Shown: positions 1-64,000 of the stretch, piece by piece
Position numbering within the stretch: the stretch's first letter is position 1
Layout: every line of letters starts with the position of its first letter
Assembly (NCBI GenBank): GCA_002269645.1
Contig: NIVC01000132.1
Coordinates: forward strand, 372,001 to 436,000
Reading direction: 5' to 3'
Length of the DNA stretch: 64,000 nt
DNA from: Macrostomum lignano
Lineage: Eukaryota
The notes under the pieces: generated by a model
The model's database searches: none
Told to the model about the DNA's origin: nothing
The model's input: only the letters and a program-made list of their open reading frames with translations
Translations under genes and position numbers: made by a program

Positions 1-563
1 AAGTCTTATAACATTTTTCATTTTTGATATTTTGCAATACATTTTTAAAATTTGACTAAGAACATCTTTAGAAATCATACTCTTTTATTAGAATATATAA
101 ACTCAAAAGGCAACAAAGATACAAAAGAAAAGGCAGCCTTATGGTCGTAACATTATGGTCGTAACATATTTTTTTCTGTCAATTCAGTAACTTTGAGGTA
201 CTAATACATTAAAAATATAATAGATTATTTGGTCACCAATGCTTTTATCTGATGATGCAAGTACTATACTTTTATCTATAGTTTGTTTCAACCTTCAAAA
301 GCTTTCTATTTGTTTTTAAAAGGTACAAAATCTTAATGATGTCTTTTGCTTCGAAAAATGTCCAAATTTTTACAAAAATGACTTTTTGCCAATTGATAAC
401 ATACTAATCCAACATTTTACCATTCCTTTATTCTTAGATTGTATATATTGCACAATGCACAATATAAACATTTGGTAAAAAAATAGGCTAATTAGGCAAT
501 GGCAAGCAAAAATATTGACTTTTTTCTATTTTCCAAATATGTCCATCTTATATGGAATGAGCC
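1..563 (-). mobile_element. Non-autonomous DNA transposon (MITE), partial copy; inverted relative to the full copy at 15249-16039
   Basis: 1-563 is the near-identical reverse complement of about 15249-15809. It ends in the terminal repeat CTTATATGGAATGAGCC (547-563) followed by TTTT. Confidence 0.9.
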
Positions 564-909
564 TTTTGCATTTAAGATCATAGAGGAGTAAAATTATAAT
601 ATGCCAATCAGAAAAGCAACTGGGTTACTACAATAGAACAGGAGAACAAAATTTGTTTCAGTGGGTATAGTAGCGCTCGCTAACTGCTGAGGAGTGTGAA
701 ACAATGATCAATGAGGTGGAATAGAGATTTAAAAGGAAGACAAGATGAAAATTAGCAGAATCATCTACTCATAATTAATTACTTCTTTGCCTTTTTATAG
801 CAGCTGTAGGCGTCGCAGAAGCGCTGGTCCTAAGCTAAATAAGCTAAAAAGGCAGCAGGCAGCAAAATGTTCAGTGATCTGCTCAATGTCAGTAACAATG
901 CTAATGTCC

Positions 910-3240
910 CTAAGCTTTCTCTTTCGGAGCTTTGCTAATCTTAGCCTTCTTGTTAGCTGGGGTTAGTGGCAGAGGCGGCGGCGGTAGAGGCACAGATGTG
1001 GCAGATGCTGCTGGTCGAGATGCCCCTCGTTTTTGTCCTGCTGGAGGTGCAGCTGAATCTTCCTGCTCAACCTCAGACAAGAGGCGTTTAGCGTGAGCCA
1101 TATATTCCATGGCTAGCTTTCGCTTCGTAGCAAGCTTCTGCGCCTTTGCCTTGTCAGCCTCCACTTTCTTTTGGGCTCTCTCGACTTGAGCAGCCTTTTC
1201 CTTTTCAGCAACTGCAGCAGCAGCTGCTGCTTCTGCCTCCTTCTCCTGTTGCTCGTGCACCTTTAAATACCTCTTGTACGCAACACTCGACTGCCGGGCA
1301 CATTCACGCATGGCTTCCTTTATTACAATCGACTCGCTGGTAATGCTGCAAGCAGCGCAGAAGGTTTGAACGGTCATTATGCCGTTAAGCGATGGATCCT
1401 GCAGCCGGTTGCGGTCCTTTCGCAAAATTCGACTCAGTTTGCTAAATTGACGCTCAATGTCGGCATTTCCATGAGGCAGGATCAGTGTTTTTCGAGCGAG
1501 TTCTGCCAGAATCGGATAATCACCTGAAGCCTGCAATTTGTCCCACAGCAGCTCGACGCGTCGAGGCTCGTCCTTCAGTTGCTCAGTGACTGGCAGCTGC
1601 TTCTGCAGCCGAATCGCCGCCACTCCAAACGCAGTGCATCAGCATCCTGCGTGTTGAGTACATGCAGCCGGCGCGCCATGTAACACAGCTGCTGTTCAGT
1701 AATAGTAGCAGCCTCGGTTAAAAACGGGTTGGCAAAGGCTGCAGCTTGAATAATTCTCAGCTTAAGCGGCAAGTAGTGGAACAATGCTGCCAACAGTGTC
1801 GAGTAGAACAGGCGTACTCGGTTGTAAAATAACGAACGCTGGAAGTTCGTCACTGTCTCGGATGTCAGAACTTTGCGAGCGACTTCGCCGATGATGAGCT
1901 CTCGATCAGGTAGCTGCTGCGAACGCTCCGCGTTAGCTAAATCCTGCAGCTGTTCTGCAGCTTCTATACACTGCTTCCGAAGAAAACAGCTTGCCACAGA
2001 CGCCATTAGAGCAGAGATTTCACTGAAGACATCAAATATGAGTGGTTCTGACGCCTAAAAGAGCTTCTCAAAACGCTGCAGTGGAGTCAAAGCTGAGCTA
2101 ACAAATCCTAGGTACGCCAGTGTTTCAGGCGCTTCCAGGCGCTGTAGAATTCGCTGGACCTTAGGGTTCTTTTTCTCGACTTCAGGAAGACGACGAAAAA
2201 TACTTTTAATGAGTCGTTCAGTTGAATGTGGCGATTCACACAAGAACGCAGCCATCTTGTCTCCACACGTCTAAGAATTCGCAATGGTGATTTCTGGAGC
2301 ATTTCTTGCATCCAACGGAAATTATCGGCAGCCTTGGCATAGCGTAGATAGTTGTACGTGTCATCCAGAAGCTCCTCAACATCTCCTAACTGAACTACTG
2401 CACGCTGTGCAGAGTTATGCACATCGTGCAGTATGCAGCCTCCAACATCGACCAAGTTTGGTGCCGCATCTTTCAGACGCTCAACAAGACTGCCAATGTT
2501 GCCACGCATTACAGAGGCGCTGTCTGACATTACCGCCAAGCAGTGACTAGGTTGCAAGTTTCGATGGCCGAGCTCTCCAAAACAATGTCTTTCAGAGCCT
2601 CGGCTGAGGCACCTGATCTTGCAGTAAAGCGCAGGAAAAGGAAATCGGTGATGACACGTCCATCTGCTAGATGACGGATCATGGCTGCCAACCACTTCCG
2701 ATCACCAATGCTTCCTTCGTCTAGAAGCAATGAATAGCAATGATTGTCGTAAAGTTCTTTCAATACTTCTTTCTAGAAATGAGCGCTCACTCCGAAATTG
2801 AGGAGATACGTCATCTTTTGTTTCGCAATGGAGAGCTCCTCAGTGGTTTTGCAGTCCGGAAGCATCTTTTTTAGTGTCTTTGGCATGGAATCAGCTAAGC
2901 GAAAAGGCAAATCATGCTCTGCAAACATGATTGCCAACTGAATTTCGGCATCAGTGGTCTTCTTTGACGCCTCGTCGGAACTTTTCGTAGCAGAAAAACA
3001 GAAATTTAACTTTTTACAGTTCCGAATGGAACCCACTTTGGACCGGTGCATTTGCGTTGTCAAATGTTCTTTGAGCCTTGTAATGCCTCCAGATTTGATG
3101 GAGATAGTTTTGTCACACATAGTGCACTCCACAGAGCCAGATCCATTGGCATCTTGGATGCTGGCGTAGGATTCCTTCCAAGTAGTGCAGCATGATTGGT
3201 CCTCGACCTCGACCTCAGGAATACGGTGAGTAGATGTCAT
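910..3240 (-). pseudogene. Degenerate hAT-superfamily transposase
   Basis: Consecutive minus-strand ORF pieces carry a BED-like zinc finger (CTMCDKTISIKSGGITRLKEHLTTQMH), LLLDEGS (first catalytic D), SDSASVMRG, GCILH (CxxH), RVETRW and the C-terminal LPHGNADIERQFS dimerisation motif. In-frame TAG stops lie at 2773-2775 and 2055-2057, with frameshifts near 2545, 2200 and 1620. Confidence 0.9.
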
Positions 3241-3346
3241 GCTGCTAGTGCAGAGTGCTGCTTTCTTTCAGATTAGTTATTTGCTGCTGCTGAAATTGGA
3301 TAATTAAAGGCCATATAGTATTGTATCTTTTGTCAGCGGCAAAAAA

Positions 3347-3406
3347 TTTCCGCGCTGCGCGGCAGTTTGGGATTTTCCGCGCTTCCGCGCAGCGTTGAAC
3401 ACGCTG
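3347..3406 (-). mobile_element. Probable 5' terminus of the hAT element with subterminal repeats
   Basis: The minus strand reads CAGCGTGTTCAACGCTG from 3406, a CAG start typical of hAT TIRs. TTCCGCGC occurs three times just inside it. The partner TIR was not found in the window. Confidence 0.55.
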
Positions 3407-3855
3407 GTTCTAGATGATGGATGAACTATATTCTTAGTGAAATCAGTAAAAAAACAATAAAAAGATCAAAAGCATATAACAATGTTTCTAGTCTTAAAAG
3501 TATCTAAAATAATAAATAAAGAAAAATATGACTTTAAACTAGCATAAATATTGATAGATTAACAACTTTACCTGTTAAGATTAGAACATGCTTATTGGTC
3601 TATCTATACTGTAGCTGAACTAGCCACAGAATTTTCATTGAATTTCCTATGACTGTTCTGCTAACTCCAATATTTTACTGATATTTCTTTAATTAGAAAA
3701 AGCATATAATGTAATATATTTTAATATACACAGTATCTTATTATTGTATTATAGTTTATAATCATTGTGTGCCAACAGTACTTAGCTAATTAGTTCATCT
3801 GTGTGGCCTGGGATCAAAAAGTTCAGAATAAACTTGAGCAAATCACTACTTGCAG

Positions 3856-6527
3856 TGGTCGGCACTCAGACGAATTTTACCAGCGGCGCAGCAGCCCACC
3901 TTGGCTCTGCCGCTGCCCCGGCTCCGCCTGGCCCAGGCCCTGTGCACGCAGCCATCAGGCGACGGTGAAGGCGTCGGCACAGGCAGGAACAAGCGTCTCG
4001 GCTCGCGCAATCCACCAGTAAAGTACGCGCAGTACACGCCGAGAACGCTGGACGAGAGCCTGCGCTACATGGCTAGCGCAGCCTACAAGGAGGTCTACGG
4101 CGAGCGGCCGGTCTGGTTCCACTATAGGCGCAATCTGCGCGGCTCCTTTGAAGCGTCTAAGCCGCGGCAGCGCTGTTTCAATACCGAGGGCGTCTACATC
4201 CGGGCCAATCCCTGTCCCCTGTGCAGGTCAGTCAGTACTGCGGTGATGGTGCAGGCGGCTGGCTGGCTGCCATTCCAAAATAATCCTTAAGAATCGCCCA
4301 GCCAGTTCATCCTCCTTAAGAATCGCCCAGCCAGTTCGGCATCCTTAAGAATCGCCCAGCCAGTTCGGCCTCATTAAGAATCTCCCAGCCAGTTCATCCT
4401 CATTAGGAATCGCCCAGCCAGTTCATCCTCATTAGGAATCGCCCAGCCAGTTCGGCCTCATTAAGAATCTCCCAGCCAGTTCATCCTCATTAAGAATCGC
4501 CCAGCCAGTTCATCCTCATTAGGAATCGCCCAGCCAGTTCATCCTCATTAGGAATCGCCCAGCCAGTTCGGCCTCATTAGGAATCGCCCAGCCAGTTCAT
4601 CCTCATTAGGAATCGCCCAGCCAGTTCATCCTCCTTAAGAATCGCCCAGCGAGTTCATCCTCATTAAGAATCGCCCAGCCAGTTCATCCTCCTTAAGAAT
4701 CGCCCAGCCAGTTCATCCTCATTAAAAATCGCCCAGCCAGTTCATCCTCATTAAGAATCGCCCAGCCAGTTCATCCTCATTAAGAATCGCCCAGCCAGTT
4801 CATCCTCATTAAAAATCGCCCAGCCAGTTCATCCTCATTAAGAATCGCCCAGCCAGTTCATCCTCTTTAAGAATCGCCCAGCCAGTTCATCCTCTTTAAG
4901 AATCGCCCAGCCAGTTCATCCTTCTTAAGAATCGCCCAGCCAGTTCGGCCTCCTTAAGAATCGCCCAGCCAGTTCGGCCTCCTTAAGAATCGCCCAGCCA
5001 GTTCATCCTCCTTAAGAATCGCCCAGCCAGTTCGGCCTCCTTAAGAATCGCCCAGCCAGTTCATCCTCCTTAAGAATCGCCCAGCCAGTTCGGCCTCCTT
5101 AAGAATCGCCCAGCCAGTTCGGCCTCCTTAAGAATCGCCCAGCCAGTTCGGCCTCCTTAAGAATCGCCCAGCCAGTTCATCCTCATTAAGAATCGCCCAG
5201 CCAGTTCATCCTCATTAGGAATCGCCCAGCCAGTTAATCCTCCTTAAGAATCGCCCAGCCAGTTCATCCTCCTTAAGAATCGCCCAGCCAGTTCATCCTC
5301 CTTAAGAATCGCCCAGCCAGTTCATCCTCATTAGGAATCGCCCAGCCAGTTAATCCTCCTTAAGAATCGCCCAGCCAGTTAATCCTCATTAAGAATCGCC
5401 CAGCCAGTTCATCCTTAAGAATCGCCCAGCCAGTTCGGCCTCCTTAAGAATCGCCCAGCCAGTTCGGCCTCATTAAGAATCTCCCAGCCAGTTCATCCTC
5501 ATTAGGAATCGCCCAGCCAGTTAATCCTCCTTAAGAATCGCCCAGCCAGTTAATCCTCATTAAGAATCGCCCAGCCAGTTCATCCTCCTTAAGAATCGCC
5601 CAGCCAGTTCGGCCTCCTTAAGAATCTCCCAGCCAGTTCATCCTCATTAATAATCGCCCAGCCAGTTCATCCTCCTTAAGAATCGCCCAGCCAGTTCATC
5701 CTCATTAAGAATCGCCCAGCCAGTTCATCCTCCTTAAGAATCGCCCAGCCAGTTCATCCTCCTTAAGAATCGCCCAGCCAGTTCATCCTCATTAAGAATC
5801 GCCCAGCTAGTTCACCCTCATTAAGAATCGCCCAGCCAGTTCATCCTCATTAGGAATCGCCCAGCCAGTTCATCCTCATAGGAATCGCCCAGCCAGTTCA
5901 TCCTCATTAAGAATCGCCCAGCCAGTTCATCCTCATTAAGAATCGCCCAGCCAGTTCATCCTCCTTAAGAATCGCCCAGCGAGTTCATCCTCCTTAAGAA
6001 TCGCCCAGCCAGTTCGGCCTCCAATTAAGGCCGCCCACCCTGCCCAATTCAGAGACGAGTACCTCGTGCTGGACTATCGCCACAGCGACCTGCTAGTGCA
6101 GTTCCTGGACCCGCAGTCGGGCCTGCTGCTGGGCGTAGGCAAGGTGCAAGTGTGCAAGCACCAATACGATAAGCTGCAACTCGAGGTTGAGAAGGCATTC
6201 GACTCCGGCTACTTGGAAGCGCCTGTGCCGTTTCGCTTCTACGACTACAGCCTGTACAGCGGCGGCCGGCCCCTGCCAGCTGACCCGTTCGGCGACTACG
6301 CCTCGGGTACCAGCCTGCCGCACGCACAGGAGCTTTTGATCGAGCCGCCTCTGTTGGACATTCAACGGCCAAAGATGCCGGACCGGTACGCTATGGAGGT
6401 TGGCATGCAGCAGAGGCTGCGCAAAAAGTACAAAGGCAAACCGACGCGACCGCAGTTCAGCACCGCTATTGATGAATACCTGGACAAGCAGATTGACGAG
6501 GGCGGCTTGCAAAAGCGTCAGACTTAA
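3856..6527 (+). CDS. MRPS18B: Mitochondrial ribosomal protein S18b (mS40); exons 3856-4226 and 6053-6527
   Basis: The spliced product reads ...WFHYRRNLRGSFEASKPRQRCFNTEGVYIRANPCPLCR|DEYLVLDYRHSDLLVQFLDPQSGLLLGVGKVQVCKHQYDKLQLEVEKAFDSGYL, matching the S18b pattern (YRRN..., NPCPxCRD, ...VCxxQ...A.D.G.L). Donor AG|GTCAGT at 4227 and acceptor TTCAG|A at 6052 are phase 2 compatible. There is no in-frame ATG before codon 74 of the open frame. Confidence 0.92.
4287..6021. repeat. 28-bp minisatellite filling the MRPS18B intron (about 60 copies)
   Basis: Unit TTAAGAATCGCCCAGCCAGTTCATCCTC(A/C), with variants such as TTAGG and TTCGGC. Confidence 0.97.
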
Positions 6528-6656
6528 TAACAATCTAAAAAGCTTTAACAATTGTTTTGAAAGACCTTTCGATCTTGGCCTGCCTATGTTGCATTTGAAG
6601 CACTGTCAAGTTAATTCAAACTTAAGTAGCATAAATATAAATTATTGTTAATGAAA

Positions 6657-6662
6657 TAATAA
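6657..6662 (+). promoter_or_regulatory. Candidate polyadenylation signal of MRPS18B
   Basis: AATAAA about 130 nt after the stop codon at 6525-6527. Confidence 0.45.
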
Positions 6663-7852
6663 AGGCATATATTCTCTAATAATGATTTTTTAACGCCGAG
6701 AGCCGCATCAGACTGAGCCATTCATATAGGCAGAAAGAGAGCAGTAGTAGTGTAATTATTATGTATAGTTCATATTATATTGTTTTTATTGTGAAAAAAC
6801 CACTAGCTCACGCGCTAACAGACAAAGGAGAGCACATGTTATAATATTAGTAGATAATTAAAGCTTGGTTGCTTGCGGTTGGTTGGTTAAACACGCAGGG
6901 ACCCAAGACCACCCGGATGCGTAGAGAAAGAACCAAGTCACCCTTGGTCAGTTGTTTGACAAGTGTCGCATCTAAACAAATATAAGCCGGGGCGCGGGGG
7001 TCACCTGAGGTAATGAATGAGACAAAGCTAAGCAGTCATTGGCGATTGGGAGGGTATAGAAAATAACAACAGATACAATGGCTTAGCATCATCATAAACG
7101 GTATAAACCTTTATCTAGAGGAGCACTGGGTGACAAGGTCATGCTGAGACATGCGTGAGCAAAAGAGAGTTCTACTTGGGGCGAGTAGTGCAGGCGGGAC
7201 ATTGTTCAAACTGAACTGGGGAAAGGGGTCACTGCGATAAATTCTCGCCACGTGGAAAAGTGGACTGCAAGCCGTCTTTATGAAGCAAACACGTATAAAA
7301 AATGAATCTTGAAGATTCGGCGTCAACTTTGGACATGTCTAGAGATAGATATACGCTCGTATTGAAGATATGCAAACAAGCTAAAATGTTACCAATCCTA
7401 GGCTAGGCAACAAAGACAGCGGTGAACATAAGCCATTAAATGATTGGTTATAACTGCCCGCAGGCGCCAGAGGGAGCCAGTTAAACCATTAAGCCTGGTA
7501 ATGGTATGAAAAGCAAACAAATCAAAATTGAAAAAAGCAAATCCACAAAGACAAATTTAACTGACAGAGTGGACAGGAACTGCCGATGCCCTATTTACAT
7601 CTTCTTTTTACTAAGTTCCAGTCTAGTGCTGCCATCCGCTCCGCCAATATCGAAAGATGAATGAGACAGAAGAGATAGATGTGAAAGTAAAGAGAATTTC
7701 GACCGACATTAGTGAATACCTCGTAAATAACAAGGAAAACATGGAAGCGAAGGAAGAACTACTAATGCCTAATTGATTTTTATTAGTAAATAAAATGAAG
7801 AGTACACTTCTAGATTTGTAATCTGAGTCTGATGATTTAGGAGACTGTGGCA

Positions 7853-8292
7853 GTGGACACGCAACTGAGGATCTGGGAGGGTGGCGGTGGCCCAGCAACT
7901 GAGGATCTGGGAGGGTGGCGGTGGCCCAGCAACTGAGGATCTGGGAGGGTGGCAGTGGACACGCAACTGAGGATCTGGGAGGGTGGCGGTGGCCCAGCAA
8001 CTGAGGATCTGGGAGGGTGGCGGTGGCCCAGCAACTGAGGATCTGGGAGGGTGGCGATGGCCCAGCAACTGAAGATCTGGGAGCGTGGCGGTGGCCCAGC
8101 AACTGAGGATCTGGGAGGGTGGCGGTGGCCCAGCAACTGAGGATCTGGGAGGGTGGCGGTGGCCAAGAAACTGAGGATCTGGGAGCGTGGCGGTGGCCTA
8201 GCAACTGAAGATCTGGGAGCGTGGCGGTGGCCAAGAAACTGAGGATCTGGGAGGGTGGCAGTGGCCCAGCAACTGAGGATCTGGCAGGGTGG
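7853..8292. repeat. 34-bp G-rich minisatellite
   Basis: Unit GCAACTGAGGATCTGGGAGGGTGGCGGTGGCCCA, about 13 copies. Confidence 0.95.
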
Positions 8293-8515
8293 CAGCTGTT
8301 CAGCCTGAAGATGTGGCGCACACTGAAGATCTAGATCCTAGTGTACATCGAAATCCCAACCAATTCAGAAGCAGTTGCTAAATCTCATTCTCGGCAGCAC
8401 AGGTACTACAGAGCACGAGATCATACTCGTATTAGATTACAACACTGTAAAATCGGAGTAAAACTAGGAAATCAAATGGCCACCATTAACAGCGGCCTCC
8501 ACTGTTAAGCGGCAG

Positions 8516-11500
8516 TCACGTGCTGAGCAGTTTCTCAAGCAAGCCGTTGGACACTCGGCTCGGGGCTGCCACCGACTCCACCGACTCCTCTTCATCCTCT
8601 TCGTCTTCTTTGGACCGACCGTTGACCCCCCTAGCTGAGGTCGTGGCCGCTTCCCTCTGGTCCTCCATGGCCAGGATTGTGTCAACAACATCCTGCGGCA
8701 GCTCGGGCGGCCCAGCCAGCCGGACATTTGGCGGCACAGGCAGCTCTTTCATTTGGGCGGCGAATCCGCGACTGCTGCCGATGCCAAAGTTCGGCAGCTG
8801 GAATGCGGCTCCGGCGAGCTGCACCGGTGGCGTGCCAAGCTTCGGCGGCGTCACGGCGCCGTTGCTGATGTCGCCGCCGTTTTGCCGTTTCCCATTGATG
8901 GTCGGCACGCCGCTGCCGCCGCCGTCGCAGGTGTCGAGCAGGTCGAGAAGCACAGAGTCACTGCTGACTGTCCGACTGACAGGCTGGGGCGCCCGCGACC
9001 GCTGCTGCGCACCAGTCTGCTCGGTGGCGCCTCCGCCGCTGTGGGAGTAGGGATTGATGTCATTATCATGGGGAATTGGATTAGTGGCGGACCAGTTATC
9101 ATGGGGATTTGGGATTAGTGGCGGAACAGTTAGGATATGGATTTGAATTACTGGCGGACCAGTTATCATGTAGATTTGAGTTAATGACGGAGCAGTTATT
9201 ATGGGGTTTTGAATTAATGACGGATCAGTTATTATGGGGATTTGAATTAGTGGCGGACCAGTTACCATGTGGATTTGAATTAGTGGCGGACCAGTTAAGA
9301 TGGGGATTTGGGATTAATGGCGGACAAGTTATGGGAATTTAGGATTAGTGGCGTCTACTAAACTGACCAAATTCACCAGCCCGAAACTCACCCAACAATA
9401 CTGTGCGTGCTGGTCAGCAGGTTAGGGCCGGTCAGCTGGCTGCAGGTTTTCACGTAGGCAACACGGCCGGGTGCCACCTGACAGCGATAAATTGAGCTGG
9501 CCGGCCGGCCGGAGCTGCTCACTGCGAATTAAATGGGCGCAGTTTAGAGTTGCGCAGTGATGGAGTGGGCATGGGAAAGAAGTTGACGGATTGGCATAGA
9601 GTGAACATTAATAAGGAGACAGGTGAGCGAGAAATAGATAGGTGTGCAAAGATTAAAGAGACATGGGAGTGAGGAAAGAGAGGTGAGTGAGGAAAGAGAC
9701 AGGTGAGTGAGCAAGGAGACAGGTGAGTGAGCAAGGAGACAAGTGAGTGAGGAAAGAGACAGGTGAGTGAGGAAAGAGACAGGTGAGTGAGCAAGGAGAC
9801 AGGTGCGTGAGCAAGGAGACAGGTGAGTGAGCAAGGAGACAGGTGCGTGAGCAAGGAGACAGGTGAGTGAGCAAGGAGACAGGTGAGTGAGCAAGGAGAC
9901 AGGTGAGTGAGGAAAGAGACAGGTGAGTGAGCAAGGAGACAAGTGAGTGAGCAGAGGCATGTGAGTGAGGAAAGAGACAGATGAGTGAGGAGACAGACAG
10001 GTAGGTGAGGAGACAGACAGGTAAGTGAGGAGACAGACAGGTAGGTGAGGAGACAGACAGGTAAGTGAGGAGACAGACAGGTAGGTGAGGAGTCCTTACC
10101 AGCCGTGTCCAAATGCCTTTGCCAGATGGGCCGGTCGGACTGCGCCACCAGTTGGCCCCATTGTTTGCCGAGAAAGTATTCGCCAAGGATGCCTAGGCTG
10201 GCCGTTAGCTCAGGACTGTGGCGTGGTTAACAGCGGGAGTCCATGTTAATTCTAGCATCACATCGATTACAGCTTTAAGTGTCAATTCCATTCTATCTAC
10301 AAAACTTATTTCTGTAGGTTCAATCAAAAGTGATTAATGGTTTTGACTTTTTCCTAGGGTCTTTGTTGATGAACAACTGCTCAAACTGAGGATCTGAGAG
10401 TGGGTGAATGACTGCTCAAACTGAGGATCTGGGAGTGGGTGAATGAATGCTCAAACTGAGGATCTGGGAGTGGGTGAATGACTGCTCAAACTGAGGATCT
10501 GGGAGTGGGTGAATGAATGCTCAAACTGAGGATCTGGGAGTGGGTGAATGAATGCTCAAACTGAGGATCTGGGAGTGGGCGAATGACTGCTCAAACTGAG
10601 GATCTGGGAGTGGGTGAATGACTGCTCAAACTGAGGATCTGGGAGTGGGTGAATGACTGCTCAAACTGAGGATCTGGGAGTGGTTGAATGAATGCTCAAA
10701 CTGAGGATCTGGGAGTGGGTGAATGAATGCTCAAACTGAGGATCTGGGAGATGGTGAATGACTGCTGAAACTGAGGATCTGGGAGATGGTGAATGACTGC
10801 TCAAACTGAGGATCTGAGAGTGGGTGAACTTTTTCACCTATGGGTGAATTTAGGATTCATTTAACAGACTTTATTAAAGCCAGACGGGGTGGGGGGTTAA
10901 TGAATCTGAGCCGGTAAGGTTGAAAGTTAAAAATCTGCTATACGTCATGCTAATTGGCCTATGCACTGGCATACTGGATACTGAAGAGCGATAAAATTAC
11001 TGTAAAAGCTGTAGCATTTGGGTTTGGCCAAACACATACTACTGATAATACTACTGATATAAAATTATTGAATAGATATTGACTGACAAGAGCGCCAGTG
11101 ACAATCCATAATAAAAACCTACCTCAGACGTACCAGCCGCAATAGAGGCTTGCTTTATACATAAAAATCTAAATAAGTTATAAAAAACACATACTAATGA
11201 ACGATTGAGTCTAACAGATTCAAATAACGCGGACAGAACACGATTGTGAATTGTTGTAAGTAAGATGCGCGCACAGACCTGCAAGCAGATCGCAGCACAG
11301 TTGAATCTGGCAAGTTGAGCTCGCAAACCAGAGTGGGAGTTGGCCGTTTCTGCTGCGACTGCAGAGAAAATCCTGCGACTGGCAACTGGGCTGGCAGGCT
11401 GGGCGGCCGCCGCACGGGCTCAGGCTGCGGGGCCGCGGCCGGGCGACAGACGCAAACTAGGGCTGGCTCCAGACAGCCTGCGGGGGTGCGCGATCCACTG

Positions 11501-12749
11501 CTTTAGGGGATTCATTGCAGTGCCAGGGGCTGGCGGCGGGGGTCTGAGGATCTGGGAAGGTAGCGGTGGTGGCCCAGCAACTGAGGATCTGGGAGGGTGG
11601 CGGTGGGGGCCCAGCAACTGAGGATCTGGGAGGGTAGCGGCGGGGGCCCAGCAACTGAGGATCTGGGAGGGTAGCGGTGGGGGCCCAGCAACTGAGGATC
11701 TGGGAAGGTAGCGGTGGTGGCCCAGCAACTGAGGATCTGGGAGGGTGGCGGTGGGGGCCCAGCAACTGAGGATCTGGGAGGGTGGCGGTGGGGGCCCAGC
11801 AACTGAGGATCTGGGAGGGTAGCGGTGGGGGCCCAGCAACTGAGAATCTGGGAGGGTGGCGGTGGGGGCCCAGCAACTGAGGATCTGGGAGGGTAGCGGT
11901 GGGGGCCCAGCAACTGAGAATCTGGGAGGGTGGCGGTGGGGGCCCAGCAACTGAGAATCTGGGAGGGTGGCCGTGGTGGCCCAGCAACTGAGAATCTGGG
12001 AGGGTGGCGGTGGGGGCCCAGCAACTGAGGATCTGGGAGGGTAGCGGTGGGGGCCCAGCAACTGAGAATCTGGGAGGGTTAGAAGCCGAGGTTGAAAGTG
12101 TGGGGCACGAAATTTTAAGGTCCAACCCAAACAGATTAGGCGAGACGAAAGAGAAAAACTTGTATAGAGAAGTGCGACAACAGCAGATCAATTCTGAATG
12201 AGCTGTGAGCATTCTTAACCGCTTGTACAAGGATTGCATAAAGAAGGTCAACCAAAACTAAGCAGCACTGACCCTCGCTGAACGGGAACTGCTGCAGTTT
12301 AACGATGGCCTCTACATTGGCGGTAACAGAAGACCCGCCGGAGATTTCTACATCCAGACGGAAGCGCAACTGGCTTGGCAAGGTCCGCTTTACCAGTGAT
12401 GAACCTGAAGTGGATAAAAATTCAATTTATGTACTACTATAAGTACAGCAAATACGTATATGAAAGCAGTTTCAAATAAAATTGAGAGCTACTCACTGCT
12501 GAGCTGTTCTAAGTAGGGTTTAAGTAAACTCCGATCGTCCCTATACAGCAGCGAGACAATGGGCCTCTGCCGCAGCTGTTCAGCGGTGCAGTCGAGATAC
12601 TTAGACAGATTGGGCGACGCGTAAGCAACCACAGCGGCACGGTTAGCAACCAGGAGGAAGCTGTCGACTAAGTCCAGTACGAGAGCGGCCAGACGCTCTC
12701 CAGGGTCATAATAGGCGGCCAGATTGCCGTCTGGTGCGGCGGTGCTCAT
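8516..12749 (-). CDS. PAS-A/PAS-B protein with C-terminal LxxLL motifs (p160/NCOA/taiman-like); exons 12749-12497, 12404-12273, 11477-11279, 10197-10100, 9521-9392, 9038-8516; 444 aa
   Basis: All five GT-AG introns are phase compatible (1,1,2,1,2). PAS-A-like segment: DSFLLVANRAAVVAYASPNLSKYLDCTAEQLRQRPIVSLLYRDD...ALVCVCRP. PAS-B/PAC-like segment: LGILGEYFLGKQWGQLVAQSDRPIWQRH...SIYRCQVAPGRVAYVKT...LTSTHSIV. The low-complexity tail has LLDLL and LEKLL. Upstream exons may exist (acceptor-like CACAG at 12784-12786). Confidence 0.75.
9065..9352. repeat. About 33-bp degenerate intronic minisatellite
   Basis: Unit approximately GGGATTTGAATTAGTGGCGGACCAGTTATCATG, about 9 copies. Confidence 0.85.
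9655..10092. repeat. 20-bp intronic minisatellite (two subtypes)
   Basis: GAGACAGGTGAGTGAGCAAG/GAAA units, followed by GAGACAGACAGGTA(A/G)GTGAG units. Confidence 0.95.
10375..10826. repeat. 35-bp intronic minisatellite
   Basis: Unit CTCAAACTGAGGATCTGGGAGTGGGTGAATGA(C/A)TG, about 13 copies. Confidence 0.95.
11545..12079. repeat. 37-bp G-rich intronic minisatellite
   Basis: Unit GCAACTGAGGATCTGGGAGGGT(G/A)GCGGTGGGGGCCCA, about 14 copies, related to the array at 7853-8292. Confidence 0.95.
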
Positions 12750-13269
12750 GGCGGGCTGGCCTCCTGCCCTGACTGGGGTGCCGCTGTGCACATGCAGTGC
12801 AATTAGTCAAGTTTAAATGATTTTTTCTAGTTGAAACTTAACTCATAAAAGACATTTTAAAATAGTAGTTAGACAACATAAGGACTAAGGATAAGCATAA
12901 AAAGTACATGATATAGGCCCCAATAAAAATATATTGGTATTTTACTTCAAATATTTAGAGCCAAATTAAATATTTAGTTTTGTCTATAATAAAAAACGAA
13001 TATACATTATTTAAAGAAAAGCTGCACATGTTTTTATAAATTAATTACATAGGAATAGCAATTAATAAAGTAGAATAGACAAAAATATAGTATAAAATAA
13101 CTTAAAAAATTTTTAAAGGTATACAAAACAATGCATAATAAAAATTGTGTAACATTGTGATAATTAAATTTGATAAAAATGCACATTCAATTGAATTATT
13201 TTTGTATACAGTTCATTTAGTTGTTATACTTTAACTAATAAATTATTGTTAAAACTACTAGTTCCAAAT

Positions 13270-13847
13270 GGGAGCACAAGAAATGCCTGCAGACAAATTG
13301 CCCACCAAGATTTGCCCACAGGAGATTTGCCCGTCAAGATTTGCCCATCGAGCTTTTCCTGCCAAGATTTGCCTGTGAGCAAATTGCCTGTGGAGATTTG
13401 CCTGCCAAGATTTGCCTGTGAGCAAATTGCCTGTGGAGATTTGCCTGCCAAGATTTGCCTGTGAGCAAATTGCCTGTGGAGATTTGCCTGCAGTGAATTT
13501 GGCAGCTAGATTCTGCCTTCATTGCCTCCCCCCAAAAAATATGCATTATTACTATTATTAAGACTTACTAAGCATTGGGAAGGCAATGTAGACAAAATCT
13601 GCTGTGTGGCCAAATGCACTGCAGGAAAAAAGCATTGCAGGCAAACCATGGCGGGAAAAAACTTGGTGGGCAATTGGCTCGCAGGCAATTCACTTGGGGG
13701 AAAATTGCACTGTGGGCAAATCTTGATGGGCAATTCTCAGAGGGCAAATCTCCATAGGCAATTTGCTGATAGGCAAATGCACTATGGGCAAATCTCAGTG
13801 GGAAAAGCTTGACGGGCAAATTTCCTGTGGGCAATTTTCAAGGACCC
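13270..13847. mobile_element. Foldback-type Mutator-like MITE
   Basis: GGG...CCC termini. Arms are made of roughly 10-12-bp repeats (GATTTGCCC/TG on the left, GGGCAAAT on the right) in inverted orientation. Flanks GTTCCAAAT (13261-13269) and ATTCCAAAC (13848-13856) form a degenerate 9-bp TSD. Confidence 0.7.
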
Positions 13848-14877
13848 ATTCCAAACATTTCAAACAATTTGCAATGTTGTCTAACTAAAAAAACTAAACA
13901 TTCACATTGGAATTATTCAGGTCTAGGCAATAATTGGTTTAGTCACTTCCAAGTATTGAGTACCAATGATCTAAATTAGGGGTGACTGAGTATCAAGTAC
14001 TAAGTGCTGAGCTGATATAGCTTCTAAATTTTAAAAAATAATGTTTTGAAAATTGATGTCTTACCTTTTCTAGAAAAGAAAGCTATGAATTTTCCTTTTA
14101 AAGTTCTAATTAGTATTGCTAAGATAAGAAGTAAAATCATTTTTATTATAATTACTCATCTAATACTTGATAAAACAATTTATAAATATAATTAGTTATA
14201 CAAAGTGGGGCAATAACTAATGTACACACATATTTATGATTGTGCTTTATAGAATATATAATACCAGTAACAAAATCTGCAATTGCCTAGTAAGTAGAAT
14301 ATAAATTTCTCAGATAAAGTTCTTAACTTTATTATTGATAGGCAAGGATGTATACATTTATGGGAAAGTTGACTTGATCTTAATTAAAACATCTATATGG
14401 GTTCAAAACATCAAACATCCATACATGCGCAACCCCCCTGATTTACACTGGCCATGCGACTTACTTTTTGACCAAAAAATGCGACTTACCTGTGAAAGAA
14501 ACCTAACGCAATTTTGGGTAAACGGCAGGAGTAACTATGAATGTCTTATAAGGGCTAAATGCCTCGTAATCTAATTAGTACTACATCTGTATTCTTTAGG
14601 CTGGGCATTTTTGCGACTTACCCCTGGTCCACCACAATTTATAGTGGCCAGATCGGCCAGGTCGGCCAGCAGTTGCGCATGTATGCTAACATCTATATGA
14701 AAATATAAGTGAAAACAATATTTAAAAACAACTAAATAAGCTTTTAAACTTGCAAAGCAGACTAATTTTGGCAAATGACATAAAACAACAAGAAAATTTT
14801 TTGTATCTATAGTAGAAAAACCTACATCTAAGCATAGAAAATAAGATAAAGAAAAATAGTATATCAATTTTTATTGG

Positions 14878-15047
14878 CAGGCATGGATCAAGAAAATTTT
14901 TGAGGAGGGGGCCAAGCTATACCAAGCACTACAACCCCATATTGGAAAATAGACCTGGCATAATAGTAGGCTAAAAAAGTATAACCAACTTTTTTGCTGC
15001 GGCTGAGGAGGCATGGCCCCCTTGGCCCCTCTCTAGATCTGCCCCTG
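14878..15047. mobile_element. 170-bp hAT-type MITE
   Basis: Imperfect TIRs CAGGCATGGATCAAG and CTAGATCTGCCCCTG, with a perfect 8-bp TSD TTTATTGG at 14870-14877 and 15048-15055. Confidence 0.88.
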
Positions 15048-15092
15048 TTTATTGGATATGGGAAGCAGCTAGCCTCTCTTTGGAGGGGCATC

Positions 15093-16205
15093 ACAAACCC
15101 TAAAAATCACATTCTCTAAACACATTATATCATAAACCCTAAATATCATAACTCCTAAATATCACATTCTCTAAACTCCAAAATGCAGTCCCTATCATAA
15201 GCCCTAAATATCATAACTCCTAAATATCACATTCTCTAAACTCCAAAAGGCTCATTCCATATAGGATGGACATATTTGGAAAATAGAAAAAAGTCAATAT
15301 TTTTGCTTGCCATTGCCTAATTAGCCTATTTTTTTACCAAATGTTTATATTGTGCAATATATACAATCTAAGAATAAAGGAATGGTAAAATGTTGGATTA
15401 GTATGTTATCAATTGGCAAAAAGTCATTTTTGTAAAAATTTGGACATTTTTCGAAGCAAAAGACATCATTAAGATTTTGTACCTTTTAAAAACAAATAGA
15501 AAGCTTTTGAAGGTTGAAACAAACTATAGATAAAAGTATAGTACTTGCATCATCAGATAAAAGCATTGGTGACCAAATAATCTATTATATTTTTAATGTA
15601 TTAGTACCTCAAAGTTACTGAATTGACAGAAAAAAATATGTTACGACCATAATGTTACGACCATAAGGCTGCCTTTTCTTTTGTATCTTTGTTGCCTTTT
15701 GAGTTTATATATTCTAATAAAAGAATATGATTTCTAAAGATGTTCTTAGCTTAGTCAAATTTTAAAAATGTATTGCAAAATATCAAAAATGAAAAATGTT
15801 ATAAGACTTTTACCTTTTAGTTTCTATATGTCAAAAATCCTGTCGTTAGGACCATAAGTGTCATTTAAGGTTTAATAGCATCTATACTAATGATGATATC
15901 TATATGAAACTCTATAAATATATTCTAGACAAAATAATCTTTCATTTAAAATATTGGTTTAGTATATTCTATTATTAGAATTCATTTTATAAGTAAAAAT
16001 AACCTGTCATGTTACGACCATGCTTATATGGAATGAGCCAAAATGCAGTTTCTATCACAAACCCTAAATATCATAACCCTTAAATATCATTTCTAAAATC
16101 TTACAAGACATTTCACAAACCCTAAATATCATATTCTCTAACTTCCAAAACACAATCCATATCCCAAACCCTAAATATCATAACCCCATAAATATCACAT
16201 AATCT
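15093..16205. repeat. Degenerate minisatellite (about 64-bp period) interrupted by the 791-bp MITE
   Basis: CACAAACCCTAAATATCATAAC...CATTCTCTAAACTCCAAAATGCAGT units lie on both sides of 15249-16039. Confidence 0.8.
15249..16039 (+). mobile_element. 791-bp MITE with GGCTCATTCCATATA(A/G)G TIRs and an AAAA target duplication
   Basis: TIRs at 15249-15265 and 16023-16039, with AAAA on both sides. The empty-site sequence CTCCAAAATGCAGT is visible in the neighbouring repeat unit (about 15176-15189). Internal GTTACGACCAT repeats are present. Confidence 0.9.
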
Positions 16206-16503
16206 AAGTTTATTATCCAAATGTTCAAAATAGCATAGAGAAAATCCATCCACACCTTCTATTGTAAAAGTTGTATGTTTAGTTGAGCAGTCTTGAGTGT
16301 TTGGTCAAAGTATTCCAGGTGAGCTGGGTTGGAATCTTGGATGCAATCCCAACACTATGCATCAATATAAAGAAAATAAGAAAGTACATTTGGGAAAAAT
16401 GTGCTTTGGCTCCACACTCTCCTTCCCTCTTTTGTCCTCCTAATCTTTCTCTGCCTTTTTGTCTTTCTCTTTTGTCTCTCTATCTCTTTCTGTTCTTTGC
16501 CTT

Positions 16504-16552
16504 GCTCTCTCTTTCTCTCCCTCCCTCTCTCTCGCTCTCTCTCGCTCTCTCA

Positions 16553-16627
<75 letters not shown>
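16504..16627. repeat. (CT)n microsatellite
   Basis: Direct inspection. Confidence 0.97.
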
Positions 16628-16630
<3 letters not shown>

Positions 16631-16699
16631 AAGCATCCAATACTAAGGCACAAAAAAGAAGACAAGAATTTAAAGACAATGTCTCTTTTTTTAAGCTTT

Positions 16700-19600
16700 C
16701 AAACCGAGTATGAGCACTAGCCTTCCATTTGATACCATTAGCTCAATAAACTCTGAAATAGTTCAAGGACAGTTTCAAATGTTGAGATCTGATGTAGAAG
16801 CAGTCCAATTGGCAAAGACTTCAAATAGGTTAAAGTATATATTTTTCAAAGCACCGCTAAATGAAGCCCTATGTAAGTCACTTCAAACACTGTCATCTTG
16901 TGTTCTTAAAATGAGGTGCTACTACCATATTCAAACTCTGCAATCCAGAAAATGTAATTGTCCTTTTTGGACTGTAAGTGTCTTGCAAAGTAGCTGGATG
17001 CAGTAGAATCTACACTTTCATTATGGAATGGCTGCCCCAAAGTTTGGAGCAGTAGGATTGGCTTGTCAAGGGAGAAGGTGTTTTTTTGCCATGACAACGG
17101 TAGCCATCCAACTTTTTGATGGATTACCTTAGCTGAAGAAGAGTGCATTTGTCCTTTAGTCACCTCTTGTGGAGCTACTGCTTCTTACAGGCAATTACTG
17201 AATAAAGAGCATAGAGCACACATTCTAGCAAAATTTTTTGACTCTTGTAAGACAAAAAATGTGCTGAAGCAGGTTATGAAGCGCATTAGGAATGGTGAGA
17301 GTCTGCACAAAGAAGTAAGCCAAGAATTATTTATGGTAAAGATTGCACTTTTGGATGAGTATCCTCACTCTTATTTGATAGGAGTCATTAAAGAGCATTG
17401 CTTAGATCCTGTCTGACTAATAATGTACATGGGGCATTAGATAGAGTACCTAATTTCTGTCATCAAGCAAAGCAGCAGGACACTTCTTCATATTAATTCA
17501 ACCGGCTCAATAATTAAGAAGTCCAGCGACCCTAGTTGATGTTTTTATACACTGTGGTGACCACAGCATTCAAAACTGAGCAGTCCTGCTCCATCACTGA
17601 CTGCATCACAAATGAGCACAATGTAGCTTCAATTTCAACTTTTCTTCGCTTGCTGAGACACCATATCTTAAATATGATTTCCATTGTCCGGCAGTCATAC
17701 CTGCCCATTATTCGGGTCACTGATTTCTCATGGGCGCTGATTTACAGCTGTTTGGAATTCACCAGTGTGACTTGGAAACATATATTGGGTTACATTTTCA
17801 TTATTTTGAAAAGTCCCAAATGTATGAGCATATATACAGATATATTTTTATGCAATAACAATTTGATGCATTAAGCAAGTCAGTATTTGAGGCGCAAAAA
17901 GACACCAAAACATATCAGAGAGAAATTCTTTACCTATTTCAGTTTAATTATTACATCCAAAAGCATAGAAGTAAAAGAAATAATAAATGACATGATGACA
18001 ATATTTTTATCTCAGACCAAGGAAGGCTATCTGACTTTGCAAGCTAAACTGAATGCTAAGGCAGGTAGTTGTCAGTACTTTCAGGAGCCATTATCTGATG
18101 CTGAATACAACGAAAAGCAAGAAATGATTGAAAGTGAAAACAAAAAGCTAAAAAAATCTGCATACTGGCTGTCACCATATTATATGTACTTCAACAAGCT
18201 ATGAGATTAATTGATGGAGAAACTAAGGCAGCAGCCAACCAAACACTGTAGCACTAATGAATTTTTTTGTCCAGACCTTGTAAGCCTCCTCATTTTGCAC
18301 TACTTAGCATTTCTTCTATTATGGAGTGCTAGTACATGGAGTCACGCATTTAAAGCCTCGTTGATGAAGTCTCCATTCTTTCCATTCTCTCCATTAGAAA
18401 TTAGAATTAGAATTAGTCTCCATTCCATGCTCATGTAGAAAGCTGGTTTAAAAGAGTCAAAGAATCTTACAGACTACCTTTGTCCATGGGGCAGTTTGCG
18501 ACAATCAATGCCAAATTTATTAAAGAAAGACTTGTTGAAGCTAGTATTATGAACTGGGTAAAATTGCACCCTCAATTTTGCAAAGTTAAAAAAAAGTTAT
18601 GAAAATGCTGAGAGAGCCAAAGAGCGATGGAGTAGAAAGCAAGCTAGATATGGAAGTAGTAAAACTCCAGGTCACTTTTTGCAAGCTTTTCCTGGTCTGT
18701 CAGCCACTCCTGCTTCACCACAAGCTCTTACTACTGGTCCATCAGCCGCTACTGCGCCATTACAAGGTTTCTCTGCAAAAAGAGTAATAATTTTGCGAGA
18801 CATTCGAGGAACCCCCATTACTGATGACCACGTAAACTCTCTGAATGGACAAAACTAGCTAGAGTATTTGGTAAGAAAAGTGGAAACTTAAACAAAAACA
18901 CTTAGCAACATTAAAATCAGTTATAACAATGTCTCATTTATACTCTTAGGTAGTGTATGGCTATCTGGCTGCTGTTGCAAGTGGAACTGACAGTGTTGTC
19001 ATGCAGCAGAGCGACTTCTTCCCACTCTTCAATTTAACAGACGACATCTCTGATGCGACGTGAACTTCTCTGCAGAACTATTTTATTGGAAGAGAGGTAC
19101 GCATTGATAAACTGCAACGAAACACCTGGTGACACTTTATATTCTTAGTATACGAGTATATTGCATGTATACTTCTGCATATATCCTTTCAACCACCTTG
19201 CCTAGATCACTATCCAGATAATCGTGCCCATGCTAACTCAGAGTCATTTTGGGTCTCTGGCAATCAAGTGCCATGCTCTGAGAATTTATCAACTGAACTC
19301 CATGAATCACTCTAATAAAAGGCAGCGAATAGCTTTAGAATGCGTAAACAAGTTTGAGTGAATCACAAAAGCCCCATTTACAGTAATTACATATAGAATC
19401 TCAAAATACTACTGCACTAAGTTGCCTTAAATGGTGATTTCTAATTCCACTGATGCAAAACTTATTCTAGTGCACTTCTGGCTTGAGACCCCACAGCAAG
19501 TCCACTGCCACATCCTCATCTCGAGCAGTTGTGCTATAAAACTTTCAAGTTAATAAATCAGTTGTGCACACAGCAGAAGGACTTGTACTCATGTGGTGTT

Positions 19601-20023
19601 CTAACTTGCATTTTTGGTTGCAATATGCTACTGGAAAAGTGCACCATTATTGCAAACTGCACTCAAACCAAGCTTGCGACTACACGAAATATTATTACAG
19701 CTGCACTGCAAAACTTTTGCGAGACATGCCAACAGCCCACCTGTAAGCTCTATGGAAAGGAAGAGCCACTGGGTCAGGACAGCCAGATTGAATGGGTAAA
19801 CCTATATACTTGCATAAAGCTCTTTGCATTGCTAAGAAAATGTAGCATTAACTTTTCCACATCTTGCAGATCAAGTGTCCATCATGCCTCTTTTGACACC
19901 ACAAAATCTGCTAAAACAGAAGCAAGAATGTCAATGTGTGTGGGATGTGCTATGCCATTGACAATTAAACTTGGAAATGCAGATCATAGAAGCCACAGTG
20001 CTTATAATAATCTTTTTTCCTAA
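16700..20023 (+). pseudogene. Decayed NOF-FB/Rehavkus-type Mutator transposase with Ulp1-like and PHD-like C-terminal remnants
   Basis: Stop-riddled + frames give LHINSTGSIIKK (DATGS-type motif, D to N), ITNEHNVASISTFL, VTDFSWALI and FLCNNNLMH, typical of NOF-like MULE transposases. QQKDLYSCGVLTCIF at about 19570-19615 resembles the Ulp1 catalytic Cys motif. CETC...EWV...H...CVGC at about 19720-19950 is PHD-like. Element ends were not identified. Confidence 0.6.
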
Positions 20024-21811
20024 TGCCCTAACAATGCGCCTAATTCGCTTAATTGCAAAATCGCTTAATACTTGTAATAATATTAATACTAATCACAATA
20101 ATAATACCAAATAATGTTTGGATTGTAATACTGCACAATTTATAAAAATTGAAAAAATAATTGTCTTAAGCATTCTACAATACACTTGTATGTTAGCAAG
20201 GCTCTATGCAATGGTTAATAAATGGAAAAGTAGGCAAGCATCTGAACAAATATTGATTAAAAATCAGTGAAGTTTCTGAATGTGAGTTCGAGCAAAGCAA
20301 TGTTTAGTCTTGAATATCTCAGCATTGAAGCTGTCTAAGGTGCCATTTTAAAGCTGAGACATGCGTAGAGTAAATTGAAGCATTTTTTAATCCAGTATCT
20401 GCTTTTAGGCTGCTACGATCAAAACAATTTCAGTCAATGGTAAAGCAATGGCTAATCAGAGTGTGCTAAGCAATTTTTTAATCAATGCATGTCAGAAAGA
20501 TTTTTACTTCAGTTAATAAATTAAAGCTTATTCAACGCCCAACACTTGCATAAATATTTGCCAAAAAGATGGTTGAGGCAGGTCAATTTTGTTAAAAGTT
20601 ACAGACAATTGTTTTGAATGTCTGTCTGAATATCTGTTGTGAAACCCTCACATGAAATAATAGACAAAGACTATGGATGAGATGCCAATGGTCTAGGGAC
20701 AAATAATAGTATATAACTAAAGTGGTTTGGGGTAAGGGCAACATAGCCAGAATTCCTTTATTCTGAACTAGTTGTTATGAATAGAATTTTTTATAGAAAT
20801 TCAAGTTTAATGAAAATCAGTTGAGCCATTTTTAAATCAACGACATATCTAAATAAATTTAGACATTTTAGAGACATTATTTTTAGTATTAAATAGTATC
20901 TAAATCTAAATTTCATTTAAAAAATTGATATAGGTAGGCCTAAAGGGAATTAGTAAGGCCTAGTCATAAAGTATTAGTTAAAATTCATTGTTTTGCTTTT
21001 ATTAAAAAACACGGATAAAGTTTGAAGGACAGGGGTCGGGCCCCCTAATACATAATACCTAATACTACTGTGTATTAGTATTTGAATTGAATAGAATCTT
21101 TGTTAATAATGGAGCCAATGCCTAAGGCCAATTATTAATGGAATTTAAGGTCAATTCTTAATGAAAATGAAAGCCAATTCTTAGGGCCTAATGGAATTTA
21201 TTAAATAAATCAATAAAAGAAAGAGCTTAACGCTTAACTTTCCTGCCATCCATTTTTGATATGAATCAAATAGGTTTGGAAGTTAAAATGACTCAATTTA
21301 CGAGAATCTTTACACGTTTGCACTTTAATATGAACAAAGAGTTAATAAAAAGAGATGATAAAACAGAAATCAACTAACATCAACTAAGTTTCAGATCTAA
21401 GAATGACTTGAGTACAAGCAGCTTTGTTATGATTATAGTACCATTAATTCCGGAGGTTAGTTATTTTATTATTTTATGATTCTCCGACAGTGTTTCCGGC
21501 ATAAATTAAAATTAAAGACGAATTGTTTTTAGATTTTGCAGAACCTCTAGTCAGTACGAGAATGTTACAACTAGACTTCAAAGTAAATTTTTCTTAAGGA
21601 TCACTGTAGATAACTATCCTACATATGCTTCAAACGATTTTATTTAGTAGTTGCCCTAAAAGTGGCGCTTTTTATGCTTTTACTCCAGAAGCCTTTGAAC
21701 TAAAGTTTGCTTACATTATATTAACTATGCGTCCACAGTAGGCAGTAAGTAGCTGCTGAGAATTCTGAAGGCGTTTGAAGTTTATTCGATCGATCGCTGG
21801 CAAATATTAGA

Positions 21812-21940
21812 CAGTATATATAAATGTAGAGCCGTTTTTAGGCTGTAGGTAGTATATATAAATGTAGAGCAAAGTTGCTAAAAGTCGTACATGTATTCGT
21901 TTTTTGTTGCTAAAACTAAAAGTGGTACATGTATTCGATC
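21812..21940. repeat. Two short local direct duplications
   Basis: AGTATATATAAATGTAGAGC occurs twice and AAAAGT(C/G)GTACATGTATTCG occurs twice. Confidence 0.6.
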
Positions 21941-22795
21941 TTAGAATACTAATATCAGACAAAAACCAAAGGCTTTCATTGTTTTAAGCGAAGTTGACTT
22001 CTAGAACAAAAATTGTATGTATGCCATGCATATTGGCCTTACTTACCCCCTTCCTATTATTTCATTCATACTCACGTATTAATGATGTAATCCTTGCACA
22101 CCCCCCTCCTTAATATGTAATAATAGCTAGCTGTACCAACTGTGAAAAATTGCACAACTTACTGCAGGGTAACTTTTTTCATGCAGCTTTAAATTGTGCT
22201 TATAGGTTAACTTAACGGCAAAACTTGCCGTAGGGCGGTACATTTTGAGCTCATGCTGAGTAATTATAGTTGATCATGCATGACTTGACAGCTAAAAATT
22301 GATACAGAAATAAGGTCATAGCCTCACAGGCATTGAATTTACACACTTTTGACAACAACAGATCAGATACATGTAAATGTAGCCACAGCTTCGGCTACGA
22401 TGGCCAGCAGGAGCGCGTGCTCGTTTGATTTATGTCGAGTTTCAGCAGTGCCTATAAAAAGCGCGCTTTCTGTTTTCTTAATCTTATCAGCACTCGCGCG
22501 CGGCCTGTATTCTAGCAAGCTGCAATGTCGAAAAAGCATTCGTGAAATTAAGAGATAATGGTAATTGCTAGAGGCGTTTTTCAGCTTGACACAGCAGATA
22601 TTCATTATCTAGCTGTCAGACACTCAATGTTGCTGCAGCTATAAACGATAGCCTACACAAATACCTGAGCAGAGTGAAAAATAAGCATTTGTTGCTGTCT
22701 CTGACTAGCACCAGAGTCAATTCCTCACCTGGAAAGCAAACAGAGACGCATTGATCCTCGCTGTGCAGACAGCGGGGAGAGTCAACAATAAAAGC

Positions 22796-25700
22796 ATGAT
22801 GAAATTTCGCGAGCCCGACAGGGCCTCGGAATTAAACACGGAGCATCGAGTGACACCGGAGAGTCAATGGTCCGATAGTGTAAGTCAGGAAAATTGCACA
22901 ATGAGAGTAGTGCAGACGGAAAAGCATAGATACGAGTGCACCCTCACTTTCAGAGCCACATAGAGCACAAGATGTCCAGCGAGCTGTTTGTTGGCGAAGG
23001 TGTCGTAGCCAAAGGCATTCTGCACGGACAGTAGTAAGTAGATTTGTTATACTTGTTTGTTGTTTTACTTTTCAAGCCACTTTTTCTTACACACTCCATA
23101 GAAACCGCTAGACCGTAGCAGTCAATGCCCACTGTTTTCTTTTCAGCCTCAATGTCACCCTCTCAGCCGAAAACTGGCAGTTAGAATCTATAAACATTAG
23201 CTTGAGCAGCAACGGCCAGTTTGAGATCAGTTATCGAAGCAAAGGCAAGCAGACAGACAGGCGCGGAAGACTCAGCGAAGTGATTGTAACGCCGTACTCA
23301 TTTGTCATCAAAGTTGCCGTGCAACCGCTCGGCTACGATGTGAGTTAGCCAAAATGATTTCATAGCTATCTATATGATATGTTTTTCAAAATTATTTTGA
23401 CATCTATTTACGCCAGAAAAGACAGAAAAATGCGTTTGATGTCTATCTTAACCTGTAATACGAGCGTAATACTGTAACTACTGAGTAGCGTCCGAATCAC
23501 ACTAAATCAAGAACACAAACTTATTTTTAGCGCAAGTCTTACCCTATTGGTTTGAGCCTCAAACAACCAATGTTTAGCTGTTTGTTTGATTTTTTGCGAT
23601 TTCACCACAGGAAATTGTCACTACCAGCGATTGGGGACAGGTATAAATAGTCGTAGAATTAATTGAACCATTGACGGAACAGTCATGAAATAATTTTCTG
23701 GCTTTGAGTTGAGTACTCAAACCTGAGGGAAGATTGAAGTTTCATCAAGAGTAATGCTGCTTTCACAATCAAGCGATTTCGGTCTGGTTCTGCTTCAGCA
23801 GGTTGGCACGTTCGAAAAAAAATATTGTGGCATTCCCAGATGTAAACCTGACAGTTTCGAACGCTTCACCCGGTCCCGTTCGGGGAAAAGTCCTAAACTG
23901 GACAGGAACCGTTTCATTGTGAATGCAGACTAACTGTTGTGGACAGTGGGTGAACAATCACATCAAGGACCACTAGAAATTACTGTATGGACCTCTGTAG
24001 ATTCTCGGAATAAACCGGAGCAGATACAAGTACCTGATGTACTTCGCCGAATAAAGTGTTACAATACGTTGCAATTGCAATATTGATACGATAAATCTGG
24101 CTTCAAAATATTCTAATCAAAGAGACGATCATTTGAATCAGCAAGTAGTCTGAGAGCGCACCATAGAAATGTGATTAATTTTTTAGATAAGCCTACAAGA
24201 AAAGCACCTGGCGGAGCTCAGCCACAACGGGAACTACTCGGCAATCTGCACCGTTATACTGGGCGGAGAGGCCGACTTCACCGAGCTGGAGATTTGCGAC
24301 TCCGAAGAGCCAAAAGTTGCCACAGAACCGGAGAACCCGTATTTGAATGTCCAACTCGGTGAGCTTCTGCCATGCTGTTATCAATTTTAATAATCTTCAC
24401 GCTTAACGTATAGACAATTCTATGCGCCAAATTACAGTACATTCGGCAAGGCAACTCGGCACGCCGAGTCACGTCAAGCGACTCCGCCTCTCACTGCCTA
24501 GAGTTGAGAACTCAATCTGGAAGCCGATCCCCATTTTCAGCGAAGAAAGCGAATGCGAACTCAAAAATGACGATAGACTGAACCACGAAATCTCGCATGG
24601 CAGTGTTCAAACGATGCCGAAATCGGATCTTGATGCCGAGAATGCAAGGCTACGACGATGTCAACGTAGGAACGCAGACACGGCCTACATCAAACCAAGC
24701 TCAAACTTCAGCAGCGTGGTAGAATTTGAGCCGGTAGATTCGAAAACTTCCATTGAGCCGAAATTTTCAACAGCTTTGTACAAACGAGACACGCATCAAA
24801 CAGTTAACGTTAATGAAGCCAACGCGAAAGCTCAGGAGAACGTCAGGAAAACGTCAGCAAACAACGTAGGTAAAGACGTCATTGAGTCTGCCTGGTTGGA
24901 ATTAGACGATCCAGCAAAGGAAGGGATTGAGACAGTCATGTTGCGAACTGGCAGAGAAATCGTATCCAAAGCATATGACGACGACAACAAGATTGAAACT
25001 GGTGTAGAAACATCCCTCATCAAGAATTTTCAAAGAAAAAACGAAACTATGAGTATCCAAATCGGCACCTATGAATGTCTCGCAGTGACAGTTGACGAGC
25101 GTCCAAGCAAAGAAGAAATACGATTATTTAAATATGAGCAGCAACGCAGTAAATCCCCAAAACTTAGGCGAAAACATAAAAGCCATCTCAGCCACAGCAG
25201 AACCCTATCATCGATCAAATCTATGATGAAATTCTCAAAACTTCATCAATTACAGCAAAAACGACCCCAAAACAAAGACGACAAATCCAGTGGATTGCCA
25301 TCGACAACGCTATTGAATCACACCGAAGACACCACGTCTATTCGAAAGCAGCAGCAAGGCACTGATGCTGAGCAGCGCGATGAGTCCATTGGAGCAGAAG
25401 TCGACGACATAAAGAGCTTGGTGATGCACCTCGACCAGGACGTCGATGAGGTCCGGATCGAGTACGAGGACCAACAGGTTTCGATGGAATTGCCGGAGCC
25501 TCCGATCCGAGAGCTTCGTCACGAAAGCCAGTCAGCCGATCTCGCTGAAGAGACCGAGGAAAGCGTGCTTGCTCGAAAGCTGCAGCAGGGTACTGATGCT
25601 GAGCAGCGCGATGAGTCCATTGGAGCAGAAGTCGACGACAAAAATAGCTTGGTGATGCACCTCGACCAGGACGTCGATGAGGTCCGAATCGAGTACGAGG

Positions 25701-28700
25701 ACCAACAGATTTCGATGGAATTGCCGGAGCCTCCGATCCGAGAGCTTCGTCACGAAAGCCAGTCAGCCGATCTCGCTGAAGAGACCGAGGAAAGCGTGCT
25801 TGCTCGAAAGCTGCAGCAGGGTACTGATGCTGAGCAGCGCGATGAGTCCATTGGTGCAGAAGTCGACGACATAAAGAACTTGGTGAAGCACCTCGACCAG
25901 GACGTCGATGAGGTCCGGATCGAGTACGAGGACCAACAGATTTCGATGGAATTGCCGGAGCCCATCATCCACGAGCCTCGCCGCTACGGGCACTCGTTTG
26001 ATCGCGATAGTCAAATTTCCAAGGAGAGCGATCGATCCTGGCAGTCAGACGATCTCCTGCATCATATTAGGGACGCACCCGTCGACGAAAGAAACGAGAG
26101 TAGGTCGATAGATCTGGCTGAGCCAAAGTCATCAAAAATAGTAAAACGCTTGTCTTTGGGAAGTGCAGAGTTTCCGCCCATCGAATCAAAAGTAAGGCTG
26201 CGACACACATCTGGTGAGAGCTCGGCAAAGAGAGAAAAACCTCAGACGAGACCCCACAGTGTAAGTGTGACTGGAACGCACGACGATAAAAGTCAGAGCT
26301 CTGGTTCTCAAAGCTCGATGCCACTCGAGTCATCATACCCACCAAAGCACAAAAAGAACGTGTTCGGAAAGTTCCTGGGTGTTTTTAAGCGACACAGAGG
26401 ATCGTATAATGTCTCCGACTTGGACACAGCTGGAAACGCGGAAAACGAGGCGAGCTTCCGTAGGAAGCAATCAAGTCAACTAGCACAGAGAAATGACAGC
26501 GAGACTAACGAAACACAAGTGCCGTCAATGTCAAGAGACCCAGATACAGTTAGTCAAACCAAAAGTAGCGAACAGGACAACCAGGAGCAAGTCGGAAGTA
26601 GCAGTGCAGCAACAAAAGAAGCTTTGACACAGGATCAGCAACTATCAATCGAAATTTCGGAGCCTTCGATCCGAGAGCTTCGTCACGAAAGCCAGTCAGC
26701 CGATCTCGCTGAAGAGACCGAGGAAAGCGTGCTTGCTCGAAAGCTGCAGCAGGGTACTGATGCTGAGCAGCGCGATGAGTCCATTGGAGCAGAAGTCGAC
26801 GACATAAAGAGCTTGGTGATGCACCTCGACCAGGACGTCGATGAGGTCCGGATCGAGTACGAGGACCAACAGGTTTCGATGGAATTGCCGGAGCCTCCGA
26901 TCCGAGAGCTTCGTCACGAAAGCCAGTCAGCCGATCTCGCTGAAGAGACCGAGGAAAGCGTGCTTGCTCGAAAGCTGCAGCAGGGTACTGATGCTGAGCA
27001 GCGCGATGAGTCCATTGGAGCAGAAGTCGACGACATAAATAGCTTGGTGATGCACCTCGACCAGGACGTCGATGAGGTCCGAATCGAGTACGAGGACCAA
27101 CAGATTTCGATGGAATTGCCGGAGCCTCCGATCCGAGAGCTTCGTCACGAAAGCCAGTCAGCCGATCTCGCTGAAGAGACCGAGGAAAGCGTGCTTGCTC
27201 GAAAGCTGCAGCAGGGTACTGATGCTGAGCAGCGCGATGAGTCCATTGGTGCAGAAGTCGACGACATAAAGAACTTGGTGAAGCACCTCGACCAGGACGT
27301 CGATGAGGTCCGGATCGAGTACGAGGACCAACAGATTTCGATGGAATTGCCGGAGCCCATCATCCACGAGCCTCGCCGCTACGGGCACTCGTTTGATCGC
27401 GATAGTCAAATTTCCAAGGAGAGCGATCGATCCTGGCAGTCAGACGATCTCCTGCATCATATTAGGGACGCACCCGTCGACGAAAGAAACGAGAGTAGGT
27501 CGATAGATCTGGCTGAGCCAAAGTCATCAAAAATAGTAAAACGCTTGTCTTTGGGAAGTGCAGAGTTTCCGCCCATCGAATCAAAAGTAAGGCTGCGACA
27601 CACATCTGGTGAGAGCTCGGCAAAGAGAGAAAAACCTCAGACGAGACCCCACAGTGTAAGTGTGACTGGAACGCACGACGATAAAAGTCAGAGCTCTGGT
27701 TCTCAAAGCTCGATGCCACTCGAGTCATCATACCCACCAAAGCACAAAAAGAACGTGTTCGGAAAGTTCCTGGGTGTTTTTAAGCGACACAGAGGATCGT
27801 ATAATGTCTCCGACTTGGACACAGCTGGAAACGCGGAAAACGAGGCGAGCTTCCGTAGGAAGCAATCAAGTCAACTAGCACAGAGAAATGACAGCGAGAC
27901 TAACGAAACACAAGTGCCGTCAATGTCAAGAGACCCAGATACAGTTAGTCAAACCAAAAGTAGCGAACAGGACAACCAGGAGCAAGTCGGAAGTAGCAGT
28001 GCAGCAACAAAAGAAGCTTCGACACAGGATCAGCAACTGTCAATCGAAATTTCGGAGCCTTCGATCCGAGAGCTTCGTCACGAAAGCCAGTCAGCCGATC
28101 TCGCTGAAGAGACCGAGGAAAGCGTGCTTGCTCGAAAGCTGCAGCAGGGTACTGATGCTGAGCAGCGCGATGAGTCCATTGGAGCAGAAGTCGACGACAT
28201 AAAGAGCTTGGTGATGCACCTCGACCAGGACGTCGATGAGGTCCGGATCGAGTACGAGGACCAACAGGTTTCGATGGAATTGCCGGAGCCTCCGATCCGA
28301 GAGCTTCGTCACGAAAGCCAGTCAGCCGATCTCGCTGAAGAGACCGAGGAAAGCGTGCTTGCTCGAAAGCTGCAGCAGGGTACTGATGCTGAGCAGCGCG
28401 ATGAGTCCATTGGAGCAGAAGTCGACGACATAAATAGCTTGGTGATGCACCTCGACCAGGACGTCGATGAGGTCCGAATCGAGTACGAGGACCAACAGAT
28501 TTCGATGGAATTGCCGGAGCCTCCGATCCGAGAGCTTCGTCACGAAAGCCAGTCAGCCGATCTCGCTGAAGAGACCGAGGAAAGCGTGCTTGCTCGAAAG
28601 CTGCAGCAGGGTACTGATGCTGAGCAGCGCGATGAGTCCATTGGTGCAGAAGTCGACGACATAAAGAACTTGGTGAAGCACCTCGACCAGGACGTCGATG

Positions 28701-31700
28701 AGGTCCGGATCGAGTACGAGGACCAACAGATTTCGATGGAATTGCCGGAGCCCATCATCCACGAGCCTCGCCGCTACGGGCACTCGTTTGATCGCGATAG
28801 TCAAATTTCCAAGGAGAGCGATCGATCCTGGCAGTCAGACGATCTCCTGCATCATATTAGGGACGCACCCGTCGACGAAAGAAACGAGAGTAGGTCGATA
28901 GATCTGGCTGAGCCAAAGTCATCAAAAATAGTAAAACGCTTGTCTTTGGGAAGTGCAGAGTTTCCGCCCATCGAATCAAAAGTAAGGCTGCGACACACAT
29001 CTGGTGAGAGCTCGGCAAAGAGAGAAAAACCTCAGACGAGACCCCACAGTGTAAGTGTGACTGGAACGCACGACGATAAAAGTCAGAGCTCTGGTTCTCA
29101 AAGCTCGATGCCACTCGAGTCATCATACCCACCAAAGCACAAAAAGAACGTGTTCGGAAAGTTCCTGGGTGTTTTTAAGCGACACAGAGGATCGTATAAT
29201 GTCTCCGACTTGGACACAGCTGGAAACGCGGAAAACGAGGCGAGCTTCCGTAGGAAGCAATCAAGTCAACTAGCACAGAGAAATGACAGCGAGACTAACG
29301 AAACACAAGTGCCGTCAATGTCAAGAGACCCAGATACAGTTAGTCAAACCAAAAGTAGCGAACAGGACAACCAGGAGCAAGTCGGAAGTAGCAGTGCAGC
29401 AACAAAAGAAGCTTCGACACAGGATCAGCAACTATCAATCGAAATTTCGGAGCCTTCGATCCGAGAGCTTCGTCACGAAAGCCAGTCAGCCGATCTCGCT
29501 GAAGAGACCGAGGAAAGCGTGCTTGCTCGAAAGCTGCAGCAGGGTACTGATGCTGAGCAGCGCGATGAGTCCATTGGAGCAGAAGTCGACGACATAAAGA
29601 GCTTGGTGATGCACCTCGACCAGGACGTCGATGAGGTCCGGATCGAGTACGAGGACCAACAGGTTTCGATGGAATTGCCGGAGCCTCCGATCCGAGAGCT
29701 TCGTCACGAAAGCCAGTCAGCCGATCTCGCTGAAGAGACCGAGGAAAGCGTGCTTGCTCGAAAGCTGCAGCAGGGTACTGATGCTGAGCAGCGCGATGAG
29801 TCCATTGGAGCAGAAGTCGACGACATAAATAGCTTGGTGATGCACCTCGACCAGGACGTCGATGAGGTCCGAATCGAGTACGAGGACCAACAGATTTCGA
29901 TGGAATTGCCGGAGCCTCCGATCCGAGAGCTTCGTCACGAAAGCCAGTCAGCCGATCTCGCTGAAGAGACCGAGGAAAGCGTGCTTGCTCGAAAGCTGCA
30001 GCAGGGTACTGATGCTGAGCAGCGCGATGAGTCCATTGGTGCAGAAGTCGACGACATAAAGAACTTGGTGAAGCACCTCGACCAGGACGTCGATGAGGTC
30101 CGGATCGAGTACGAGGACCAACAGATTTCGATGGAATTGCCGGAGCCCATCATCCACGAGCCTCGCCGCTACGGGCACTCGTTTGATCGCGATAGTCAAA
30201 TTTCCAAGGAGAGCGATCGATCCTGGCAGTCAGACGATCTCCTGCATCATATTAGGGACGCACCCGTCGACGAAAGAAACGAGAGTAGGTCGATAGATCT
30301 GGCTGAGCCAAAGTCATCAAAAATAGTAAAACGCTTGTCTTTGGGAAGTGCAGAGTTTCCGCCCATCGAATCAAAAGTAAGGCTGCGACACACATCTGGT
30401 GAGAGCTCGGCAAAGAGAGAAAAACCTCAGACGAGACCCCACAGTGTAAGTGTGACTGGAACGCACGACGATAAAAGTCAGAGCTCTGGTTCTCAAAGCT
30501 CGATGCCACTCGAGTCATCATACCCACCAAAGCACAAAAAGAACGTGTTCGGAAAGTTCCTGGGTGTTTTTAAGCGACACAGAGGATCGTATAATGTCTC
30601 CGACTTGGACACAGCTGGAAACGCGGAAAACGAGGCGAGCTTCCGTAGGAAGCAATCAAGTCAACTAGCACAGAGAAATGACAGCGAGACTAACGAAACA
30701 CAAGTGCCGTCAATGTCAAGAGACCCAGATACAGTTAGTCAAACCAAAAGTAGCGAACAGGACAACCAGGAGCAAGTCGGAAGTAGCAGTGCAGCAACAA
30801 AAGAAGCTTCGACACAGGATCAGCAACTGTCAATCGAAATTTCGGAGCCTTCGATCCGAGAGCTTCGTCACGAAAGCCAGTCAGCCGATCTCGCTGAAGA
30901 GACCGAGGAAAGCGTGCTTGCTCGAAAGCTGCAGCAGGGTACTGATGCTGAGCAGCGCGATGAGTCCATTGGAGCAGAAGTCGACGACATAAAGAGCTTG
31001 GTGATGCACCTCGACCAGGACGTCGATGAGGTCCGGATCGAGTACGAGGACCAACAGGTTTCGATGGAATTGCCGGAGCCTCCGATCCGAGAGCTTCGTC
31101 ACGAAAGCCAGTCAGCCGATCTCGCTGAAGAGACCGAGGAAAGCGTGCTTGCTCGAAAGCTGCAGCAGGGTACTGATGCTGAGCAGCGCGATGAGTCCAT
31201 TGGAGCAGAAGTCGACGACATAAATAGCTTGGTGATGCACCTCGACCAGGACGTCGATGAGGTCCGAATCGAGTACGAGGACCAACAGATTTCGATGGAA
31301 TTGCCGGAGCCTCCGATCCGAGAGCTTCGTCACGAAAGCCAGTCAGCCGATCTCGCTGAAGAGACCGAGGAAAGCGTGCTTGCTCGAAAGCTGCAGCAGG
31401 GTACTGATGCTGAGCAGCGCGATGAGTCCATTGGTGCAGAAGTCGACGACATAAAGAACTTGGTGAAGCACCTCGACCAGGACGTCGATGAGGTCCGGAT
31501 CGAGTACGAGGACCAACAGATTTCGATGGAATTGCCGGAGCCCATCATCCACGAGCCTCGCCGCTACGGGCACTCGTTTGATCGCGATAGTCAAATTTCC
31601 AAGGAGAGCGATCGATCCTGGCAGTCAGACGATCTCCTGCATCATATTAGGGACGCACCCGTCGACGAAAGAAACGAGAGTAGGTCGATAGATCTGGCTG

Positions 31701-34700
31701 AGCCAAAGTCATCAAAAATAGTAAAACGCTTGTCTTTGGGAAGTGCAGAGTTTCCGCCCATCGAATCAAAAGTAAGGCTGCGACACACATCTGGTGAGAG
31801 CTCGGCAAAGAGAGAAAAACCTCAGACGAGACCCCACAGTGTAAGTGTGACTGGAACGCACGACGATAAAAGTCAGAGCTCTGGTTCTCAAAGCTCGATG
31901 CCACTCGAGTCATCATACCCACCAAAGCACAAAAAGAACGTGTTCGGAAAGTTCCTGGGTGTTTTTAAGCGACACAGAGGATCGTATAATGTCTCCGACT
32001 TGGACACAGCTGGAAACGCGGAAAACGAGGCGAGCTTCCGTAGGAAGCAATCAAGTCAACTAGCACAGAGAAATGACAGCGAGACTAACGAAACACAAGT
32101 GCCGTCAATGTCAAGAGACCCAGATACAGTTAGTCAAACCAAAAGTAGCGAACAGGACAACCAGGAGCAAGTCGGAAGTAGCAGTGCAGCAACAAAAGAA
32201 GCTTCGACACAGGATCAGCAACTGTCAATCGAAATTTCGGAGCCTTCGATCCGAGAGCTTCGTCACGAAAGCCAGTCAGCCGATCTCGCTGAAGAGACCG
32301 AGGAAAGCGTGCTTGCTCGAAAGCTGCAGCAGGGTACTGATGCTGAGCAGCGCGATGAGTCCATTGGAGCAGAAGTCGACGACATAAAGAGCTTGGTGAT
32401 GCACCTCGACCAGGACGTCGATGAGGTCCGGATCGAGTACGAGGACCAACAGGTTTCGATGGAATTGCCGGAGCCTCCGATCCGAGAGCTTCGTCACGAA
32501 AGCCAGTCAGCCGATCTCGCTGAAGAGACCGAGGAAAGCGTGCTTGCTCGAAAGCTGCAGCAGGGTACTGATGCTGAGCAGCGCGATGAGTCCATTGGAG
32601 CAGAAGTCGACGACATAAATAGCTTGGTGATGCACCTCGACCAGGACGTCGATGAGGTCCGAATCGAGTACGAGGACCAACAGATTTCGATGGAATTGCC
32701 GGAGCCTCCGATCCGAGAGCTTCGTCACGAAAGCCAGTCAGCCGATCTCGCTGAAGAGACCGAGGAAAGCGTGCTTGCTCGAAAGCTGCAGCAGGGTACT
32801 GATGCTGAGCAGCGCGATGAGTCCATTGGTGCAGAAGTCGACGACATAAAGAACTTGGTGAAGCACCTCGACCAGGACGTCGATGAGGTCCGGATCGAGT
32901 ACGAGGACCAACAGATTTCGATGGAATTGCCGGAGCCCATCATCCACGAGCCTCGCCGCTACGGGCACTCGTTTGATCGCGATAGTCAAATTTCCAAGGA
33001 GAGCGATCGATCCTGGCAGTCAGACGATCTCCTGCATCATATTAGGGACGCACCCGTCGACGAAAGAAACGAGAGTAGGTCGATAGATCTGGCTGAGCCA
33101 AAGTCATCAAAAATAGTAAAACGCTTGTCTTTGGGAAGTGCAGAGTTTCCGCCCATCGAATCAAAAGTAAGGCTGCGACACACATCTGGTGAGAGCTCGG
33201 CAAAGAGAGAAAAACCTCAGACGAGACCCCACAGTGTAAGTGTGACTGGAACGCACGACGATAAAAGTCAGAGCTCTGGTTCTCAAAGCTCGATGCCACT
33301 CGAGTCATCATACCCACCAAAGCACAAAAAGAACGTGTTCGGAAAGTTCCTGGGTGTTTTTAAGCGACACAGAGGATCGTATAATGTCTCCGACTTGGAC
33401 ACAGCTGGAAACGCGGAAAACGAGGCGAGCTTCCGTAGGAAGCAATCAAGTCAACTAGCACAGAGAAATGACAGCGAGACTAACGAAACACAAGTGCCGT
33501 CAATGTCAAGAGACCCAGATACAGTTAGTCAAACCAAAAGTAGCGAACAGGACAACCAGGAGCAAGTCGGAAGTAGCAGTGCAGCAACAAAAGAAGCTTC
33601 GACACAGGATCAGCAACTGTCAATCGAAATTTCGGAGCCTTCGATCCGAGAGCTTCGTCACGAAAGCCAGTCAGCCGATCTCGCTGAAGAGACCGAGGAA
33701 AGCGTGCTTGCTCGAAAGCTGCAGCAGGGTACTGATGCTGAGCAGCGCGATGAGTCCATTGGAGCAGAAGTCGACGACATAAAGAGCTTGGTGATGCACC
33801 TCGACCAGGACGTCGATGAGGTCCGGATCGAGTACGAGGACCAACAGGTTTCGATGGAATTGCCGGAGCCTCCGATCCGAGAGCTTCGTCACGAAAGCCA
33901 GTCAGCCGATCTCGCTGAAGAGACCGAGGAAAGCGTGCTTGCTCGAAAGCTGCAGCAGGGTACTGATGCTGAGCAGCGCGATGAGTCCATTGGAGCAGAA
34001 GTCGACGACATAAATAGCTTGGTGATGCACCTCGACCAGGACGTCGATGAGGTCCGAATCGAGTACGAGGACCAACAGATTTCGATGGAATTGCCGGAGC
34101 CTCCGATCCGAGAGCTTCGTCACGAAAGCCAGTCAGCCGATCTCGCTGAAGAGACCGAGGAAAGCGTGCTTGCTCGAAAGCTGCAGCAGGGTACTGATGC
34201 TGAGCAGCGCGATGAGTCCATTGGTGCAGAAGTCGACGACATAAAGAACTTGGTGAAGCACCTCGACCAGGACGTCGATGAGGTCCGGATCGAGTACGAG
34301 GACCAACAGATTTCGATGGAATTGCCGGAGCCCATCATCCACGAGCCTCGCCGCTACGGGCACTCGTTTGATCGCGATAGTCAAATTTCCAAGGAGAGCG
34401 ATCGATCCTGGCAGTCAGACGATCTCCTGCATCATATTAGGGACGCACCCGTCGACGAAAGAAACGAGAGTAGGTCGATAGATCTGGCTGAGCCAAAGTC
34501 ATCAAAAATAGTAAAACGCTTGTCTTTGGGAAGTGCAGAGTTTCCGCCCATCGAATCAAAAGTAAGGCTGCGACACACATCTGGTGAGAGCTCGGCAAAG
34601 AGAGAAAAACCTCAGACGAGACCCCACAGTGTAAGTGTGACTGGAACGCACGACGATAAAAGTCAGAGCTCTGGTTCTCAAAGCTCGATGCCACTCGAGT

Positions 34701-37700
34701 CATCATACCCACCAAAGCACAAAAAGAACGTGTTCGGAAAGTTCCTGGGTGTTTTTAAGCGACACAGAGGATCGTATAATGTCTCCGACTTGGACACAGC
34801 TGGAAACGCGGAAAACGAGGCGAGCTTCCGTAGGAAGCAATCAAGTCAACTAGCACAGAGAAATGACAGCGAGACTAACGAAACACAAGTGCCGTCAATG
34901 TCAAGAGACCCAGATACAGTTAGTCAAACCAAAAGTAGCGAACAGGACAACCAGGAGCAAGTCGGAAGTAGCAGTGCAGCAACAAAAGAAGCTTCGACAC
35001 AGGATCAGCAACTGTCAATCGAAATTTCGGAGCCTTCGATCCGAGAGCTTCGTCACGAAAGCCAGTCAGCCGATCTCGCTGAAGAGACCGAGGAAAGCGT
35101 GCTTGCTCGAAAGCTGCAGCAGGGTACTGATGCTGAGCAGCGCGATGAGTCCATTGGAGCAGAAGTCGACGACATAAAGAGCTTGGTGATGCACCTCGAC
35201 CAGGACGTCGATGAGGTCCGGATCGAGTACGAGGACCAACAGGTTTCGATGGAATTGCCGGAGCCTCCGATCCGAGAGCTTCGTCACGAAAGCCAGTCAG
35301 CCGATCTCGCTGAAGAGACCGAGGAAAGCGTGCTTGCTCGAAAGCTGCAGCAGGGTACTGATGCTGAGCAGCGCGATGAGTCCATTGGAGCAGAAGTCGA
35401 CGACATAAATAGCTTGGTGATGCACCTCGACCAGGACGTCGATGAGGTCCGAATCGAGTACGAGGACCAACAGATTTCGATGGAATTGCCGGAGCCTCCG
35501 ATCCGAGAGCTTCGTCACGAAAGCCAGTCAGCCGATCTCGCTGAAGAGACCGAGGAAAGCGTGCTTGCTCGAAAGCTGCAGCAGGGTACTGATGCTGAGC
35601 AGCGCGATGAGTCCATTGGTGCAGAAGTCGACGACATAAAGAACTTGGTGAAGCACCTCGACCAGGACGTCGATGAGGTCCGGATCGAGTACGAGGACCA
35701 ACAGATTTCGATGGAATTGCCGGAGCCCATCATCCACGAGCCTCGCCGCTACGGGCACTCGTTTGATCGCGATAGTCAAATTTCCAAGGAGAGCGATCGA
35801 TCCTGGCAGTCAGACGATCTCCTGCATCATATTAGGGACGCACCCGTCGACGAAAGAAACGAGAGTAGGTCGATAGATCTGGCTGAGCCAAAGTCATCAA
35901 AAATAGTAAAACGCTTGTCTTTGGGAAGTGCAGAGTTTCCGCCCATCGAATCAAAAGTAAGGCTGCGACACACATCTGGTGAGAGCTCGGCAAAGAGAGA
36001 AAAACCTCAGACGAGACCCCACAGTGTAAGTGTGACTGGAACGCACGACGATAAAAGTCAGAGCTCTGGTTCTCAAAGCTCGATGCCACTCGAGTCATCA
36101 TACCCACCAAAGCACAAAAAGAACGTGTTCGGAAAGTTCCTGGGTGTTTTTAAGCGACACAGAGGATCGTATAATGTCTCCGACTTGGACACAGCTGGAA
36201 ACGCGGAAAACGAGGCGAGCTTCCGTAGGAAGCAATCAAGTCAACTAGCACAGAGAAATGACAGCGAGACTAACGAAACACAAGTGCCGTCAATGTCAAG
36301 AGACCCAGATACAGTTAGTCAAACCAAAAGTAGCGAACAGGACAACCAGGAGCAAGTCGGAAGTAGCAGTGCAGCAACAAAAGAAGCTTCGACACAGGAT
36401 CAGCAACTATCAATCGAAATTTCGGAGCCTTCGATCCGAGAGCTTCGTCACGAAAGCCAGTCAGCCGATCTCGCTGAAGAGACCGAGGAAAGCGTGCTTG
36501 CTCGAAAGCTGCAGCAGGGTACTGATGCTGAGCAGCGCGATGAGTCCATTGGAGCAGAAGTCGACGACATAAAGAGCTTGGTGATGCACCTCGACCAGGA
36601 CGTCGATGAGGTCCGGATCGAGTACGAGGACCAACAGGTTTCGATGGAATTGCCGGAGCCTCCGATCCGAGAGCTTCGTCACGAAAGCCAGTCAGCCGAT
36701 CTCGCTGAAGAGACCGAGGAAAGCGTGCTTGCTCGAAAGCTGCAGCAGGGTACTGATGCTGAGCAGCGCGATGAGTCCATTGGAGCAGAAGTCGACGACA
36801 TAAATAGCTTGGTGATGCACCTCGACCAGGACGTCGATGAGGTCCGAATCGAGTACGAGGACCAACAGATTTCGATGGAATTGCCGGAGCCTCCGATCCG
36901 AGAGCTTCGTCACGAAAGCCAGTCAGCCGATCTCGCTGAAGAGACCGAGGAAAGCGTGCTTGCTCGAAAGCTGCAGCAGGGTACTGATGCTGAGCAGCGC
37001 GATGAGTCCATTGGTGCAGAAGTCGACGACATAAAGAACTTGGTGAAGCACCTCGACCAGGACGTCGATGAGGTCCGGATCGAGTACGAGGACCAACAGA
37101 TTTCGATGGAATTGCCGGAGCCCATCATCCACGAGCCTCGCCGCTACGGGCACTCGTTTGATCGCGATAGTCAAATTTCCAAGGAGAGCGATCGATCCTG
37201 GCAGTCAGACGATCTCCTGCATCATATTAGGGACGCACCCGTCGACGAAAGAAACGAGAGTAGGTCGATAGATCTGGCTGAGCCAAAGTCATCAAAAATA
37301 GTAAAACGCTTGTCTTTGGGAAGTGCAGAGTTTCCGCCCATCGAATCAAAAGTAAGGCTGCGACACACATCTGGTGAGAGCTCGGCAAAGAGAGAAAAAC
37401 CTCAGACGAGACCCCACAGTGTAAGTGTGACTGGAACGCACGACGATAAAAGTCAGAGCTCTGGTTCTCAAAGCTCGATGCCACTCGAGTCATCATACCC
37501 ACCAAAGCACAAAAAGAACGTGTTCGGAAAGTTCCTGGGTGTTTTTAAGCGACACAGAGGATCGTATAATGTCTCCGACTTGGACACAGCTGGAAACGCG
37601 GAAAACGAGGCGAGCTTCCGTAGGAAGCAATCAAGTCAACTAGCACAGAGAAATGACAGCGAGACTAACGAAACACAAGTGCCGTCAATGTCAAGAGACC

Positions 37701-40700
37701 CAGATACAGTTAGTCAAACCAAAAGTAGCGAACAGGACAACCAGGAGCAAGTCGGAAGTAGCAGTGCAGCAACAAAAGAAGCTTCGACACAGGATCAGCA
37801 ACTATCAATCGAAATTTCGGAGCCTTCGATCCGAGAGCTTCGTCACGAAAGCCAGTCAGCCGATCTCGCTGAAGAGACCGAGGAAAGCGTGCTTGCTCGA
37901 AAGCTGCAGCAGGGTACTGATGCTGAGCAGCGCGATGAGTCCATTGGAGCAGAAGTCGACGACATAAAGAGCTTGGTGATGCACCTCGACCAGGACGTCG
38001 ATGAGGTCCGGATCGAGTACGAGGACCAACAGGTTTCGATGGAATTGCCGGAGCCTCCGATCCGAGAGCTTCGTCACGAAAGCCAGTCAGCCGATCTCGC
38101 TGAAGAGACCGAGGAAAGCGTGCTTGCTCGAAAGCTGCAGCAGGGTACTGATGCTGAGCAGCGCGATGAGTCCATTGGAGCAGAAGTCGACGACATAAAT
38201 AGCTTGGTGATGCACCTCGACCAGGACGTCGATGAGGTCCGAATCGAGTACGAGGACCAACAGATTTCGATGGAATTGCCGGAGCCTCCGATCCGAGAGC
38301 TTCGTCACGAAAGCCAGTCAGCCGATCTCGCTGAAGAGACCGAGGAAAGCGTGCTTGCTCGAAAGCTGCAGCAGGGTACTGATGCTGAGCAGCGCGATGA
38401 GTCCATTGGTGCAGAAGTCGACGACATAAAGAACTTGGTGAAGCACCTCGACCAGGACGTCGATGAGGTCCGGATCGAGTACGAGGACCAACAGATTTCG
38501 ATGGAATTGCCGGAGCCCATCATCCACGAGCCTCGCCGCTACGGGCACTCGTTTGATCGCGATAGTCAAATTTCCAAGGAGAGCGATCGATCCTGGCAGT
38601 CAGACGATCTCCTGCATCATATTAGGGACGCACCCGTCGACGAAAGAAACGAGAGTAGGTCGATAGATCTGGCTGAGCCAAAGTCATCAAAAATAGTAAA
38701 ACGCTTGTCTTTGGGAAGTGCAGAGTTTCCGCCCATCGAATCAAAAGTAAGGCTGCGACACACATCTGGTGAGAGCTCGGCAAAGAGAGAAAAACCTCAG
38801 ACGAGACCCCACAGTGTAAGTGTGACTGGAACGCACGACGATAAAAGTCAGAGCTCTGGTTCTCAAAGCTCGATGCCACTCGAGTCATCATACCCACCAA
38901 AGCACAAAAAGAACGTGTTCGGAAAGTTCCTGGGTGTTTTTAAGCGACACAGAGGATCGTATAATGTCTCCGACTTGGACACAGCTGGAAACGCGGAAAA
39001 CGAGGCGAGCTTCCGTAGGAAGCAATCAAGTCAACTAGCACAGAGAAATGACAGCGAGACTAACGAAACACAAGTGCCGTCAATGTCAAGAGACCCAGAT
39101 ACAGTTAGTCAAACCAAAAGTAGCGAACAGGACAACCAGGAGCAAGTCGGAAGTAGCAGTGCAGCAACAAAAGAAGCTTCGACACAGGATCAGCAACTGT
39201 CAATCGAAATTTCGGAGCCTCGATCCGAGAGCTTCGTCACGAAAGCCAGTCAGCCGATCTCGCTGAAGAGACCGAGGAAAGCGTGCTTGCTCGAAAGCTG
39301 CAGCAGGGTACTGATGCTGAGCAGCGCGATGAGTCCATTGGAGCAGAAGTCGACGACATAAAGAGCTTGGTGATGCACCTCGACCAGGACGTCGATGAGG
39401 TCCGGATCGAGTACGAGGACCAACAGGTTTCGATGGAATTGCCGGAGCCTCCGATCCGAGAGCTTCGTCACGAAAGCCAGTCAGCCGATCTCGCTGAAGA
39501 GACCGAGGAAAGCGTGCTTGCTCGAAAGCTGCAGCAGGGTACTGATGCTGAGCAGCGCGATGAGTCCATTGGAGCAGAAGTCGACGACATAAAGAGCTTG
39601 GTGATGCACCTCGACCAGGACGTCGATGAGGTCCGGATCGAGTACGAGGACCAACAGATTTCGATGGAATTGCCGGAGCCTCCGATCCGAGAGCTTCGTC
39701 ACGAAAGCCAGTCAGCCGATCTCGCTGAAGAGACCGAGGAAAGCGTGCTTGCTCGAAAGCTGCAGCAGGGTACTGATGCTGAGCAGCGCGATGAGTCCAT
39801 TGGTGCAGAAGTCGACGACATAAAGAACTTGGTGAAGCACCTCGACCAGGACGTCGATGAGGTCCGGATCGAGTACGAGGACCAACAGATTTCGATGGAA
39901 TTGCCGGAGCCCATCATCCACGAGCCTCGCCGCTACGGGCACTCGTTTGATCGCGATAGTCAAATTTCCAAGGAGAGCGATCGATCCTGGCAGTCAGACG
40001 ATCTCCTGCATCATATTAGGGACGCACCCGTCGACGAAAGAAACGAGAGTAGGTCGATAGATCTGGCTGAGCCAAAGTCATCAAAAATAGTAAAACGCTT
40101 GTCTTTGGGAAGTGCAGAGTTTCCGCCCATCGAATCAAAAGTAAGGCTGCGACACACATCTGGTGAGAGCTCGGCAAAGAGAGAAAAACCTCAGACGAGA
40201 CCCCACAGTGTAAGTGTGACTGGAACGCACGACGATAAAAGTCAGAGCTCTGGTTCTCAAAGCTCGATGCCACTCGAGTCATCATACCCACCAAAGCACA
40301 AAAAGAACGTGTTCGGAAAGTTCCTGGTGTTTTTAAGCGACACAGAGGATCGTATAATGTCTCCGACTTGGACACAGCTGGAAACGCGGAAAACGAGGCG
40401 AGCTTCCGTAGGAAGCAATCAAGTCAACTAGCACAGAGAAATGACAGCGAGACTAACGAAACACAAGTGCCGTCAATGTCAAGAGACCCAGATACAGTTA
40501 GTCAAACCAAAAGTAGCGAACAGGACAACCAGGAGCAAGTCGGAAGTAGCAGTGCAGCAACAAAAGAAGCTTTGACACAGGATCAGCAACTGTCAATCGA
40601 AATTTCGGAGTCCTCGATCCGAGAGCTTCGTCACGAAAGCCAGTCAGCCGATCTCGCTGAAGAGACCGAGGAAAGCGTGCTTGCTCGAAAGCTGCAGCAG

Positions 40701-43700
40701 GGTACTGATGCTGAGCAGCGCGATGAGTCCATTGGAGCAGAAGTCGACGACATAAAGAGCTTGGTGATGCACCTCGACCAGGACGTCGATGAGGTCCGGA
40801 TCGAGTACGAGGACCAACAGGTTTCGATGGAATTGCCGGAGCCTCCGATCCGAGAGCTTCGTCACGAAAGCCAGTCAGCCGATCTCGCTGAAGAGACCGA
40901 GGAAAGCGTGCTTGCTCGAAAGCTGCAGCAGGGTACTGATGCTGAGCAGCGCGATGAGTCCATTGGAGCAGAAGTCGACGACATAAAGAGCTTGGTGATG
41001 CACCTCGACCAGGACGTCGATGAGGTCCGGATCGAGTACAAGGACCAACAGATTTCGATGGAATTGCCGGAGCCTCCGATCCGAGAGCTTCGTGACGAAA
41101 GCCAGTCAGCCGATCTCGCTGAAGAGACCGAGGAAAGCGTGCTTGCTCGAAAGCTGCAGCAGGGTACTGATGCTGAGCAGCGCGATGAGTCCATTGGAGC
41201 AGAAGTCGACGACATAAAGAGCTTGGTGATGCACCTCGACCAGGACGTCGATGAGGTCCGGATCGAGTACGAGGACCAACAGGTTTCGATGGAATTGCCG
41301 GAGCCTCCGATCCGAGAGCTTCGTCACGAAAGCCAGTCAGCCGATCTCGCCGAAGAGACCGAGGAAAGCGTTCTTGCTCGAAAGCTGCAGCAGGTTTCTG
41401 ATGCTGAGCAGCGCGATGAGTCCCTTGGAGCAGAAGTCGACGACATAAAGAGCTTGGTGATGCACCTCGACCAGGACCTCGATGAGGTCCGGATCGAGTA
41501 CGAGGACCAACAGATTTCGATGGAATTGCCGGAGCCTCCGATCCGAGAGCTTCGTCACGAAAGCCAGTCAGCCGATCTCGCTGAAGAGACCGAGGAAAGC
41601 GTGCTTGCTCGAAAGCTGCAGCAGGGTACTGATGCTGAGCAGCGCGATGAGTCCATTGGAGCAGAAGTCGACGACATAAAGAGCTTGGTGATGCACCTCG
41701 ACCAGGACGTCGATGAGGTCCGGATCGAGTACGAGGACCAACAGGTTTCGATGGAATTGCCGGAGCCTCCGATCCGAGAGCTTCGTCACGAAAGCCAGTC
41801 AGCCGATCTCGCTGAAGAGACCGAGGAAAGCGTTCTTGCTCGAAAGCTGCAGCAGGTTTCTGATGCTGAGCAGCGCGATGAGTCCCTTGGAGCAGAAGTC
41901 GACGACATAAAGAGCTTGGTGATGCACCTCAACCAGGACCTCGATGAGGTCCGGATCGAGTACGAGGACCAACAGATTTCGATGGAATTGCCGGAGCCTC
42001 CGATCCGAGAGCTTCGTCACGAAAGCCAGTCAGCCGATCTCGCTGAAGAGACCGAGGAAAGCGTTCTTGCTCGAAAGCTGCAGCAGGTTACTGATGCTGA
42101 GCAGCGCGATGAGTCCCTTGGAGCAGAAGTCGACGACATAAATAGCTTGGTGATGCACCTCGACCAGGACGTCGATGAGGTCCGGATCGAGTACGAGGAC
42201 CAACAGGTTTCGATGGAATTGCCGGAGCCTCCGATCCGAGAGCTTCGTCACGAAAGCCAGTCAGCCGATCTCGCTGAAGAGACCGAGGAAAGCGTGCTTG
42301 CTCGAAAGCTGCAGCAGGGTACTGATGCTGAGCAGCGCGATGAGTCCATTGGAGCAGAAGTCGACGACATAAAGAGCTTGGTGATGCACCTCGACCAGGA
42401 CGTCGATGAGGTCTGGATCGAGTACGAGGACCAACAGGTTTCGATGGAATTGCCGGAGCCTCCGATCCGAAAGCTTCGTCACGAAAGCCAGTCAGCCGAT
42501 CTCGCTGAAGAGACCGAGGAAAGCGTGCTTGCTCGAAAGCTGCAGCAGGGTACTGATGCTGAGCAGCGCGATGAGTCCATTGGAGCAGAAGTCGACGACA
42601 TAAAGAACTTGGTGAAGCACCTCGACCAGGACGTCGATGAGGTCCGGATCGAGTACGAGGACCAACAGATTTCGATGGAATTGCCGAGGCCCATCATCCA
42701 CGAGCCTCGCCGCTACGGGCACTCGTTTGATCGCGATAGTCAAATTTCCAAGGAGAGCGATCGATCCTGGCAGTCAGACGATCTCCTGCATCATATTAGG
42801 GACGCACCCGTCGACGAAAGAAACGAGAGTAGGTCGATAGATCTGGCTGAGCAAAGTCATCAAAAATAGTAAAACGCTTGTCTTTGGAAGTGCAGAGTTT
42901 CCGCCCATCGAATCAAAAGAAAGGCTGCGACACACATCTGGTGAGAGCTCGACAAAGAGAGAAAAACCTCAGACGAGACCCCACAGTGTAAGTGTGACTG
43001 GAACGCACGACGATAAAAGTCAGAGCTCTGGTTCTCAAAGCTCGATGCCACTCGAGTCATCATACCCACCAAAGCACAAAAAGAACGTTTTCGGAAAGTT
43101 CCTGGGTGTTTTTAAGCGACACAGAGGATCTCCGACTTGACACAGCTGACGCGGAAAACGAGGCGAGCTCCGTAGGAAGCAATCAAGTCAACTAGCACAG
43201 AGAAATGACAGCGAGACTAACGAAACACAAGTGCCGTCAATGTCAAGAGACCCAGTTAGTCAAACAAAAAGTAGCGAACAGGACAACCAGGAGCAAGTCG
43301 GAAGTAGCAGTGCAGCAACAAAAGAAGCTTCGACACAGGATCAGCAACTGTCAATCGAAATTTCGGAGTCCTCGATCCGAGAGCTTCGTCACGAAAGCCA
43401 GTCAGCCGATCTCGCTGAAGAGACCGAGGAAAGCGTGCTTGCTCGAAAGCTGCAGCAGGGTACTGATGCTGAGCAGCGCGATGAGTCCATTGGAGCAGAA
43501 GTCGACGACATAAATAGCTTGGTGATGCACCTCGACCAGGACGTCGATGAGGTCCGAATCGAGTACGAGGACCAACAGATTTCGATGGAATTGCCGGAGC
43601 CCATCATCCACGAGCCTCGCCGCTACGGGCACTCGTTTGATCGCGATAGTCAAATTTCCAAGGAGAGCGATCGATCCTGGCAGTCAGACGATCTCCTGCA

Positions 43701-46700
43701 TCATATTAGGGACGCACCCGTCGACGAAAGAAACGAGAGTAGGTCGATAGATCTGGCTGAGCCAAAGTCATCAAAAATAGTAAAACGCTTGTCTTTGGGA
43801 AGTGCAGAGTTTCCGCCCATCGAATCAAAAGAAAGGCTGCGACACACATCTGGTGAGAGCTCGACAAAGAGAGAAAAACCTCAGACGAGACCCCACAGTG
43901 TAAGTGTGACTGGAACGCACGACGATAAAAGTCAGAGCTCTGGTTCTCAAAGCTCGATGCCACTCGAGTCATCATACCCACCAAAGCACAAAAAGAACGT
44001 GTTCGGAAAGTTCCTGGTGTTTTTAAAGCGAACAGAGGATCGTATAATGTCTCCGACTTGGACACAGCTGGAAACGCGGAAAAACGAGGCGAGCTTCCGT
44101 AGGAAGCAATCAAGTCAACTAGCACAGAGAAATGACAGCGAGACTAACGAAACACAAGTGCCGTCAATGTCAAAGACCAGATACAGTTAGTCAAACCAAA
44201 AGTAGCGAACAGGACAACCAGGAGCAAGTCGGAAGTAGCAGTGCAGCAACAAAAAGAAGCTTCGACACAGGATCAGCAACTGTCAATCGAAATTTCGGAG
44301 TCCTCGATCCGAGAGCTTCGTCACGAAAGCCAGTCAGCCGATCTCGCTGAAGAGACCGAGGAAAGCGTGCTTGCTCGAAAGCTGCAGCAGGGTACTGATG
44401 CTGAGCAGCGCGATGAGTCCATTGGAGCAGAAGTCGACGACATAAAGAGCTTGGTGATGCACCTCGACCAGGACGTCGATGAGGTCCGGATCGAGTACGA
44501 GGACCAACAGATTTCGATGGAATTGCCGGAGCCTCCGATCCGAGAGCTTCGTCACGAAAGCCAGTCAGCCGATCTCGCTGAAGAGACCGAGGAAAGCGTT
44601 CTTGCTCGAAAGCTGCAGCAGGTTACTGATGCTGAGCAGCGCGATGAGTCCCTTGGAGCAGAAGTCGACGACATAAAGAGCTTGGTGATGCACCTCGACC
44701 AGGACGTCGATGAGGTCCGGATCGAGTACGAGGACCAACAGGTTTCGATGGAATTGCCGAGCCTCCGATCCGAGAGCTTCGTCACGAAAGCCAGTCAGCC
44801 GATCTCGCTGAAGAGACCGAGGAAAGCGTGCTTGCTCGAAAGCTGCAGCAGGGTACTGATGCTGAGCAGCGCGATGAGTCCCTTGGAGCAAAGTCGACGA
44901 CATAAATAGCTTGGTGATGCACCTCGACCAGGACGTCGATGAGGTCCGAATCGAGTACGAGGACCAACAGGTTTCGATGGAATTGCCGGAGCCTCCGATC
45001 CGAGAGCTTCGTCACGAAAGCCAGTCAGCCGATCTCGCTGAAGAGACCGAGGAAAGCGTGCTTGCTCGAAAGCTGCAGCAGGGTACTGATGCTGAGCAGC
45101 GCGATGAGTCCATTGGAGCAGAAGTCGACGACATAAAGAGCTTGGTGATGCACCTCGACCAGGACGTCGATGAGGTCCGGATCGAGTACGAGGACCAACA
45201 GGTTTCGATGGAATTGCCGGAGCCTCCGATCCGAGAGCTTCGTCACGAAAGCCAGTCAGCCGATCTCGCTGAAGAGACCGAGGAAAGCGTGCTTGCTCGA
45301 AAGCTGCAGCAGGGTACTGATGCTGAGCAGCGCGATGAGTCCATTGAGCAGAAGTCGACGACATAAATAGCTTGGTGATGCACCTCGACCAGGACGTCGA
45401 TGAGGTCCGGATCGAATACGAGGACCAACAGGTTTCGATGGAATTGCCGGAGCCTCCGATCCGAGAGCTTCGTCACGAAAGCCAGTCAGCCGATCTCGCT
45501 GAAGAGACCGAGGAAAGCGTGCTTGCTCGAAAGCTGCAGCAGGGTACTGATGCTGAGCAGCGCGATGAGTCCATTGGAGCAGAAGTCGACGACAAAAAGA
45601 GCTTGGTGATGCACCTCGACCAGGACGTCGATGAGGTCGGATCGAGTACGAGGACCAACAGGTTTCGATGGAATTGCCGGAGCCTCCGATCCGAGAGCTT
45701 CGTCACGAAAGCCAGTCAGCCGATCTCGCTGAAGAGACCGAGGAAAGCGTGCTTGCTCGAAAGCTGCAGCAGGGTACTGATGCTGAGCAGCGCGATGAGT
45801 CCCTTGGAGCAGAAGTCGACGACATAAAGAGCTTGGTGATGCACCTCGACCAGGACGTCGATGAGGTCCGGATCGAATACGAGGACCAACAGGTTTCGAT
45901 GGAATTGCCGGAGCCTCCGATCCGAGAGCTTCGTCACGAAAGCCAGTCAGCCGATCTCGCTGAAGAGACCGAGGAAAGCGTGCTTGCTCGAAAGCTGCAG
46001 CAGGGTACTGATGCTGAGCAGCGCGATGAGTCCATTGGAGCAGAAGTCGACGACAAAAAGAGCTTGGTGATGCACCTCGACCAGGACGTCGATGAGGTCG
46101 GGATCGAGTACGAGGACCAACAGGTTTCGATGGAATTGCCGGAGCCTCCGATCCGAGAGCTTCGTCACGAAAGCCAGTCAGCCGATCTCGCTGAAGAGAC
46201 CGAGGAAAGCGTGCTTGCTCGAAAGCTGCAGCAGGGTACTGATGCTGAGCAGCGCGATGAGTCCCTTGGAGCAGAAGTCGACGACATAAAGAGCTTGGTG
46301 ATGCACCTCGACCAGGACGTCGATGAGGTCCGGATCGAATACGAGGACCAACAGGTTTCGATGGAATTGCCGGAGCCTCCGATCCGAGAGCTTCGTCACG
46401 AAAGCCAGTCAGCCGATCTCGCTGAAGAGACCGAGGAAAGCGTGCTTGCTCGAAAGCTGCAGCAGGGTACTGATGCTGAGCAGCGCGATGAGTCCATTGG
46501 AGCAGAAGTCGACGACAAAAAGAGCTTGGTGATGCACCTCGACCAGGACGTCGATGAGGACCGGATCGAGTGCGAGGACCAACAGATTTCGATGGAATTG
46601 CTGGAGCCTCCGATCCGAGAGCTTCGTGACGAAAGCCAGTCAGCCGATCTCGCTGAAGAGACCGAGGAAAGCGTGCTTGCTCGAAAGCTGCAGCAGGGTA

Positions 46701-49700
46701 CTGATGCTGAGCAGCGCGATGAGTCCATTGGAGCAGAAGTCGACGACATAAATAGCTTGGTGATGCACCTCGACCAGGACGTCGATGAGGTCCGGATCGA
46801 ATACGAGGACCAACAGGTTTCGATGGAATTGCCGGAGCCTCCGATCCGAGAGCTTCGTCACGAAAGCCAGTCAGCCGATCTCGCTGAAGAGACCGAGGAA
46901 AGCGTGCTTGCTCGAAAGCTGCAGCAGGGTACTGATGCTGAGCAGCGCGATGAGTCCATTGGAGCAGAAGTCGACGACATAAAGAGCTTGGTGATGCACC
47001 TCGACCATGACGTCGATGAGGTCCGGATCGAGTACGAGGACCAACAGATTTCGATGGAATTGCCGGAGCCTCCGATCCGAGAGCTTCGTCACGAAAGCCA
47101 ATCAGCCGATCTCGCTGAAGAGACCGAGGAAAGCGTTCTTGCTCGAAAGCTGCAGCAGGTTACTGATGCTGAGCAGCGCGATGAGTCCCTTGGAGCAGAA
47201 GTCGACGACATAAAGAGCTTGGTGATGCACCTCGACCAGGACGTCGATGAGGTCCGGATCGAGTACGAGGACCAACAGGTTTCGATGGAATTGCCGGAGC
47301 CTCCGATCCGAGAGCTTCGTCACGAAAGCCAGTCAGCCGATCTCGCTGAAGAGACCGAGGAAAGCGTGCTTGCTCGAAAGCTGCAGCAGGGTACTGATGC
47401 TGAGCAGCGCGATGAGTCCATTGGAGCAGAAGTCGACGACATAAAGAGCTTGGTGATGCACCTCGACCAGGACGTCGATGAGGTCCGGATCGAGTACGAG
47501 GACCAACAGATTTCGATGGAATTGCCGGAGCCTCCGATCCGAGAGCTTCGTCACGAAAGCCAGTCAGCCGATCTCGCTGAAGAGACCGAGGAAAGCGTTC
47601 TTGCTCGAAAGCTGCAGCAGGGTACTGATGCTGAGCAGCGCGATGAGTCCCTTGGAGCAGAAGTCGACGACATAAAGAACTTGGTGAAGCACCTCGACCA
47701 GGACGTCGATGAGGTCCGGATCGAGTACGAGGACCAACAGATTTCGATGGAATTGCCGGAGCCCATCATCCACGAGCCTCGCCGCTACGGGCACTCGTTT
47801 GATCGCGATAGTCAAATTTCCAAGGAGAGCGATCGATCCTGGCAGTCAGACGATCTCCTGCATCATATTAGGGACGCACCCGTCGACGAAAGAAACGAGA
47901 GTAGGTCGATAGATCTGGCTGAGCCAAAGTCATCAAAAATAGTAAAACGCTTGTCTTTGGGAAGTGCAGAGTTTCCGCCCATCGAATCAAAAGTAAGGCT
48001 GCGACACACATCTGGTGAGAGCTCGGCAAAGAGAGAAAAACCTCAGACGAGACCCCACAGTGTAAGTGTGACTGGAACGCACGACGATAAAAGTCAGAGC
48101 TCTGGTTCTCAAAGCTCGATGCCACTCGAGTCATCATACCCACCAAAGCACAAAAAGAACGTGTTCGGAAAGTTCCTGGGTGTTTTTAAGCGACACAGAG
48201 GATCGTATAATGTCTCCGACTTGGACACAGCTGGAAACGCGGAAAACGAGGCGAGCTTCCGTAGGAAGCAATCAAGTCAACTAGCACAGAGAAATGACAG
48301 CGAGACTAACGAAACACAAGTGCCGTCAATGTCAAGAGACCCAGATACAGTTAGTCAAACCAAAAGTAGCGAACAGGACAACCAGGAGCAAGTCGGAAGT
48401 AGCAGTGCAGCAACAAAAGAAGCTTTGACACAGGATCAGCAACTGTCAATCGAAATTTCGGAGTCCTCGATCCAAGAGCTTCGTCACGAAAGCCAGTCAG
48501 CCGATCTCGCTGAAGAGACCGAGAAAGCGTGCTTGCTCGAAAGCTGCAGCAGGGTACTGATGCTGAGCAGCGCGATGAGTCCATTGGAGCAGAAGTCGAC
48601 GACATAAAGAGCTTGGTGATGCACCTCGACCAGGACGTCGATGAGGTCCGGATCGAGTACGAGGACCAACAGGTTTCGATGGAATTGCCGGAGCCTCCGA
48701 TCCGAGAGCTTCGTCACGAAAGCCAGTCAGCCGATCTCGCTGAAGAGACCGAGGAAAGCGTGCTTGCTCGAAAGCTGCAGCAGGGTACTGATGCTGAGCA
48801 GCGCGATGAGTCCATTGGAGCAGAAGTCGACGACATAAAGAGCTTGGTGATTCACCTCGACCAGGACGTCGATGAGGTCCGGATCGAGTACAAGGACCAA
48901 CAGATTTCGATGGAATTGCCGGAGCCTCCGATCCGAGAGCTTCGTCACGAAAGCCAGTCAGCCGATCTCGCTGAAGAGACCGAGGAAAGCGTGCTTGCTC
49001 GAAAGCTGCAGCAGGGTACTGATGCTGAGCAGCGCGATGAGTCCATTGGAGCAGAAGTCGACGACATAAAGAGCTTGGTGATGCACCTCGACCAGGACGT
49101 CGATGAGGTCCGGATCGAGTACGAGGACCAACAGGTTTCGATGGAATTGCCGGAGCCTCCGATCCGAGAGCTTCGTCACGAAAGCCAGTCAGCCGATCTC
49201 GCTGAAGAGACCGAGGAAAGCGTGCTTGCTCGAAAGCTGCAGCAGGGTACTGATGCTGAGCAGCGCGATGAGTCCATTGGAGCAGAAGTCGACGACATAA
49301 AGAGCTTGGTGATGCACCTCGACCAGGACGTCGATGAGGTCCGGATCGAGTACGAGGACCAACAGGTTTCGATGGAATTGCCGGAGCCTCCGATCCGAAA
49401 GCTTCGTCACGAAAGCCAGTCAGCCGATCTCGCTGAAGAGACCGAGGAAAGCGTGCTTGCTCGAAAGCTGCAGCAGGGTACTGATGCTGAGCAGCGCGAT
49501 GAGTCCATTGGAGCAGAAGTCGACGACATAAAGAACTTGGTGAAGCACCTCGACCAGGACATCGATGAGGTCCGGATCGAATACGAGGACCAACAGATTT
49601 CGATGGAATTGCCGGAGCCCATCATCCACGAGCCTCGCCGCTACGGGCACTCGTTTGATCGCGATAGTCAAATTTCCAAGGAGAGCGATCGATCCTTGCA

Positions 49701-52700
49701 GTCAGACGATCTCCTGCATCATATTAGGGACGCACCCGTCGACGAAAGAAACGAGAGTAGGTCGATAGATCTGGCTGAGCCAAAGTCATCAAAAATAGTA
49801 AAACGCTTGTCTTTGGGAAGTGCAGAGTTTCCGCCCATCGAATCAAAAGAAAGGCTGCGACACACATCTGGTGAGAGCTCGACAAAGAGAGAAAAACCTC
49901 AGACGAGACCCCACAGTGTAAGTGTGACTGGAACGCACGACGATAAAAGTCAGAGCTCTGGTTCTCAAAGCTCGATGCCACTCGAGTCATCATACCCACC
50001 AAAGCACAAAAAGAACGTGTTCGGAAAGTTCCTGGGTGTTTTTAAGCGACACAGAGGATCGTATAATGTCTCCGACTTGGACACAGCTGGAAACGCGGAA
50101 AACGAGGCGAGCTTCCGTAGGAAGCAATCAAGTCAACTAGCACAGAGAAATGACAGCGAGACTAACGAAACACAAGTGCCGTCAATGTCAAGAGACCCAG
50201 ATACAGTTAGTCAAACCAAAAGTAGCGAACAGGACAACCAGGAGCAAGTCGGAAGTAGCAGTGCAGCAACAAAAGAAGCTTTGACACAGGATCAGCAACT
50301 GTCAATCGAAATTTCGGAGTCCTCGATCCAAGAGCTTCGTCACGAAAGCCAGTCAGCCGATCTCGCTGAAGAGACCGAGGAAAGCGTGCTTGCTCGAAAG
50401 CTGCAGCAGGGTACTGATGCTGAGCAGCGCGATGAGTCCATTGGAGCAGAAGTCGACGACATAAAGAGCTTGGTGATGCACCTCGACCAGGACGTCGATG
50501 AGGTCCGGATCGAGTACGAGGACCAACAGGTTTCGATGGAATTGCCGGAGCCTCCGATCCGAGAGCTTCGTCACGAAAGCCAGTCAGCCGATCTCGCTGA
50601 AGAGACCGAGGAAAGCGTGCTTGCTCGAAAGCTGCAGCAGGGTACTGATGCTGAGCAGCGCGATGAGTCCATTGGAGCAGAAGTCGACGACATAAAGAGC
50701 TTGGTGATTCACCTCGACCAGGACGTCGATGAGGTCCGGATCGAGTACAAGGACCAACAGATTTCGATGGAATTGCCGGAGCCTCCGATCCGAGAGCTTC
50801 GTCACGAAAGCCAGTCAGCCGATCTCGCTGAAGAGACCGAGGAAAGCGTGCTTGCTCGAAAGCTGCAGCAGGGTACTGATGCTGAGCAGCGCGATGAGTC
50901 CATTGGAGCAGAAGTCGACGACATAAAGAGCTTGGTGATGCACCTCGACCAGGACGTCGATGAGGTCCGGATCGAGTACGAGGACCAACAGGTTTCGATG
51001 GAATTGCCGGAGCCTCCGATCCGAGAGCTTCGTCACGAAAGCCAGTCAGCCGATCTCGCTGAAGAGACCGAGGAAAGCGTGCTTGCTCGAAAGCTGCAGC
51101 AGGGTACTGATGCTGAGCAGCGCGATGAGTCCATTGGAGCAGAAGTCGACGACATAAAGAGCTTGGTGATGCACCTCGACCAGGACGTCGATGAGGTCCG
51201 GATCGAGTACGAGGACCAACAGGTTTCGATGGAATTGCCGGAGCCTCCGATCCGAAAGCTTCGTCACGAAAGCCAGTCAGCCGATCTCGCTGAAGAGACC
51301 GAGGAAAGCGTGCTTGCTCGAAAGCTGCAGCAGGGTACTGATGCTGAGCAGCGCGATGAGTCCATTGGAGCAGAAGTCGACGACATAAAGAACTTGGTGA
51401 AGCACCTCGACCAGGACGTCGATGAGGTCCGGATCGAGTACGAGGACCAACAGATTTCGATGGAATTGCCGGAGCCCATCATCCACGAGCCTCGCCGCTA
51501 CGGGCACTCGTTTGATCGCGATAGTCAAATTTCCAAGGAGAGCGATCGATCCTTGCAGTCAGACGATCTCCTGCATCATATTAGGGACGCACCCGTCGAC
51601 GAAAGAAACGAGAGTAGGTCGATAGATCTGGCTGAGCCAAAGTCATCAAAAATAGTAAAACGCTTGTCTTTGGGAAGTGCAGAGTTTCCGCCCATCGAAT
51701 CAAAAGAAAGGCTGCGACACACATCTGGTGAGAGCTCGACAAAGAGAGAAAAACCTCAGACGAGACCCCACAGTGTAAGTGTGACTGGAACGCACGACGA
51801 TAAAAGTCAGAGCTCTGGTTCTCAAAGCTCGATGCCACTCGAGTCATCATACCCACCAAAGCACAAAAAGAACGTGTTCGGAAAGTTCCTGGGTGTTTTT
51901 AAGCGACACAGAGGATCGTATAATGTCTCCGACTTGGACACAGCTGGAAACGCGGAAAACGAGGCGAGCTTCCGTAGGAAGCAATCAAGTCAACTAGCAC
52001 AGAGAAATGACAGCGAGACTAACGAAACACAAGTGCCGTCAATGTCAAGAGACCCAGTTAGTCAAACAAAAAGTAGCGAACAGGACAACCAGGAGCAAGT
52101 CGGAAGTAGCAGTGCAGCAACAAAAGAAGCTTCGACACAGGATCAGCAACTGTCAATCGAAATTTCGGAGTCCTCGATCCGAGAGCTTCGTCACGAAAGC
52201 CAGTCAGCCGATCTCGCTGAAGAGACCGAGGAAAGCGTTCTTGCTCGAAAGCTGCAGCAGGGTACTGATGCTGAGCAGCGCGATGAGTCCCTTGGAGCAG
52301 AAGTCGACGACATAAAGAACTTGGTGAAGCACCTCGACCAGGACGTCGATGAGGTCCGGATCGAGTACGAGGACCAACAGATTTCGATGGAATTGCCGGA
52401 GCCCATCATCCACGAGCCTCGCCGCTACGGGCACTCGTTTGATCGCGATAGTCAAATTTCCAAGGAGAGCGATCGATCCTGGCAGTCAGACGATCTCCTG
52501 CATCATATTAGGACGCACCCGTCGACGAAAGAAACGAGAGTAGGTCGATAGATCTGGCTGAGCCAAAGTCATCAAAAATAGTAAAACGCTTGTCTTTGGG
52601 AAGTGCAGAGTTTCCGCCCATCGAATCAAAAGTAAGGCTGCGACACACATCTGGTGAGAGCTCGGCAAAGAGAGAAAAACCTCAGACGAGACCCCACAGT

Positions 52701-55700
52701 GTAAGTGTGACTGGAACGCACGACGATAAAAGTCAGAGCTCTGGTTCTCAAAGCTCGATGCCACTCGAGTCATCATACCCACCAAAGCACAAAAAGAACG
52801 TGTTCGGAAAGTTCCTGGGTGTTTTTAAGCGACACAGAGGATCGTATAATGTCTCCGACTTGGACACAGCTGGAAACGCGGAAAACGAGGCGAGCTTCCG
52901 TAGGAAGCAATCAAGTCAACTAGCACAGAGAAATGACAGCGAGACTAACGAAACACAAGTGCCGTCAATGTCAAGAGACCCAGTTAGTCAAACAAAAAGT
53001 AGCGAACAGGACAACCAGGAGCAAGTCGGAAGTAGCAGTGCAGCAACAAAAGAAGCTTCGACACAGGATCAGCAACTGTCAATCGAAATTTCGGAGTCCT
53101 CGATCCGAGAGCTTCGTCACGAAAGCCAGTCAGCCGATCTCGCTGAAGAGACCGAGGAAAGCGTTCTTGCTCGAAAGCTGCAGCAGGGTACTGATGCTGA
53201 GCAGCGCGATGAGTCCCTTGGAGCAGAAGTCGACGACATAAAGAACTTGGTGAAGCACCTCGACCAGGACGTCGATGAGGTCCGGATCGAGTACGAGGAC
53301 CAACAGATTTCGATGGAATTGCCGGAGCCCATCATCCACGAGCCTCGCCGCTACGGGCACTCGTTTGATCGCGATAGTCAAATTTCCAAGGAGAGCGATC
53401 GATCCTGGCAGTCAGACGATCTCCTGCATCATATTAGGGACGCACCCGTCGACGAAAGAAACGAGAGTAGGTCGATAGATCTGGCTGAGCCAAAGTCATC
53501 AAAAATAGTAAAACGCTTGTCTTTGGGAAGTGCAGAGTTTCCGCCCATCGAATCAAAAGTAAGGCTGCGACACACATCTGGTGAGAGCTCGGCAAAGAGA
53601 GAAAAACCTCAGACGAGACCCCACAGTGTAAGTGTGACTGGAACGCACGACGATAAAAGTCAGAGCTCTGGTTCTCAAAGCTCGATGCCACTCGAGTCAT
53701 CATACCCACCAAAGCACAAAAAGAACGTGTTCGGAAAGTTCCTGGGTGTTTTTAAGCGACACAGAGGATCGTATAATGTCTCCGACTTGGACACAGCTGG
53801 AAACGCGGAAAACGAGGCGAGCTTCCGTAGGAAGCAATCAAGTCAACTAGCACAGAGAAATGACAGCGAGACTAACGAAACACAAGTGCCGTCAATGTCA
53901 AGAGACCCAGATACAGTTAGTCAAACCAAAAGTAGCGAACAGGACAACCAGGAGCAAGTCGGAAGTAGCAGTGCAGCAACAAAAGAAGCTTTGACACAGG
54001 ATCAGCAACTGTCAATCGAAATTTCGGAGTCCTCGATCCAAGAGCTTCGTCACGAAAGCCAGTCAGCCGATCTCGCTGAAGAGACCGAGGAAAGCGTGCT
54101 TGCTCGAAAGCTGCAGCAGGGTACTGATGCTGAGCAGCGCGATGAGTCCATTGGAGCAGAAGTCGACGACATAAAGAGCTTGGTGATGCACCTCGACCAG
54201 GACGTCGATGAGGTCCGGATCGAGTACGAGGACCAACAGGTTTCGATGGAATTGCCGGAGCCTCCGATCCGAGAGCTTCGTCACGAAAGCCAGTCAGCCG
54301 ATCTCGCTGAAGAGACCGAGGAAAGCGTGCTTGCTCGAAAGCTGCAGCAGGGTACTGATGCTGAGCAGCGCGATGAGTCCATTGGAGCAGAAGTCGACGA
54401 CATAAAGAGCTTGGTGATGCACCTCGACCAGGACGTCGATGAGGTCCGGATCGAGTACGAGGACCAACAGGTTTCGATGGAATTGCCGGAGCCTCCGATC
54501 CGAAAGCTTCGTCACGAAAGCCAGTCAGCCGATCTCGCTGAAGAGACCGAGGAAAGCGTGCTTGCTCGAAAGCTGCAGCAGGGTACTGATGCTGAGCAGC
54601 GCGATGAGTCCATTGGAGCAGAAGTCGACGACATAAAGAACTTGGTGAAGCACCTCGACCAGGACGTCGATGAGGTCCGGATCGAGTACGAGGACCAACA
54701 GATTTCGATGGAATTGCCGGAGCCCATCATCCACGAGCCTCGCCGCTACGGGCACTCGTTTGATCGCGATAGTCAAATTTCCAAGGAGAGCGATCGATCC
54801 TTGCAGTCAGACGATCTCCTGCATCATATTAGGGACGCACCCGTCGACGAAAGAAACGAGAGTAGGTCGATAGATCTGGCTGAGCCAAAGTCATCAAAAA
54901 TAGTAAAACGCTTGTCTTTGGGAAGTGCAGAGTTTCCGCCCATCGAATCAAAAGAAAGGCTGCGACACACATCTGGTGAGAGCTCGACAAAGAGAGAAAA
55001 ACCTCAGACGAGACCCCACAGTGTAAGTGTGACTGGAACGCACGACGATAAAAGTCAGAGCTCTGGTTCTCAAAGCTCGATGCCACTCGAGTCATCATAC
55101 CCACCAAAGCACAAAAAGAACGTGTTCGGAAAGTTCCTGGGTGTTTTTAAGCGACACAGAGGATCGTATAATGTCTCCGACTTGGACACAGCTGGAAACG
55201 CGGAAAACGAGGCGAGCTTCCGTAGGAAGCAATCAAGTCAACTAGCACAGAGAAATGACAGCGAGACTAACGAAACACAAGTGCCGTCAATGTCAAGAGA
55301 CCCAGTTAGTCAAACAAAAAGTAGCGAACAGGACAACCAGGAGCAAGTCGGAAGTAGCAGTGCAGCAACAAAAGAAGCTTCGACACAGGATCAGCAACTG
55401 TCAATCGAAATTTCGGAGTCCTCGATCCGAGAGCTTCGTCACGAAAGCCAGTCAGCCGATCTCGCTGAAGAGACTGAGGAAAGCGTTCTTGCTCGAAAGC
55501 TGCAGCAGGGTACTGATGCTGAGCAGCGCGATGAGTCCATTGGAGCAGAAGTCGACGACATAAAGAGCTTGGTGATGCACCTCGACCAGGACGTCGATGA
55601 GGTCCGGATCGAGTACGAGGACCAACAGGTTTCGATGGAATTGCCGGAGCCTCCGATCCGAGAGCTTCGTCACGAAAGCCAGTCAGCCGATCTCGCTGAA

Positions 55701-58700
55701 GAGACCGAGGAAAGCGTGCTTGCTCGAAAGCTGCAGCAGGGTACTGATGCTGAGCAGCGCGATGAGTCCCTTGGAGCAGAAGTCGACGACATAAATAGCT
55801 TGGTGATGCACCTCGACCAGGACGTCGATGAGGTCCGAATCGAGTACGAGGACCAACAGGTTTCGATGGAATTGCCGGAGCCTCCGATCCGAGAGCTTCG
55901 TCACGAAAGCCAGTCAGCCGATCTCGCTGAAGAGACCGAGGAAAGCGTGCTTGCTCGAAAGCTGCAGCAGGGTACTGATGCTGAGCAGCGCGATGAGTCC
56001 ATTGGAGCAGAAGTCGACGACATAAAGAGCTTGGTGATGCACCTCGACCAGGACGTCGATGAGGTCCGGATCGAGTACGAGGACCAACAGGTTTCGATGG
56101 AATTGCCGGAGCCTCCGATCCGAGAGCTTCGTCACGAAAGCCAGTCAGCCGATCTCGCTGAAGAGACCGAGGAAAGCGTGCTTGCTCGAAAGCTGCAGCA
56201 GGGTACTGATGCTGAGCAGCGCGATGAGTCCATTGGAGCAGAAGTCGACGACATAAAGAACTTGGTGAAGCACCTCGACCAGGACGTCGATGAGGTCCGA
56301 ATCGAGTACGAGGACCAACAGATTTCGATGGAATTGCCGGAGCCCATCATCCACGAGCCTCGCCGCTACGGGCACTCGTTTGATCGCGATAGTCAAATTT
56401 CCAAGGAGAGCGATCGATCCTGGCAGTCAGACGATCTCCTGCATCATATTAGGGACGCACCCGTCGACGAAAGAAACGAGAGTAGGTCGATAGATCTGGC
56501 TGAGCCAAAGTCATCAAAAATAGTAAAACGCTTGTCTTTGGGAAGTGCAGAGTTTCCGCCCATCGAATCAAAAGAAAGGCTGCGACACACATCTGGTGAG
56601 AGCTCGACAAAGAGAGAAAAACCTCAGACGAGACCCCACAGTGTAAGTGTGACTGGAACGCACGACGATAAAAGTCAGAGCTCTGGTTCTCAAAGCTCGA
56701 TGCCACTCGAGTCATCATACCCACCAAAGCACAAAAAGAACGTGTTCGGAAAGTTCCTGGGTGTTTTTAAGCGACACAGAGGATCGTATAATGTCTCCGA
56801 CTTGGACACAGCTGGAAACGCGGAAAACGAGGCGAGCTTCCGTAGGAAGCAATCAAGTCAACTAGCACAGAGAAATGACAGCGAGACTAACGAAACACAA
56901 GTGCCGTCAATGTCAAGAGACCCAGATATAGTTAGTCAAACCAAAAGTAGCGAACAGGACAACCAGGAGCAAGTCGGAAGTAGCAGTGCAGCAACAAAAG
57001 AAGCTTCGACACAGGATCAGCAACTGTCAATCGAAATTTCGGAGCCTCCGATCCGAGAGCTTCGTGACGAAAGCCAGTCAGCCGATCTCGCTGAAGAGAC
57101 CGAGGAAAGCGTGCTTGCTCGAAAGCTGCAGCAGGGTACTGATGCTGAGCAGCGCGATGAGTCCATTGGAGCAGAAGTCGACGACATAAAGAGCTTGGTG
57201 ATGCACCTCGACCAGGACGTCGATGAGGTCGGGATCGAATACGAGGACCAACAGGTTTCGATGGAATTGCCGGAGCCTCCGATCCGAGAGCTTCGTCACG
57301 AAAGCCAGTCAGCCGATCTCGCTGAAGAGACTGAGGAAAGCGTGCTTGCTCGAAAGCTGCAGCAGGGTACTGATGCTGAGCAGCGCGATGAGTCCCTTGG
57401 AGCAGAAGTCGACGACATAAAGAGCTTGGTGATGCACCTCGACCAGGACGTCGATGAGGTCCGGATCGAATACGAGGACCAACAGGTTTCGATGGAATTG
57501 CCGGAGCCTCCGATCCGAGAGCTTCGTCACGAAAGCCAGTCAGCCGATCTCGCTGAAGAGACCGAGGAAAGCGTGCTTGCTCGAAAGCTGCAGCAGGGTA
57601 CTGATGCTGAGCAGCGCGATGAGTCCATTGGAGCAGAAGTCGACGACAAAAAGAGCTTGGTGATGCACCTCGACCAGGACGTCGATGAGGACCGGATCGA
57701 GTGCGAGGACCAACAGATTTCGATGGAATTGCTGGAGCCTCCGATCCGAGAGCTTCGTGACGAAAGCCAGTCAGCCGATCTCGCTGAAGAGACCGAGGAA
57801 AGCGTGCTTGCTCGAAAGCTTCAGCAGGGTACTGATGCTGAGCAGCGCGATGAGTCCATTGGAGCAGAAGTCGACGACATAAAGAACTTGGTGAAGCACC
57901 TCGACCAGGACGTCGATGAGGTCCGGATCGAGTACGAGGACCAACAGGTTTCGATGGAATTGCCGGAGCCTCCGATCCGAGAGCTTCGTCACGAAAGCCA
58001 GTCAGCCGATCTCGCTGAAGAGACCGAGGAAAGCGTTCTTGCTCGAAAGCTGCAGCAGGGTACTGATGCTGAGCAGCGCGATGAGTCCCTTGGAGCAGAA
58101 GTCGACGACATAAAGAGCTTGGTGATGCACCTCGACCAGGACGTCGATGAGGTCCGGATCGAGTACGAGGACCAACAGGTTTCGATGGAATTGCTGGAGC
58201 CTCCGATCCGAGAGCTTCGTCACGAAAGCCAGTCAGCCGATCTCGCTGAAGAGACCGAGGAAAGCGTGCTTGCTCGAAAGCTGCAGCAGGGTACTGATGC
58301 TGAGCAGCGCGATGAGTCCATTGGAGCAGAAGTCGACGACATAAAGAACTTGGTGAAGCACCTCGACCAGGACGTCGATGAGGTCCGGATCGAGTACGAG
58401 GACCAACAGATTTCGATGGAATTGCAGGAAGCGTCTTCAGGGCAAGAGAAAGCTTCAAGTGATCTTGAAAAAGGCACTAACGAAATTAGTTTTCCAAGTG
58501 AAGCCATAGATATAGTACGCTGCCTTGAGTTCAATGATAATCCTAACACTAGCGTGCCATCTTATATTTATGCAAAGCCGACTATAAAAGAAGGCATGGA
58601 TCCGATGAGTAAGTTGGATTTCACTTGTCTAGACGACACGTCGACAGATATTTCAAATAGAACCCCAGCAGCTGCAGGTGTCGAAAACGTGACTTTTCAA

Positions 58701-61700
58701 ACTGAAAGGTCAGTCAAAGGCTTGCTCGACAGGAACCTAGCTGAAGAATCGGATAAATCAACTGCATCGCACGCCAGTCAAAACAGTCCTGAATTTGAAG
58801 GAGCCTCCCCTCTGTCAGAGACCGCGTCATTGGATCAAAATCACAGTTTGTCTGTACACACTGTCACTCAGGGAGGCTTTCAGCCAGAACACATTGAATC
58901 AGAAGAAGAAAAAACGTGCTTTAAAGATGCTCACAGCGAGGATAAGCCGTTTGACTCAAATACTAACAGTAGCGTGGTAGATACTGTTTCACCCTCGAGT
59001 ACTGTCTCTCACTACTACGACAACCAGCCTTCACGCAAGTCGTACAGCTTAGAAGAATCGAATTCGCCACGTTCCAACAACGAAAATTTGCGGGATTCTT
59101 CACCTCTAAGCAACGATAGCAAACTCTCGAATGATAAGGCACTTGTCCAAACCGAGGTTCAACAAGCAGAGCTTAAACAAGAGCAAGCAGAAAATTCTTC
59201 AGATCCTGAATTGAATGCAATTGAGATAAGTGCCGCTACAACTGCGCATGAAATCAGTTTGCCAAAAGTGCTCGATGGAACCCCAACACTGGTGCGCCAA
59301 GAGTGTGAATCCAGAGAATCGCTCCAGTCAGTAATCGAGTCTGCCAGTTCTGCAGCAGAAGGCGCCGACACAGGCACTCGTGGCCAGTTGGATGATGTTG
59401 TCCAGCAGCCGGGTCGCCTGTCTGCCAGTGAGGACGAGGACAGCGAGGCGGACAATGACGAGCCTCCGTACTTCTTTGATGGCGGCAGTGTAAGCTTTTT
59501 TTAATCTACTAAATTATTTTTGTTTCAGTATGCATCGTCTCTTTTGGGGGGGGGGGGGCGTAGCCCAGCGGTCTAGCGCAGGCTCTGGTGTGCCAGCGAC
59601 CCAGGCTCGATTCCAAGTGCAGTCACATTAATTTGGGGCTAAATTGGAATCTCGGCTTGGCTCTGCTCGTGCAATTAACGGCCTTGAGAGCCAACCCCCC
59701 AAGGCGCAGTGAAGTGTACATGCCTAACGATAATATAAAGTTAGGGCCGCTGTACACTCCTGTGTGAGTGTGTGCCTGCGTACGTATCCGCGCTTGTATG
59801 CCTGCTCAGGGGAGTCGGCGGAATGGGCAGTAATGCCTCTCGCCGGTTGTGTGTTGATGTCGCTTAAAGTGCGCCAGGGTGCACACAACCCATTTGCCTC
59901 TAATAAAAAATGCGTTACCTTAAATGTGCCTCGCAAGGGCGCCTATAGTAAATGATTTAGTATATTCGAAGATATTGAGAAGCAATAGTTTCAAAGGGTG
60001 AATAAGATTTTCCCGCTGAGGTTTACGAAGGAAATATACTACGATATTTTTATTTAGATGATGAGATGAGATTTAGTTGATGAGACAAACTAATGGGAAA
60101 AATATCGTCGGAAAAAATTCTTTGCATGAAATTTTAATGCTCCAGCTTTAAAGCAATGCCTCTAAAAGCGATTTTCTTGTAACTCCTTCATAGATTGCCG
60201 CTAATCAGACCAACGCTACGCTCAATTCCAAATGGACCGAGCAGAGCAAATTACGGGATGGCCGCAGTCCGGAGCCGATCGGTCCAAACACGCATGTCGA
60301 AGAAGCAGACCACCATGCCATAATGTCCAACGGCACTGATGTTATGATTTCGACACTAGCCAAGATGCCTGGAGCGAATCAGAAGCCATCCAGGGCTCAA
60401 GACGCTGCCAAGTTCGGAGTATTTCGATACAGTTCCTATAACTTGCAAGGCGCCAGCGGATTTGTGAAAGGTGACCGTCTGGCCTCCGGTTGCAGCAGCG
60501 AAACTGACGGCAGCAGCAGCGACGACAGCAGCAGCTGTAGCGAAGATTCGTTCAAACAGCGACTGGCTAAGAAGTTCTCAGCTGAGCCAGCATCGTTAAG
60601 GTTGAGTAGGCGGCAAGTCAACTGGAAAAAGCCCTCTGGAGACCACTGGCAAAGCGAGGCGTTTAACAGCCCGAGCGGGGACGGGCCTCGAGCCGGCTCA
60701 GACAGAGAGCTCAGCAATTCTCTGCAATTCGGCGACGGCAGCCATGGGGACACTCTGGAGTTCCAGCTGACGAACGAATCTGCCATTGAAGATTTGGAGC
60801 GGCGAAAAAATGCCAAAGGATTCTCAACTCTGAAGCCGGTAAGAGTTCTTTTAGATAGGAAATCGAGGGATAGCAAGGATGTAACCTAAATGGGATATCT
60901 CGGGATAGGAAATCGAGGGATAGCAAGGATGTAACCTAAATGGGATATCTCGGGATAGGAAATCGAGGGAGAACAATGATGTGACCTAGATCGAATGTCT
61001 CGGAATAGGAAATCGAGGGAGAACAAGGATGTGACCTAGATGGAATATCTCAGAATAGGAAATCGAGGGAGAACAAGGATGTGACCTAGATCTAGGTGGA
61101 ATGTCTCCGAATTTTTTTTCAACCAGTCCGACAAGTTGTCGATAACAGTCGGTTCGGTATGGAGCTTTACTTTGGGCTGCATTCCGGCGAATAAGTTGAA
61201 AGCTCCTTTACCTGTGATATTCTACAGGTGACATGAAGCTATATATATATTTTTGAACTATACAGATAATTCCATTCCGAGCGCGACTCCCAGTGCAAAT
61301 ACGGTATGGACACAGCATTGTGATTTACGGCCGAATGACCAACTACTCTTCAGCTGGGTGAGACTAACTGTTAAAATGTATCTTTAAATATAGTTTTTCA
61401 TGCGCTGAACAAGCGTTTAAAATATTGGTAAAAATCACACTGCTGCTCTTCAGGCTTAAATTGTCTTTGGAAAATCTCGATTACTCGCCCGGTGCCCAGG
61501 CCTTCGAGTTGCTGATTTCCTTCCCTGGCGGAGCCGACCAGCCGTCGCTGATGCACACCTGCCAGCTAATTGGGGGGCAACCCGTCTGCGAGGCGAAGGC
61601 GCTGCTGTCACCAAAGCAGAACGACGAGTTTCGTCTGGTGATTTGTTTCAAGCGACTGGGACTCAGCGTAAGATTTCTAACCTTACTTCTTGGGCATCTG

Positions 61701-64000
61701 ACGAGTAGCCGCAGACCAGAACAGCTGGGAGTTTGAAGAGGATTTAATGAGGAGTCCACCGTTTTTTTCATCCAACTCTTGTTTAATTCGAAAGGCGACG
61801 AAAAGTTGTTTGCAATCTGGAAGGATCTGTCTTGGCATTGAGTTGGCGTAGGTTTAACCTGACGAACTATTTTTTTCAACCGGTTTTCAGACGGCTCTCG
61901 CCGACACGGAATGCGTGTTACCGCATCACATTCCGGTGTCCGACTTCACTCACCTGGTGCTGCACCCCGACTGCGAGTACACTAGCGTGGAGTTTCACGA
62001 ACGCCTGGAGCTGCCGCTACGCGAACACCTGGCCTGCCCGCTCAGCCTGGTTGAATCTGTGCGGCTCGGCCTTCGGCCGGACAGCAGCTCCACCGGCCTC
62101 CTGTTCGGCCTGGCCGACGGCGCGGCCATGACCTGCTCGCTCAGCATCGCCAGCCTGACAGCTACGGTAGGTCGAGCCGATCCGGACGACACTTGCAGCA
62201 GCAACGGCGGCGACGACGGTGGCGGCTTCGTCAAGGAGATGGAGAAACGCGGTTTAAACCAGCTGGCGAAACTGCGCAGCGTTTTGCTGACAATTCACGG
62301 CCAGGTGGTTCGGGTGAGTTTCTCAGGGGTGCTGCAGCCAATTAAGGCGAAAATGGAGTCGCAGCTAACAGGAAGGCAGAAGTACGAGTATAGCCCTGGA
62401 ATTCTCCTTGTAGGGCATGTACAGGCATGTGGGTAGTTTAATGTTTCAGGTTTCTTAAGTAGTCTTTAGGTCAGACTGTTTTTCCACTCTGATACCTGCT
62501 AATCCACCGCGTCTAATAATAGAACTAGACAACATAGATCAGACCATTTTAATGTACTTGCATAGGCAATTAAAGTAGAAGGACACGAAACTTTATTTTC
62601 CTAGAAATGGGCTGGAGGCTGCGTTGAATCCAGCAACGCCATAGACACTTGTGCGCGTGATCTAGGCGTTGCTGAATTTAGCACACTCGTGCGCCACCCA
62701 TTATCCCGAGTTCCGACCTTCGTCTAACCACCCATTTGTCGCTCGGAAGTACCATAGACAAAACCATTATCCAGAACTCAAGGACTAAATGCTGCCGTAT
62801 TGGAGAAGTATGGGGGAAACTGTACGCCTACATTTTCTGGAAGTACAGTACATTTTGTAATTTATAGTATATGTGCCAATAGGAATTATTGACTGATCGG
62901 TGTTCGTTTATTGTGTCTGAAATGCATTAATAATGAGTTTCAATTAGGCAGATTTCTCGTTAACTCCGAATTCAGATTCATATTAATGGCGAGTACATAA
63001 TGACGTACTTGATGAAGTTGGATGCTAGAAGAGTGAAGAGCCTGTACATTGAAGGCGATCTAATGCTGGAGGATTTCAAAATCAAGGAGATGGTGAGAGT
63101 TTGAAATTATAAAATTTTGTTTTAAGAAAGCACATGCCTAATTGCAATTAACAATTTTTAACAAAAAATCTCTCATATCTTGCCATATCTCGTCCAATCA
63201 GAGCTCACTACCTCACCCATAGCCCTGCCCGATGAATCGTGTCTGCTATCCGCTCAGCCAATCGGAGCTCACTACCTCACCCATAGCCCTGCCCGATGAA
63301 TCGTGTCTGCTATCCGCTCAGCCAATCGGAGCTCACTACCTCACCCATAGCCCTGCCCGATGAATCGTGTCTGCTATCCGCTCAGCCAATCGGAACTTAC
63401 TACCTCGCCCCATCATTCCCTCCAGCGAGCCAATCCACTGACGGCTCTTCCCAAGCAGCTGCCAGTAGGCGGCCAGATTCGAATCTGGGCCCGGTTGCTG
63501 CCGTCGGCCGCTTCGATGCCGGCCGGCAACAACTGTCGAATTTCGCTTCGAACCGGCGCTGACCCGAGCTCAGCGGACTTTGCCCTCCTTGCCCGGGTGG
63601 CGCCCAGCAGAGAATCGGACAGCGGCGCCGTCGGCTGTCTGGCCCTCAGCGCCATCGTCAACGGTCAGCAGAGCGACGAAGCAGTGGACGCCACCAGCCG
63701 CAGCGACGCAAAAGATAGGGACGGCTTCGCCTTCGAGACGACGATCGTCCGACGCTTGAAGGACTTCTACGTAGTGTTGGACAGCGGGCACAACGCCAGC
63801 CTGCGCCACCGGATCGACCCGGACCTGGTGACTCATCTGCACCTGGCTGGCGCCGCCACCGCCTTTCTGTTTGTCAGCTTCCCAGCCAGCCTGTGGCTTC
63901 CCTACACCAATCGCCTGCCGCCGATGGATCCGAGTCGGCCGGGCCGGTTGATCCGTCTCGGTCTGTCGGACGGGGCCGACCTGGCCGAGACCGACGGGGG
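22796..64000 (+). CDS. Giant multi-galectin-like repeat protein (>=12,500 aa, 3'-incomplete); exons 22796-22879, 22954-23033, 23147-23339, 24187-24358, 24438-59489, 60194-60838, 61127-61227, 61454-61667, 61891-62313, 62976-63092, 63426->64000
   Basis: Every junction is GT-AG and phase compatible (0,2,0,1,0,0,2,0,0,0), apart from the indels inside the repeat exon. The small exons are stop-free and their joins rebuild galectin-fold patterns across introns (GYD|ISLQEKHLAELSH; VVR|IHINGEYIMTY). Confidence 0.75.
22972..24310 (+). CDS. Galectin-like domain 1 (N-terminal, spread over three exons)
   Basis: LFVGEGVVAKGILHGQYLNVTLSAENWQLESINISLSSNGQFEISY...PYSFVIKVAVQPLGYDISLQEKHLAELSHNGNYSAICTVILGGEADFTELEI follows the galectin CRD pattern (G..I.I.G.V...F.INL; F.L.I.V...F.V.VNG.HL.EF.H...I..L.I.GD..L). 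Confidence 0.6.
24438..59489 (+). CDS. Single coding exon of about 35 kb (repeat linker)
   Basis: Acceptor TTACAG|TA at 24437 and donor AGT|GTAAGC at 59490. The ORF pieces of 4979, 382, 833, 319, 222, 151, 979, 1340 and 2304 aa all encode the same repeats and are offset by small indels. Confidence 0.75.
25340..58425 (+). repeat. Coding higher-order tandem array: about 83 A units (231 bp, 77 aa) and 20 B units (702 or 696 bp)
   Basis: Order deduced from unit spacing: (A3B)x11, A9B, A1B, A15B, A5B, A5B, A1B, A1B, A3B, A4B, A6. The basic period is 1395 bp = 3x231 + 702. Confidence 0.93.
59553..59910 (+). mobile_element. tRNA-derived SINE-like element in an intron
   Basis: GGGGGCG followed by an A box TAGCCCAGCGG (59561-59571) and a B-box-like GGCTCGATTCC (59604-59614). 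The cloverleaf stems do not pair properly. A non-tRNA body follows, with a stem-loop at about 59713-59758 and an A-rich end. Confidence 0.6.
60853..61095. repeat. 51-bp intronic minisatellite (about 4.7 copies)
   Basis: Unit GATAGGAAATCGAGGGATAGCAAGGATGTAACCTAAATGGGATATCTCG and variants. Confidence 0.92.
61200..63092 (+). CDS. Galectin-like domains 2 and 3
   Basis: Domain 2 ends LSPKQNDEFRLVICFKRLGLS|TALADTECVLPHHIPVSDFTHLVLHPDCEYTSV. Domain 3 runs LELPLREHLACPLSLVESVRLGLRP...LRSVLLTIHGQVVR|IHINGEYIMTYLMKLDARRVKSLYIEGDLML. Both match the C-terminal galectin pattern (F.L.I...F.V.VNG....F.HR.P...IT.L.I.GD). Confidence 0.65.
63201..63410. repeat. 64-bp intronic minisatellite (about 3.3 copies)
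   Basis: GAGCTCACTACCTCACCCATAGCCCTGCCCGATGAATCGTGTCTGCTATCCGCTCAGCCAATCG starts at 63201, 63265 and 63329. Confidence 0.95.
63426..64000 (+). CDS. Galectin-like domain 4 and start of domain 5 (this frame is absent from the ORF track)
   Basis: The frame is open from acceptor TCCAG| at 63425 to the window end: LPKQLPVGGQIRIWARLLP...CRISLRTGADPSSADFALLARV...LALSAIVNGQQSDE...FAFETTIVRRLKDFYVVLDSGHNASLRHRIDPDLVTHLHLAG, then LPYTNRLPPMDPSRPGRLIRLG. Confidence 0.78.

What the first reader, a model, noticed from the sequence alone, without database searches (positions are those of the whole stretch)
3835..4071. MRPS18B has no genomic start codon; a spliced-leader AUG would supply it exactly in frame
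Seen: an in-frame TGA at 3835-3837, an acceptor-like TTGCAG ending at 3855, then TGG TCG GCA CTC AGA CGA... The first in-frame ATG is at 4069. The skipped segment WSALRRILPAAQQPTLALPLPRLRLAQALC is Arg/Leu/Ala-rich and acid-free, like a mitochondrial presequence. I found no convincing upstream cis exon in the AT-rich 5' flank. Established: flatworm spliced leaders end in AUG, which can act as the initiator. Inference: trans-splicing creates M-W-S-A-L-R-R..., making mitochondrial import of this protein dependent on SL addition.
Basis: partly seen in the sequence, partly recalled or inferred. Interest (0 to 1): 0.7.

Follow-up and report, generated by a model that had tools for sequence, protein, structure and literature searches.

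The report
Spliced-leader AUG starts flatworm MRPS18B
In the flatworm Macrostomum lignano the gene for mitochondrial ribosomal protein mS40 (MRPS18B) has no start codon of its own and almost certainly borrows the AUG at the end of the trans-spliced leader, a trick already documented in flatworms, so this is a clean but ordinary example.

Summary
The window is Macrostomum lignano Mlig_3_7 contig NIVC01000132.1. An in-frame TGA lies at 3835-3837. TTGCAG at 3850-3855 matches the species' trans-splice acceptor motif [T/C]TNCAG. The mS40/MRPS18B reading frame opens at TGG 3856, and there is no ATG in any frame until 4069.

The 71 codons before that ATG are coding:
- GC jumps from 0.32 to 0.66 exactly at 3856, with GC3 of 0.75.
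- Three genomic copies differ 3.3% upstream but 0-1 synonymous sites in exon 1.
- Similarity to solved mS40 structures begins before Met73.

No upstream ATG exon with a consensus donor exists. GenBank's CDS (PAA89895.1, "partial") starts at base 3856. That is what the annotation pipeline yields when it trims the leader and cuts transcripts at trans-splice sites. The M. lignano leader ends ...TTGCATG, so joining gives M-W-S-A-L-R-R in frame.

I could not reach any M. lignano RNA read, so the junction itself is inferred. The mechanism is known: Cheng et al. 2006 described it in Schistosoma, and Macrostomum annotators have noted it. S. mansoni and two trematode-like orthologue transcripts carry their own ATG, so the dependence is lineage-specific.

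This is a new member of a known kind, of low to moderate interest.

The parts
3241..3855 (+). AT-rich 5' flank, the presumed outron and promoter region. It is removed by trans-splicing. It contains the in-frame TGA at 3835-3837.
   Evidence: GC is 0.32. There is no GT[AG]AG donor here and only two [TC]TNCAG motifs, one of them the acceptor. Copies L001 and L002 differ at 20 of 608 sites plus 16 gap columns.
3850..3855 (+). TTGCAG, the SL trans-splice acceptor.
   Evidence: It matches the [T/C]TNCAG motif enriched at M. lignano trans-splice sites (PMC8629364). It is identical in all three genomic copies. The GenBank CDS begins at the next base.
3856..4068 (+). Start of exon 1: 71 codons with no ATG in any frame. 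They encode a presequence-like N-terminus and the first conserved residues of mature mS40.
   Evidence: GC is 0.66 and GC3 is 0.75, like the rest of the CDS. L001 and L002 show 0 differences here against about 7 expected at the upstream rate; the only change (in L003) is a synonymous third position. PDB mS40 alignments start at residues 58-67, before Met73. The first 36 residues are acid-free, and the first 30 carry net charge +4.
4069..4226 (+). Rest of exon 1, starting at the first genomic ATG (Met73, an internal residue) and running to the GT donor at 4227.
   Evidence: YMASAAY is also internal in orthologue P0003, which has its own upstream Met. The donor reads cag|GTCAGT.
4227..6052 (+). 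Intron 1 (GT..AG, phase 2), filled by a 29-bp x60 minisatellite at 4284-6022.
   Evidence: Intron length is 1826, 1105 and 815 nt in the three copies.
6053..6527 (+). Exon 2: the S18 domain and C-terminal extension, ending in a TAA stop at 6525-6527.
   Evidence: The spliced translation is a continuous 281 aa identical to PAA89895.1. Pfam Ribosomal_S18 scores 18 bits, below the 21-bit cutoff.

Best explanation
The primary transcript of the M. lignano mS40 (MRPS18B) gene is trans-spliced at the TTGCAG acceptor ending at 3855. The spliced leader (...CAATTTATTGCAUG) is joined directly to UGG at 3856. The leader's terminal AUG becomes codon 1 of a 282-aa precursor, M-W-S-A-L-R-R-I-L-P... Its first ~36 residues are a genome-encoded, basic, acid-free mitochondrial presequence. 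The genome therefore encodes every residue except the initiator Met. Without leader addition there is no AUG before Met73, which lies inside the conserved mature protein. What is shown here: the sequence anatomy, the coding signature, the conservation, the frame, the acceptor motif, and the 5'-partial annotation. What is inferred: the SL-exon junction in RNA, initiation at the SL AUG, and mitochondrial import through this presequence.
For: The organism and contig were identified. The SL ends in ATG. The SL plus exon translates as MWSALRR... in frame, and the SL holds a single ATG. The acceptor equals the published trans-splice motif. There is an in-frame TGA 21 nt upstream and no ATG in any frame from 3710 to 4068. 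GC and GC3 step up exactly at 3856. There is no upstream ATG exon with a consensus donor. In the three paralogous copies, exon 1 shows 1 mismatch in 371 nt in two of the pairwise comparisons and 2 in the third, and both variable sites are synonymous. The flank, by contrast, shows 20 mismatches in 608 nt plus indels. The Mlig_3_7 pipeline trims the SL, cuts transcripts at SL peaks and calls ORFs with TransDecoder (PMC5730564). The resulting CDSs PAA89895.1, PAA88547.1 and PAA89868.1 are all 'partial' and begin 0, 3 and 6 nt after the acceptor, never upstream. UniProt models from a different assembly also lack a Met and begin LQWSAL. mS40 similarity begins before Met73. The N-terminus has presequence-like properties. 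As precedent, the SL AUG is in frame in 28% of S. mansoni trans-spliced mRNAs and more than 40 cDNAs need it (Cheng et al. 2006, as cited in PMC9851317). [quoted passage not shown]
Against: No M. lignano RNA read, cDNA or SL track could be examined. Two of the three annotated copies start 3 and 6 nt inside the exon rather than exactly at the acceptor, so the annotation is not base-perfect evidence. The SL AUG has a weak Kozak context by the vertebrate rule (U at -3 and U at +4; sequence, rule from my own knowledge). The presequence was scored only with simple heuristics, not TargetP or MitoFates. Orthologues in S. mansoni and two trematode-like species use their own AUG, so there is no comparative support for SL-AUG use by this particular gene.
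Confidence: 0.85

Rival explanations
1. Translation starts at a near-cognate (non-AUG) codon. This could be TTG 3850 on a non-trans-spliced RNA, or an in-frame TTG, CTG or ACG inside exon 1 (3901, 3907, 3913, 3928, 3940, 3946).
For: In-frame near-cognate codons exist. The ORF listing reports a TTG-initiated ORF 3850-4290.
Against: TTG 3850 is part of the acceptor and would be removed by trans-splicing. Starts at 3901 or later would remove the most amphiphilic, basic part of the presequence. A perfectly in-frame AUG is delivered by the leader in a species where 30-39% of genes are trans-spliced.
Confidence: 0.04
2. An undetected cis-spliced 5' exon supplies the ATG. It would lie further upstream, use a non-consensus donor, or sit beyond the window start.
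For: Weak-donor candidates exist (ATG 3421...|GTTTCT; ATG 3482...|GTATCT). RNA data were not inspected directly.
Against: No ATG ORF ends in phase 0 at a GT[AG]AG donor in the 3.85 kb upstream. The upstream 3.2 kb is occupied by minus-strand hAT/BED transposase remnants. Three RNA-seq-guided gene models and two UniProt models from another assembly contain no such exon.
Confidence: 0.05
3. The genomic ATG at 4069 (Met73) is the real start. The upstream open frame would be 5' UTR, and the protein would be imported without a cleavable presequence.
For: It is the first genomic AUG, it has G at +4, and it is in frame.
Against: The 213 nt before it show coding GC3 and paralogue constraint. mS40 alignments begin 6-15 residues upstream of it. 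The same Met is internal in orthologue P0003, and the position is Phe in S. mansoni. All orthologues inspected have long N-terminal extensions. It may still serve as a minor leaky-scanning start.
Confidence: 0.05
4. The start codon was lost through an assembly or sequencing error.
For: The assembly is PacBio-based and the genome is repeat-rich.
Against: Three separately assembled copies have the same ...cttgcagTGGTCGGCACTC.... The independent assembly behind the UniProt models gives the same reading, LQWSAL.
Confidence: 0.01

Closest known systems
SL 3'-terminal AUG used as initiator methionine in flatworms (Cheng, Cohen, Ndegwa & Davis 2006, J Biol Chem 281:733; 'slORFs' of PMC9851317)
   Same: The leader ends in AUG. 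The acceptor lies directly at the first sense codon. The SL AUG is in frame, and no genomic AUG lies upstream of the conserved protein. The gene model appears 5'-partial when the SL is trimmed.
   Different: That work was done in Schistosoma mansoni with cDNA and translation assays. Here the species is the free-living Macrostomum lignano, and the RNA junction and the initiation event are inferred. The S. mansoni orthologue of this very gene has its own 5' UTR and AUG.
mS40 / MRPS18B of the mammalian mitoribosome small subunit (PDB 5aj3 chain p, 3j9m chain AO)
   Same: The core is conserved (PVW..YRRN, NPCPxCRDE), with E=3e-22 over residues 66-193. It has an N-terminal extension ahead of the mature part.
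   Different: Identity to the nearest flatworm orthologues is 35-38%. It has a long flatworm-type C-terminal extension. The Pfam S18 score of 18 bits is below the 21-bit gathering cutoff. The initiator Met is not encoded in the gene.
Trans-spliced mS40 mRNAs of trematode-like species (Logan contigs L012, with a Fasciola-type SL, and L013)
   Same: It is the same gene family, and the mRNA 5' end carries a flatworm SL ending in GCATG.
   Different: There the SL AUG is out of frame and opens a short uORF of 17 or 13 codons. The protein starts at its own genomic AUG about 50-120 nt downstream.
[quoted passage not shown] 2003, listed in the references of PMC12582326)
   Same: It is a flatworm case in which trans-splicing determines whether an N-terminal mitochondrial signal is made.
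   Different: In that case alternative mRNAs give two isoforms; the paper was not read here. For mS40 only one productive mRNA form is predicted.

Membership tests
mS40 / MRPS18B (mitochondrial ribosomal protein S18b) | Ribosomal_S18 domain (Pfam PF01084) | tested here: inconclusive
   The window protein scores 18 bits (E=0.0033) against a gathering cutoff of 21. Its orthologues in the profile search all carry PF01084.
mS40 / MRPS18B (mitochondrial ribosomal protein S18b) | Best similarity to S18b rather than to the S18a or S18c paralogues | tested here: met
   All 7 PDB hits are 28S ribosomal protein S18b/mS40, with E from 3e-22 to 3e-20. The nearest named relatives are 'Small ribosomal subunit protein mS40'.
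mS40 / MRPS18B (mitochondrial ribosomal protein S18b) | N-terminal mitochondrial targeting presequence | tested here: inconclusive
   Simple heuristics agree: 36 acid-free residues, net charge +4 in the first 30, 56% A/L/S/R, and a maximum helical hydrophobic moment of 0.68. No dedicated predictor (TargetP, MitoFates) was available.
SL-AUG-initiated flatworm mRNAs (Cheng et al. 2006) | The organism's spliced leader ends in AUG | tested here: met
   The M. lignano SL is CGGTCTCTTACTGCGAAGACTCAATTTATTGCATG (PMC8629364; PMC5173321).
SL-AUG-initiated flatworm mRNAs (Cheng et al. 2006) | The mRNA is trans-spliced at an acceptor immediately 5' of the ORF | not testable with these tools
   Only indirect evidence is available: the acceptor motif match, no upstream donor, and 5'-partial RNA-seq-guided CDSs starting 0-6 nt after the acceptor. 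No SL-containing read could be inspected.
SL-AUG-initiated flatworm mRNAs (Cheng et al. 2006) | The SL AUG is in frame with the conserved ORF, with no intervening stop | tested here: met
   SL plus exon translates as MWSALRRILPAAQQPTLALPL... and continues into the 281-aa CDS.
SL-AUG-initiated flatworm mRNAs (Cheng et al. 2006) | No genomic in-frame AUG between the upstream stop and the conserved part of the protein | tested here: met
   TGA is at 3835, the first ATG in any frame is at 4069, and similarity to mS40 starts upstream of it.
SL-AUG-initiated flatworm mRNAs (Cheng et al. 2006) | Translation actually initiates at the SL AUG | not testable with these tools
   This needs ribosome profiling, N-terminal proteomics or reporter assays.

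The most novel reading that the evidence does not exclude
Because the SL AUG sits in a weak context and the next AUG in any frame is the in-frame Met73, leaky scanning could yield two products from one mRNA. One would be a mitochondrial precursor from the SL AUG. The other would be a presequence-less cytosolic or nuclear mS40 from Met73. The ratio between them, and mitoribosome biogenesis itself, would then be tied to trans-splicing activity, which is enriched among stem-cell (neoblast) genes in M. lignano. Extra-mitochondrial roles have been reported for human MRPS18B (from my own knowledge, not checked here).
Probability: 0.08. Interest if true: 0.55.

Novelty: new member of a known kind. 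Interest (0 to 1): 0.25.

Why it matters
This is a clear textbook-style case in which a nuclear gene for an essential mitochondrial protein is incomplete on its own. The initiator codon is supplied in trans, so translation of the targeting signal depends on RNA processing. In practice it explains why this gene, and probably many others in M. lignano, is deposited as 'partial' in GenBank and lacks a Met in UniProt. It also shows how to repair such models: prepend the Met when a trans-splice site abuts an open frame. For evolution, it shows that the dependence was gained or lost within flatworms, since the S. mansoni and two trematode-like orthologue transcripts keep their own AUG. It does not reveal a new mechanism.

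Tried and rejected
- The 90% identity cluster of the protein holds only genome-derived models and no transcript-derived member.
- A scan of metagenome contigs for the 20-nt SL-exon junction gave 0 hits, as expected.
- Searches of the literature and supplements for Mlig007758, Mlig027301 and MRPS18B in the M. lignano papers found nothing gene-specific.
- Cheng et al. 2006 and Wasik et al. 2015 are not held in the library. Cheng et al. 2006 is cited only through other papers that describe it; Wasik et al. 2015 is not used.
- No SL RNA gene or SL-like copy is in the window, so a cis 'leader' exon is excluded.
- BLASTP of the 71 pre-ATG residues alone against orthologue P0003 gave no alignment. 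The similarity upstream of Met73 is limited to about 6-15 residues in full-length alignments.
- I rejected the upstream cis exon, the ATG 4069 start, a non-AUG start and an assembly error as the main explanation (see rivals).

Full report
**What is in the sequence**

- TGA lies at 3835-3837, and TTGCAG at 3850-3855.
- The open frame TGG TCG GCA CTC AGA CGA... begins at 3856, in frame with the TGA.
- The next ATG in any frame is at 4069; the previous one is at 3709.
- Reading on, exon 1 ends at 4226 with donor cag|GTCAGT.
- An 1826-nt intron (4227-6052) is almost entirely a 29-bp x60 minisatellite.
- Exon 2 runs from 6053 to the TAA at 6525-6527.
- The spliced frame gives 281 residues beginning with W.

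**Organism and gene**

The spliced product is 100% identical to Macrostomum lignano proteins.
- The 90% identity cluster holds three GenBank entries, all flagged 'partial': PAA89895.1 (Mlig007758.g1), PAA88547.1 and PAA89868.1 (Mlig027301.g2 and g1). It also holds two UniProt entries that begin 'LQWSAL...' without a Met.
- The contig that encodes PAA89895.1 is NIVC01000132.1 of assembly Mlig_3_7. It is identical to the window over the sequence checked around the gene, so window 3856 corresponds to record position 375856.
- The protein is mS40/MRPS18B. All PDB hits are 28S ribosomal protein S18b, with E from 3e-22 to 3e-20. The S. mansoni mS40 matches at E=6e-37. A profile search recovers mS40 from many flatworms, insects and molluscs.
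- The Pfam S18 domain itself scores just under its cutoff, 18 against 21 bits.

**Is the stretch before the first ATG coding?**

Yes, on four counts.
1. Composition changes abruptly at the acceptor. GC is 0.32 in 3241-3855 and 0.66 in 3856-4068. GC3 there is 0.75, like the rest of the CDS at 0.77-0.79.
2. The three genomic copies show constraint.
   - L001 and L002 differ at 20 of 608 aligned sites plus 16 gap columns in the 616 nt upstream.
   - Exon 1 shows 1 mismatch in 371 nt in two of the pairwise comparisons and 2 in the third.
   - Both variable sites in exon 1 are synonymous third positions.
   - At the upstream rate about 7 differences are expected in the 213 pre-ATG bases, and L001 versus L002 shows none (Poisson P about 0.0009).
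3. HMMER alignments to mammalian mS40 start at residues 58-67, before Met73. The motif YMASAAY is internal in orthologue P0003, which has its own Met 75 residues earlier. In S. mansoni that position is Phe.
4. All flatworm orthologues inspected have long N-terminal extensions.

Met73 is therefore an internal residue, not the initiator.

**Where could the initiator come from?**

- On the + strand of the 3.85 kb upstream, no ATG-initiated ORF ends in phase 0 at the species' donor consensus GT[AG]AG.
- The 615-nt AT-rich flank contains no GT[AG]AG at all. That fits the rule that an acceptor with no upstream donor is trans-spliced (as summarised in PMC8629364).
- Further upstream lie minus-strand hAT/BED transposase remnants.
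- The window holds no leader-like sequence.
- M. lignano has one spliced leader, CGGTCTCTTACTGCGAAGACTCAATTTATTGCATG, carried by 30-39% of its genes.
- The motif enriched at its trans-splice acceptors is [T/C]TNCAG. TTGCAG at 3850-3855 fits it, and it is one of only two such motifs in the flank.
- Joining the leader to 3856 gives ...UUGCAUG|UGGUCG..., read as M-W-S-A-L-R-R in the conserved frame.

**Annotation as indirect RNA evidence**

- The Mlig_3_7 annotation was built from RNA-seq. Leader-containing reads were trimmed and mapped, transcripts were cut at the resulting trans-splice peaks (TBONE), and ORFs were called with TransDecoder (PMC5730564).
- A gene whose AUG lies in the trimmed leader must come out of that pipeline as a 5'-partial CDS beginning at the acceptor. 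PAA89895.1 does exactly that.
- The other two copies begin 3 and 6 nt further in. No model extends upstream or has an extra exon.
- The 0, 3 and 6 nt scatter means the annotation is not base-perfect proof, and I could not see the reads themselves.
No transcript-derived member is in the cluster. A junction scan of metagenomes was empty.

**The N-terminus**

With the added Met, the first 36 residues have no acidic residue. The first 30 carry net charge +4. The acid-free stretch is 56% A/L/S/R, and the amphiphilic peak (muH 0.68) lies at residues 4-14. This resembles or exceeds the orthologues' N-termini. These are heuristics only; no dedicated predictor was available.

**Comparison with known cases**

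- Use of the flatworm leader's terminal AUG as the initiator Met was shown by Cheng et al. 2006. [quoted passage not shown] - So the mechanism is known, including in this genus. What is specific here is the gene.
- The orthologues differ. Seven S. mansoni transcript contigs have a genomic 5' UTR and their own AUG, with no leader.
- One trematode-like transcript (L012) starts with the last 23 nt of the Fasciola-type leader (matched to PMC3795323), and another (L013) starts ...ATAGTAGTGCATG. In both, the leader AUG opens a short uORF and the protein starts at its own AUG.
- Dependence on the leader AUG is therefore specific to the Macrostomum lineage, or was lost elsewhere.

**Verdict**

My confidence in the SL-AUG start is about 0.85.
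- The rivals are a non-AUG start, a hidden cis exon, a Met73 start and an assembly error. Each is at 0.05 or below as the main explanation. Met73 could still be a minor leaky-scanning start, because no other AUG intervenes.
- Novelty: a new member of a known kind.
- Interest: low to moderate. Its main value is as a clean example and as a pointer for repairing the 'partial' gene models of this genome.

Noticed in passing
window 4284-6022: A 29-bp minisatellite (about 60 copies, 93% matches) fills intron 1 of the mS40 gene. The intron is 1826, 1105 and 815 nt in the three M. lignano copies (L001, L002, L003), so the array length differs markedly between recently duplicated copies.
   Followed up: partly
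window 910-3240, minus strand: A run of overlapping minus-strand ORFs. The 5'-most (2773-3240) has a BED zinc finger (Pfam E=8.6e-6). It looks like a fragmented hAT-type transposase directly upstream of, and divergent from, the mS40 gene.
   Followed up: partly
window 24422-59504, plus strand: A giant reading frame made of about 150 tandem copies of a 231-bp (77-aa) highly acidic unit (...LRHESQSADLAEETEESVLARKLQQGTDAEQRDESIGAEVDD...). The first piece is an uninterrupted 4979-aa ORF starting with ATG at 24422. Later pieces are separated by frame breaks, which could be real or assembly indels.
   Followed up: partly
window 7847-8293, 10376-10828, 11544-12079: Three related 34-37-bp minisatellites share the core CTGAGGATCTGGGAGG. 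They lie in the region of the neighbouring minus-strand gene (463-aa product; from window 8516 to beyond about 12527, the end of the fetched locus L001).
   Followed up: no
window 3336-3400: A GC-rich island with three copies of TTCCGCGC in the otherwise AT-rich flank, about 470-520 nt upstream of the acceptor. All three are kept in copy L003 and two of three in L002. It could be a promoter element or a transposon end.
   Followed up: partly
L012 1-140 and L013 1-61: mS40 transcripts of two trematode-like species begin with a flatworm spliced leader. L012 carries the last 23 nt of the Fasciola-type SL. In both, the SL AUG is out of frame and opens a 17- or 13-codon uORF ahead of the gene's own AUG.
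   Followed up: yes
proteins P0009 (Schistosoma intercalatum) and P0021 (Taenia asiatica): These gene models fuse mS40 (PF01084) to a Ribosomal_L14 domain (PF00238). This suggests that mS40 and uL14m are adjacent, and perhaps form an operon, in parasitic flatworms.
   Followed up: no
proteins P0001 and P0007 (UniProt A0A1I8I1M8, A0A1I8GMM3): The UniRef name 'ERIC3 protein' attached to the M. lignano mS40 cluster looks like a mis-annotation. These models also read through the acceptor (LQ from TTG CAG) and lack a Met.
   Followed up: partly
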